64,000 nucleotides of DNA from Paraphysomonas bandaiensis (GCA_965644295.1 CBFFRP010000399.1:1-64000), one strand, 5' to 3'. Counted from the stretch's first letter, positions 1 to 64,000 are shown. Translations and numbers: made by a program. The notes: generated by a model from the sequence alone, not told the origin.

Positions 1-19
1 GTTTTATTGGGGACAGCCA

Positions 20-2293
20 GTGGTGTCAGTGGTATTACGTCAACAGCAGTCTAAATTTACTTTTGCACCGCATGCTGAGTATGGATTCGCCGTAGGATCA
101 ACATGTTGTGCGAATGGAGCAACATTGGTGTATATACCAGCTCGGGGGAGTAGAAAATTTTATGTGCGTAGAGATGTGCGAGCGGTAAAGTTGGGATTAG
201 AGGATAGAGTCAGATCCATGAAGGAGATCCAAGAAATGAATCCTACGATTTCTGAGGATGGTACAATAAATTTTCCGTCAATAAAAGCGGCATCTCAGGA
301 CTATGTTGAGTTGTGTGCGGCACCATGGCATCCTAGTCATGAAATGTTGGACGATGATGCTATTTTGGCTAAAGACCTTGACAGTATGGAAGCGATTTGT
401 AGTGATAAAGTTTCAGGAGTTCAGGAGGGTGTGGAAGAGCGTTTGGGTTGGTCTAGTACAGCAGGGGATAATGTATTACTGGACTACGATGGAGTACTTG
501 CGAAAAAGCCAGCGGAGCAACCTTCGACATGTGTTTCTCCTGAATTATGTACGGATAAGGAGGTGTATCGCAAACGTGGAAGACCACGAAAGGATGCAGA
601 GCATGTTGTGTTACACGACTCAAATTTGGATGAGTTGTGTGTGGCTAAGCGGCTACGTGGAGAGAGACAGCCTGTTCAGCGATATACACCGGTAGTGACG
701 ACTGCACAACGAAAGCCGAGAGATAGCTCGAGGGATCCGACATTGAATGAGGCTATTAACGGTCTCGAGTGGGATAAGGTGTGGAAACCAGCATGTGAAA
801 AGGAATTGTCAACTTTAGCAGAGAGAGAAACTGGAGAGCAAGTATTGGCGGAAGATATTCCTCATGGGGCTCCGATTTATCCGACGAAGTTTGTTTTGCA
901 TAAGAAAGAGGATGCTATGGGAAATATGCAGGAAGCAAAAGCACGCTTGGTTGTTATCGGAAATTGGATTCAAGGTGTATTCCAGAGTTTATTTGCTCCA
1001 ACGTCGCATGAAAAGTCGTTGAAACTCTTGTTTGCTATAGCTATTATGTTTAGTTTAATTGTCGTCGGTATCGACATAAAAGGGGCGTTTCTGTATCCAG
1101 AGATGTCTGAGCCAGTGTATATTCAGCTTCCATCTCAAATTACAGATAATATTTCAGTGTTTTGGAAACTAAAAAAGACGTTATATGGACTGCCGGAGAG
1201 TCCTTCAGCATTTTATAATGATGTATCAGGGTTTTTACTGCGGTATGGATATACTCGAACGGCAGCGGATCCGTGTATGTTCTATAAACGAAGGGGTTCG
1301 AAATTAATTATGATGGTGGTGCATGTGGATGATTTTGCAGTGGCAAGTACGGATCAGGAGTTAATTGATGATCTGTTGCGAACGCTAAGGGTGAGATATG
1401 CGTTGAAGGTATCAGAATCTCTTGAGACTTTCCTGGGAATTCACATCGAACATTTGCCGGATGGAACTATGTGTCTGACGCAACCTAAACAGATTGATGA
1501 GCTGGTGAAGGAGTATGGACTTCAGAAGCTGAAATATGCAAATGTGCCTATGTCGTCAAAATTTTCGGATGAAGATCAGGATGACTCACCGCGCTGTGAT
1601 TATACTCGGTATATGAGGTTGCTAGGGAAGTTATTGTTTATTATTAAAACTCGACCAGACATTGCATATGCGGTGAATCGACTGGCTACACGTGCTCAGT
1701 GGTGTACGGAGAAGGATTTTCAGGCTCTGCTTCGTGTTGTAAGTTACCTGGGGGGAACACGAGAAATGGGCATATGTTTTCACAGAACAGCTAAAGCTGA
1801 TGCAGCAGCGGCGACGCGTTTGTTTTGTTTTGTTGACGCTACGTATGCATCGCACCCAGATTCTCGATCCCAAACGGGATACTGCTTCTCATTGGGAGAT
1901 TTTGCAGGGATGTTTTACTCTAGGTCGACAAAGCAAACGAATGTGACGCTGTCGTCTACTGAGAGTGAGAATTCTGCAGCAGTCGAGGCTACAAAAGAGA
2001 TTATATGGTTTAGACAATTGCTAGCGGAATTGGGGTTTGAGCAGTTGGAACCCACTCTAATTTTTGCGGATAATGCGTCGATGATTACTCTGGCTGAGGA
2101 TTTTAGTGGAAATCATAAGAGGGTCAAGCATTATATTACAAGAGTAAACTTTTTAATTGAGCAGGTGCGTGAAGGAGTGATAAGGTTTCAACACGTGCCA
2201 TCAGAATCAAATGTTGCTGATATTCTGACTAAACCTTTGGGTCCTGTTGATTTTCATCGCCTTCGGCCGCTGTTGCTTGGAATGAAGGAGTAA
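20..2293 (+). CDS. Copia Pol fragment (integrase C-terminal region, reverse transcriptase, RNase H); 5'-partial
   Basis: Motifs KARLV, DIKGAFL, LKKTLYGL, DPCMF, VHVDD, TRPDIAYAV, FVDATYA, SSTESE, ADNAS, ADILTKPL, in copia RT then RNase H order. Confidence 0.95.
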   Translation: MVSVVLRQQQSKFTFAPHAEYGFAVGSTCCANGATLVYIPARGSRKFYVRRDVRAVKLGLEDRVRSMKEIQEMNPTISEDGTINFPSIKAASQDYVELCAAPWHPSHEMLDDDAILAKDLDSMEAICSDKVSGVQEGVEERLGWSSTAGDNVLLDYDGVLAKKPAEQPSTCVSPELCTDKEVYRKRGRPRKDAEHVVLHDSNLDELCVAKRLRGERQPVQRYTPVVTTAQRKPRDSSRDPTLNEAINGLEWDKVWKPACEKELSTLAERETGEQVLAEDIPHGAPIYPTKFVLHKKEDAMGNMQEAKARLVVIGNWIQGVFQSLFAPTSHEKSLKLLFAIAIMFSLIVVGIDIKGAFLYPEMSEPVYIQLPSQITDNISVFWKLKKTLYGLPESPSAFYNDVSGFLLRYGYTRTAADPCMFYKRRGSKLIMMVVHVDDFAVASTDQELIDDLLRTLRVRYALKVSESLETFLGIHIEHLPDGTMCLTQPKQIDELVKEYGLQKLKYANVPMSSKFSDEDQDDSPRCDYTRYMRLLGKLLFIIKTRPDIAYAVNRLATRAQWCTEKDFQALLRVVSYLGGTREMGICFHRTAKADAAAATRLFCFVDATYASHPDSRSQTGYCFSLGDFAGMFYSRSTKQTNVTLSSTESENSAAVEATKEIIWFRQLLAELGFEQLEPTLIFADNASMITLAEDFSGNHKRVKHYITRVNFLIEQVREGVIRFQHVPSESNVADILTKPLGPVDFHRLRPLLLGMKE

Positions 2294-2412
2294 ACAGGGA
2301 AGAGAAATTAAAATTTATAATATATGCATGATGTGTTGAGTATTTCGTGATATTATATAACTAATTATGGTGTTATTCAGATTCTGAATCAACGAGTATT
2401 CTCGTTATCTTC

Positions 2413-2947
2413 TTGTCTTCGGACAATATTGCCTGCGTTTCATTTGGGATGTTAAAGCCTATGACACAGAGCACTTTATGTTTTCTATAGGCAAAGGCCT
2501 GCGTTTCATTTGGGATGTTAAAGCCTATGACACAGAGCATTATTTTATTCTGCCTATAGACAATTGCCTGCGTTTCATTTGGGATGTTAAAGCCTATGAC
2601 ACAGAGCACTTTATGTTGTCTATAGGCAAAGGCCTGCGTTTCATTTGGGATGTTAAAGCCTATGACACAGAGCATTATTTTATTCTGCCTATAGACAATT
2701 GCCTGCGTTTCATTTGGGATGTTAAAGCCTATGACACAGAGCACTTTATGTTGTCTATAGGCAAAGGCCTGCGTTTCATTTGGGATGTTAAAGCCTATGA
2801 CACAGAGCATTATTTTATTCTGCCTATAGACAATTGCCTGCGTTTCATTTGGGATGTTAAAGCCTATGACACAGAGCACTTTATGTTGTCTATAGGCAAA
2901 GGCCTGCGTTTCATTTGGGATGTTAAAGCCTATGACACAGAGCATTA
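2413..2947 (+). repeat. Tandem array: 8 identical 43-bp units separated by alternating 23- and 26-bp spacers (135-bp higher-order period)
   Basis: gcctgcgtttcatttgggatgttaaagcctatgacacagagca starts at 2431, 2497, 2566, 2632, 2701, 2767, 2836 and 2902. Spacers run A,B,A,B,A,B,A. Confidence 0.97.
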
Positions 2948-2954
2948 AGGGGGG

Positions 2955-3464
2955 GGTTGTGACTCAGTCGAGCAATAGCCGATTGATGTCATGGTATTTA
3001 ATATTTATTTATAGGTTCATAATCTTATGGACGATAAGCAGATCAGGCGTTGGACTGAACATAGGAGGGTGTGTTGTCATCCCCGTATAGGACATTGACT
3101 GTCGTTGGATTGTGAGCTTGGCTTGGTAGTATACAGCAGTATACTGCACTATACAGTGGGTGCCTGGTATACAGGATATATACATTGTAGTGAAGACAGC
3201 CAGCTACAGTATACAGTAGAGTAACGGTATACCATTATACGGTGTATGATGACAATACTAGGTAGGATATGTACAGTCCAATATGTACAGTGGATTGGTA
3301 TAGAGTAAGGGCATATATATGCCCAAGGTGTGAGCTGTAGGTGTAGTCTGTGATAGAAGATAGATTAGAATGCTAGTCATTATTATCACAGATAACCTCT
3401 GATAAAACAAGTTAATAACACTATCGTTTACTATCAACTTGTGGCTTGTTATTGCCTTACAACA
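2955..3464 (+). repeat. 3' LTR of copia element A
   Basis: Follows the PPT, begins (g)GTTGT/TGTG and ends ACAACA. Homologous fragments at ~26060-26135 and ~27055-27113 end at the same CAACA. Confidence 0.8.
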
Positions 3465-3519
3465 AGTACTTAATATGATATAGATATATTATCATGCTGA
3501 TAAGAAGAGACGAGGAACT

Positions 3520-4272
3520 ATGAAAGCATACAAAAGTAGAGATATTTACAGATGTTTTTGGAGTCCAGTTGAAGGTGAACCAAACAAGCACGAGTGCAAA
3601 GTCAGTGGGCGCAGACGACAACAGAATATTCGGAATGGATACAACAATTTAAAGAATCACACGATATCACATGATGACTGGGAAGAGTCAATTACGAAGT
3701 AATTACGGGCTATCTACACCACTAGTCCAATGGATGCTTTCGTCTTCCAACCGTCCGATAAAGCAAGAAACATTTATGACGGGCAGAGTAGATTGTTGAA
3801 TTGAACCTTCCATTCACTTTCTGTGAGAAGAAAATAAATAGAAAGAAGCCTTGTTTGAGTAAAATGACTGCAAAGGCACTTAAGAAGTATTTGGGACTTT
3901 TGCAGGTGAAAGTACGTGAAATCATAAAAGATATGCTTCCACCTACATTTGGTCTAATAATTGACGGATGGACCACAGACTCTCACCACTACAGTGCCAT
4001 ATTTGCCACCTTTTGTGGCCGGATGCATGCATATCTCAATTAATTTTGAATGAATGTGGCGATGACGACGTCACCGATGATGGCTCCGATAATGAGTACG
4101 AGGACAGTTGTGATTAACTAAACAGTAGGTAGTCTTCGCTTTTGGCGAGGAAGTGGGTTTGGTTAATATGTGAACTTAATGACGGGTACTTCATATGGAA
4201 TCTACGCAATGGTTTATTTGCTGAATAATGATACTAATATATTACAATATATTGCAATAGTATTGTTGGACC
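3520..4272 (+). pseudogene. Degenerate hAT-like transposase relic
   Basis: BED-finger-like CKV..R.Q...GYNNLKNH...H, then LPFTFCEK and LPPTFGLIIDGWT..HYSAIFAT, with stops and frameshifts. Subterminal caatatattgcaata motifs near 4245-4260. Confidence 0.75.
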
Positions 4273-4354
4273 AGAGTTGAACTACAAAGTATTGACTTCG
4301 TGAATTGCGAATAATGATTAGTGATTACAGATGTAACATTCATGTGAAATTTTT

Positions 4355-4519
4355 TGTTTCTGACTAGGTGAATACCATAAACATATAAACATCTAGTCAA
4401 TCTGGTCACCCTAGTCATTGTAAACTGAAAATATGAATTATTAAATGACTAGGTTTTAACACCAATTTTGGTGTGGCTACGAAATTACACCAAATTGACT
4501 AGGTTGAATAATAGATCCC
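4355..4519 (+). mobile_element. Right-half fragment of the CTAGTCA-rich MITE family
   Basis: Colinear with 15365-15530 (tgactaggtgaatacc...aaactgaaaatatgaattattaaatgactagg...tgactaggttgaataata). Confidence 0.75.
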
Positions 4520-4580
4520 ACAAAATAAACATAGCCCTACCTCATACGTACTGATGTATTGTGCGTAAAGTAACAAACAT

Positions 4581-6512
4581 TTACGCGAAAATCAATATCA
4601 TCAAAACTGCAAAAGGAATAGCAGACCACTTTTTATTCAAATGAATTCTGTTCGCATCACTCTTCCCGCCGCCTATTTCAATTTCACAATAATCTCCTTC
4701 GTTTAGTCCTTCGCACTCACAACCATCATAATTGGTGGGGTTACAGGTACCACTGTGCATACATATGCGCACTCAGTCAGATATTTCAAGTCACATATCT
4801 ACTCACAGATTGTTGCATGGAACTCCTCCTCTGTCACACAAGAGCCCTGGCATTCCTTTGTAAACGACATCTTTAACAGTACCGTCACCATCTTGATCAC
4901 CACCCAAAATATACAATGTATCAGGCTGACGAGCACAAATTACATACATATCATATTTTTTAAATGTGTTATCTCACCCCTTCGCTCGATGGAAACACTT
5001 CCAAAGTCAACCCCCAAAGCCCTAAGAATAGAAGCTCACCATCGATAATAGTTTCGGCCCACTCACTGGAGGAGTACAATTCAAGCGGACTGCTTCCACC
5101 ACCTTGTCTATAATTCACCATAGTCCAAGAAGATCCGTTTACAGACCAGTACACACTCACTGAAGCTGACATTTTGCTGACTCTCTTGTTTCCAAAGTCT
5201 CCAATAAACCCTCCACCAACTATCCACATCCGAGGAACAACGGATGACGAGCCTCCTAATTCTAGCACCGCCATACCGAACCATGCTAACTCTCCGAATT
5301 CTGTCTGTGATGCAATCATGGTCCAATTCTTACCATCTTCAGTGAACCATACATCCCCCTGGCTCCGAAGTCCATCAAATCTATCGTCATCTTCCAGCCA
5401 TCCTCCATAACCACCAGCAAACACCATCCTACTTCCTGTAACGGAGTCAGGGTAAGGTTGATTCACTAGTCCCATGCCACATCTAGGAGACCATGGCGCC
5501 TGTACACTGCGTCATTACGACAACATCAATATCTTAAACATACGCTGTCAAGCTGCTCCCAGTCTATCCCATAGGTATACGGCATATACCTGCAAACAAC
5601 AATTACAGATGCTACTATTTTCAGTGATCACCCACATCGCTCTCGTTAAGGGGGGTTCCCTATCATCTACGCGGTAAATAGATCTCAGAACCCATACTTC
5701 ACTGTTTAAAGGTGTGCCGCCCATTATCCATAGCGTATTATTATATACGACCGATCCGTGCCACCCACGTGGTGACCATGGAGCATAATGCACGAAGCTA
5801 AATATAAAGTGAGGAATTTGACCTTGAAAGAATTAAAAACTTACAACCACGTGATACCATCCTCTGTAACCCAAACATCATTCATTGCGCTTGGTGCAAA
5901 TCCTCCGGTAAGTATCATCAAATCATCAACTTCATCATTATCAATATCCACGGCATCGAGACCGTGTCCGTATCTGGCATACCTGGCCAAAATTTAAATG
6001 TAGCCACTACTATTGTTCAAATACACACCATGGTGCCACCTAAATAGAACGCATGACATAAAGTCTACAAAATTTAAATAGCTTACAGGTCCAGGTTGAA
6101 GAGCGTCCTGGTTTTGTGCATAGAAATCACCTCTCAGACCTGTAATTTGATTCCAATTCTCTGTATCATTTCCAGTCAAATATAATCAAAGTGATTTTAC
6201 ACTAACTGAAAAATTGCACACCTGCATCACTTGACCACCATACATCTGCAGTTTTATCGCTAAATTCTAAATTATACGTCGGGTACAAGTCAGAATGGCC
6301 CCCAACTAGCCAAATCTTATTTAAAAATATACAACTAGCATGAGCTGGCAGGGAGTTAGAGCGGAATATATTTATACACTATTCATACCATTTCTTCCAC
6401 TCCAGATATTACCCTCTGGAATAAGTTCTTTCCATGTCACTGATGTTTGCGGCAATTGACATCTGACAAAAGCGTTAAGCAATATTACTCCTACACACAA
6501 AATGCCCTTCAT
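4581..6512 (-). CDS. Multi-exon secreted/surface protein with kelch-like beta-propeller repeats, C-terminal EGF-like domain and hydrophobic tail (TM or GPI signal)
   Basis: Signal-like MKGILCVGVILLNAFVRC at 6512. Repeats KIWLVGG..DVWWSSD, WSPRGWHGSVVYNNTLWIMGG and GDVWFTEDGKNW. EGF-like CMHSGTC..CEC..GDYCE, tail AIPFAVLMILIFA*. Short GT-AG introns join the ORF pieces. Confidence 0.75.
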
Positions 6513-6769
6513 CGAGCCTCAAATCAATCGTTTTAGTCAAAATTCTCACAGCAACTCATTATCTGGACAGCAATAATGATGCGTACAGGGTGAGAGTTGA
6601 AATCTTCAAACGATTTTTGACAATCATGATAACTGATTACTTATGAAGGGTGTGGGTGTCAAACTGGTCTAACAAACTCAACGGAAAACCGAAAAATAAT
6701 ATAAAGTGTGGAATTTATATGTGGAAATACGGAATATCCAGGATATTGGACTACGTATTACGTTGTATG

Positions 6770-7210
6770 TTGTATTTTATGATTCATGTGTGCCAAGAAC
6801 TCTTTTGGTGTGTGAAAGAACATAACATACATATATAGAACACACGCCACAGGGCATCATGATATCAGAGACTAACTAACACTGAGTGGCACACCTCTGC
6901 TGTCTTGTCTTAAAAGATATGTGGCTTATAGAGATTGTGTGATGCTGTTAGTGGTAACGACTTCACACATAGATTACACTTGAGCTGAATATGGAACACA
7001 ACCCCTGTGAGCGTATATATGGAGGCGTCTACTGGTACACTGTCAGAAAGGACTCCACCCTCTCCTCTGATTTCATTCTTGGTACTCTTCCTGTAAAATA
7101 GGGTACAATTAACAACATCAGACTATGACGTCATTGCGTTACTATGCGGAGTCGACTATCTGGCACCCTATGTGGGATTGAGACACCAGGACAAAGGCAC
7201 ATAGCGCGAG
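6770..7210 (+). repeat. Unclassified interspersed repeat, copy 1
   Basis: Shares blocks (cactgagt.gcacacctctgctgtctt; tatgacgtcatt; cgac..tctggcacc) with the reverse complement of ~18005-18400. Confidence 0.65.
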
Positions 7211-8542
7211 TACATCTTTATCGAAACCGATGGGCTTTTCTGTTGATTGTCCAATGAACGAGCTTGTAGGTTTACCCTATGTCCGTTCTATATATAATGT
7301 ATACGTTAGCTGCGATGTACGTTGTCTTTCGTGTGATATGTAATTCCGGGCAATTGTTAATTTATTGTGAATAATTGACATTTTCTATGATATTTTCTAC
7401 TTTACATATACCGTAACAGAGGATGCTTTGTATCTAGCCAATCATATATAATATAAATGCCGACCCTGGTAGACTATTTGTAGTTGTGTTTATATTGAGA
7501 TCACTCGGCCTATTTGGTACCTTAATGTACGCTGTAGAGTACATTTTAAATCGGTTATTACCTCGAGTGCATTAGCAATAATATACAGGTTTTATCACCG
7601 GACCTAAATGAGACACTAGGATCTCTAAGTCTACTTCATTTAGGCCAAAAGCAATGCCTATAGCTCTTATCTGCTCTTCACTAGCATTAACAATTGAAGG
7701 GTCAAGTCCTCCTAGCATTAATCTTAAGGTTCTTCTTACTGACTCCAAATTCGAAGGATCTTGTACCCTGTCATTCTCCTCCTTATACATAGTAATCAAC
7801 AATATAAATGAATAACAATAATGAAATCTACAACTACAACACTATCACACTATCTACAAGCAACTTCCAGAGTGCATCTTATTATCAATAATTAGTATGT
7901 ATCTACCTACGATTCCGTGATCAATGGAATGACCATCATTCATATTCAATACCAAACACATCAGTCTAATACGATTGATCACAATAACTTATTATCAATG
8001 TATAAGGGAAGATACATCCAGTATTCTCATTGTAGTTGAAGCCTTGTATACGTACTTCCAAGCACGGTAACTAAACAATAAGCCCTGAAGGAAATACGTA
8101 AAGTACAACTGTATTACTGGATAAATAGTCTATCAGCGTGGATATCAAACCGGAATTCTCCAGTAAACTTCTCCAGCCGCCTTAAGGATCAATACATATA
8201 TATTAATAACATATAGATATATCATCAATCATTACCTTCATCATTATGTTTCATTATTGGTAATCCTGTCTTTCTGTATCTTTTGAATGGATATATAAGT
8301 ATGAATGAAACGCATGAGTTGTCATAGTCATAATATATCATATAGCTTAATGTGAAATATGTGACAATAATAATAATATTCAACCTATGTTGCACATATA
8401 GATAGTATGTACAAACTTAAGCATATACATTAGAGAGCTCATATAGCATAGAATAACCGGATAGCTGGTTATTACATAAACAGCTATAAACAGGTCCCAC
8501 GAAATTGATACCAATCAAAAGTATCATTTATTAGAAATTGAC

Positions 8543-8830
8543 TATTGAGTTCTGCTATATAATATATAAGAACAATTGAAAGCTGTAGTTATAAGGTATT
8601 TAAATTACAGTAGTAAACAGGAGTATTCTTATTAATCGTACTATTATGAGAATGAATGGCGATGCGTATATAGTATATAGTAGTGAAACGGAATATAGTG
8701 ATGCAAGTTGAAGCGACGAAGTAAGATCGTACGAGAAATGGGTGGTAGTAGAGATAACATGAAATTGGTGAATGATAAGAGATATTGATAATAATGGTTA
8801 ATGATTCTCAGCATTGAGTATAAGTTTACC
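8543..8830 (+). repeat. Degraded solo LTR of copia family B
   Basis: tattgagttctgct...caattgaaagctgtag...gtagtgaaacggaatata...gtagtagagataa, colinear with the LTR at 40845. Right end approximate. Confidence 0.6.
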
Positions 8831-9087
8831 TTCAGTTGCTAAGTCAATACTTCTCATATAAGGTCAAACTTTGATAAATTGATTGATAGTTGAGATAACA
8901 TGAATTTTGCTAATGACAATGAATGATAAGTGAGATTGATCATAATTAATAAGTAAAGCATTGAGTGTGATTTACGTTCACTATATCAATCTTTTATCAT
9001 CCTACTATATGTAAATACTAATATTGCCGACTTTTAAGGTTAATGTGGTAACCCATACAGTATTATGGTAGTGTGTGTAGGTACTTG

Positions 9088-9277
9088 CAGGGCCAGTCAA
9101 AATATATTGGATTGCAATACATATTGCAATTATTTATTTTGCTTGCTACAATATAATGATTATTATTTTAGCAAAATTTGGCCTTGCAATATAGTGCAAC
9201 ATACTTAATAATTATTATTGGTCTTGAAAATATTATAGTTTTTATTTTTGGTTGCAATATATTGTTGACTGGCCCTG
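9088..9277. mobile_element. hAT-type MITE (190 bp)
   Basis: TIR CAGGGCCAGTCAA...TTGACTGGCCCTG. 8-bp TSD ggtacttg / gttacttg (1 mismatch). Internal caatatattgca motifs. Confidence 0.9.
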
Positions 9278-9283
9278 GTTACT

Positions 9284-9605
9284 TGTTAGAAATTGACATT
9301 TCTAGTAATAAGACCTTGATAAACACTTATATAGAATTTTATATAATTATATGTGATACCATACTTCGTTCATTGATGTTCACCAACTCTTTTTATCTCT
9401 ACTACACCAACCATTTCTAGTACGATCTTACATCGTCACTATCTTGTACAGTCAGTATATTTCCGTTTCATCACTACAATGGCTATCATATTATTGGTTC
9501 TCATAATACAGCTAGCTACTACTGTATTCTTTGAGTAACGGATATAATTCAAATATCTTGTGGAAACTACAGCTTTTAATTGCTCACAAACAGCAAAACT
9601 CAACA
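9284..9605 (-). repeat. Solo LTR of copia family B
   Basis: Near-identical reverse complement of the LTR at 40845-41166. TG...CA ends. 5-bp TSD GTACT (9081-9085 / 9606-9610). Confidence 0.92.
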
Positions 9606-10087
9606 GTACTTTGTAGGATGATATAGAGTAAGTAGTAGAATGTTAAGGGATTTCTATATGGAAGTAGAAAACTAGTTATTTGTGGCAGGGAAACATCTTC
9701 TAAAATTAGCAATGGGAAAATAGGGACAAGGATATATTTTTAGTATAGCGGAGCTTTGAGAGTTGCAAGAGTAATAAGTTACAGTTAAGTGACGACTGTT
9801 GTAAGAAGGCTTTAGCACTATTCCCTATCATATATCGCCTGTACGCCTGGAAGTGGAAGATACAACTATCAATGTCTCCATCAAGGATGCTCAGACGCTC
9901 GGACACCCGTTGTCTCGTCACTTCGTTCGAAGCTGGAAAGATATCGTGGTATTATTATATATCAAGTATCCGACTGCATTCTACATAAAGCTTTACACAT
10001 AGTTTGTGCGTGCAGTACTTGAAGTTTTCATTGCGTTGCGTACTTCCAGTTAATTTATAACCATTCTACAAAGTACACAACAAACCA

Positions 10088-11545
10088 CTAGTTTTGTACT
10101 CTACGATCCACTCGGGATTTCCCCCCAACTTTTCCATGTGACCGTTTGGCATACTTTGCAGCATGTAAATGACCGCTTTTTATGCTGTTGCTACCGCCGA
10201 TGGAACTGACAGCTGGTGTCTGTCGGATTTTCATAACTAATGAAAGGTCCGAAAGGGAAGGGTCGTCGACCCAGTCTCCATTTGGAAATACCTACAGAAA
10301 TATCCGCATAATGAATAGAGTCGTGTGTGCCCCAAACCGCATACCTGTGGGATGTCTACCTTGGCATTTGAAACAGATGACACGAGTTTATTCCCATGAC
10401 TTATATGCCTATACGAAATATTTGGGAGTCGCTGAACAGCCTTTGGGTCCATGAACAATCGCACCGCCATCGCCTGTATCGTGGAGTCTCCCCACCGATA
10501 CCTGACGACATAGACGTGTTTAGTTTTGCAAAGCATGCCGACATAATTCCAAGTAGGGCGTCTCGCATATAAAAGAAGCATTGCGTATACCGCACTAGAG
10601 TATCATCATATAATACGAAGTATTTTGAACCATATGGACATGTCTTTCAATGCACAGGACGGCAATTATCAGCTCCATATAACACAGCACCACAGCAATA
10701 CATGTTACAGAGATCGTATATATAACACAAGTTACTTAGCACCATATATCAATACATATTACGGTGGCGATATATATAACAACTTACTGGTAGAGTTTGC
10801 CTGATGTATTCGTAGCCACTAGAAAATGTCGCACGTCTGGTCGATTAAAAAATGACACTTTGCCGACATGAAAATTGTTATAAAAGTTAAAGAGAATAGA
10901 AATAGAAGGATATTTTATCTTGGGCTTGACGTCGCATTTGTCTACATACTGTCGAACAAATTCTGGTAAGGTATCACGAGTTTCCTGATGAGGCTCAAAT
11001 TTTCGTATAATGTATCCGTATTCAATCTGGTTTTGCTCAACCCATCCAAGAAGATCGTATGACCGCTTCGGCGCAATTTGCATAACATTGTCTGAATCTA
11101 CCCGCAAATAATAGTCATAGTCCTTTATATAATCATACATGTCGACGGTGAAGAATTTACACATCCACTTATACCCATATCTTTCTGTCGGCATGAAATA
11201 AGCCCTTGAGCGGACGTTGACTAACTTCACTTTACCAATACCATTGAACACTTCATACCAGCTGTTCATTACTGTATCATCAAAATTATCCTCGCTAAAC
11301 ATGAGGATATCGATCTTATGACTGGGTGCATAGGGACGTAATAGATTAGCGAGAGCCTGATGTCGAAGACGATTTCCGCTTTCAGATTGTCTACGGATTA
11401 AACATACGACTGCCCAGGAGGGTTTAGATGAATTTATATCTAACTTGGGAGTCAAATCATTTAGTTCGCAGGACGACGCGGTTCCCAAGTTTCCACGGGA
11501 TGCCACAACAACGAGACATAGCAGGGATGATAGTATAGCACACAT
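10088..11545 (-). CDS. Glycosyltransferase family 15 (KRE2/MNT1-like alpha-1,2-mannosyltransferase); about 3 exons
   Basis: N-terminal hydrophobic anchor. GT15-like motifs GYKWMCKFF, YDYYLRVDSD, FYNNFHVG..FF and YRWGDSTIQAMAV. Introns at ~10787-10500 and ~10345-10294. Confidence 0.85.
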
Positions 11546-12140
11546 CAATGACAAAGAGTTCAGGAAGCTAAACTAAAACATATTGCAAAATACAGCACAA
11601 GAAGTTTACAACTGTTGCTGGGCGTGAAGGCAGTCACGAGCTGTTGATATATCAATCCCCCGAACTGGAACTATTACAACTATTACATGCATTACCAACA
11701 ACACAGTGTGCGCTGCGGCGAAATGCTCGTAGCTATCTCGTATCTCCATACCAGTGATACAAGAATACCGTATTCCATGTTCGAGTCAACATCGTATCAT
11801 GAGAAATCTTGCATAGGGATTCCAAGAGAAAATGAAATACCGGAAATACACACCAGCAAACGATTTCGCAGATTTCCTTAAAAATGTTATTGTAAAAACA
11901 AAAAAATTCAGGCTGAATGGGTCACTGAAACCTCCGGTTTTTTGATGATTTATTGTTACTGAAACCTCAACTGGTATTCGTTTCATTTTTTCGTTTCATG
12001 TTTTATGTTTGATGTACACACATCCCTCAATACTCAATGCATATATATTAGTGCCACACATATATGCTTTGAGATACATTTTGTTGACAAGTAGCGAGTA
12101 TTTGGCTTTGTTAAAGTTTAAGGCAGGTTGCTAATATATA

Positions 12141-14005
12141 ATGGGTAGGAAAGCGGCTGAGGCTGCCATGGAGAAGAAACCTGCAGCTGCTGTGAGAAGT
12201 GAAATTCGCAATTACATTCGTAACGAACGCGATACTATTTTGAGAAAGTGGCAATGTTTACAGGAGTCGTTGAACTCTGAGGAACGGAGAAAAGAAGAAT
12301 TTCTAACTCGACAGGAGGTAATAAAAACGAGATCCATCCCTCCAGGTTTGACAATGATGTTTTCATTTGTTGTCGTTTACTTTTGCCTACAGTGGTACAG
12401 AAATTTATTCGAACTTTGAAGAGGGCAATAAGAAACACAATCACTGTAAAAGGAGGGACTCCCTATAGCGTTGTCAGATCGATGTTTTTGTATTGGGATA
12501 AAGATAAATCGGGTGAGCTCGGAGGTGATGAATTGCAGCATTGCATGAAGTCACTTGGAGTAAAGATTGCTGAGAAAGATGTGCAACAAATTATCTCTTA
12601 TTATGACTCCAATAAAGGGAATGGTGAAATGGCATACGACAGATTACTGGCGGACATTCAATATGATGAGCCAACGCTTATAATGGAAATGGAGATGGAA
12701 AAGGACTCTGGTCGCGAAGAGGAACGCTTCGAGACTCAAGCTGATGCCTATGCCGTGATGCCTCCGTTGGTAAAACAATTCATTGAAGCTGTTCGTAGTG
12801 TTTTACATCGAAAAATGCGTAACGAGGGTGGAACTGAACTGTCTCATCTTCGTCATAGTTTTTTAATGTTTGACCATGACTATTCAAATGCCCTTGACGA
12901 GAATGAATTGATGATGTCGATGCATCGAAATTTAGGATTACAGATTACACCTGAGCAGGCTGCTGCTGTAGTTCGTTTCTATGATCGAAAACAAATTGGT
13001 GCTATGAGTTATCAGTTGCTGCTCGAAGATGTTATGCGAGGGCAGCCGCTGATGTTGCAGCATGCTGAGTTGACTTCCCGTACATTGTCCAAGACCCGTG
13101 AGGAGTTGAAAGCAAATCCATTCATTCCAAAGCCTTTCCTTCCTCCGCCAAATAAAACTGTGGAAGCATTTAAGACAAAGGTTAAGCGTGAATTAGACAA
13201 TCGAATTAGATACAAAGGTGGGTCAGTTAAGTCTTGGCTTTCCAAGGCATTTGTTGCATGGGACCCGCATTTCTCTGGACGAATATATCGTTGGCAGGAC
13301 CTACAGGGTGCTGTACGGAAGCTTGGAGTCAATATAAGCCAGTCGGAAGCAATGACAATAATGGCTAATTATGACAAACAATCGAATGGAGCTATGGATT
13401 ACAATCTACTAAGTGAAGATATCTTGCGCAGCGATCCTAACTTCTTGATTGACTCAACATCAATTCTGGATTTGAACCGAACAACAACATCACGCACCCC
13501 TGCTGATGTTTCTATGCTAATTCGAAAATTTCGCAGAGCTGCTGAAGTGTACACGAAAAAATCAGAAGGAAGTATTGAACCTAAAGACCTTTTACATGGT
13601 ACTTTCTTGCGATTGGACAGTTCGAAGTCCGGAAGAATTTCCGCAGCCGATTTAAATCGCGTTGCCACGGAGTTGAAAATACCATTGACTACTGAAGAAT
13701 GCCAGAAGTTGGTTCTATGGTTTGATAGTAATGGATCAGGCAGAATGGATTTTTCACTCTTAACGAGACAATTATTTGGTGACGACGTTTTGACTAAACC
13801 ACTGTCACTTCCTGCTGTTTCATCCAGTACTGATGATGTCAATGAAATTAAAGCATCTTTGAAGCAGAAAGCTCTGAAAAAAGCTCAGCGAAACAAAATA
13901 ATTATTGCAGAAAAAGTCCGTGTTCAAGCAAAAATGGAATCTATTGAGAAACAGCGACAAGCGATTTTAGACAATAGGAAAAACTTTCATGGGCTTACAA
14001 AGTAA
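12141..14005 (+). CDS. Multi-EF-hand calcium-binding protein (calcyphosin-like repeats); one intron at ~12347-12392
   Basis: EF loops DKDKSGELGGDE, DSNKGNGEMAYD, DHDYSNALDENE, DKQSNGAMDYN, DSSKSGRISAAD and DSNGSGRMDFS. A GT...cctacAG intron joins ORF 12141 to ORF 12383. Confidence 0.85.
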
Positions 14006-14287
14006 TAAGGCCTAGATGCCAGTATCTGTGTGCAATTACGCAAGTGATTGATATATGTTCATATGCAGTGGTGAGATGACCACGAACTGATGATGGGTGA
14101 GCATGCTTTTTGTCCTCCTGTACATGCAGCTCTCCGCCCGAACATATCTGTTGGCTTTCTGTATCACTTGTTCACATTGTAGGTGTAAGTTATAATAAGA
14201 ATACTGAATATTGAGTGTGCTGAGTTCTGCAGTACGATACGATATATTACGAACGGGTGAATATAATTAAGATTCATTCTAGTCTGT

Positions 14288-14646
14288 TGTTGAGTTTTTT
14301 GCTGTTTATGAGCAATTAAAAGCTGTACTTCTAAGGTATTTACTAGGATTCAGCTTAATACATGATTGTATCTGTGAGTTATAATGTTCAATGAAATATA
14401 TCATGAACTGAATTAGAGAGAGTATCTGTCGAAGATACATGATCGTCATCATAACGTCGTCATTATCAGTTACACTTCTAACTATTCCGTTGTGCATGAT
14501 AGTTATAATCTATATTGTTATTCATAATTTTCACTCTATCGTGTTCATTACTTACATTCTAATAATCACAACATTGTTTTACTACTATAAAGATCAATTC
14601 TTTATTGTTTATTGTATTTGAATTATGAGATATCAGAGTATCTAAC
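14288..14646 (+). repeat. Diverged solo LTR-like copy (family B-related 5' end)
   Basis: Starts tgttgagttttttgctgtttatgagcaattaaaagctgta, as in the LTR at 40845. Right boundary uncertain. Confidence 0.6.
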
Positions 14647-14691
14647 TCTTTAACTCTGGCTCTGCTAAACCAAACGCAAGACCCACAGCTC

Positions 14692-17604
14692 CCTTCAACA
14701 AAGTCAGACTCACACCTTGTCGTAGTTCTGGTAAAAAAGTACCGGACATATTTCTGCGGGAAACTAACATGAGCCGCATATACACATACACGTCTTGTTA
14801 TTAGTTATTAGCAATAGGCGTGTAAGGTCTGAACTCTGAACTAATGTAGCAAAACATTTTAACTAACTAGTGCTTAGCCCTAATATCCTATGATTTAGCG
14901 CTACGAAAGCTGCTTGTGCGACACCGCAAGCACCAAGGTGCAACTATTGGATTTTGGTCATTTTCACAATTAAGACCGTTAAGAGTTAAGAGAAGTTTAT
15001 TGTAATCAAACTAGATAGACTCGTTTATTAAATTGCATACACAATTGTGTGTGTTGTCATGTAAAACATGTCAGCAACATGATAATTTATTTCGTTCATG
15101 TCATATAAAGAGTTGATCTTAGTAATAGTAAAACAATATTGTGATGGGAAATATTATTCAACCTAGTCAAATTGGTTGAATTACCTAGTCACACTATATT
15201 TGGTGGAATAACCTAGTCAAAGTAATAAATGATTCAACCTAGTCATTTTTAGTTATAAATCTAGTCATAAAATGTACTCGCATATAACTACGCATTAAAG
15301 AACGATGAAGTCACACAGCAGGTAAAGTGAAACCAACGCAGAATATTTGAGTGGAAATTACTATTTTTGACTAGGTGAATACCCTAAAACACCTAGTCAA
15401 CCTAGTCATTGGAAACTGAAAATATGAATTATTAAATGACTAGGCTTTCACCTACTTGACTAGGTTTTTACACCAATTTTGGTTTGACTAGGTAGTTCAA
15501 CCATTTTGACTAGGTTGAATAATACATCCTTATGGTAATAATTAGAATGTAAGTGATAAACACTTATTGAAAGTCTTTTTATTTAGCAATAGGCGTTAAA
15601 AACTCGTTCCGATACCCCTCAACAAAGTCGGACTCGCACCTTTTCGTGGTGTTCTGGGGGATAAGTACCGGAGATATTTCTCCGGGAAACTAACGTGAGC
15701 CGCATATTATATAGTCAGCAGATATATTGTTCTGCCCACTCATAGCCAAATGCTTGTGTGGTACAAGGGACACTAATAAGTGTCACTTGTGTAGACGTCT
15801 TTGGGCCCTGACGAATAAACAGGCATCCGGGACAGGGCCCACCAGAAGGGTAACCGGGGTATTGGGCTGCCTGCTGAAGTTAAGCATCCGGGATGTTCAC
15901 CTTAAGAACTCAAAACACCTGAAGTCAGCAGATGTCAGGTATATCAACATTCTGCTTGCTCCCTGCGTTTGCTTTGAGTGATTGATGCTGAGTATGAGTT
16001 CACATTATTCGGTATCTGTGTGGCCAATGACCGAGGTAATGCGTCAAACTTTCCTCATGGATGCATGGCAATGGCAATGATGTGATTAGACCTGTCATGT
16101 CTTCTCACACGTCTACTGCCTAGTCTTGGTTTCTCCTGACCCAGGTCATTGAGATTATATCAAGGCTCTGGCACTGTTCTCCAAGCAGTGTCAGGTACAT
16201 TTGTGGTGCTTTTATGTTATTCTTGCTTAGTAGGTTTTCATCCGAGCGGGGAAGGTGTACGGTTTCCTACTAGTGTAAGTCACTCGGGAGAAGAGTGCAA
16301 GGTGGATGCATGTGCTGGATGAGTGCACACAATGGAGGGAAGACATTGGAGTCAGCTTGAATTTGTAACAGATTTTGGTAGATGTCTGTTTCATGCGTCA
16401 GTGTGCAAAATTGCACCAGTGAGACCGCTTCGTGACCGTGGGAGGACCCGGCGCTATAGAGCTACTTTATTCTCCCTTCCAGACTACCTGCTGCTGTGAA
16501 CACCACCTTGAAGAGGGCCCTAAAGATCTGCCGCATATACAGGAGACATATGCCGAAGACACCGACCGCAAGTTGTTTGTGTTAGGACAAGTAGATTGGG
16601 CAGGAGCGTATGATCCGGCTTAAACACGCAACTCGTCGTATGCCCATGTAGCTAACTAAATCGTGTTGTATAGTTGAGCACTTGTCGGTGCATGCAATAG
16701 TAACTAGATGAGAGTCATGTTATGCATAGTGTCGCGCGAGTTGTTAGGTTGGTCGCGGCAACGCACAAGCTTGCGCTTCTTAATAATCAGATTTTCAATA
16801 TACGTTCCGATACAGTGGCTAGTTGAATGCTAGATCTACTAGTTAGACCTCTACCCATAACTAATCAGCACAACTTCTGTTATCCTACTATTTAGCGCTA
16901 CAGAAGCTGCTTGTGCGTCGCCGCAAACACCAAGGTGCTACCACTTCCGTTCTTGATGTTGTGTGTGAGTTCGCCCTGCTCGTGTGTCTGAGGACTCACT
17001 GGCGCGTGTTGTCCGGGGGTCTCCCCTTGGGATAAGGTTCCGCCTGGCTCTGAGGTACAGGGTTCTGTATTAAGGTCCTGAGTGTACCGAGCACTAGATG
17101 TGTGCACTGAGAGGTTGATGGTGTGGTGGAATGTGGCGGTGTCGCCATGCACCGTCTGGGCGTTGGGCATAGGTGGAGTTGCCGGAGACGTCGTCGCCTT
17201 TGTCTAGGGCCTGTTGGTTTCATACGGTCCGGTGCTATGGTCCTTTGTGTATGGTTGGTAAGGTTCATAGGTGCGGTGGGCGGTATTCCAGTCTCGGTTC
17301 GTCTGTGGATTCCTAGTAATCTTAGCACCCTTGGGCGTTTCCTTTTCTGTCTATGTTTTGGATGCGGCCGCGGTAGTAGCCTTGGGGGACCTTTCTGTAG
17401 GGTAACGTATCTTCTACTTCGATCTTGGATCATTAGCTTTGCTGCAGCGAAAAGCGGTAGAAGTAATTTGATGATCGCTGATTCGATGCTGCGCAGTCCT
17501 TGGGATGTCAGTGACTCATGGATGTGATCTCCAAAAACCTTTTCAAGCTGAGTAGTTGTGATAAACACAGTAAAGTGAGAAATATTAATAACAATTAATG
17601 TCAA
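14692..17604 (-). repeat. Complex degraded repeat region with duplicated blocks A (14692-14790, 15616-15708) and B (14894-14944, 16891-16941) and a basic Pro/Arg-rich ORF remnant (16996-17604)
   Basis: Direct sequence similarity between the blocks. No recognisable catalytic motif in the ORF. Confidence 0.45.
15146..15530. mobile_element. MITE with ~45-bp terminal inverted repeats, rich in CTAGTCA/TGACTAG motifs
   Basis: Left end gggaaatattattcaacctagtcaaattggttgaattacctagtca is the near reverse complement of the right end tgactaggtagttcaaccattttgactaggttgaataatacatcc. No clear TSD. Confidence 0.8.
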
Positions 17605-18004
17605 TTACTGCTCAACTTCCGTATCTTGAATCGTCATGATACAATACTTCAGTTTCACAGTTATAGCTATATTGTATCTTTGACTACGTATTACTGTTTT
17701 TCACATTGTATTTAACGTATTCTACAGTACTATCTTAGAGAACCATACGTATTCCAACAGCAACCACTTTCGCTCCATCACTTATAGCTTAAAGCAAATG
17801 TAGTGCTCTAGCAGAATGTTGATATACATGATATCTTCTTCTTCTCTTCCATAACAATAAATATGTCTACCGCTACTGGCTAATTACAAGCATCTTCTCA
17901 AGTAGTAGTGAAACTGAAATATATTGCCTGTATAAGTAAATCGTGATATATATGTCTACATGACTACGATCGTATGAAAATGAATGGTAATTGCGATAAA
18001 GAGA

Positions 18005-18400
18005 TGTCCTCGCGTTCCTGGAGTTGTGTCTTTCCTTTCACTTCCAAATGAAAAGGTGCCAGACTGTCGGTTCCATTATTGCACCTACTTCATAAGACGA
18101 GCACCAGAAATGACGTCATATTCATTTGATGAGACGCCTCTTCATTTATAGTGATATAGGCTCATTGTCATATAGCCACATTCGCATATAGGCATATAGT
18201 CAGGTCTGTTCCCAAAGAGAGTTCAAGTTTAATCTATGTGTGCAGCCTCATCTACCCATAGCATACAATCTCAATTAGCCGCATTCCTTTATAGATAAGA
18301 CAGCAGAGGTGTGCAACTCAGTGCCAGTTATTATATGATATGTATATGAAGTGGCGTGTATGTTACATATAATTATGAATACATGAAGTATTAAACACGA
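18005..18400 (-). repeat. Unclassified interspersed repeat, copy 2
   Basis: Reverse-complement similarity to 6770-7210. Confidence 0.65.
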
Positions 18401-18891
18401 TGATATATATTAAACACAATCCTTTACTGTAATAATGACGATATAAAGAGAATTTTCCCAGGCAATTTCCCTAATGAAGATGAAGAGTTGAAAGAGCGCT
18501 CTTATTGAAAGTACGGTCTATTCGACGAGGAAACTTGAAAGGAATTTAGGAATGTGAGAGAGGAACCCTCGGAGAATAAAACCTCGATAATAGTTTTATT
18601 TTTGTGACAACAACAAGAAGAATGATTGCTTTCACTTTCAGTACAATAATATACATGGAGATACCCATACAAAAGTGGTAGTTTTTGCAGAATTGGGCGT
18701 TTTTCGTGGACTGCCTAGATTTCGACAAGAAATCCACTTTTTCGTACTCATCAGCAGTTCACGGAAACGAATGGCGTCAACGAAAGAAGGTAACTAATTG
18801 CCAAACACAACGATTGCGACAGCAGTGGTGTACTTATTTGTCGTATAACGCTACAGGTTACACTTTGTACTCAAGACTCCTACCAGTCACT

Positions 18892-19177
18892 ATGCATTTG
18901 ATGTACTATCTCGACAACTCTGGCAAGAGAGTTTACACTCTAAAGGTGATTACTTAATTACTGTGATGCATCTGTATCTAAGGAAGGATTGATTTCTTAT
19001 AGAAGGAAACTCCACAAGGCGCCCCTTCACTTTCTGCTCATCCAGGTGACTAGTTTTAATACATTTGTAATATTTCATGATTGGATTGCTACAGCTCGCT
19101 TCTCTCCGGATGACAAGTTTTCTAAAGAAAGGATTGCTTGCAAGAAGAGATTTGGCATTCTGCCAACACAGGTGTGA
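18892..19177 (+). CDS. NOP10: H/ACA ribonucleoprotein complex subunit 3 (Nop10); exons 18892-18945, 19003-19045, 19095-19177
   Basis: Spliced product [59 protein letters not shown] matches the Nop10 signature (RVYTLKK...[12 protein letters not shown]). Both introns are GT-AG. Confidence 0.96.
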
Positions 19178-19786
19178 TTTATTGATTACTACAATGAAGT
19201 AACTCTGACCATGCGTTGTTTCAGCAAGCACCTCGTGAGTTTTAAATCTGTGGTTATACTGAGCTGTTGTTCGCAATGAATTGAAATATGTATATAACTA
19301 TAGCTAATTTTGACATTCCTCTCTGGTACATCGAATATTTTTGAGCTGAAACAACAGTTTATAGAACTTTTACTGTCATTTTATTCTTCGTTATGAAACC
19401 CATACTGCTATTACAATGGCAATAACTACTGTGTATTTAGTTTTCGCCGAAACACCCGCTTGAATGTGCGGGAAGTGCAGCAGACGTTCTTAATGCGCTA
19501 GCAAAAGTTGTGAAGGCATGTGGTGTAGTGATATTCGCGTGGGTTGCGTGTCGTACCCGTAGAGTTGTAGCATAAGAAATGTAGTGTAGAGTTTAGTTAG
19601 CGTCAAAAACTAGACTCTTCTAATGCTTTACTACTAGTTGTGGAGTGTCCTTTCATCGATGTGATAGCACAGTTCTGATAAGACCATAAAAGTAATATAA
19701 TTATGAGGAAACATAGGTATCCAGTTGGTACAAATACGACGCATACAAATTACAAATACAGGTGGAAATACGATATACGGATATAC

Positions 19787-20607
19787 CAGGGCTAGGAAAC
19801 AATATATTGCAATACTATTGTAAGTTAGCGTTCTATCAATACTATTGATGGAGATTTTAAGCAGGCTCAACAATACAATTACAATATATTGCAATATATT
19901 GTCAATATATTGCAATATATTAGTATGACTAAGCAGTAAGTAAACACACCCGTTGATTCCATTTTTAGTATTAGTCATTAAGATCTTATGACAACCAAAC
20001 CCACAACTGCTTATAGCTACTAAAAATCCACCTCGTTCTCATCCTCTGAGCCATCATCGCTGACGTCAACATCACCATATTCATCCAAAATTAATTCTGA
20101 GGCTGCTTAAACTTCCCCATGAGTAGGTCTACGTGCCGAATGAGAGGTCTAATGCCTTGGTCAGGTCTTGTCACAACTCCTTCCTTATTTCGCTTCTCTT
20201 TGCTCCCGAGGAGTTCATTGACCGCAAGGTCGATGAGATGACATCCAACTAGGGGCACACCTATACACTATTGAAAAGTTATAACAGACGACCATTTTAC
20301 TCAAACAAAGGTATTACCGGAATCGTTTGTCAGCTTTCTGTTTGTAACGCAGTTGTTCCCAATGCAAAACTCAACAATAATGCAAACATTATCAGCATTA
20401 ATCACTCTACCCACTCTCAAAAATGTTTTGTTTGCCCGAAGGTTGGAAAACAAAAGCATCCATGGGACCATTGGTGCAGACAACCCGTAAATACTTCTTC
20501 ATGGAATCTTCCCACTCACCATCATACATGTGACGATGTGTGGTTTTTCAAGTTGTTGTAGCCATTCGATATCTTTTGTACTCGTATGCGCCCACAGACT
20601 TTTCATT
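19787..20607 (-). mobile_element. Deleted hAT-like transposon relic, same family as 3520-4272
   Basis: Terminus CAGGGCTAG at 19787 followed by caatatattgcaata repeats. Minus-strand GVPLVGCH..LAVNELL and EFCIGNNCVTNRKL. 20420-20607 aligns by eye to 3595-3790. Confidence 0.8.
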
Positions 20608-20608
20608 C

Positions 20609-21277
20609 ATGTTCAATACATTCTCTCAGCATACTAAAGAAAGAAGGAGGTCAGGATTCGAGGAGTTTTTGCGTTTGATAATATCTCTGGATCCAATGCC
20701 ACCTGAGATGAAAGACTTCCTTGAGCTTGATGACCACAGGGACTCTCAACCTATTTCTCCATCCACGAGTACGAAATTGGAAGGAGGAGGTGTATCAACG
20801 CCCAGCCGAAAACGACCTCAGAGCGTGAATTCAGTGCAGAAAGCCGAGAATAAAGGAATGTCTACTCCGTCTACTCCCACCCAGTCGGGGTCGCAGAAAC
20901 CTGAGGACTATATACCTTTCTCTATTTCGACCGGAGCGTCCGCTCCAGCTACCCCAGAACAGGCTGCTAAACAGCGACTCGAAGACTCCAGGCAAGACGC
21001 AAGGAGAGAGCTGAGGAATATACTCCTCACTACGTTCACCGTCTCCTCTATTGTGTATGCCCTGTGTGTGTTTACCGGCATTGTTGATGTAACTGACACC
21101 TCACCGGGTGCGTTTATAGTGAAGTATTTCGCCTATCCTTATATATGTACAGGTAGAATATTACTCACAGCGCTATCTCTCGGATCTACTTTCTCATTAC
21201 TGAGAATATCAATGATCAAGCGTGAGATCAGGAAACGAGAGCGGCTTGCATCTACAGAATCAGCTGAAGAGTGGTAG
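20609..21277 (+). CDS. Protein with the C-terminal half of a PX-like domain, a Ser/Pro linker and two C-terminal TM helices; apparently 5'-truncated; probable intron at ~21109-21151
   Basis: KERRRSGFEEFLRLII...EMKDFLEL resembles the PX C-terminal helices. Hydrophobic segments ILLTTFTVSSIVYALCVFTGIV and ILLTALSLGSTFSLL. Sequence immediately upstream is hAT-derived. Confidence 0.55.
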   Translation: MFNTFSQHTKERRRSGFEEFLRLIISLDPMPPEMKDFLELDDHRDSQPISPSTSTKLEGGGVSTPSRKRPQSVNSVQKAENKGMSTPSTPTQSGSQKPEDYIPFSISTGASAPATPEQAAKQRLEDSRQDARRELRNILLTTFTVSSIVYALCVFTGIVDVTDTSPGAFIVKYFAYPYICTGRILLTALSLGSTFSLLRISMIKREIRKRERLASTESAEEW

Positions 21278-21945
21278 GAAGTTAATGAATGTATTTTATT
21301 GGTATCATAAAGTAGTAGATATGCAACTATAGTTATATTGTTCTATAGTGCTGACGGAACTATATTAATGCAAGTATGTATAAATTTTCGTTCAGGAACA
21401 CTGCCACTCTGACAAAAAGACTATTAAATTAATTCTTGGTGTCGGTAAAAACTGAAAGATAGCTCTAACTACAATGAGTTGACCCTTGTACCTTGTACAG
21501 TCATGCAAAAACAAAACTAATATATAATATACACTATACTGCTAAAACTATTCTCCTTATCTTTCTACTTAATAACTTACTATTAACTGAGAGATTTAAA
21601 AATTGAAAATATACTAGGATACTAGGATGCGCTGTCTTAGATCATTGTGTCCACACATACTATATATATTCAAACGGTCATGTAACTGTGTAATTACGTC
21701 ACTACATTTATTCACAAGTACTACTTCTAAGAAAACAAATAGTCATAAAAGGTATGGTTTCCAAACAAAAACGGCTGAATTGGTAAACACCATCATAATC
21801 GAAATACCTAAAAGGGCTGTTTTAAAAAATGGAAAACCAATCCACGGCTCCCTAAGGTGTTCAATACACCTAACTCAATACTCTGCACCATCATACTACT
21901 CCTGTGAAATCTTTTCCAAACGAATGAATAGTGCCGTATTGATAT

Positions 21946-23058
21946 TTATGCCGTTCCATAACTTGTGTATCCTTTATAGCACTCATCTATAGAAGATACA
22001 GGATGTGTAACAGGCACTATTTCAGCATTCAATGGAACAGCACTCTCTCTTTGACTTGCCTCCATGGAACGTTGATAGTCGATCTCATAGCTAACCTGAG
22101 CAACCATGCTATATACAAATAGAGGATGAAAGAAGTACTAAAAACTACGGTACTAACAATAGGGCAATTAGTAGAATTCTCAGAGCTACTCTTACCATCC
22201 ATACAGTGTATAAAAGACACAATCAGCAGCGTGGTGCAGCACCCATGTCCATTCTCTCGCTTCTTCAACACATATGGACAAAATATCGCATATACATGTC
22301 AGCATCTGAACTAAATAAGTGCATATTAGATTCATCCAAAAAGTATATGACAGTACTTACGGCAGTTATTGAATCGAATTAACCGGTTATCGCATGGATC
22401 AAAACGCAGGTCGTAATGATCCATTACATACATTCGCGACGATGATACGGAGCATCCTAAGCAACAGCAGGACTCCAAAGCAAGGCAGAACGCAGGAATG
22501 GATGCCTCTGCACAGTTACCTGGTTGAATACACAGGAAAGTGAAGTATCCTTGGCAACACTCATATCTCGTCATGTCCCCATCAAGAGCCTTGTATCGTA
22601 TATAATACGCTATATAATAAATAACTTCCGTGAAGAAATACTGCGGTTATAAACCTGAGCACGGAGGACACATAAAAGCAAAGCAACAGCAAGGTGTTAA
22701 ACAGCTCTCCTTGAGGCTCCTTTGAAACTCATTCCGTCTGAACCTCCCTTCAACACCATCAGTAGGTTCATCACTAAAACACAATAAACAACACGCCATT
22801 GTGAAAACTGGAGCGAGAACAGTTCACCCTTTATTCGTTCATTAAGATGATTGAATCTGCCTGGAATGTGCTGGTGGTCTTCCTCTGCGGTCTCTTGTAG
22901 AGAGTACAGCAGTATTTCGCGGAAATATAGGAACCAATGTGAAAAAATCTTCGAGAAGGACAAGATGCGGCCACCAGAAAAAATGCTGCCCCTACTCTGC
23001 GAACATAAATCTAAAAAAAATTACTCCATCCATGCTGTCAAGAAGTATCTCCATGGAG
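21946..23058 (-). CDS. PLAC8-like cysteine-rich protein, multi-exon (start uncertain)
   Basis: Spliced pieces CLTPCCCFAFMCPPCS / YYIRYKALDGDMTRYECCQGYF...CLALESCCCLGCSVSSSRMYVMDHYDL..DPCDNRLIRFNNC / CMVAQVSYEID. Confidence 0.7.
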
Positions 23059-23305
23059 CAAAAATAGCAACAGAAATTCCTGTGCTCTGAGTGCTCGCAA
23101 CAAGCACCAGTGCTGGTTGTATCTTTTTGATGCGTGTTGTGATGGATTTGTGAAAGTGGTGTGAAATTAAAAAGAGATCTCCACAGATTGGATTTAAATC
23201 ACAATTGTAATTATATTTTAATGTTATTATTTGCGTTGTACAACCGTGAAGCGATTTTTAAATAGAGGAATTGGGAATTATATTGTTAGGTTTATTGTTT
23301 TAGAA

Positions 23306-25131
23306 ATGCAAATCATCAGTCGAGTACAGTGTGCTAGTCGTATTCTTCTACGATTTATACACATACTGCCCACCATATCTCCGCAAGAGATTTACAGTGG
23401 CCTGCAGAAGGATATCGTAGGTCAACACAATGTCAAGGTTGCAATTTCTGTTGGTTTACATTGCCATTTACTAAAATCTTCGCTAAAACGGAGTGGGAAA
23501 ACGTGCACTTCACCACGCTTCCCTAATCGGCGTGAAGTAGGCTGGGAATGTAGGTTTTGTGTACACATTCTACAAATTATTTTTATTTTTGCTATTAGCT
23601 GCTGCTATGGCATCGACGCATGCTCAGAACTGTGCTGGTCAAACAACAGACCACTCTCTGAAACATGATATTCAACTTATTCGAATGGAGATCGAAAAGC
23701 TGCGAAAAGATGTTGAAACAAACAGAAAGATTGGTATTCCTAGTGACAGTAAAAGAAGCAGCACTGTACCCATTTCTTTGCCAACGAAGTTCGATTTCCC
23801 TGTTTCTGGGTCTAACCAAAACGATAACACGGGATTTACTAGTAATTCAGATAAGAATTTCGAGGGACGCCTTTCAGGTGGTGATGAGTCAATCTGGAGC
23901 TCTGAAAGAGAAACTCCTAATCACTGCTTTCCTACTGAGCGTCGGAATCAGGAGAGTATGCACGGGGAAGAAGGCGACAGGTATTGTTCTCAGGCAGGGC
24001 CTATAGTGCTTCAATCTGGTAGGGTGGTATACCCTGTGCAATTTGATAAGACGAATATGCTTCTCCTTGGGCCAACTGGGTCCGGAAAAACTCAGATAGT
24101 GAAACATGTAGCAAAATTGATTGATGTCCCGCTGGTGATTGCAGATGCCACATCGCTCACACAGGCAGGCTATGTTGGTGAGGATGTGGAATCTGTGTTA
24201 TACAAGCTCTACCTAGAAGCGGGGGAAGATATAGACACCGCGCAAAGGGGAGTTGTTTACATTGATGAAATTGATAAGGTGAGTGTAACTGTGTTTTTGT
24301 ATCACTTCTGAAGCTGTACAGACTTCGAGAAAATCATCGAGGGCGAGTTCAGTGCGGGACGTCTCTGGAGAGGGAGTTCAGCAGGCGCTGTTGAAAATGC
24401 TAGAGGGAAGTGTGGTGAGCGTTCCCAAGGGTGGGGGTAAAAAGAATCCAAGGGGCGATACTATGGCCATTGATACGTCAGGGGTGCTTTTTATATGTGG
24501 TGGATCGTTCGCTGGAATTGAGGAAATAGTGGCGAAGAGGGTACACCAGCGGGGAATGGGGTTTGGTGCAAATGTCTCTGGCTCAGAGAGCTCTCGAAAT
24601 AAGGAGTCCTCCTCATCTCTGCTTAGTAGAGTAACACCAGCCGACTTAATTCAATTTGGCATGATTCCTGAATTCATTGGCCGGTTTCCAGTGGTCACTG
24701 CTACAAGCGAGCTCTCTCTTGATGAACTTGTAATGGTGCTTCACGACCCTAGGAACTCCATCATGAAGCAGTTTACCTATCAATTTGCGTTGCTAGGGGT
24801 TGAGCTGGTCGTGACTCCAAAAGCAAGTATTGCTATCGCTGAGGCTGCTCGTTGTCGAAACACTGGGGCACGAGGCCTCAGAGCCATTGTAGAGCATCTA
24901 CTTTCACCAGCTTTGTTCCTTGTGCCATCGCGAATTTCAGCAGATTTGCCTCCCGAGAGCAGAATCCACACAGTACTTGTTGATGAGGCGGCAGCTCGAC
25001 AACAGAGAGGAGTTCTGATACTACAGCGGGATCTGACTGTTGAGGAGTGCTTGCTACAGTTGAACAGCTCTACAAGCATTGGTGATGATCGTATTCAAGA
25101 AGTCACTGTTGATGCTCTATCTGAATTGTGA
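23306..25131 (+). CDS. clpX: Organellar ATP-dependent Clp protease ATP-binding subunit ClpX; introns at ~23538-23599 and ~24279-24321
   Basis: [90 protein letters not shown]. Confidence 0.95.
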
Positions 25132-25439
25132 GAATCGGGAGAGGATATAATGTGCAGTTGATTTTATGATTTGGATGCAGTTGATTCAGCCTGTATGAAA
25201 TATAAAGTTATTTGTAATATTTTCTCTCTGAGGAAATGACATCTATAAAAGAATACAGCTGTATACACTAACGAAAGTTTTCACATTGTAAGTTGCCTGT
25301 ATTTTTACCGTTTGTAATTTGTATTTTTTGTCGAATATCTCTTAAATATGAACAAATATATGCTCTGATTTAAAGGTGTCTGGTTTATAACCGTCAGTTA
25401 TGAAATTAAGCAATTAAATACGAGATAAACTTAAATATC

Positions 25440-25992
25440 GTGACTCACTTGCAAACAGCTATTTCTCCGGATCATCGTACGGGAGCATAACAATATCTTG
25501 GAAGTACTGCTCTACGATCTGGAGGGACTAAGCAACAAAGTCAACTGCTTTCAATATGAAACTGATACACGTGTCCTTTTGATCCATTCACTTGTCAAGA
25601 TCCTCTTTGTACTTGTTTCCAATTGCTATCGGTGCGTTACCAGCCGGTCTCATCGGACGATCCTCCAGACCAAAATGATTTTGATTTTTCGCATCAGCCA
25701 GACATTCAATCTCTTCGTCCAATTAATCACTCTAAATGATCGAACTTCTGAAGCTGTTTCAATTCTGAACTATCATACGCTACTCTTTGAAGAGTAAAAT
25801 AATTTAAGTAACTAAACTTAAATTATACAGTTATTATAGTAATAGTTCAGTTTCACAACATAGTTTATATATCATATCATTACTTCATGTAACTATTAGC
25901 CACTGCTGTATTCTTCAAGAAGTAACGGTCATAACAACTCAAATATCTTTAAAATACAGCTTTCAATTGCTCAAAAACAGCAAAACTCAACA
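25440..25992 (-). mobile_element. Degraded copia family B fragment: partial 5' LTR plus frameshifted gag N-terminus
   Basis: LTR start at 25992 (reverse complement tgttgagttttgctgttt). Minus-strand NWTKRLNVWLMRK..NHFGLEDRPMRPAGNAP..NKYKEDLDK*..KDTCIS matches the gag at 41151. Confidence 0.85.
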
Positions 25993-27054
25993 CCACGAAT
26001 TTCTAAAATCTTACATTCATGCGCATAGGTGATGCAAAATAAAGGGGAAATTATGCGTCGGACTAAACATAGGAAGGTGTGTTATCATCCCCATCTAGGA
26101 CGTTGACTGCTATTGGAATGAAAGCTTGGTTCGAAAGTATCAGGGTTAATAAGCACTAATTAGTTAAACTGTTTGCTACATTAGTTCTGACTGTTACATA
26201 CCTATTGCTAATATAGTTATATTTAACCATGGGCAATAAAGAGGCTATATCGTCCCGCGCTCAATATAGATTTTATAGCTATTAGTAGCTTGCTTGCTGT
26301 AAGAAGAAATACGTGTTTCCTGATTAACATAAGAAAACAAATGACAATTCATAATGAATGTGTACACTGTTTATGCTTTGGGAATAACAATTGCACTATA
26401 GATCAACTCAAACAATAAATCCCAAAAATTATATATATAACAGCTACAACTAATGCACTATCACAGAAGGATACAGAGGGAATGGCAACTGCGAGGTGTT
26501 GAAATTCGTACATAAGTTTGATGATAAATATGAACAGTGGTAGTCGCACGAAAGGTTACTTATTTCCTTAATTAGCATCATCATCACATATACAATGCGC
26601 TTAACCTCTGCTAGTGCACTCTTGATTGAATGATGTGTGTATGATATGAGTCACGTAGTATCCTAATAAGCACAGAGAATGTGACCCAAACCCTGAAACA
26701 TCTGAATGCCATTGCCCTTAACCACATATACAGCATCAGATATGGCAATTTAACTCTTCTGTAATATTCTTGAAGTTGTTTCGAAGTCCTGGTTATGAAG
26801 ATACATCGCTTGCACTGATGTTATTATGACCTTCTACAGCAGTTGAAGGATGGAATATAATGTACTGTAATGAATTCACATACATACATATGACAGTCAA
26901 TATCATAATTAAGATAGATGTGAAATTCTGTTGAACCGAATATTGAAGTTGAATGTCTATATTCGCCCAGTGCTGATATGAGCGCTCTGTTGGGCCCAAA
27001 TCAGGTCAACAAAAACTTTTTTTGAGACAAAATGGGGATAATCAGACATATACT

Positions 27055-27113
27055 ATAAACAAGTTGACAACACTATCATTTACTATCAACTTGTGGCTTG
27101 TTAGTTCCAGACA
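27055..27113 (+). repeat. Fragment of the copia A LTR 3' end (a second fragment lies at ~26060-26135)
   Basis: aaacaagttgacaacactatcatttactatcaacttgtggcttgttagttccagacaaca versus 3405-3464. Confidence 0.8.
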
Positions 27114-27463
27114 ACAGATATATTTATGAACAATAATTAGTACGATAAAATTATTCTTACTGCGGCCTACTTCCGTTGAAATTAACTCGACATAACGCTC
27201 ATACACTATTAAATCATTTTCAGTTACATTCTTGCCTGTCTTCTTCAAAGAATCTGGTAAAGGTCCGCTTTTTCTTTCTCTATTCAAGTCTAAATGTCTC
27301 CTTCGTGGAACGCTTGGTATAGAAAGAATACGTCTTGTAGTCTTGTTTCAAACTACTTTATTGTCATTCATACCGAAGTTAATATAGTGGAATCTTACGT
27401 TATACGATATTTACCGTAGAGGGGCATCACATCCAAAACTATATCTGTAAACAGGTGATCAAA

Positions 27464-30449
27464 TTATTCTAACCAAGACTTAGACCAGCATTTTTTCTCT
27501 TGGTTGGGAAAAAGGCACTTCATCATGGCATCCTGTTTATCGTAAAGAGCTTTACATGCATAGCTCTCCGGTGTTTCGTCTCCTATAAATACCAAATTTA
27601 ACCAAATCATTCACGGTAATCACGTGATACATCCTCATTACAGGTAAATATTAATATGTATCTACATACCAACATAACCCCCCCGTTTCCATATTTCCAT
27701 GAGAAAGAAATCTCTTTGATTGGACACTAGTCGTTGTAAAAACAAAGCCAGCGTTGATGCAGTGAACTCAGATTCACCTGAAACGCAACCATACAACTTT
27801 AGTATAGCACACTCGTATACTATTTTGGATGTGTACCCCACATCACTGTTATGAATAAAAAGATATTTACCACTGAACGTTCTCCACGATTGAAGAGGAA
27901 ACTCTTGTCGGTACCACGACCCTAAATACGATGTGTCACTCATGTTCTGTGCTCTCTTATTTTCATCCAATAGGTTGAACTTCCACTGTTCAAAGTCTAA
28001 TACGGTTCCATCATGTGGACTCTGATGAATCACACTGAAAGACGGTTGATTGTTTCCACGTGGCGATATTCCTTTTACCCCACTCTTAAGACACTACAGA
28101 ACACAGTGTACAAACACACCTGGAGCTGTGATAGCAGGAAAAAGGGGCTTGAAGTCTTCAGATAAAACTTCTGTTAGGCCTGACGAAATTCACGTCAATT
28201 ATGAATTCAAATCACATCAGAAACAATGGTATATTATACTAAATACGCTAAGTATTGCATGATATAACAACATTGTAAGCCACACAGTAGAAACAAAACC
28301 AAGTGAAGCATCCGAACAGCAACAAACCGGCTAAATTTCTATGCCCAAAAAGTCCGACTCTGATAATGTCTGCATATTTCTCGAATATCATTTTAATTTG
28401 TCTATAGTGTGAGTCCGATACATCATACTCATCTTTTCCCTTTTTAGTAGCTAACGGCTGATGACCAATAATGTACACACTTAAACCCTACCCCAACGTC
28501 AAAAGAATATGAAACAAGGAAAAAACCTATCCTAAATAGAATGTATACATACTGACTCATCAAAGTGCGACTAGAAACGTCTGTCCACTTCTCCAATATA
28601 TCATGCATATACGACAATCAGATATGACTATATAAATACACTTTATTCCCATTGGGCTCCGTACTTTTTTCTGCGCATCCGCCAAGCTCTCCTCTATCCA
28701 AACTTCGACAATATGTCTCATTGGATACTGATCATCCGTGTACTCAGCCAGGTCGGGATCATTGTAAACTCCAATAGGTTCCCCTCCTTGAAAGTACGCA
28801 ACAACAGAATATTATATATCACAGATGTATGTATAGCCATACTATCAGTTCAATCTTGTAGTTAAACACAATTCGAGCAGGCTATATCAATAGTTCATCT
28901 ATAGACTATGAATATGATTGTTCACGAACAGAAATACCACGTCGACAGTAGTGCACAGATGATGGGTATGGTAACTATGCTTTGGGAGAACGCAAGTGTC
29001 ACAAACAATGAAAGGGGCTAACCTTCAACGAATAGTGTGCAATCCAGAGAAATGTATCGCACATTATCGATATCGATGTAGTTACTTCCACCGTAGTTTA
29101 CAAACTACTTACACAGATGTTATATGCTGTGGTTTTACCATTGACAGTTTACGAAATATACATAACAGCGACCAGACTAACACCCACACCCACTTAGAGG
29201 CCATATCATACTCGATAGAATACCGATACCATGATAGCATACCTGATGGTGCTGTTGAGGTGTAAAGAATCCCGTTTCCAAAAGCATGTCTCCAAATTGG
29301 GTTATGTATGGTTGCCAATACTTGTTCTTAGGAAAGTGATCGTTATTACCTGATGAAATATAAATATTGTTAGAGACCATCTAATATTTAAAAAGTGCTA
29401 AAACGTGAGCATTCCGGATTAATATATTAACGATAGACAAACCAGTTGCAATTTTTGTAGACATCTCTTGTGCATGACATTTGTAGGGCACAACCTCCAC
29501 TAGATATGTACGCATAAAAACCACATATTCGACATATTGAAGACATATATGCATAATCGACCAACCAAGTGCATAAGCCCATCGGGTATTAGGAAATGCG
29601 GCCACTAAGTCCTCCACCATATGCTTAGTAACCAAAAATTTAGTTGCACAAAGATCCTCCAAGCGAGTTTCCTTCGTCACTTTATAGTTGTCATCCGGAT
29701 AACCATGAGGAGATATATCTATATTCACAAAACATTACTTGCTAACGATACAGGTACATTTATTCCCAACAAAGAGACAACGAATACCCACACAGAATAG
29801 AGTAATAATACCAAGGAAAACAACATAGGTTCGCGTAGGCGTCAATGAAAATATTTACCTCCTGTGAACACTATAACTTTTGGGTCGGGGTCGATCGTTT
29901 TCATATGGGTATAGAGTGACTTCCACAGGAGATGTGGAGGGTTACATCCGTAGCGGCCTACGTAAACAAATAGAATGCTGTAAACTACATCTCATTCACA
30001 AAGAAAGTAAAGCACATAGTAACTTACATACCACCTCTTGCAAGATACTTACCAAATGCATATCCTAGTGCGGATCGAGTAGCCACACGCTTGTAATCCG
30101 GTAGGAATGAGTCTGGGCATAGCGCATGCTTGCCATACACAGATGTGCTCAAGTCACAAGTATGACACACCCCTGCTTGCATGCTCATGGTGGGATCAAA
30201 TAAAGGGTCAATATGAGTGTCAGATATATGCATCACAATGTTGTAGTCGTCATTTTCGCTTGAGTAATATGCAGTGTCGGATGTCGTGTGGAGAAGGTAG
30301 AACAAGCATAATCCAGTCATAACAGCGACTACAACTTTTGAATATAAGGATAAACAATTCGATTTCTTGCAGCATTTATTACTGTCCGATAATGTAGGGG
30401 GTATTGCTGTCTCACAATCGTCAACTGCTTCGTATTCAAATGCTGCCAT
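27464..30449 (-). CDS. Acid sphingomyelinase-like metallophosphoesterase (SMPDL3-like) with N-terminal membrane anchor; many exons
   Basis: Metallophosphoesterase motifs HISDTHID, FGRYGCNPP, GNNDHFP, YIIGHQP and GLFGHRN, in order across short GT-AG introns. Stop after ..CWSKSWLE. Confidence 0.85.
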
Positions 30450-32488
30450 ACGTATGTCCTAATTAAATGAAAGTAAGTTTGGTAGCTTCAGAGAGTTATT
30501 GTCTCGCATGTTCTAATGTGCTTACAAATTGAGTAAACAGCTATGGCAGAGGCACAAACACACCCACTTATGCCGCCCCACTATCATTGGAAAGCATCAC
30601 ACTGACTTCTTGATTTACACACTCATGAAGGCTTGGCCTTATTTTAAAAATGAAATTCGTTGTTTTTTTGACTGTTGTAAAAGGTACTTCGAAAAACCAG
30701 GATTTTCGGAATCTCTAGCTTTAATTTTAGGAAGGGGTGGAAGAAATCGCTCGTACAGCATCAAATCCATCAACACTTCTTTCTAGAGATACTATGCGGC
30801 ACTTCGAAAGAGGAACACTGGCTGTGATATGATCATAACCTCACTGTGTATACATGAGCTCATAGTCATTTCATGCCACATGCTACTGGTTGTGGTAATG
30901 GTTAAGTGGAAATCGTACGGGAGAGTAGGTCTATAGCAAAGACAGAGATAACAGAGACCGTGACTGTCATATAACACCAGAGGGCTCTCAGGGTATATGC
31001 TCCATATGAAGAGCCATATCTTTCCATAATGTAACACCAGCGGAGTCTTAGGGTAATGTTCTTGGATACTATTGAGAAATATTTAATTTAGATACATAGC
31101 ATAGGAAGAAAGTAACACCTTCAGAGCTCGATACTAGAAGAGCCACGCAATAATAACTCCAATTGAGTATGTATTTACTGATATGAGTGTAAGATATATA
31201 TTTACTTTCTCTCTCAGTATTGATGTAGATGGGAATGTCAATCATTGTCGCCTAGATATTGTGTGTTGTGTATCTTGATATGTACCAGTTTACATCAATA
31301 CATTAGTAAGTGAAGAGCAAAGAATAGTGCTCTGTTAATACGCTATCTCGTAGTGTAAAACCCCAGTCCATTAGTAGAACAGTATTAGTTCACCATGTGT
31401 TGCTGAACCTGTCAGATATAGCTCTATGCACATGGGACTATTTTATCCACTGAAACTATAGGTAGCGTCCTATAAGTTCACCTATAGATGTATTCTTAAG
31501 TAAATTTCATAGTACCTAATAGGAACTTGTTCTGTACATATAAGTACATTCTAGCAATCTAGTATCTAGGTAGTACCTATAGGTTTTAAAGGATTCCACC
31601 TTAAGCAGCGAAAAGTCTATTAGGCTAAAATAGCTATCTTCTTTGTATGATATATCCTTAAGTGCTTCATGCTGTGTGAGTAATATACTCGTGATTATCC
31701 AACACTTTGTTTGTATTATGCGCGAGGTGATATTTGTTGTCTGATAACAGTTCGTTGTATATGAGACTTTATATAATACGATAACTATTTTCGGTAAAAA
31801 ACTGTTCTGTTCAATAAATAATAACTCATTCGTATATAGGTAGCACCATTCAGATAAATATTGTAACTAAAATTTTTTAATGCAACGTGAATATGAAAGA
31901 TATTGTTGAATATGATGAATCGGTATATATAGTGCTTTCTTAATTTTGTTAATTCTGATTACAGCGGACGTGAGTTGCAGGTGCTGATTGTAGCACTACA
32001 ACCAATGACAACCCCACCCCTGATATCTATCTATCATTCAACTGTACGTGACACCACTCACTGTCTTTCAATCAAGTTTCAACCGACATTTTATTCCCTA
32101 ATAACTTTCTATACTAATGCAGATCCTGAATTATAAATATTTTCAGAACGAAATGGAACAATAGATGATGATAATAAGAAATTTGATATGCTATACTCAA
32201 TATAGCTAATTAAGCATATGATATCATTCGAAAGCTTGAATTGAAACGCATTACATCAATGGGATTTCATGAAAATACACATCAAACAAACATACGTTCA
32301 ATACAGCAAAACGACTCGTAAATTTACAACACTAACATTGCATGGAAAGGATGATTATTACATCTTAAATACTGTTATGCTATTATTCTCACATTTGAGT
32401 TTCAATACTATATTTTATATATACATATAACATAATCACATTACAAGAATAACATTATTTCTACCACTCTTAGAAGTCGTTTCGTAGA

Positions 32489-34918
32489 CTAGGTAAAGAG
32501 ATTTGAAAAGAGCCTCGCACCCCACGACGGGCTGCTCCGTGGACGTGACGTCGTATTTCCATCACCGTTCTGCCCAGGGGTAGCCGTAGAAGATGTTGTG
32601 GGTTGCAATACAGACACATCACCTCCTTCCCTCCGAATTATGCATGCAAGTATAAGAGTCGCCATACCAGCTGAGTTAGCATCCACCCCACCAGTGATCT
32701 CCTGCACATCTCGCACACCAGATACCATCTTACGTATAGGTTCTGTTAGCTTCCACCCACAGGCCTCTAAGTGAGGAAGACGCCTCTCGTGCAGTGGTGC
32801 CCAACGCATTTCAACAGAAGAATAGACAATGCACCCCGATATCTCATCCACAAGAGATTTCGTTTCCCTAGCTAGCGCTTCAAACGAGGGTCGAATGAAT
32901 GAATCTGGAAGAGTAAACCGGTTGGTAGGGGCCAGATCAATTTCAAAAAATGATGCAAGAGGTAAGTGTACATTCGCGAGCTCTCGATGAATTAGCCTGA
33001 TCAATCCACGAGTATTGCTGTCTAGACCGAATATCGGATACTGCGACCCGCCATTGAGAACGCACTGAAGAAGGGACAAGAAGTGACCAGTAATTCTCCA
33101 TCCTCCATCCTCCAACTTGCGAGCCTCAGTACATCCTTTGAACTCTTCCATCTCTCGCTCTATAAGCAGTTTAGTATTTCTGTTGGCATGGTTGTCCATT
33201 CGAAAAGCGAGGGCCGATATATAGAGTCCTTGTAGGCGCTCTGTCACTGTTGTTACATCGCTTCCACGGAACCGGAGTAGTACTTTCCGTTCCACCCCAC
33301 ATGTACAGGCCTCGCCAGTTACCTCTGCATCGCAGCCAGGACACTCCCAAGGAGATGTGCCACATCCTTCCCCTATCTCTCGCATGGCGGAAATTAGCTG
33401 TGACAGCTCGGGGTCAGACACTCCTGAGTCACCTTCAATTGCACTCAACATTTGATATAGAGATTGTAACTCAGCGGGTACGCCTGCACCATTCGTAGAA
33501 TGTGAAGTTTCAATAGCTCGGCCCTCCGTCTGCATAACACGTATCCACATATGCTCGATGACTGCAGAGGAACCAAGATCCAGGCCTAAGCCCCGAGTCA
33601 ATTGGGACAAATCCCTCTCTCCAGCGGATAGCAAGCGATAGGCCTCCTCCAACTTCCAGTTACCTGCAGTTAACTTTGGTAACAGGACGGACCCAACAAG
33701 GGTACAAAGTCTCTGGGAGGGATTAGAGGTCAAGAGTTTTGCTACCTCGTCGAACATATATGTGTTCTGCTTGATAAAACCTTGAACATTGGGCAAAAGA
33801 GGGTACCTACGAGGCAAACCGACCGTTGTGTCTTCCCCAGTCACAGGGCCAGTTGATCGGGTGTGGAATTGAAACCCAGGTGAGCGCAGTTGGCTCAGAC
33901 GAATGTGAATGTGCCTGAGAACCGCTCTAGAATTTGGACAAGTTAATAGGATGGGAAAATGAGTCTCTCCTTCAATCATGGCTGTGAATAGGGCACGAAT
34001 ATGGAGCTGTACCTCCCAGTGCTGCTCCTGGAGCGTCACCACATTGGGCTGCTGAACGAGCTCTTCTAGTCGTTCCATCAACGAGGTCTGAACAGATGAT
34101 GATAGACGATTTGAGCCGTCGCGTATCGCATCGAAGACTCGCATGCAAAATGTAACGCACTGGTTCAAGGTGCTGGTAAAGTGATCCGATCGCGATAACA
34201 GTAGAACCACATTACGAGTAACCCCACATGAGCATCGGGCATTCCGTCCACGTAGCATATCGCCGGGATGAACCTCATCGCACCCAGGGCACTTCCATTC
34301 TGCCGACATATCTAGACAAGACACAGGTGCAATGTCAGCTTCAAGTTTGTGTCGACAGAGCGGACATTCGTGACTATTTTTAAGCCATGATACAATACCG
34401 GCGCAATCTTCCTCTTCTGCTGCCTCGACCTCGCCTTTGTGATGAAAGTAATGACCACATGGTAGATGTGTCACTGATTCACCGGAAACAAAGTCAACCT
34501 GGCATATCGCGCAGGATGCCTTTTCTGGATCAGATATTAGTCCGGGTCGCATTTTTTCAACAGGAAGAGCATCAATCACACTCTGCTTTGTAGCCGCCTG
34601 TCTACTGCTCTGCTCAGCTGCACTTGCAATAGCCAGACGTAAAGCGTCCAAGATATCAACCCCATCGGTCCCCTGGGTTGCCCTGGCAGCAAGCATTTGC
34701 TGTATTTGAGTCCTTGTTTCCGCAGGAGTCATTGCACGAGTATTATGTGTCCTCCTATGGCCATTGGTTTCTACGGATCGTCCAAAGCAAGTATCACAGA
34801 GGTCGTAATCTGGACACTCTGTACAGTGATGCCTTGTGCCTGTGAAATTACCATCAGATCTTCGACATCCGTCACAAGTAATTCCTTGGTGATAATTGAT
34901 ATCCGCTGGTGCTGTCAT
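32489..34918 (-). CDS. ZZ-type zinc finger plus RING-H2 E3 ubiquitin ligase with duplicated C-terminal modules; intronless
   Basis: ZZ: HQGITCDGC...RHHCTECPDYDLCDTC. RING-H2: CAICQVDF...LPCGHYFH...CAGIVSWL..HECPLCR. Two W.CPGC...C.CGV.R zinc-ribbon modules. Confidence 0.9.
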   Translation of the reverse strand: MTAPADINYHQGITCDGCRRSDGNFTGTRHHCTECPDYDLCDTCFGRSVETNGHRRTHNTRAMTPAETRTQIQQMLAARATQGTDGVDILDALRLAIASAAEQSSRQAATKQSVIDALPVEKMRPGLISDPEKASCAICQVDFVSGESVTHLPCGHYFHHKGEVEAAEEEDCAGIVSWLKNSHECPLCRHKLEADIAPVSCLDMSAEWKCPGCDEVHPGDMLRGRNARCSCGVTRNVVLLLSRSDHFTSTLNQCVTFCMRVFDAIRDGSNRLSSSVQTSLMERLEELVQQPNVVTLQEQHWEVQLHIRALFTAMIEGETHFPILLTCPNSRAVLRHIHIRLSQLRSPGFQFHTRSTGPVTGEDTTVGLPRRYPLLPNVQGFIKQNTYMFDEVAKLLTSNPSQRLCTLVGSVLLPKLTAGNWKLEEAYRLLSAGERDLSQLTRGLGLDLGSSAVIEHMWIRVMQTEGRAIETSHSTNGAGVPAELQSLYQMLSAIEGDSGVSDPELSQLISAMREIGEGCGTSPWECPGCDAEVTGEACTCGVERKVLLRFRGSDVTTVTERLQGLYISALAFRMDNHANRNTKLLIEREMEEFKGCTEARKLEDGGWRITGHFLSLLQCVLNGGSQYPIFGLDSNTRGLIRLIHRELANVHLPLASFFEIDLAPTNRFTLPDSFIRPSFEALARETKSLVDEISGCIVYSSVEMRWAPLHERRLPHLEACGWKLTEPIRKMVSGVRDVQEITGGVDANSAGMATLILACIIRREGGDVSVLQPTTSSTATPGQNGDGNTTSRPRSSPSWGARLFSNLFT

Positions 34919-35586
34919 TCAATGCTGAAGAGTGAATATAGAGTTGTGTTTCTGTTGCTCTCCTTAGAATACACTTCGTGTAGTATGTTGAGATGATAAC
35001 TTATATGTGTTGTGTTTTGGATTGTGACTATTACAGAAAGCGTCTTTGAAGGCAAGATATTCTCCGGACATTTCTCCTGATTTCAGTGCATTCCTATTCT
35101 TGCTTTCCAGTTGCAGTGTATAGGTATACGGCGGTATAGGTATACCGTATACCGATATACCATTTGTTCTAGATAAAATCATTCCTTCTGAGGGTGGTTG
35201 TGCATATCGATATTATCAATTAATATCATTGAAAAGTCATCGTTTTTTCAGTGCAAAGTGAAAAAAAGTGACTTTTTAATGAAAAAACGATAATTATTGA
35301 TAACCACCCCTGCTGTTTTTTCCCGTTTTGCGGATCTTCCTCTTGTTGAAAGAAATCGCGATATATCGCGAGTGATATGTCTGCATATCTACAGCAGTGT
35401 AGATATCGATGCATGGTACGCTACCAAGTATAGGGCCTTTCATTGCCATCAAGAGCTGACAATCACAATCATTGATTGTGGTGTATTTAATTAATGACAA
35501 CATATGTATTCTATAGATTTAGGCATATCTTTGCCGCTTAGTCAAAACACACCTATCCATTTCAAAAACACTTATACTTCTTAACT

Positions 35587-38500
35587 ATGAGCGCATTCTC
35601 TCAAGGCAGTGATCTGACTCAACTAGTGATCCGTGGGATCGATTTTGTTGATAAAAAACTAAATGAAGATCACCAGATCGATGACAAGCGATACTTTAGT
35701 GATAGAAAATGGTCGAAACCATATGTTTGTATTCCACATATGAGGAACTGCGGGGATGGAACGACATGCACTGTTCCACACCCTCTGATCTATCAAGTTG
35801 CTAATTCTTTCGGTGCATCATTTGGGGACGTTATTGAAGTGGGTAAAGGCCTGGTTCTTGATAATCCCGCTGCTGAGGGTGCTGTCATTACTGTCCTCAG
35901 TGGATCGCCTGGTTCTGGGAAGAGTTCTATTGCTTTGGCAGTGGGATATAGCATGGCAAGGGAATGTGCCTTTGACAATGAACAGCGAGGTCAGAACCTC
36001 GCCAGAAGAGGAAGACGTGGAGAACCAGCTGCAACGCTTAAACACTCGGGGTATGACGTAATTAGGTGGATGAGGATGGATCCCTCTCATATACACCATG
36101 AATGGATGCAATTCGCGCTGTCCCTTGGAATTAATTTTGGGGACTCTGACTGTAATTACAGTCATACAGATTCGGTCCACCCACAAGTTTCTCTATATCG
36201 TATTATTCAAGCCGTTTTCGATGTGCTACAGGACAAACATTTTTTGTTGATATTTGATGGTGTGGAGAGTTACGATTCAATACAGCATTCCTTGCCTCCC
36301 GTTGGAGAGTCATCTTGCGTTCGTAGTCTTTCAAGTGGATCCACTTCTTCGGCTGATCAGAATTCTAATAGCATACCTCGTCGACATGTGTTAATAACTA
36401 CCAATCACCTATCTCTTTCTGCAGAGCTACCTATAGGGGGCGTAACAGTGACTGCAATCACTGTTGGAAATCCTCCTGGTGACATGATTGGTAGATATGC
36501 AGAGAACACCTCGGAGGGGGTATTCACACCTGTTGAGAGTTGCAATTTCATCAAAAAACGAATGCAAAAGGTTATTTATAGTTGTTCCGGTAATTGTAGC
36601 GACTCGGAGTCTAGCACATTGATTCATCAAACTGCTATTCATGATTCGCAGATAAAGAAGGTGCAAAACGCCCTACGTGGGGATACGCATCCTCTTAGAC
36701 TGTCTATGGGTATGTCGTTATGGACGACAATCTTCAGAGAGGTGCACCAATCCATAACAATATCGCAAGACATTAAGCCTGGTAATTTTAGCACTGAATG
36801 CCTCACGAGTTGTATCGTTACTGCGACGGCGACTATGAAAGAGGAACTCATTGCACTCTCTCGACAAATGAGTGACGACTCCGATATAAGTAATGCGACC
36901 CCTCCAACAACTCCATCTCCCCAAAAGCGTAGACCTTCTGCGATAATGAACCGGGTGCGGGGGAAGGGAAGAGGAAAAGGCGAAGGTGAGGTACAATGGG
37001 TCTCAAACAAGGATACGAAAGTGTGCATGATCTGCGAGGGTAAGTTCAATATAACGAAGAGAAGGAAGCACCATTGCAGGGTATGCGGGAGATTGATTTG
37101 TGGTGAATGTAGTCCCAATAAAGCAATTGTTGAACCCATCAAAGATCTAGGGCCACAACGAGTTTGCGTGCACTGTGAAAGTAATATCAAGGTTAGTAGA
37201 GGTGTGGCATGCAGTCGTATGAATTCATTTGTTATGTCTCCTGAATATGCTGTGCATTCATATCTAATAGTGGCATTTTAAAAGGGTATCGCAAATGAAG
37301 TGTCGAATAGTCCCACTACTCATCGTCGAGGCAGCACCAGTAGCGTGGTCTCCACGTTGAGTCTTAAGTCAATGCATTCTAGAGACGACGAAAATCTTGA
37401 ACATCTGTCGTCTCCTTTGGCATTTGCCGGAGTGATCCCTTACCCTCGCCTCTCACGGCTTGTAAACTGTTTTCTTCAACACTTGAAGGTTATGCACCCC
37501 GCTACCCATCGCCTCCTAGGATTTGTAAGTCTATATGGCTCATGGCATATCCCGTTGTCCCTTTTGGATAAACTCTATGATTTAGCTGACCTAGAGAGTG
37601 ATTATACTGGAGACGATACCAAAGACCGCGTTCTGAACATATTACATCCTCTGTTAGACTTGCATATTGTGCGTTACGAGGAATCTGCCCTCTCTCAAGT
37701 TGATACTAGTCGCAGTCGTGTGTACCTCCACATTCACGCATTGTTGCAAAAAAGCATATGCGATTGCATTGTTGGGCTGATACTGTTCCACTCTCCATTT
37801 GCAGAATCAACTGTTGGGTTGACGTCTTCGCATAATGTATACCCTGCGGATATATTGGACACATGGCTGCATCCAGTGGTGCGAGCTCTAGATAGTGTTT
37901 ATGGTGTACATAGTAAGGCTAAAGACAGAGACATTGTGAGTGCTCTCGCAGTCCATACCGCAAAGTTAATCCAGATTCTGGAGGGAAATGTATTCCATTC
38001 TTTAACACGTGCGAACTACCTTCGGATAATTTTATACTTGCGCATGGGAGAGAGCCTGTGTGCACAAGGATGCCACCAAGAAGGTGCATCCCCACTACTA
38101 TTGCATTGCTAACATGTGGTAGACGTCAAATATAGTGCTATATGTATATATATATCGATGCATACCCTCCTTGACCGTATGGCGGTAGTGTGCTTTAGTC
38201 TTGGTTGCGCTGTCTCAGTCTTTTGTGTGTGTACATAGGTTTGGCGTATTTCAGAAGACGACTGGTTTTGATTCATGAGTGCATGAAGTGGACAGGATCT
38301 GTGGATACAGAAGTGTGGGAGGATATGATGGGATCCGGTGCCCGCCTAGGGGGTCGAGAGGTGGGAAACACTCTCGTTGCTATTGCCAGGGTATTGGTAG
38401 TGCAGGGCCGAGTGGAGGAAGCAATTCGGACGTACACCGAAGCCATCAGTGCATATGGTTCACAGAATGGCTTACATTCAGCAAGATCCTATCGAGCGAT

Positions 38501-39629
38501 TGCTTCGCTAAATGAGAAGTCAGATAGTCTATTGGAGGCGATTCTTGCGTATAATTCAGCCATTGAAAATGAAACAAAACATTTTGCTAATTTTACAAAC
38601 ACAGATCAATGCGATGAAATTTATCCTAATCACTTGTTCAGCATGTCAAAGATGTATTACGCACTGGGAGGATTATACTGCCGCTGCGGTGATATGACCA
38701 ACGCTACGCAGAGTTATCAGAAATCTCTTCGCTTGGACAAGGAGTTATATGACGAAGGCAAGCTCTCAGCTCAAGAGTACGCGAAAGCTTTAAACAATAT
38801 GGGCGCAGTTCATTATCGTATGCAACTCATGGATGAAGCGCTGACGTTCTACCTCGACTCGCTAGCTATGGCGCGTGTTGTATATGCAGGAGACCATCAA
38901 GAAGTGGCGAAAACACTTTACAATGTAGGGAATGTCCAGCTGCTTTCTGGAGACCTAGATCATGCACTCCTGTCATTGAAGGAAGCACTTCGCATGTCCC
39001 GAGCGGTGTCTGGAAGTTGTAATAGTGATATCGGAAAGATATGGAATAATATCGGTCACGTCTACAGTGCTTTAAAAGATTATCCGGCTGCGGTACAGGC
39101 CTACGAACAGGCGTTAGATATGAAGAAACATACTAGAACAGATGAGGTATTGGTGTATCAAGTAGATATTGGAAAGACAATGAAAAATTTAGCCACTGCA
39201 TACACAAATGAAGGGCGTCATGAAGAAGCTCTCGAGGTACTACATGAGTTGTTACCTTCAATTGAAAGAAGGTTGCAGCAGTGTGAAAGTACTGGTAGGA
39301 CGGATGCGGCAGCGGAAGAGGAATTGAAGGTCATAAAGAATTTAATTGTAACTACACGAGGTTTATCTGCCTATCGGAATGATATTCTGACAGAGTATTC
39401 GCGCTACATTGACAATAGAAAAAAACAAAAGAAGAGTGGAATTGGGTTTAGTAAACAGGCGAAATTGGATGCTGCCGAATTCGTTATTGATTATGTTAAG
39501 GCCCCTACATTTCGAAGACTTGAAGATATATCACAAACAGCTAATTATGACAAACACAAGGGGGCACTGTTAGATGGCCAACTTGGAGAAATGTTTAAGA
39601 GATTGTGTTTAAGACAAGCGGAAGAGTAG
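35587..39629 (+). CDS. NLR-like STAND protein: NB-ARC-like P-loop NTPase, FYVE zinc finger, winged-helix region, TPR array, C-terminal domain; exons 35587-37191, 37285-38083, 38239-39629
   Basis: Walker A GSPGSGKS, Walker B FLLIFDGV, HVLITT and HPLRL. FYVE WVSNKDTKVCMIC..F....RKHHCRVCGRLICGECS...RVCVHC. MHD-like HIHALLQ. KLC-type TPRs (ALNNMGAVHY, TLYNVGNV, IWNNIGHVY). Both introns are GT-AG and keep the frame. Confidence 0.88.
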
Positions 39630-40404
39630 ATATGTGAGAATCCATCACGGAGATATGACGATAAAATTTTATTTGTTTTTGTACTTTGTATATTCAGTAT
39701 TAATATGCCAGATAATATCTCGGTGTTCAACTAAAACATCATTTGTTTTGAACTTAGAGTACATTGGGTAGTGACACTTAACTACCTTGTATAGGGTTTG
39801 AATTATCTCATCAATTCATCAAATACTAATTTGCATGCAGAAGGAAAAACTTATATTCCACGACAGCGAAGTGTATTAGATTACAACTATGACACCAACT
39901 ACTGATGAAACAGTAGTATTAGGAAACTAAAGGATAGGCGTCCTAACAACGCACTGCTTGTTTTTATTTTCTATCACTTCGTGGATAATATGTTACGGAT
40001 ATTGCGGTGCTTTCCATTGATGTAATATATGTGTGCGTCGTTAAGTTTTAAGTTGTAATTGAAGTGTCCTGCGTGTTTTAAAGTTACATTATTATACGCA
40101 ATAATTCTTATTTGAGATTATTTGAATTCAGCAACAATACGCCATCAAGTAATATTAAGGATCATTGATTCACGTATATTCCTTAACGCGTGAATACAAC
40201 AAGATAATACAATGAAATATCAATTGACAGCGCATCATATAGAAAAAATGAAATGAGTACATCTAACTTATTACCAAAGTAGTACTGCTCTATGCTATAG
40301 TACCGCACATATTAGAAGTCAAGAACAATGGATTTTTAATGAATCAAACATCAAACACGCATGAAATTATGTATGTCTAGTTGAAATTTGAAATAAACCT
40401 TGCG

Positions 40405-40620
40405 TGTTAATTTTTGCTGTTTGAGAGCAAGTAAAAGCTGTAGTTCAAAGTTAATTGAGTTATAATCCTAAATCAAAGAATACAGTAGTGTTTAACTGCA
40501 TTAGTAGAACTGCTGTTATGTTATGATATATTGTATATGGTAATTATTGCAGTAAAACTGAAATATATTGACTGTACTATATCGTATGAAAATATTTTGT
40601 AGTTGCCATAACATAAATTT
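40405..40620 (+). repeat. Degraded solo LTR of family B
   Basis: tgttaatttttgctgtttgagagcaagtaaaagctgtag...caaagaatacagtag...aaactgaaatata, colinear with 40845. Confidence 0.7.
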
Positions 40621-40844
40621 GGCGATTGACAAAATGAACAAGGTGAAATTGATTTTAATTTTACTTATTTATAATTCAAGCTTTGAACGTATATTTCATT
40701 TAGTTAATTAAGTCCTTACGTTCTAATTATGTCAAATCTGATAGTGGGTTTATGAAGTATAAAGTGCCTTGTAGCCGTTCTTTCCCACACACACACCCTC
40801 AATTGATTTTCTGTTCTCTACCATAAAGAAGTATTGAACCTCGG

Positions 40845-41426
40845 TGTTGAGTTTTGCTGTTTGTGAGCAATTAAAAGCTGTAGTTTCCAAGATATTTGAA
40901 TTATATCCGTTACTCAAAGAATACAGTAGTAGCTAGCTGTAGTATGAGAACCAATAATATGATAGCCATTGTAGTGATGAAACTGAAATATACTGACTGT
41001 ACAAGATAGTGACGATGTAAGGTCGTACTAGAAATGGTTGGTGTAGTAGAGATAAAAAGAGTTGGTGAACGTCAATGAATGAAGTATGGTATCTCTTATA
41101 ATTACATAATATTCTATATAAGTGTTTATCAAGGTCTTATTATACTGGAAATGTCTATTCCTAACATGGTAGCAGACAGTAGTATGGATTGGAAAACTCT
41201 TCCCAAGTTCGATCAGTTCGGTGTAGAGAACTGGTCAAAGAATCTGAAAGTGTGGTTGATGAGGAAGAACAGGAACCATCTGGGTCTAGAGGACCGTCCA
41301 GTGAGACCAGCGAATAATGCGCCGGTGACTGTCCGAAATAAGTACAAGGAGGATCTGGACAAGTGGCTGGAGAGGAAAGACACGTGCATCAGTTCGATAT
41401 TATACTGGAAATGTCTATTCCTAACA
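40845..41426 (+). mobile_element. Internally deleted copia family B element: full 5' LTR (40845-41166), PBS, gag 5' end, last 29 bp of the 3' LTR
   Basis: TG...CA LTR. PBS TGGTAGCAGA at 41167. LTR tail repeated at 41398-41426. Perfect 5-bp TSD CTCGG (40840-40844 / 41427-41431). Confidence 0.93.
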
Positions 41427-41465
41427 CTCGGCATAATGGTATTTACCTGGGGCCCTAAGCTCTAA
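41151..41465 (+). CDS. Truncated copia Gag N-terminus fused to an LTR/flank-derived tail
   Basis: MSIPNMVAD..FDQFGVENWSKNLKVWLMRKNRNHLGLED...WLERKDTCISSI is homologous to the Gag at 54774 (MKKNRNHLGLED...WRERNDTCVSTI). Expression unknown. Confidence 0.5.
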   Translation: MSIPNMVADSSMDWKTLPKFDQFGVENWSKNLKVWLMRKNRNHLGLEDRPVRPANNAPVTVRNKYKEDLDKWLERKDTCISSILYWKCLFLTLGIMVFTWGPKL

Positions 41466-41983
41466 GCAGGCTATATTTTGAAAAAGGCAGAGTTCTAAAT
41501 TGACAAGGGACGATGCTCCTTGTCTGAAGGTTAAATTCTAACTTCTCCCCATGATATGCAAATTTTATTAAATTCATAATTTCATTGAAGGTGATGAGCG
41601 GCCATTGTGTGGTTAGTAACTAACCGTTAGTTATTGTCTACCGGGCTATATGCTAGATTATCCCTGCAATATGAGAATATGAGTGTTCCATTGAAACAGC
41701 AACAAAAACTCATTTTGGGGATAAAATGGGGATAATATTACAATACGGTAACTTATCAGTGGGTACGAAATGTTCATATGGCCAATTTCATGCGTACTAT
41801 ACTTCTACAGTGAATTCTTATTACGTTACCGAAGCGGCCACACTACAAACAGTATAGTCGGGCAGTGGTAATCATGACAGCATTTGCATCAACTCAACGG
41901 TACTCCTTCTTTTTAACTTTATCAGCTGTGCTATGAACACATGTTACTCAATGCCTGAATAACAACCTCAATTGGAATACCAC

Positions 41984-42790
41984 TTAAAGGCCGAAATACT
42001 CCATTGCACTCTTCACAAGATTTACAAGCCAGCTGTTGTACTCACAGTGAAAAACAGATGCTGGGAGGGTCTTAGCATCGGATTCGGTAAAGCAGGAATT
42101 ACCGACAGCACCAGATGTGCACCAAGCACATTGTTCTGAACCTTCAGACCCAGCCATGCAAGCATCCTCCGAGGTGAGGTCGTTGCAGATTTCTGTCGCT
42201 GAGGCGGCTAGAACATCGTACTCGCAGTGAAACACCGAAGTAGGAAGAGTTTTGGCATCTGTTTCAGTGAAACAAGAGTTGCCAACAGCTCCAGAGGTGC
42301 ACCAAGAGCACTTGACACCATTCTCTTCCCCGGCCATACACGCAGACTCGGATGTAAGGTCGTTGCAAGTGTTGCTGGCATACAACTTGGCAGCGGCGTC
42401 GTATTCGCAGTGAAAGACTGAAGCCGGGAGAGTTTGGGCGTCAGATTCTTTGAAGCAGGTGTTACCAACAGCTCCAGAGGTGCACCAAGCGCACTTTTCT
42501 CCGTCCTCCTCAGAGCCGATACACTGAGACTGTGTTGTGTAATCGTTACAAACATCACCCGAATTCGCCTTCAAAGAGGGGAATTCACACTTAAACACAG
42601 AGGCTGGAAGACCCTGAGCATCAGACTCCTTGTAGCAGGCGTTACCCACAGCGCCAGATGTGCACCAGACACACATTTCTGACCCCTCAGTGGAGGACAT
42701 GCACTCGCTCTCCTTGGTGTGAGAGAAACAGTCATCCGCCGCAAAGGCAGAGAGAACAGATGAAGCGATGATCAAGCACTTTACTTTCAT
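41984..42790 (-). CDS. Secreted protein made of four Cys-rich repeats (PSI-like)
   Basis: Signal peptide MKVKCLIIASSVLSAFAA. Four copies of C...T....C......C.WCTSGAVGN.C..E.DA..LP.SVF.CE. Intronless. Confidence 0.85.
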   Translation of the reverse strand: MKVKCLIIASSVLSAFAADDCFSHTKESECMSSTEGSEMCVWCTSGAVGNACYKESDAQGLPASVFKCEFPSLKANSGDVCNDYTTQSQCIGSEEDGEKCAWCTSGAVGNTCFKESDAQTLPASVFHCEYDAAAKLYASNTCNDLTSESACMAGEENGVKCSWCTSGAVGNSCFTETDAKTLPTSVFHCEYDVLAASATEICNDLTSEDACMAGSEGSEQCAWCTSGAVGNSCFTESDAKTLPASVFHCEYNSWLVNLVKSAMEYFGL

Positions 42791-43202
42791 TATTATGGTG
42801 TTGTATACAAGCGGGTTAAGCAGATTATTGACGTTTATATATGCACCAATGTGTATGTCCGTATGTCACTATATGCTATACGTATACAGCAGAGCATAGG
42901 TCTTTTTTGGATTATTGGCTGGTAGGAATTCTTACGATACTGTAGTGTGTATAAACCTCAACGTTACAGTAGGAACCAACTGTATACTGCACAGTATATG
43001 AGTGAATACTGTAACTTTGTACCACCAGCAGCAGATGATGTGCGATGGGATGATATCTACATCCATCATATATCCAGATCGCTCTGGATATCCTCCATGC
43101 GATGATGAGACATCTAGACATCAGATACAGCCAGTTCATATTAAGGTCATCACTATAGTCAGTGGCATATCTATACATAGAGATAAGACACAGTGTTTTA
43201 TT

Positions 43203-44420
43203 ATGGATGAAGTACACTCCGATAAGAGTACAGATACCAAACATAGAACACAGTTTTTACACGAATATTTAAACAGAGAGTGTTTGAATCAGGAGCATAT
43301 TAGCCGCAGAAGGTCAGTTGCTGATATACGTGAACAAATATCAAAAACATTTGAAAGAAATTATGAAAAAAAGAAATCAAATAATAATAATGTGAGAAGA
43401 AGAGAGTCTGTCGCTGATATCAGATATCGATTGAGTGATGCATTGCGTATTGAAACACCTCAAGAAATGAGATTACGAAAAATTCTAATAAAACGCTCTT
43501 TTGCTCAAGAAGAAGCTATAAATTCATCTGATGATCGTATGTTTCTAGATGAACTTGACGCTGAGGAGAAGAAACAATTCATTCGTAGATGGATTGTACT
43601 TATGCAGCGTCGGAGTAGTGCAAAAGATCCCTCGTCAGTTGGTTTCGGAGCAGCTTCCACTCGAGCGGCGTTGATGTTTTTGTCCTCATTTGGTATTTCA
43701 CAAGATACTGTAAGTCCTGAGGTATGGGCGCAGTGGATAGATGTGGTTGATGGGGCTACTGCGAGTGCTATTGAGGAGCTGAAAGGGATTGAGTTATCTC
43801 TTTCTCAAAAGGATGCAACGAAGAATGGTCATGATGAAGTGAACTCTGTCAATAAAATGAATGGCGAATCTTCCTTTGAAGCATATGAAGGCATTGTCCC
43901 TCCCACACTGAGTAATAATCTCCAGAAGGAAGTGAAATCCTCCAATGAATTGAATGGGTTGAATGGAGATTCTTCGTCTGAAACAGATGAAGTAGTTGTG
44001 CCGAATACAGTCGAAGCGCAGGATGCTGATGAAATACGCAATGAAGTTAACAGTAACACTTCGGTAAACAGAGATGATGATGTGAAAGATTTTGTAATTG
44101 GAATTGCTTCGGTCCGTGAAACTGCTCAACCGACTGCTTCTCTCCCACTAGAATCGAGTGATGAGAATTCTCCTTTGCACTCAGAAGAATTTAATGATAG
44201 CATAATTGCATCGAAGTCGGATCATGGGGGGAAAGTGAGTTCCAATGGAGTTTCACCGCTGCACACAAGCAGAGAATCGAAACAAGATAGCCACGACACT
44301 TGTAAATCTTACCTTGATACTACTCAAGCTAAAGAAGACATGTTGGTAAGTCGCAGTGTATCTACAGAATCACATACTGCGCATGAAAATAAAAAAGGCG
44401 GATGTTGTTGTATCAGTTAG
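43203..44420 (+). CDS. Hypothetical protein with acidic disordered C-terminal half and a CaaX-like lipidation tail
   Basis: Long ORF from ATG 43203. Two RRxSVADIR repeats. Ends KKGGCCCIS*. Confidence 0.7.
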   Translation: MDEVHSDKSTDTKHRTQFLHEYLNRECLNQEHISRRRSVADIREQISKTFERNYEKKKSNNNNVRRRESVADIRYRLSDALRIETPQEMRLRKILIKRSFAQEEAINSSDDRMFLDELDAEEKKQFIRRWIVLMQRRSSAKDPSSVGFGAASTRAALMFLSSFGISQDTVSPEVWAQWIDVVDGATASAIEELKGIELSLSQKDATKNGHDEVNSVNKMNGESSFEAYEGIVPPTLSNNLQKEVKSSNELNGLNGDSSSETDEVVVPNTVEAQDADEIRNEVNSNTSVNRDDDVKDFVIGIASVRETAQPTASLPLESSDENSPLHSEEFNDSIIASKSDHGGKVSSNGVSPLHTSRESKQDSHDTCKSYLDTTQAKEDMLVSRSVSTESHTAHENKKGGCCCIS

Positions 44421-45271
44421 AAGCTGAATAATCGAAAGTGAACAACGCGTGCCATATATTTTGGGACTTATTATATTGTTATATGCAATGGACGTACTAC
44501 TGACTGCTGCGTACTTGGATGTGCAGCGGTTTAGTACTCTCAGTGAAAGGTTATGAGGCCTAGTTTTTTCAAAACTGTTGTGAACAGCATACATTCTGTA
44601 TTTGACAGTTATAAAGTAATATTTCTGTTAGCCCTGTTGATATATGTATATGGTTATGCTATATAGTTGTACTACTCATAAATGTTACGTTAATTTCTAG
44701 CACTTGGTCGATTCACTAATTTAGTGTAATTAATGCGAACATTATGAAGTGTAAGTGCTCATTTTCTGTTACGTCAGCGCCGCATCTTCACACAGACTTG
44801 CTGAGATACCAAGTTTCTTGGTCAGTTCAACTAGAATGCGAGAAAAAGGTAAAATTCAAAATTTGTAATTGCAAATATATGAGACGTAACAAAACTAATG
44901 ATGCTAAGCAAGTCCAGCGGAATAGAATAAGATAAGCACTAAGCATACATTACCTATTATACGTTAATTGCTGTAGTTGTAAACAATTTCCCATTGCACC
45001 CAAGTATTAAGCCAAATATTCCATATTTCATTTCAACTTTCAACATATTAATAACTAATTCATTAAGCTGCCGTGGTCCTTTTAACACTGTTTACCTTCT
45101 GTGAACTATGGTTTATTCCAACAGTTTTCATGGAAATTCGTGGAAGCAAAAGCGATATTACTAGTACCACAAAAATTGAGCATATAGATACAATAAACGC
45201 CATTTAAGCCGCCCTTGCAACTGTCGATATTTATAACTCAAACAATAGAGTAGAAATAATTGGTGAAGTTA

Positions 45272-48200
45272 TCACGAGTCAGTTACCCAATCAAATGTTT
45301 TGACTCTTCCCGTAGCATCTCCGATTGCAATACGCGGTACAACTGCACCAGACTCCTTATCGGTGCATAACACAAGGTCCATGGAGTTGATAAATTGTCG
45401 CCCAGGATTGTAATAAATGCAGCGCAATTCTCCACTTTCAAAGTCCCACACTTTCAATGTACCGTCTTCACTGCATGATATGATAGCATTGAACGCCGAT
45501 GGCAATATTCTTAGTCCAGTGATATTGGTGTCATGGGCTGCAAATACACGCACTTTATTCCATGAATTCGTTTCGTCATACTTATACACTGCAATACCCT
45601 GGTCAATGCCCTCACTTGGTGACGGACTTGAAATTATTAATGTATCAAAATTTTCAGAGGACAAATGAAAGCAAGTCGCGTACGGATGCGTAAATGAGGT
45701 TCGCTTACATTCGCCATCTTCAGTGGACAGAAATACTATATTGTCATCTATGTCGTAGCAAGCCAATTCTTCACCACTGGCCGACATTTGCATCATTCTA
45801 CCACCAGCACGTCCATTAGATGATGAAGTCATATTTTCCTTTTTCCACACTTGGGTTCCATCTCGAGTAGAGATATATTCGAGAGTTTTCTCGCCTAAAA
45901 CGACAGTGTATTCTCCACTTGGATGAATAACCACATCTTTCACTCTACCTCCTGAGGTATCAAGAAACCTAAGCTCAACACCATTATCTCGTTCAGAGTT
46001 GTTGTCAACGGTTTTGTCACACGACTCATTAGTAAGATCATAAGTTAAATCCACAACACAAATGCAATTGCTATTTGTGGCGGTCACGATGCGAGACCCA
46101 CTCCCTCCAATAGATATTGGTACACATGATGTGCTCATATTTTTCGTGTTTTTGAATGCCTTTAGAACTTTTGTTGGGAATTCAGTAGAATAAATATAGC
46201 AGAGTTCTGCACAGGAGTGACTGACACAAACGCCTGAACCATCAGGGAGAAGTGCAATAGCACCGATTTCTCCCGAAGGAAACTTCGACAGTCCTGTTCC
46301 TGCTGGGTTCCACAGAAATACATTGTTGCCCTGCCCGACTGAGGCTAAGTATTCACCTGTCGGCGACATAGTCATGCCTCCCTCATAACAGTTTCCGGGA
46401 CCTTCAAACGTGGCCAACATACGCTCTTTACTTATATCATAAGCATAAACCTGATTGGAAGAGTTCAAAACGTATAGAATATTCTCATTGTTAGGATGAA
46501 ATGAAATGCCGACAGTATTCATGCTTTGTCCGGATATATCTAATTCTGGCATTGAAAGAAACTTGGGGTTTATGAAAGCTTCACAGTACACAGCAGCACC
46601 ATCCCCTTCCCATCCAAATGTTCCATCATTTCCTCTGTTAACCGCCACCATAGTACCATCACTTGATATACTTACATGCGTAATACCATTTGGACAAGAA
46701 AAAGACCGTAACTCAGAAAGAGTTGATGCATCCCAAACCCTATGGTTTAGAATAAAATCTGAATTATATATCTACACTGCCGGCATATATAGTTTTCACG
46801 AGAAAATATGGTGTACTGAATCTCACATACTTATCACACATAAAATATAACGCGGTGTTTACAAATGAAAGCTTACCGGCAACTGCCACTCGAGGTAACC
46901 GAAACAAAATGTGATCGATCATTGGTGACAGCTAAATATGTTGCACCTTCACCGTCTATTGAAACCGATTTCACTTTATCAGCTTCTGTTTCCCAAATAC
47001 CAAGAGAATTGCTATCAGATTTATGACCCGTTACGAACAGTGTATCTGATAATGCCACTACGCCAGTCACAGTAGTAGGTAATTTACACGACTTATTTTT
47101 TACAACTTTCTGAAGAACCCCAATTTTTCCAGATATGAACCACAACTCATTTTTAGAGATTGGCAAGACAACGTTCTGTCCATTGGGTGTCCATGTCACA
47201 CACGACAATGAGGGTGTTTTCCATGGAGTCGAAAAATTAAACATTTCAGCATTGCTAGCCAAGTCAAACACACCGAGATGACAAATGCCTCCTGTATCAG
47301 AGCTCGTGATAGACGCTAAATATTTTCCGTCCGGTGAGAAAGTGACAGCCAAGCAAGTCGTGTAAGACCCAGTTGGACCAGTCAAAAAATTCGTAATTAA
47401 AGCAGATTCGGGAGGATGACCTACAAGTCGTAACCACCCATGTTTAGGTGGGGATAAGTACTCCACCGCCATCTTATGTATAATAGAATCACTTGGCTGA
47501 TTGACAGCGTATTGATAAAACAAATCTGGCTTCTGCCGTATGCTGTATATCTCTCTATTCAAAAACATGAGTGCATCGGGAATAATAGAAAGAGGAGTGT
47601 CGTTTCTCAGCATTTCATCTTTAGCTAACCGCATGTCCATAAGTGTTTCTTGTATTACTCCCAGCTGTGTACTCGCTTCCAACAATCTGACATCACATAG
47701 TGTGTTCTCAACCTTTTCCCACTGTTGAGCATAAATTTGAGCACATGGGAGCTCACTGATACGTCGCTGATTAAACTTCTTACTCGTATCACTTTTACTT
47801 ACAGCAAGAGATGTTAACACTAACTCCTGTGGGGCAACTTTACGCTGAGCACATCCCTGAACGCCATTCTTATCCAAAAATGGCTTGGGTCTATCGCTCC
47901 ACTTGCTGCTAAAGTACTCCGACATAACACTCGCTAGTTTTAGCTTCTGGGTTCTATCTGATAAGAATATTTCCCTGGCAGCTACTTTAAACTCCCTATG
48001 GTACCAGCTTAGTACAGGAATGCCCCCATCCGCACCTTGTGTAACGATATACATTTCTACATCAGATAATAGTCGAGTAACCAGCAAACCGGGTATACGT
48101 CGTACAGGGGGAACCCACCATTGATAAACATCATTCAGCACGTCGTCATCTAAAGATAATATGTCCTCAAGCTCTGCACGTGATAGACCTCTTTTGGCAA

Positions 48201-51200
48201 GAGTGAGATAACCCAAGCAATGGTGAACTAACATTCGACCATGTATCACACATAATCTACTGAACAAATCAGCCAAAAGGGAAGGAATTGAAGGTGGGAA
48301 AAGGTCATTAACGACAGTATGGGAGCTCCATGTACGCGATAACTGAAAAGCAATGTTCAAATAAAGAGGAAGAGGACACTGCTGAAAGGATTGCAACACG
48401 ATTTCTGTTTGATCCGGTGTGAGAGCTCGATTCGACTTCTGCAGCCATGCAGACAGTATTGCATCGCCATCGTCTCTTGACATTGCAAGAAGTTCAACTT
48501 GGTTCATTGATGGAATCAATGATTGAAGTTTGATTAATGCATTTCCACTCTCATCACTTGCATGTATCGCTGACACTACAAAGCGGCAGTGCATAGGCAG
48601 CTTCAACGGAAGCCAGCTCAAGTTATGAGCGTTATCTTCACTGGACAATTGATCCAACGAATCAAAAAATATCACCAGTGGCTTCTCTTCTGTCGCATTC
48701 TCCAGAAGAGTGGGAAAAAAAGAAACCAGACTTCTATAATCTTTAGGAACCAAATCGAGAGGTACATTGTAATTGCGGCATATCTGTCGACACACTGACT
48801 GTAGTAAATCACTTATCGTCGTTGATTGGGGAGTTGTACCAATAAATCTCACGATACACACACTATCAGAAGAGAAATAAATATCTAACTCACGGGGGGT
48901 AGCAATAGCTGCTGCAGCGGATTTACCGGATCCTCTTGGCAAGTGCAGTCCCATTTCAACAACACATTTGGCCATTGTACAGGATTTACCCGAACCACCT
49001 CGACCATATAAAACCAATGGAGCATGACAATCGGGAGGGGTAGCCCCTTCATTTTGTGCAGAAGAAAGGGGATTCAGGTACATCTGCACAGTGTGCATTA
49101 TTTCCTTGCGTCCAACAAAAGACCTGCTTCGACTTATACAAAAAGCAGCATGTCGCATTGCTTCTTCATACACATCGTCTGGTTCGACAAGTGTAGCTTG
49201 TGCTGCGGAAGATATCGAGTCACAAAGTGTTCCGCAGAAATGGTCGCAAAATTCTTTAAGGTACTCTCTATGTGTATCGATACCAATTTCTGGTCCCCAC
49301 TCTATCTCAAAATCCTTTATACAGTGACTTGGCTCCATTGCCTGAACTACTTTCTCGTCTCGTAGAATTTTCAAAAGCTGCTGTGCATCAGTATCCACAC
49401 TCTGGTCTTCGTATGACTTATCAATAAACATACCCCCTTTGGGGTGTGCCACATGACTTTCCATATCACGAATTAAGCGACGATAGTAATATGCACATGT
49501 TTGCTCTGGGTCGGGTGGAGACTTGGCATCGTCTACTTCTTTCCGACACAACAAGCCATTTAAAGCCTCACATTCTGTGACAGACACAGTGTACATCTGC
49601 TGTCTACTTTCATCCTCCAAACAATACCGCGCTCTTTGAAACGCACTCTGAATACGTTCAAATATCCCCCACCACGCGCCTTTTTCAGCTTCAGCGCTGG
49701 ATCGAAGCCGATAAGCAGATGGCACTGTATTAGTATCCAAAATGAACCACTCACGAATAACGCCTCCTGTCTCGATATCGTCCTTCTCGACAGTATTTAC
49801 CAATGCGTTGAACTCATCCGCAGGAATAGTAGCCGGGAAAGGGCGAAATCCATACTTGTTTCCTAGAATGAGGACATAATCCAACCCAGCAGATTCTACT
49901 TGGCAGCGCTGCAGCTCTGCCATGCATATATCCGCCGTTTGGTGGGAGTTACTAGATTCCTCTCTTATACCCCATCGCATTTCTGAAGCAGAGAATTCAA
50001 ATCCAAGTTGCAAAGCATACCGTTTCAAGTATGGGTACACGTCAGCGATGAGAAGGTTACGCTCCACATAGGTGTCTAAAATTAGAAGAATGAGTAGGAA
50101 TTTTTTCTACATAGTTCAACATGTACCACAAACATTCAAATTTAGTCATACTAGACACGTATACTCTGTACTTAGATGCAGTACACTACCCATTGGTGCA
50201 AAACACTATAATTTAACTGAGAATCTAATACAAATATACCATTCAAAGGAATTAAACAAACCAAATATGTGGTGATGATTCAGTCTTATCGCCACAGTAT
50301 ATGGGCGAGAAAATCGAACACTTACCAGTAAAAGTAGAGCTTACAAAAATACTTATCGATTTCTGCTTCGACTGTACCAGCTTTTCATCTACATGGCCTT
50401 GTAATACGCGGACCACCTTCTCATGATTTAATGAAATCGGCTTAGTATGAACGGAATTTAAGGCTTCTATCCTAAAACACATATCACACATTTGCAGTCC
50501 AATAATATCATACAAGGCAATAATTTCATATTCATGTCACTTACTTCTCTTTCCATTCATGCCGCTCCCAACGAGGAGTGTCCCAGAGACCCATTTCGAT
50601 TGTTTTGGTTTCCTCTACTACTTCTCCACCAACTTCAGTGGACATGTTGGGATCAACGGTTGTAACATCGGTATCGACTTGAAGTCCTGGTGACGCACCC
50701 TCTTTCCAAAGTAAAACCACAAACACATTACACCACATGAGGTCAAAATATGCGGGATTCTATTACCTGGTGCATAACCTTGTAAAAAATACAACTCGTA
50801 TTTTCCATGCAAACCAATTTTATGTGGGGTAGGATTCTTAATTAGATCCCATGCCACCACGCAGCAACCCTCTGGCCCACAGTACTTTCCTACGTTCTCG
50901 GCAGTACTTGAATGCATCGGTCGGTATCCGAGAACTGTCCCAGGATAGCCTTGAATGCCATCATTGGAGGCAGAAGGAGGCCAGTGCAAACCACGAACAA
51001 CCCGAGCGCCAAGAGTTACATTATCGCTGGTAACAACTACGCCAGCAACTGTATAACAGCTATGTCAAATTCCATGCAGTATGTATAGCATGCAGAGCGT
51101 AATGGTAAATTAACACCATACATTTAATGTCAATACAACAGTGCATATCGTCCCTACTAAATTACGGGACAACTTTATCTACTTCATGTTTTCTACCTCC

Positions 51201-52524
51201 AGATTCAACAGATGAGCCGTATACTTTGAAGTGGTAAATTGAATACCCATAGCAGGTGCCTCTTTGTGAACCATACATTCGCACAAACATTGCCTTTGTG
51301 TCATCTGGAAAAGGAGTTTTAACCCAGCCCTCAGCGTTGTTCTTTACGGTCGCAACTGTAGTATACGAAATGCGATCCTCTGATATCTGTTGCATAACAT
51401 AACGACCGTGTCATGGAGAAAACATGTCATGGACTTGGATATACATCTGCTCTAGACATATACTACAAACAGCTGCCACTTTAGAGAGTACAAATTCCGC
51501 ACTACAATAAATCATACGCAAATATATATATTTCATACCACTCACACAAACATACAATATCACAAAGCGCTGTTCTATTCTACTCAAACCGCCCAACTCA
51601 CTTGTATTTCATAGTTGGTTGCGAACGCAGCTTCCCATTTAATACAGACATGAGAAACTGGGCAACAGGCTCCCAAATCAACTTCAAGCCTAATTAATAC
51701 GCAATTGATAAATTAGACAATGGAAAGGTTAAACAATATCTACACAGAATTTGCTGTACATATTATGTATTTGAATGCACATAACATAGTCTCACCATTG
51801 AGGATCACTGCTGTCCGATGCCCACCGTGTTTCATCGTCCCCATCCACAGACATAGCTGCCGTATGGCTGTCATCTTCTATCGAGCTGCATTTGACAGGC
51901 TTGTCCAATGCCAAATTTTCCTTTCCTAATATATCATATATAATGTATATACACGTACTATGAACACCACTGACCCTCCGAATCATCACCTCCAGCGTAG
52001 AACGAAAAGGTGTCGTTTAGTGCGCACATAAGACATAAATCATACCCACATTCACTACGTAAGAGCACAACATATATTAATAGCTGATTAGTGAATACAA
52101 TGGGAAAATATCGCAATAATTCTACTGTCATTACCTGCAATGAAAGCTACTAATAATGTTGCTTCCACACTGGTCGCAAGACATCCATGTGTAACCTTCA
52201 CATACCAATTGCTGAATATTCATAAATCGCAATTCATGATCGGCGTGTAATGGAGAGGTGACAACTTTTGGGGGGTCATTTTCCAATCCCATACAATCTC
52301 CACATAAATCAAACTGACATGAGCTGAATAGTACCCAGTCACTCATCTCGTTACATATAATATAAATAATTCTCATACCTACAATTCCAAGAACCTGGAA
52401 TTATATCTCCACAATTGTTACAGCCAGCCCCGCCTCCATAAGCAGGATGGAGTGCGCATAGATCACGAATAGATGAGCGAGTTAAAGGATGTTCATGAAG
52501 ATCTGTTTCGATTATTGTAGACAT
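45272..52524 (-). CDS. Large NWD-like STAND NTPase: 2 ZZ/DC1-like Zn fingers, F5/8C (discoidin/CBM32), MIB/HERC2, DUF4062-like domain, NACHT, WD40 repeats; about 11 exons
   Basis: HEHPL...CNNCG...CSSCQFDLC and HADHEL...CDQCG...HCSECGYDLC. ENLALDKPV.CSS...VDGDDETRWAS..DPQW. GARVVRGLHW...DG..G.PGTV...VAWD...GKYEL. IFVSSTFTD..VERNLL...EMRWGIR. Walker A GRGGSGKS, Walker B IFFDSLDQL. WD repeats (AHDTNITGL...SCSEDGTLKVWD). Confidence 0.85.
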
Positions 52525-54496
52525 TGAATTGATACCGCAGATATCACTGGACTTAATGATATCAGGTATCTGAGACTCCAATTAACGTGATTAATATGAT
52601 GATTGATATCTATGTCCGAGCGATCCAGCCATGACACCATACAGCAGACAGAAGTGTGTATGTGTGGAGTAGTATATAATTTCCCATATATAAAACTGTT
52701 GCCGTATGCACCAATCAGAGGTGTGTTATATAATTATAATCAACACTATAGGCTGGAAATATCCCACAGAAAGCTGGATTTTCATACTAAAATAGTAGTT
52801 TTCTAGACATGATGGATCCAGATATCTGTTACATGTACTGTGTACAGTACGAGCAGCAGATATCCACTCGCAGGCTACACGTATATCCATATGCATATAT
52901 ATCTATATAGTTGCACTTAAACTTAAACACACGGATGGATCAAACCAGATCAGATTTAATCATCAAGCGACAACTTGAACAAGTACTGTATACAGGCCGC
53001 TGTAGTAGACAATCAAACACCAATAAAAATAGTTCAATTGGTGATAAACACTCAACTGTATCGACCTCACAGAGCGACAGTGATGCAATGTCAGAGTATA
53101 CTGCCTATAGAGAAAGCATGGGGCTATCTTCTAATATAATAACACCTCCTAAGAAGAATTGTTAATCTTTTTCCGTTGCTTGAAACATTATGCTGCCACT
53201 CGTTATAAGATGAGAGAAGTCAGTCTTGTCATAGAGTGTTATAGCAATAGATGTGCTGTGTGTATATAATAAATGCGTATTATTTAGCGGTCTAAATGTC
53301 ATTTTACTATAACTGCGCGAATACTGCGCTGGGGATATATCACATCGCTGTAAGTTAATATGTCAAACTATTTAGTCATACAATTACGATGGAACGTAAA
53401 CCAATATGAATTAGAAGTTAGGCCACTATATTCGTGGCGGTGTGACTGTCGTTTATTAATACTTCAATAATAAAAGGAAAGTAGATATCAATAAAAATTC
53501 TATTCAGTCCCGTTTAAGCAATCCATGAAATCTACGGCTGTCGCGAAGGTTGTCAATGTATCTACTATCTATGGGTCGGTTTTCTCCTTACATAAGCATT
53601 TACCAAGCATTGAGTGACAGTATTTTATGACAATGATTACAATTCATGAATAAGTCTGGCCTATATTCTTAAGCTGTGTTACTACTGATCGTAGGTACAA
53701 ACCCATTACCGAGTTTGTTTTGAACTCAAAATGAACTGTCTAACGGGGTATGTAAAATGGCAGTATAGAGAATGCCCTGTAGGAAAAGGCCCATTGAAGC
53801 AAAATAATGGAACACAGTGGGCTCATTCGCAAACCACGCGAAGTCTCATGCGGGTTGAATAGACAAGGCTTCGCCTTATGTTTCACTGGTGATAATATAT
53901 AGTCAACCCGTAATTTTCTGGATGATTTACCTTTTCTTTTTTGTCAAGAGAAAAACAGAAAATATTCCAATTAGGAAAATATATCTAGAACAATATTAAG
54001 TAAGTAGAAGAATAGAGGCCGCTAATGTCATTAAGAAAATGTTACCGAGCACATGGAGTTGTCGGATGGAGTTGTGCTGAAAAACAACTTTCTTCGTTCG
54101 TTGTGTGGCAATGCTGTAGAGATCAAGATAAAGATGAGGATTCCGACATAAGTTTGACAGCAGAATCAATGGGAGATTGTCCCAAGCGAAATAAATCATG
54201 CCAGTACAGGGATGTTTTTGTCTCATTTAGAAAGGTTTAAAATCTTCCGTAAACTTATATAATTAGATGTAGAAGAACAGCTTGATCTGGATGATGTCAG
54301 AGTATAATTTAACGCTTTAATTCTATCTAGGTGTAGATGCGGACAATGTTCAATATTTAAATTTCAAGAAAGCTGTTATCAAGATTCAGTGCGTCAGGGA
54401 AAAAGAGCAGAACCGCGCTCAAAGCGCTTTTTGATAAATCCTGTACCTGTAAGGTGAATTCGATGAAGAAAACGAGGATGATGAGGACGACGAGGC

Positions 54497-57400
54497 TGTT
54501 GAGATCTGAAGATTCTATATACTTGCAATTGAGTGCAGTATTATGTGAGATGCAAGGATCGAAAGATATATATGTAATTAGTACATTATATTATGTAGTA
54601 TGAAACTGAAGTAGAAGTGGATGACTATACAGGATACGATAACTGAGTGTGTGGTTTGTACACTATAGTAGTAAATGAATGGTGTTGAACACATCGAACA
54701 CAACTTAGGTTCTTTATCATGTAATGTTTATAATTTCATCTTATCAGTTGAGAATAGTAAACCTTAGCAAATAATGTCAACTTCTGTTGTGGTAGCGGAT
54801 GGTAGTTGTAGGGATGGGGAAGATGACAAGAAGCTACGGTTTGACAAGAACCAAGCAGACTATTCAGCGAGAAAAATCAAGATGCATCTAATGAAGAAAA
54901 ACCGAAACCATCTTGGCTTGGAGGACCCGCCAGCCGGAGGAAGGAATTTAGAGTCATGGAGAGAGCGTAATGATACCTGTGTTAGTACTATTTGGGAGGC
55001 TTGCGAGCATGACCCTGATGTGTTGGAGGTAGCCAATCAATATTTGGAGGGGAAGGCAATTTTACCTGCTGATGATCCTGCTAAGGAGGTGTTATCCAGT
55101 GAGCTCCTTCAGACACTGGTTGATAGGTTCAGAGGCGAGATTGGGACTGTATTGGAGAAGACTACGGCAGAATACCATTCGTTCAAAATAAGGCCGGGGG
55201 AAAAGGTGTCTGTTGGGGTAGATCGACTGAACGGTATAATCCAGAAGCTCATAAAATTGGGACAACCGCAGACAGAGGCAAGTAAATTAGCAAAGATAAA
55301 AGCAGCGCTGCAGATAGAGGAATTACATGATTTATGGATGTCGGTAGCGATGATGCCTAAAGCAACAACTACATTTGATTCGGTGAAAGAGGCTTGTGAA
55401 GAGTATGACGAGGCTATGACGCAGCTGAAGAAACTAAAGGGAGACAAATCTGAAGAGATCAATTTTACGGCGTCGAAGGAGCCAGTGGTTTGTTCATTTT
55501 GTCGGAAGAAGGGACATGTAGCAGCGAATTGTTATGCTAAGGAACGACAAAGAAAAATGGATAAGTTCAAAAGAAAAGGGAAGCCAAAGGAAAAGGCTTC
55601 GAAGAGTGTGCAGCAGCCAGGATCAAAGGATTATACTGGTTGTCATATCTGTGGAGATTTTAGTCATAAAGCCCGACAGTGCAAGTCGAAAAAACGGAAG
55701 AACATAAAAAACCCGGATAATGAGAATCCTCGAAAATCGAACAGGAAATTCGAGACAGAATGGAAGAAATACGTCAACGACGGAGAGTCGTCGGATGATG
55801 AAGCGAATATGTTTGGAGAAGAGGTTTTGCTATCGGTGGATACGTCGGAAGAACCTCGTGTATATCTGGACAGTTGTGCAAGTAAAAGACTGTTTATAGT
55901 AAAGGATAAAATTGCACTGGAGTCATTTACTCCTGAGTTTGGGGCAATCCAACTAACTAGAAAGGGTTCTCAATTGGAGACACAGGGGGCTGGTACATTC
56001 GGGGAATGGAGAGACATCAGAGTTAGTGAAGAAGCGGTGAAGAACATTGTGTCAGGAGGGATGCTGAGATCAATGGGATACGGATTACAACTGCTTCGAA
56101 AGCCTAAAATCGTGGAATTGGACTCTGGAAACGAGGTGTTGACTGGAGAGTACGATGAGCATGGAGGGATGCCGTATGTGGACTTGATGGAGGTGTTAAA
56201 TCTGCCAAATGTGTCTATGTGCAATCAGATGGAGGAGGTAAATTTGTCGGATAATACAGGACAAGATGCGTTGGATCGCTTACATGAGCGTACTGGACAT
56301 GTCTCGAAATCGAAGTTATTAGAAGCTCACCGACACATGTTATTCAGAGGATCAGGACTACAACGACATCACCTTTCGAAGGCAAAGGAGAAGAGTTGCA
56401 AGAAACCCCTGTGTAAATGGTGTGCCAAGGCGAAGATAACCAGGCATTCGTTCAAATCACGGGACAACGAAGAGCTAAGCGCAGTCAGGTTTCTGGAACG
56501 AGTGACAGCGGACATCTCAGTCTACCTGAATTGTGAATCCAGACAAGGGTATAAGTACGTGCTCCTATTCACGGACTTAGCAACAAAGATGATATGGGAA
56601 TATGGATTGAGGACTCGAAGCGGAGAGGAGGTGTTCAAATGTCTACGACACTTGTGCGAGGTCCACTTAGTGAAGTACGAGGGGTGGAACCGTATAGTGG
56701 AGTATCATGCCGATGGAGGATCCGAACTTATTAGTCAGCAGATAAGAGAGTATCTGTTGCAGCGATATGGGACTCGGGTGTCACATACAACACGAGACAC
56801 GCCAGAGCTCAACGCGGTGTCTGAGAGGAAATTCCGAACAATTGGGGAGATGACACTGACGATGTTGACGGCATCTGGACTTCCAAAGTCGTTCTGGTTT
56901 GATGCTTATCAAACTGCATGTTACATTGTGCGACGAATGCCAACTCGGACGTGGCAAGGATGGATGTCTCCATATGAGTGTGTCCCAGGGGGAGCGTTCC
57001 CAGCCTATCGTGGCTACGGAAATGGGGGTGCAAAGCATATGTGCTAACACCCAAGGCCGACAGGAGGAAGGACTGGGAGGACAAAGCAATGACAGGTTAT
57101 TTCATAGGGTATCCAGCTGATCGAAAAGGATACAAGGTGCTAGTGGGGGACACCGTAGTACACTCTGTACATGTATTATTTGATGAATCGGTACCTGAGA
57201 GGTCTCAGGATTATTATAGAGAGCTGGAGGAGGCTCAAGTGGCTATAGATCCCGAGGCTCGTCAACCGGGTGAGTTTGAGTATCTTATCGGAAAGCACCA
57301 TGAGGATGGTGGTCTGCTATACAAGACTAACAGAGTGGTGATAAGGAAGGGACTTATTGTAGGATACCGGTCGTTGGTTACTGGTAACCAGGTTCAAGTG

Positions 57401-59788
57401 GAGGATAAAACTCCTATTCATATTGCTGACATCAAGAAGATGACAGAGGATCTTGCGCAGAGGGTGGTTAGGGCCAGAGTTACTGACAACCGTGACGGCG
57501 GTATCAGCGGAGTGGTGCCACAGCAGTCGGAAAGTGGGCAGGTGCAGCCCCAGGCTGACTCAGCATTACCTTCGGGGGAAGGGACCCCTGCCGAGAATCA
57601 TCCGCACGGCAAACGCGCAAGAACTCCAAGGACGGTAACGAATGTGTCGGTGTTAGGACAAATCCATCATTTGAGTGATGAGAGTGATGTGAGTGACCTT
57701 TTACAGGAGGCAGACTCAGTGTGGATGTCAGCGGAAGAGTCGACAGTGCCTCAGACACATCGTGAGTCCTTGGAGAGTGCCGAGCACAGGGAGTGGAGAC
57801 GAGCTCGCCGTGTAGAGCGAGAGGGTTTGGCGAAGCGAGATACCATGGAGGTGACTCGTATACCGGACGGAGTCGTCCCACTGCACTCCAAGTACGTCTA
57901 TGGAAAGAAGTACGATAAGGAGGGAGAGGTCCGCCGATATAAGGCTCGTCTTGTAGCAATCGGTTGTGGACAGCAGTCGAGTGGTTGGGCGAACCATTTC
58001 GCACCCGTTGTTAAGGGGGTAACAGTGCGACTGTTAATCGCCATAGCTTTCGTGATGAACATGGTAATTCATCAACTGGATGTGTCTAACGCATTTCTAT
58101 ATGCAGATATAGAGGGGGACGTATATATGAAGGCAACTCCGGACTTTCAGCTGCCTGAGGGGTACTGCTTTAAGCTGAAGAAGTCGTTATACGGGCTTCG
58201 GAGTTCCCCGCGGTCGTGGTGGAAAACATTGGATAAATTCATACGATCTATGCATTTTAAACCATGTGTATTAGACCCGTGTTTGTATTATCAGTATAAG
58301 GGCGATGAATTGATATTATTAACGATATATGTGGATGATATCCTAGTGTTAGGTCGTGATGTCAACATAGTGAAGGATATTAAAGCTCAACTGTGTGCCC
58401 GGTTTGATATGAAGGATATGGGCGAGATGGAACATTTTCTGAATGTTCGAGTCACAAGAACGCCAGAGTATATTCGTCTTGACCAATCAGTATATGCGGC
58501 TAAGATCTTAGAAAAGTTTGAAAAGTATCTTGGGTCACCGCGAAAGGTACGGAAGAGTCCTCTACCGGCGGAAGCAATGGATTTAGTGGCAAAAGGGGCG
58601 CGGCATGAGCATACCGAGGAGGAACAGCTTATAGTAGATAACTTCCCATATCGGCCGCTGATAGGTGCATTACTATATCTATCGATGAACACGAGGCCGG
58701 ATATTGCCTATGCAGTGGGAGTACTGTCTCGGTTCAGTAATAAGGTGAATATTGAAGTATGCAAGCTATTAACACATGTATGGCAATATATTCGTGGTTC
58801 TATTGACAAAGGGATTCAATATGGGAGTAGACGGTTCGACTTCCATATGTTTACTGACGCGGATTGGGCGGGAGATCAGCTCTCCAGGAAGTCCACGTCG
58901 GGGTACGTTGGGTTTGCAGCGGGAGGGCCTATAGTCTGGCAGTCCAAACTGCAGACGACAGTGGCAACGTCAAGCATGCAGTCTGAGTATCAGTGTATTT
59001 ACTCGGGTCTCCAAGAAGTGCTATGGGTTCGGGGGGTGACGGGTGAGATTAAGTTGAGGCTCATCAAACCCACACCATTCTTCATCGACAGTCAGAGTGC
59101 CCAGGATTTGGCCGAAAACCCAGTGTTTCACAAGAAGTCGAAGCACATTGAGATTAAGTATCACATGGTGAGAGAGCACGTGGATCCCAATCAGTTCAAT
59201 ACGATTAAGTTAGTGCATGTGCATACATCGCAACAAGCAGCAGATATTTATACAAAGTCATTGGTTGGTTTATCATATATGGAGCAGAGAAAGAGAAATC
59301 TTGGAGAGAAAGTTAAGAGTTCCACTGAAGTGATTAATGAGGGACCAAGGGATAAAAGAAGGCGCAAGTAGGTACTGAGTTTTTCAGACAGAGGTTTAGA
59401 CTTAGAGATGAGTCTATTTTACTGTCAAGAATTTTTTTATCTCAGGCATTCAATAGCTGGGAGGCGTCATAGTACAACACTCAATTGAGGGGGAGTGTTG
59501 AGATCTGAAGATTCTATATACTTGCAATTGAGTGCAGTATTATGTGAGATGCAAGGATCGAAAGATATATATGTAATAAGTACATTATATTATGTAGTAT
59601 GAAACTGAAGTAGAAGTGGATGACTATACAGGATACGATAACTGAGTGTGTGGTTTGTACACTATAGTAGTAAATGAATGGTGTTGAACACATCGAACAC
59701 AACTTAGGTTCTTTATCATGTAATGTTTATAATTTCATCTTATCAGTTGAGAATAGTAAACCTTAGCAAATAATGTCAACTTCTGTTA
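54497..59788 (+). mobile_element. Full-length young Ty1/copia retrotransposon C (5292 bp)
   Basis: 293-bp LTRs at 54497-54789 and 59496-59788, with 2 differences seen by eye. TSD GAGGC (54492-54496 / 59789-59793). PBS TGGTAGCGGA at 54790. PPT gagggggag at 59487-59495. Confidence 0.97.
54774..59371 (+). CDS. Copia Gag-Pol polyprotein (Gag with 2 CCHC knuckles, protease, integrase, RT, RNase H) with one frameshift at ~56990
   Basis: CSFCRKKGHVAANC and CHICGDFSHKARQC. Protease YLDSCAS. Integrase HERTGH..CKWC, TAD/ADGG/SERKFR. RT YKARLVA, LDVSNAFL, SLYGL, YVDD. RNase H TDADWAG, ADIYTKSL. Confidence 0.95.
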
Positions 59789-60235
59789 GAGGCCATTCGT
59801 TTTCATAGGGACAACCGAAAGCACAAGAAAGCACGTACCTAATCGCCAATACGATATTGTTGTATGAATCATTTGTATAGGACTACCAATGTTTGTGAGG
59901 TTACTTAGCAGAACTAAGGCTGTTTTGAATGATTTCTGCAAATGCTAAGACACCTCACACCTTTGGGATGAGATTGTAGTTCAGAATTCAGAAATCTGTG
60001 GTCAAAGCCACAATAGAATTGAAAACAATTAATTGGAATTTATTACCAATTGGTTGCAAAATGCCGATAATTGGTTAATAATCGCAATAATGTTGGATGT
60101 TGGATACGTCTCGCCAATTGTTACGCAGGCCTGATAACGAATATATATATGCAGGAGGCGAGATAAAAACGGATTCGCAAGTTTTAGAAAATACATGTGA
60201 TCACTTATTAACAATCATAAAATAACTATATTAAG

Positions 60236-63200
60236 CTAACCACACTGAGAATCTTTTCCACTTTCATTCATTAAAAAACGCCAGCAAATAAAACCCTTCC
60301 CTTGAGCTTCATTATAACTCTCCAGACCGCGTTGCAGTCGCTTTTTGTGGTTAATGTAGTACTCAAGAACATTTTGAGCGGCTTCATGCTTTGACAAAAC
60401 TTCCATGAGTATATATTGCTCGATGAAATAGGGCCCAAAACTATCAAGACGGCCGCTTATGTTTGCTGACTGAGAATCTGTTCCATCAAACAAAATAAAA
60501 CCCATATCATCAGCCACATACTGTATATGATCCTTTAAAGGGTGCATCTCCAGATCGTGAATATTGAACTGGTCTTTCATACCAATTACGTATACCCCTT
60601 TCTGCAACGCAGCAACAGTGTAAAGTGGGTTTTGGCGAATATGATTTCCACGTATCTTTATATTAAACTGCTGAACAGCATCTCCTTCTGAAGACACGGG
60701 GCTATTCTCGCCACCCTCAGAAAGAACTTTGAGATTTTCGGTCTTGACAGATAATAACTTTCTTGGCGAGTCAAATCCAGTTGTATGGTGTAGACGTACA
60801 ACCCATTGACCTTCAGATGTACCAGACTGAAGGATATGACCCCTGCGCCCATTAAGCTCCTCTGATGTCATGTCCACCAATTCTACAATCTGACCAATCC
60901 CCAATGACGAGTCCATCTTATCATGTGATATATCTTCCGGGTTTCTGGTAAGATTATCCACTGCCACCCTTACAAATTTATCGCACACTTCACGGGGAGA
61001 CATCTCACCGAGACTGCGTATATTACTCCGGACTTGCTTTGAAATATACCTAGGATATATATGGTGGGAATAGAGGAACTGAAGAGTCGGATACACGTCC
61101 AAACATTCCACCTTGCCATTGATGGTATAAGTCACAGACAATATCGGAACAGAGAGCGGCATATTGAAATATATCTTCGGCAAATCTCCTTGAGCATTCA
61201 ATGTATACGCATAGTAGTTGTCCGTTTCTTCAGATATATGCACTTGGTTCTTCTTATCAAATACGTCCATTGTATCACTGTCTTGGTTTTTGTTCTGCTG
61301 TTTCTGCTTTTGTTTTTGCTGCTGTTTCGTATAGCTAATTTCCATTAGACTTTGTTGTTCTCCTGATAAATATCGAATGTATTGGTCGTATATGTCACAA
61401 GATGGTTCCCGTTGTTCATATTTTTGCCGCACTATGTGGGTGACCAAGTTCTCCACAGTCTCGCATGATAACGGGTCATCTGAAACCTCTCTCATGGTAC
61501 TATGTCGAAACTTATCGGCTAAAATATGTGTCAATATGCGAGCTGAAATATGGTGACCGAGCACATGGTGAATTAATTCAGCTTCATGTTTGTGCACTTT
61601 TTTTGTTATCGTCATTTGCAATTTTTCAAGGAAACAGTTGACGATCTCATCACAATGATAAAACCTCTCTTGTGACAGATTTAAAAGTGAAATCAACGTC
61701 TGATATATCGACGACAAGTTCCCAGCCACTTTGCAATCACAGTTGTGCACATAAAGTTGGCGGGTAAGGCTGATTGATTTTATATCAGCTGGTCCTCCTC
61801 CGTCGCTCAGCATCGACTCAGGGATGTTATTCTTGTATATACTAAACACTGTGTCGTTCATTGTTCGAGAACGTCCCATAGCTTGCCATATCTTGCTGAA
61901 GTCATCCACATCATGTGCCAACACAACACTCTTTGTGAACATTGGCATTTTGAATCGGCGTTGATAAACAAGCTGAAAAGGAATATCTTTCCCAATTACA
62001 TTTCGGTTGTCAACAAAGAAGAATACCTTTTCCCGTAGTTTTGCACCGTATGTCTTACATAGATGTTTGTAGAACTCTTCATCAAATTGAACATCGTTGT
62101 CTGAGTTGATACGGAGCACTCGATCGCTGCTGTCTACTTGATCAATGTGGTAAATGTAGTGAAATCGATTTGGACCAAAGTGTCGCAGAACTAAATCTCG
62201 AACATCATGAATTGACGAGCGTTTAAAAATTCCACAAAGATCAACGATTACATTAAAGCCGGCATCTTCTTTCCCCGAGGAAGTATGTACCATCTCCTCA
62301 CGCGAAAATACATGCTCTAGAACTTCCATCTCATCAATATGTCCCGCACTGCGAATAAAATCAGAGGGCACATACTCGACCATAACCCGACTGTTCAGCC
62401 CTTGGAATCTGGAAAACCGATCTTCAAACTCTGTCGCTGAAAGATCATCACTGGAGTAAGCATAAAAACTACGGTCAATTAAACTCGGGATCTCATCGTC
62501 ACGATGATCTCGAATGTACGAAAATGTGGGGTAGTTATCGATAAATGGTGTCCCAGTGAATCCGATACAATCAAAATTAAACACAATATCTATTGAGTTC
62601 ACAGATCGAGACTTGTCGCGGATCTCCATTCGCCGCAATATAATTTCATACAAGAAACGAATGAGGCCATCCTTCGTTTCTGAAACACAAATAACTCAGG
62701 TTAATTTCACTCATAAAGCATACAAGTAGATGTATTCAAATAATTTCAATACGTCCGTACCAATCGTATTAATACAAAAATAAAATACTGCGAGGCTTCA
62801 TAAATATATTGTCACATCCCCAACACACAATATACACTACGTTAGATTAAACACAGTTAAAAGTGCTCTACCTGGGTGTTTTAATACAAGTTCTGAAAGT
62901 CTATCAATCCCATACACCAAGTCATCGTAGTCAAGTGACCCCACATGGTTATTCCAGTACTCAAAGCTAATAAATTTACGCTCCTCTTGAAACAGGTCGT
63001 CATACTTGGAAATATCTTCAACGAGAATCACGTACGTAAGATATATCGTGCGTTCAACATCACTGTAGTACGACCCGGGCATAGCGCGGTTAACAGACTC
63101 ATAAGGACGAGCAATAAGAGATTTGTACCCCTCCACATCGTAGGCAATGTTCGTAGAACAGTGGCGTAAAGACTGTTCGTTAAAAATACCTAACACAGGA

Positions 63201-64000
63201 TCAAATACATCTTGAAAGTGCATTCACATCTACAAATCGCTATCATACAGCTGCTGTCATTTCTAATAAAACATATACTTTACAAGCGCCTACCAAAACT
63301 TTTATTAACTGATCGACTAGCATCCTGAATTTCTGCATGAATAGCGCCAAACTTCTCATGCAGTTGCTGCCAGTACTCAGGATTGGATGACCCTTGAACT
63401 GATTCCTGTGGAAAACTTTCTCCTCGATACGCCGCTCTGCTAATTTCAAAGTACAAGTCTAGAGTGGGGCGGTCAAAAGCATTACCCTTGTTGGAGCAAA
63501 TATTGAAAACCAGCTTATCTCGATCCAAAAAGTCATCAACTTCGTCGGCAATGACTAAAATATGTTGTCGATGTGGCCACACCTTGGAGCATATAGCATC
63601 ATACGTCAAAGCCTTTTTAAATTGATTGAAAGATGTGACAAATATCTGCTTCATCTGACGTTGCGGGTGACGATCTCGAGAGAAGCGACTAATTGGAGGG
63701 GTTCCCAAGTGCACTGTATCATGCAAAAGAGCAAATATGTCGTCATACACACGATACTCCTCTCTAAAATTCAGGTTAAGACAATACCTATACACTTGTG
63801 TGCGGGCATCTGGGACCAAATGCTCAGGTACAAGTATGATCAGAACATCTTTCAATTCTCCTCCACGGGCAAGCAAGTTGTGAGCTTCCAGATTGTTGGA
63901 TAAAAATATTTGACATAACAATGGTAAAATTACTTTAGTTTTTCCGGAACCCACTTCCGAAAAGTGGAAACACTCGTCGGCACTGAGGATTCGTTGCAGA
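60236..64000 (-). CDS. 3' part of a large DUF3638-like SF2/SecA-type P-loop NTPase protein (5' end beyond window); exons >64000-63294, 63189-62872, 62679-60236
   Basis: EVGSGKTKVILPLL (Walker A), ADEVDD, GFTGTP, QAMGRSR (motif VI-like) and a Q/K alternating tract. Two GT-AG introns keep the frame. Confidence 0.75.

Follow-up and report, generated by a model that had tools for sequence, protein, structure and literature searches.

A FYVE zinc finger inserted at the hinge of an expressed NB-ARC-class STAND NTPase with TPR repeats in Paraphysomonas bandaiensis

The stretch of Paraphysomonas bandaiensis DNA analysed here (the window, 64,000 nucleotides) carries at positions 35587-39629 of the plus strand one expressed three-exon gene, as seen both in the reading of the DNA and in spliced transcript contigs. 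Its product of 1,264 aa has the domain order N-terminal remnant, NB-ARC-type STAND NTPase, FYVE finger at the hinge, winged-helix region, TPR_12 repeats and tail. The gene comes from a small and rapidly evolving family of protist genes, represented by three paralogues in the genome and by four metagenomic relatives. The family belongs to the NB-ARC class, and the FYVE finger is an insertion into its NTPase module. We suggest, with a probability of roughly 0.6, that this NB-ARC-class STAND NTPase with TPR repeats, with its FYVE finger at the hinge, is likely a switch acting at PI3P-containing membranes.

A single spliced and expressed gene

All features are on the plus strand. Exon 1 (35587-37191, aa 1-535) is an open reading frame that ends at the donor GT at 37192 and encodes the N-terminal remnant, the nucleotide-binding domain (NBD), the helical domain HD1, a linker and the FYVE finger. 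Intron 1 (37192-37284; 93 nt, GT..AG, phase 0) lies immediately 3' of the finger, and the joint 37191|37285 is present in four runs (X8, X9, X11, X15). Exon 2 (37285-38083, aa 536-801) encodes a Ser-rich linker, the winged-helix domain (WHD) and a helical spacer. It is followed by intron 2 (38084-38238; 155 nt, GT..AG, phase 1), whose joint is likewise found in four runs, and by exon 3 (38239-39629), which encodes the TPR array and the C-terminal tail. The first in-frame ATG is at 35587, and the coding sequence of 3,795 nt runs to 1,264 aa with zero internal stops.

The exon joints are exactly as predicted in contigs of four public runs, one of which is a marine polyA metatranscriptome. Two contigs of 4,363 and 4,308 nt span the whole coding region, from 35473 (run X8) or 35548 (run X9) to beyond 39800, with both introns gone, and the gene is thus transcribed as one mRNA. 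The 5' UTR covers at least 35473..35586, and no upstream exon is joined to the transcript in these spliced contigs. The stop codon and 3' UTR occupy 39627..39800 and extend past 39800, where the contigs from X8 and X9 continue; a 14-nt indel polymorphism is seen at 39671, with the insertion in X8, X9 and X15. Transcripts are found in transcriptomes of ordinary cultures and in polyA metatranscriptomes from the ocean, with no known infection. The preliminary description had read the locus as a single spliced gene, had proposed RNA-seq across both introns as a check, and would have given way to transcripts of separate genes; the reading holds, with exact GT..AG joints at both introns in four runs and 4.3-kb contigs covering all three exons. 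In addition, intron 2 has a counterpart of identical position and phase in the metagenomic relative P0004 (L015 sequence HQK-G|GTGTGT...GCAG|G).

The NB-ARC-type NTPase module

The N-terminal remnant (35587..35871, aa 1-95) was delimited in a MAFFT alignment with the paralogues and metagenomic relatives. Of the N-domain of about 250 aa found in the relatives, the FYVE-bearing paralogue has lost most, but the motifs RGIxxID and CGDGxxC remain in the remnant. No Pfam domain is found in the 95-aa remnant and no Pfam match in the N-domain of P0004; a death-fold, TIR or other effector domain is absent at the N-terminus, as judged by Pfam and the alignment. The tripartite NLR build is thus incomplete, with the N-terminal signalling domain absent and no upstream exon in the transcript. 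Since the protein has no recognisable N-terminal effector domain, 'NLR-like' describes its architecture only.

The NBD (35872..36486, aa 96-300) is placed by hhalign, by the core of the AF2 model and by fold matches. It contains Walker A, GSPGSGKS (aa 106-113, 35902-35925), which fits GxxxxGK[ST], and Walker B, FLLIFDGVES (aa 219-228, 36241-36270), which fits hhhhD with a nearby acidic residue: Asp 224 is followed by Glu at +3 (LLIFDGVE, aa 220-227), resembling the LDNxE of the bacterial set. The sensor-1 position reads HVLITTN (36385-36405), so that TTR becomes TTN and the Arg is lost, likewise in four of six relatives. Two low-complexity inserts in the NBD are specific to the FYVE-bearing gene. 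HD1 (ARC1; 36487..36888, aa 301-434), delimited by the family profile against the NB-ARC set and by VIA alignments, carries at 36679-36717 a degenerate GLPL motif, GDTHPLRL, starting from aa 365, in which GLPL reads THPLRL. The winged-helix region (37450..37794, aa ~591-705) aligns with the WHD/MHD block of the family. It contains LLGFVSLYGSWHIP at 37513-37554 and the MHD-like VYLHIHALLQ at 37720-37749 (LHIHALLQ, aa 683-690), where the MHD position reads IHA in the family alignment and the His is kept. The Walker motifs, the HPL motif and the MHD-like HIHALLQ named in the preliminary description are all present, at or near the positions it gave.

The assignment to NB-ARC made there stands for the family, while the FYVE-bearing gene itself falls below the Pfam cut-off. 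It has no match to Pfam NB-ARC (PF00931) at E<=1, and the only Pfam match of its NTPase is AAA_16 (E 0.004). The paralogues L013 (54.8 bits) and L014 (25.6 bits), both intronless and from the same genome, pass the NB-ARC cut-off of 23.5. The family NB-ARC profile gave only P-loop-level matches against PDB sequences in HMMER (NRC1, E 0.04), and profile-profile comparison was therefore needed. With hhalign the family profile and a set of 12 bacterial Pfam-NB-ARC proteins align across 291 columns, from the P-loop to the MHD, with a probability of 99.3% (E 1.4e-20), and the NBD of the FYVE-bearing gene alone matches this set at 93.5% (E 2.3e-7). In the hhalign comparison the WHD/MHD block of the family is aligned to the WHD of the bacterial NB-ARC proteins; exon 2 or the WHD taken alone gives no significant match to the NB-ARC set.

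Structure models were made exon by exon, and thereby treat the FYVE finger (exon 1) and the WHD (exon 2) apart from each other. The AF2 model of exon 1 has a mean pLDDT of 63.9, with 84-93 in the NBD core. Its best fold matches are CED-4, Sr35, Dark, NRC (NRC3 among them), Apaf-1 and ZAR1 (Foldseek E 5e-6 to 1e-3; VIA Z 13-15). In VIA, model residues ~44-429 lie on Apaf-1 112-366 and ZAR1 151-397, which correspond to NBD and HD1, so that these two domains end at about aa 430. A missing STAND fold around the Walker motifs had been named in advance as a ground against the assignment; the best matches are CED-4, NRC and Apaf-1, but ORC/Cdc6 and the proteasomal AAA+ ATPases (Mpa) score within 1 Z unit of the NLRs in VIA. 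Fold alone thus does not separate STAND from AAA+. The family-level profile and the fold evidence together support placing the NTPase in the NB-ARC/STAND class. The enzyme may be slow or dead, given the Asn in place of the sensor-1 Arg, the degenerate GLPL, the D-G of Walker B with Glu at +3, and the longest branch in the family tree.

This makes the protein similar to the NB-ARC-TPR STAND proteins of bacteria, fungi and algae (PF00931 with TPR_12/TPR_10), which have the same NBD-HD1-WHD order followed by TPR_12-type repeats; its Walker B is of the D-x-x-E type, as in the bacterial set. However, the protist gene adds the FYVE finger and a disordered linker within the NOD module and a RavZ_C-like tail after the TPRs, and, unlike those proteins, it has no recognisable N-terminal effector or DNA-binding domain. 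With Apaf-1, CED-4 and the plant NLRs (NRC, ZAR1, Sr35), its best fold matches for aa ~44-430, it shares the P-loop, the GLPL-like motif and the MHD-like His. Identity to them is only 10-17%. The protist protein has TPR repeats where they carry WD40 or LRR, lacks a CARD, CC or TIR domain, and holds an extra domain at the HD1-WHD hinge. As a separate observation, most of the genome's 'NB-ARC' matches with frames of 260-290 aa appear to be viral A32-type packaging ATPases, which was verified for C79 only.

The hinge FYVE finger, the TPR array and the tail

The FYVE zinc finger (36994..37191, aa 470-535) matches Pfam PF01363 at 61.6 bits (cut-off 27.8; E 8e-17) and the PDB FYVE domains of WDFY3, EEA1, endofin and Vps27 at E 1e-11 to 1e-10. 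All eight Cys, the RKHHCR core and RVC are intact, and the Asp of WxxD is replaced by Asn (WVSN). The preliminary description had placed a complete FYVE domain with this core at about 36997-37180; the domain is complete with a slightly longer span, and WxxD departs from the canonical form. EEA1, WDFY3/ALFY, endofin and Vps27/Hrs have the eight Zn ligands, R(R/K)HHCR and RVC at the same spacing. However, besides carrying its Asn, the protist finger is housed within a STAND ATPase, whereas theirs belong to trafficking scaffolds. The motifs predict PI3P binding.

Disordered linkers flank the finger on both sides and make up about 100 aa inside the NOD module. The one before it (36889..36993, aa 435-469; pLDDT <50) is rich in Ser/Thr/Pro and Arg/Lys/Gly and belongs to a set of alignment columns that is hypervariable across the family. 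Over the FYVE finger itself the exon-1 model cannot be relied on (pLDDT 35-45), since the underlying alignment leaves this part uncovered. In the family alignment the finger is absent from all six relatives, paralogues and metagenomic sequences alike, which have only a short or Ser/Arg-rich linker at this position. The FYVE finger is thus a lineage-specific insertion at the HD1-WHD hinge. As aligned, it sits between HD1 (ARC1) and the winged-helix domain (ARC2), at a site hypervariable across the family. Alignment, profile and fold thereby confirm the earlier placement of the finger between the helical domain and the winged-helix region, rather than at a terminus, with the TPR repeats after it.

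The preliminary description had proposed to look for the same architecture in protist proteomes; exhaustive phmmer with aa 1-465 returned only six relatives among 1.84 billion cluster representatives, none with a FYVE finger. No FYVE-bearing orthologue was found in this search, with exon 1 as the query, or with the HD1-FYVE stretch in JGI metagenome contigs, where nothing matched. Nor did a full-length database copy emerge: a profile search with the family alignment was dominated by TPR proteins, the tail of a paralogue found only that paralogue's own fragment, and exon 1 had no match. No recent donor of the finger was found in the genome, whose best FYVE domain is 45-48% identical. In the family tree the longest branch (1.38) leads to the FYVE-bearing gene, and the tree did not settle which paralogue is its sister. 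Between close strains there are 19 coding differences, about 11 non-synonymous and 8 synonymous, of which one, synonymous, falls in the FYVE finger.

The preliminary description did not recognise this architecture as described. FYVE fingers in NLRs have in fact been catalogued, in one plant protein that combines FYVE with NB-ARC/TIR/LRR, tabulated in 2010 (PMC2837644, supplement 2), and in two Sordariales NLRs (PMC12258605); no description of a FYVE finger inside a NOD module was found in the literature. The protist protein shares with the NLRs carrying integrated domains (plant NLR-IDs, Sordariales NLRs, the plant TIR-NB-ARC-LRR-FYVE) the joining of FYVE and an NLR-type NTPase in one polypeptide. 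However, the zinc fingers of the fungal survey (PMC12258605) are C- or N-terminal, whereas the protist finger lies inside the NOD module. Its host is a marine protist, and a paired helper is not evident.

The TPR array (38239..39314) is kinesin-light-chain-like, of TPR_12/TPR_10 type (Pfam TPR_12 E 1e-39, 134.9 bits in 5 stretches; TPR_1 E 1e-28), in accordance with the array reported earlier. It is followed by a C-terminal helical tail of about 85 aa (39360..39626, aa 1176-1264), which is common to the family and two TPR-only proteins. The tail looks like the PI3P-binding C-terminal domain of Legionella pneumophila RavZ (PDB 5cqc, 5izv, 5ms2), the top match in Pfam, in the PDB profile search and in the fold search, with marginal statistics. 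Pfam RavZ_C (PF22225) scores 14.2-15.4 bits on it (E 0.026-0.063), below the 27-bit cut-off, and of eight family tails only this one matches the model alone. A profile of the eight tails has RavZ as its best PDB match (E 0.017). For the AF2 model of the tail (pLDDT 88.6), Foldseek ranks 1-8 are all RavZ (probability 0.69-0.99, E 0.08-1.3, TM 0.50-0.59). VIA gives Z 8.6-9.3 and 23-25% identity, the next match being YchF at Z 7.8; 81-86 residues align with RavZ 312-416 at about 24% identity. A language-model atlas search with the tail was uninformative. In RavZ the domain is joined to a cysteine protease, whereas here it is joined to TPR repeats in a eukaryote. According to a passage of PMC5388539 that cites Horenkamp 2015, the RavZ C-terminal domain binds PI3P and is essential for membrane binding. 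The likeness of the family tail to this domain favours the PI3P idea.

Proposed mechanism and alternative readings

We suggest that the NB-ARC module would switch and oligomerise in a manner governed by nucleotide, and that the WHD His and the TPR array would keep it closed. PI3P would be bound by the FYVE finger, and probably by the tail as well, so that the protein would work on PI3P-positive endosomal, phagosomal or autophagic membranes. To stay there stably it would rely on avidity, with several weak lipid binders combined within one chain or across an oligomer. Lipid binding and switching could be coupled, since the finger sits on the hinge that must open during activation. The output may be immune-like or may belong to trafficking or autophagy. 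Phagocytosis is plausible, since the organism seems to be a non-photosynthetic marine protist, and we infer a possible role as a receptor that binds PI3P on phagosomes or pathogen vacuoles.

We also consider, as a rather improbable extension, a membrane-resident NB-ARC switch that reads PI3P through two unrelated modules, the FYVE finger at the hinge and the tail that resembles RavZ_C. Opening of the ATPase would then be helped by lipid bound at the HD1-WHD hinge, and assembly of a resistosome-like oligomer would be confined to the membranes of phagosomes or pathogen vacuoles in a protist that feeds on bacteria. [quoted passage not shown]

Among the alternatives, a housekeeping role is unlikely but is to be taken seriously. 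The protein would then serve membrane traffic or autophagy as a scaffold, a STAND-TPR ATPase organising complexes at PI3P membranes and taking no part in the sensing of non-self. Expression in the cultures and ocean samples without known infection fits such a role, as do the N-terminus lacking a death-fold, TIR or other effector domain, the tail common to TPR-only proteins, and TPRs of the kinesin-light-chain/NPHP3 kind, which bind cargo peptides. However, the family is very narrow and divergent, with its six matches in 1.84 billion representatives; it includes lineage-specific paralogues and long branches, and close strains differ by about 11 non-synonymous against 8 synonymous changes. Core trafficking machinery does not look like this.

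The finger could instead be an integrated decoy. A copy of a PI3P-binding protein of the host, one targeted by pathogens, would serve as bait, and an effector that binds or modifies it at the hinge would lift the autoinhibition, as in plant NLR-ID receptors. A lineage-specific insertion at a hypervariable site of a fast-evolving NB-ARC-TPR paralogue would suit this, FYVE has its precedents as a non-canonical NLR domain in the one plant and two fungal proteins, and virus-like insertions in the genome indicate that pathogen pressure exists. But the finger retains intact PI3P-binding motifs and seems conserved from strain to strain, the gene has neither a helper nor a paired NLR as its neighbour and no effector is known, while the probable PI3P-binding tail of the family would suit targeting better than bait. 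We regard the decoy as rather improbable.

Decay of the paralogue appears very doubtful. The NTPase would no longer switch, an insertion at the hinge of a dead module would do no harm, and the protein would be at most a passive FYVE-TPR adaptor or heading to loss. The several low-complexity insertions in the NBD, the lost sensor-1 Arg, degenerate GLPL and lost N-domain, the branch of 1.38, the failed Pfam NB-ARC match and the relaxed N/S all point this way. Against this, the frame of 1,264 codons is intact, both introns are spliced precisely, the transcript is found in several studies, and the protein retains every FYVE ligand as well as the Lys of Walker A, the Asp of Walker B and the MHD-like His. 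Finally, an erroneous joining of two or three distinct genes, one for the P-loop and FYVE part and another for the TPRs, might be read from prokaryote-style ORF calling, which cuts the locus into three ORFs, and from the deposition of P0003 and P0004 as truncated proteins, but this reading is already refuted by single 4.3 kb spliced contigs across three exons with clean GT..AG joints in independent runs, and the intronless paralogues have the same domain order within one ORF.

The preferred reading is thus a hinge-inserted FYVE finger in an NB-ARC switch. The hinge arrangement is known only from one species complex, and its PI3P role is predicted from sequence. STAND/NLR switches are usually seen as soluble sensors that carry extra domains at their ends. 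Here a putative lipid-reading finger lies at the very hinge that moves in activation, with a second probable PI3P reader at the C-terminus, which gives a concrete and testable model that couples membrane identity to the NB-ARC switch in a protist. The presence of a RavZ_C-like domain in eukaryotic proteins also bears on where Legionella obtained this effector module.

Splicing and transcription of the gene

On the plus strand of the window, three long open reading frames (35587-37281, 37300-38112 and 38205-39629) represent eukaryotic coding sequence, and the two short GT..AG introns that join them were positioned by eye from the sequence. Intron 1 (93 nt) has its donor after 37191 and its acceptor before 37285; intron 2 (155 nt) has its donor after 38083 and its acceptor before 38239. 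The joined coding sequence of 3,795 nt encodes 1,264 aa with no internal stop. Transcript contigs of four public sequencing runs, aligned to 35400-39800, have exactly two joints; these omit 93 and 155 nt, have GT..AG borders and fall at the predicted sites. The X8 contig (4,363 nt) starts at 35473 and the X9 contig (4,308 nt) at 35548; both extend past 39800 through all exons and lack both introns. Both joints are also present in X15, a marine polyA metatranscriptome. Hence, the gene is expressed and is one spliced gene, as the preliminary description had it, and the alternative of separate genes is refuted. No upstream exon is joined to it in these contigs over 35400-39800, so its short N-terminus is real. 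In the 3′ UTR, at 39671, a 14-nt insertion polymorphism (TTTGTGGAATTCAT) is found in X8, X9 and X15, and not in the window or in the fourth run, X11.

The NTPase and its family

Bacteria, fungi and algae are already known to have NB-ARC-TPR proteins. The TPR array of the first reading is confirmed by Pfam, with a strong TPR_12/TPR_1/TPR_10 match in exon 3 (38239-39629; E 1e-39). The NTPase of the window gene matches only a generic P-loop model in Pfam (AAA_16, E 0.004), and two paralogues pass the NB-ARC model (54.8 and 25.6 bits, cut-off 23.5). In a profile comparison of the family alignment, window gene included, with twelve aligned bacterial proteins of the Pfam NB-ARC family, the match has 99.3% probability (E 1.4e-20), and its 291 columns run from the P-loop to the MHD position, GLPL and the WHD included. 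The NBD of the window gene alone matches the same set with 93.5% (E 2.3e-7); exon 2 (37285-38083) alone is not significant, though aligned at the correct place. The best Foldseek matches of the AF2 model of exon 1 (35587-37191; mean pLDDT 63.9, core 84-93) are CED-4, Sr35, Dark, NRC2, NRC1, Apaf-1 and ZAR1 (E 5e-6 to 9e-4). VIA-align gives Z 13-15 for NRC3, NRC4, NRC2, Apaf-1, ZAR1 and Dark; residues ~44-430 of the model superpose on NBD and HD1 of Apaf-1 (112-366) and ZAR1 (151-397). ORC/Cdc6 and proteasomal AAA+ ATPases come within one Z unit of these NLR-type matches, so the fold alone is no proof of a STAND protein. It is on the sequence profiles, and not on fold alone, that the module around Walker A/B is identified as STAND/NB-ARC, in line with the first reading. 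Its sensor-1 Arg is replaced by Asn (TTN), GLPL reads THPLRL, and several low-complexity insertions break up the NBD; Walker B has D-G and a Glu at +3, which the bacterial set has too.

Two paralogues without introns occur in the genome (62.5 Mb, with the window on contig C399), one on C80 (1,032 aa) and one on C69, both in the order P-loop, LLxFDxV, xxITT, GLPL, MHD-like His, TPRs and a shared C-terminal tail. Run exhaustively over 1.84 billion cluster representatives, phmmer returned six relatives only, four of which (the metagenomic P0001 to P0004) are clear family members. The eukaryotic family is monophyletic in the tree (support 100/99); the window gene, whose branch is the longest, has no resolved sister. 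By identity, the C69 paralogue is closest (35%). Intron 2 is common, in position and phase, to the window gene and P0004 (829 aa), which is deposited truncated (L015:6001-9815, a JGI metagenome contig, also L016 and L017); 54 nt further on lies a 423-aa TPR-and-tail ORF, and the 54-nt gap is this GT..AG intron.

Most family members (P0001, P0003, P0004 and the C69 paralogue) carry a conserved helical N-terminal domain of ~250 aa before the P-loop, with no Pfam match, of which the window gene has the last ~60 residues only (RGIxxID, CGDGxxC). This domain may be the signalling domain of the family. Directly upstream of the C69 paralogue there is a perfect 12-nt microsatellite of ~0.7 kb (L014:4150-5080), read as (TYIH)n or (CMYV)n and open in several frames. 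On C351 (L024:3636-5942, minus strand), a 769-aa protein in which a few TPRs accompany a canonical NB-ARC (Pfam 25.4 bits, Walker B VLDDIW) is a lineage apart from the family of the window gene. The minus strand of C79 (13000-21000, L025) bears a row of virus-like genes: ORFs of 487 and 239 aa without Pfam match, a packaging ATPase of 241 aa and Pox_A32 type (E 1.8e-11), and ORFs rich in Lys and Glu. The same short P-loop match to the NB-ARC model occurs on five more contigs (C486, C380, C195, C662 and C51); these and C79 are probably copies of an integrated polinton-like/virophage-like element, not NB-ARC genes.

The FYVE finger at the HD1-WHD hinge

The FYVE domain occupies aa 470-534 (Pfam E 8e-17, 61.6 bits, cut-off 27.8) and matches the PDB sequences of WDFY3, EEA1, endofin and Vps27 at E 1e-11 to 1e-10. 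It keeps RKHHCR, RVC and the full set of eight Cys, in line with the complete domain first described; in the WxxD motif Asp is replaced by Asn. When the spliced protein is aligned with its six relatives by MAFFT, the finger and its flanks form one block, from the last HD1 element to the first WHD helix. The flank before it (aa 435-469) is Ser/Thr/Pro-rich and then Arg/Lys/Gly-rich, the one after it (aa 536-590) Ser-rich. None of the six relatives has a FYVE in this alignment; in each, the same place holds a linker that is short, or else a stretch rich in Ser and Arg and unrelated to the finger. As judged from the alignment, the finger has been inserted at the hinge between HD1 and WHD, which upholds its earlier placement between the helical domain and the winged-helix region rather than at a terminus.

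Intron 1 lies directly 3′ of the FYVE coding sequence. The other FYVE fingers of the genome are at most 48% identical to this one, therefore none of them looks like a recent donor. Searches of protein collections and JGI metagenome contigs gave no orthologue with a FYVE; near-identical copies in other runs belong to the same or very close organisms. Close strains differ at 11 non-synonymous and 8 synonymous positions of the gene, of which the finger has one, synonymous. This argues, if weakly, for constraint on the finger in a protein that otherwise evolves fast.

One plant protein is tabulated with FYVE, TIR, NB-ARC and LRR together in supplement 2 of PMC2837644, and two Sordariales NLRs carry a FYVE (PMC12258605). 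In the latter, however, the non-canonical domains are terminal, unlike the FYVE between HD1 and WHD reported here. In the open literature searched, neither a FYVE nor another folded domain is described between HD1 and WHD. As far as that literature goes, the claim of an undescribed architecture stands for the hinge insertion, but not for the joining of FYVE with NLR domains as such.

The C-terminal tail and a proposed role on PI3P membranes

All full-length members of the family have the final ~85 aa conserved, and these recur in two 357-aa TPR-only proteins of the same genome, on C214 (L020:3800-4873, minus strand) and on C80 (L021:3335-4405, plus strand), the latter ~5 kb downstream of the C80 NB-ARC-TPR paralogue (L013:5281-8379). 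Pfam gives one weak match for the tail, the C-terminal domain RavZ_C of the Legionella protein RavZ, below cut-off (E 0.03-0.06). A profile of eight tails against the whole PDB also has RavZ as its best match (E 0.017), with the [FY]SKxxKxxAxxxLI ... LxxGxLGKL motifs aligned. For the AF2 model of the tail (pLDDT 88.6), the best eight of 350,542 chains in Foldseek are all RavZ (probability 0.69-0.99, TM 0.50-0.59, 24-29% identity, E 0.08-1.3), and VIA-align gives Z 8.6-9.3 on RavZ 312-416, the next protein having Z 7.8. Each statistic is marginal, and we consider it likely, from sequence and model, that the tail is related to the RavZ C-terminal domain. According to PMC5388539, where Horenkamp et al. 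2015 is cited, this domain binds PI3P and is essential for membrane binding. The open literature searched has no account of NB-ARC-TPR proteins that end in a RavZ_C-like tail.

A STAND module is an ADP/ATP switch: at rest the WHD His touches the nucleotide and the repeats keep the protein closed, and opening about the HD1-WHD hinge leads to oligomerisation. A single FYVE finger binds PI3P membranes weakly and requires avidity. Combining the two, we propose that the NB-ARC module of the window protein would be such a switch, closed by the WHD His and the repeats, and that opening at the hinge would allow oligomerisation. Each chain would bring its FYVE and its tail to PI3P-positive membranes, with several chains acting together once oligomerised, and the hinge position of the finger could couple lipid binding to switching. 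The protein thus probably acts on PI3P-positive membranes of endosomes, phagosomes or the autophagic pathway.

The stretch is present in marine metagenomes and polyA metatranscriptomes. At least seven loci for silicon transporters (PF03842) lie in the genome, and the light-harvesting LHC (PF00504) and PsbO (PF01716) models have no match in it, an absence to be taken cautiously. Gene content suggests a non-photosynthetic, silicifying marine protist, therefore phagotrophy is plausible.

Three other readings are weighed against action on PI3P membranes. The finger could be an integrated decoy for effectors aimed at PI3P readers. The protein could also be a non-immune trafficking scaffold. Decay of a paralogue, with an ATPase that does not switch, would fit the altered motifs and the long branch, and fits poorly with a stop-free, spliced transcript. 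Known from one species complex and with a function that we infer, the architecture is solid, unusual and testable.
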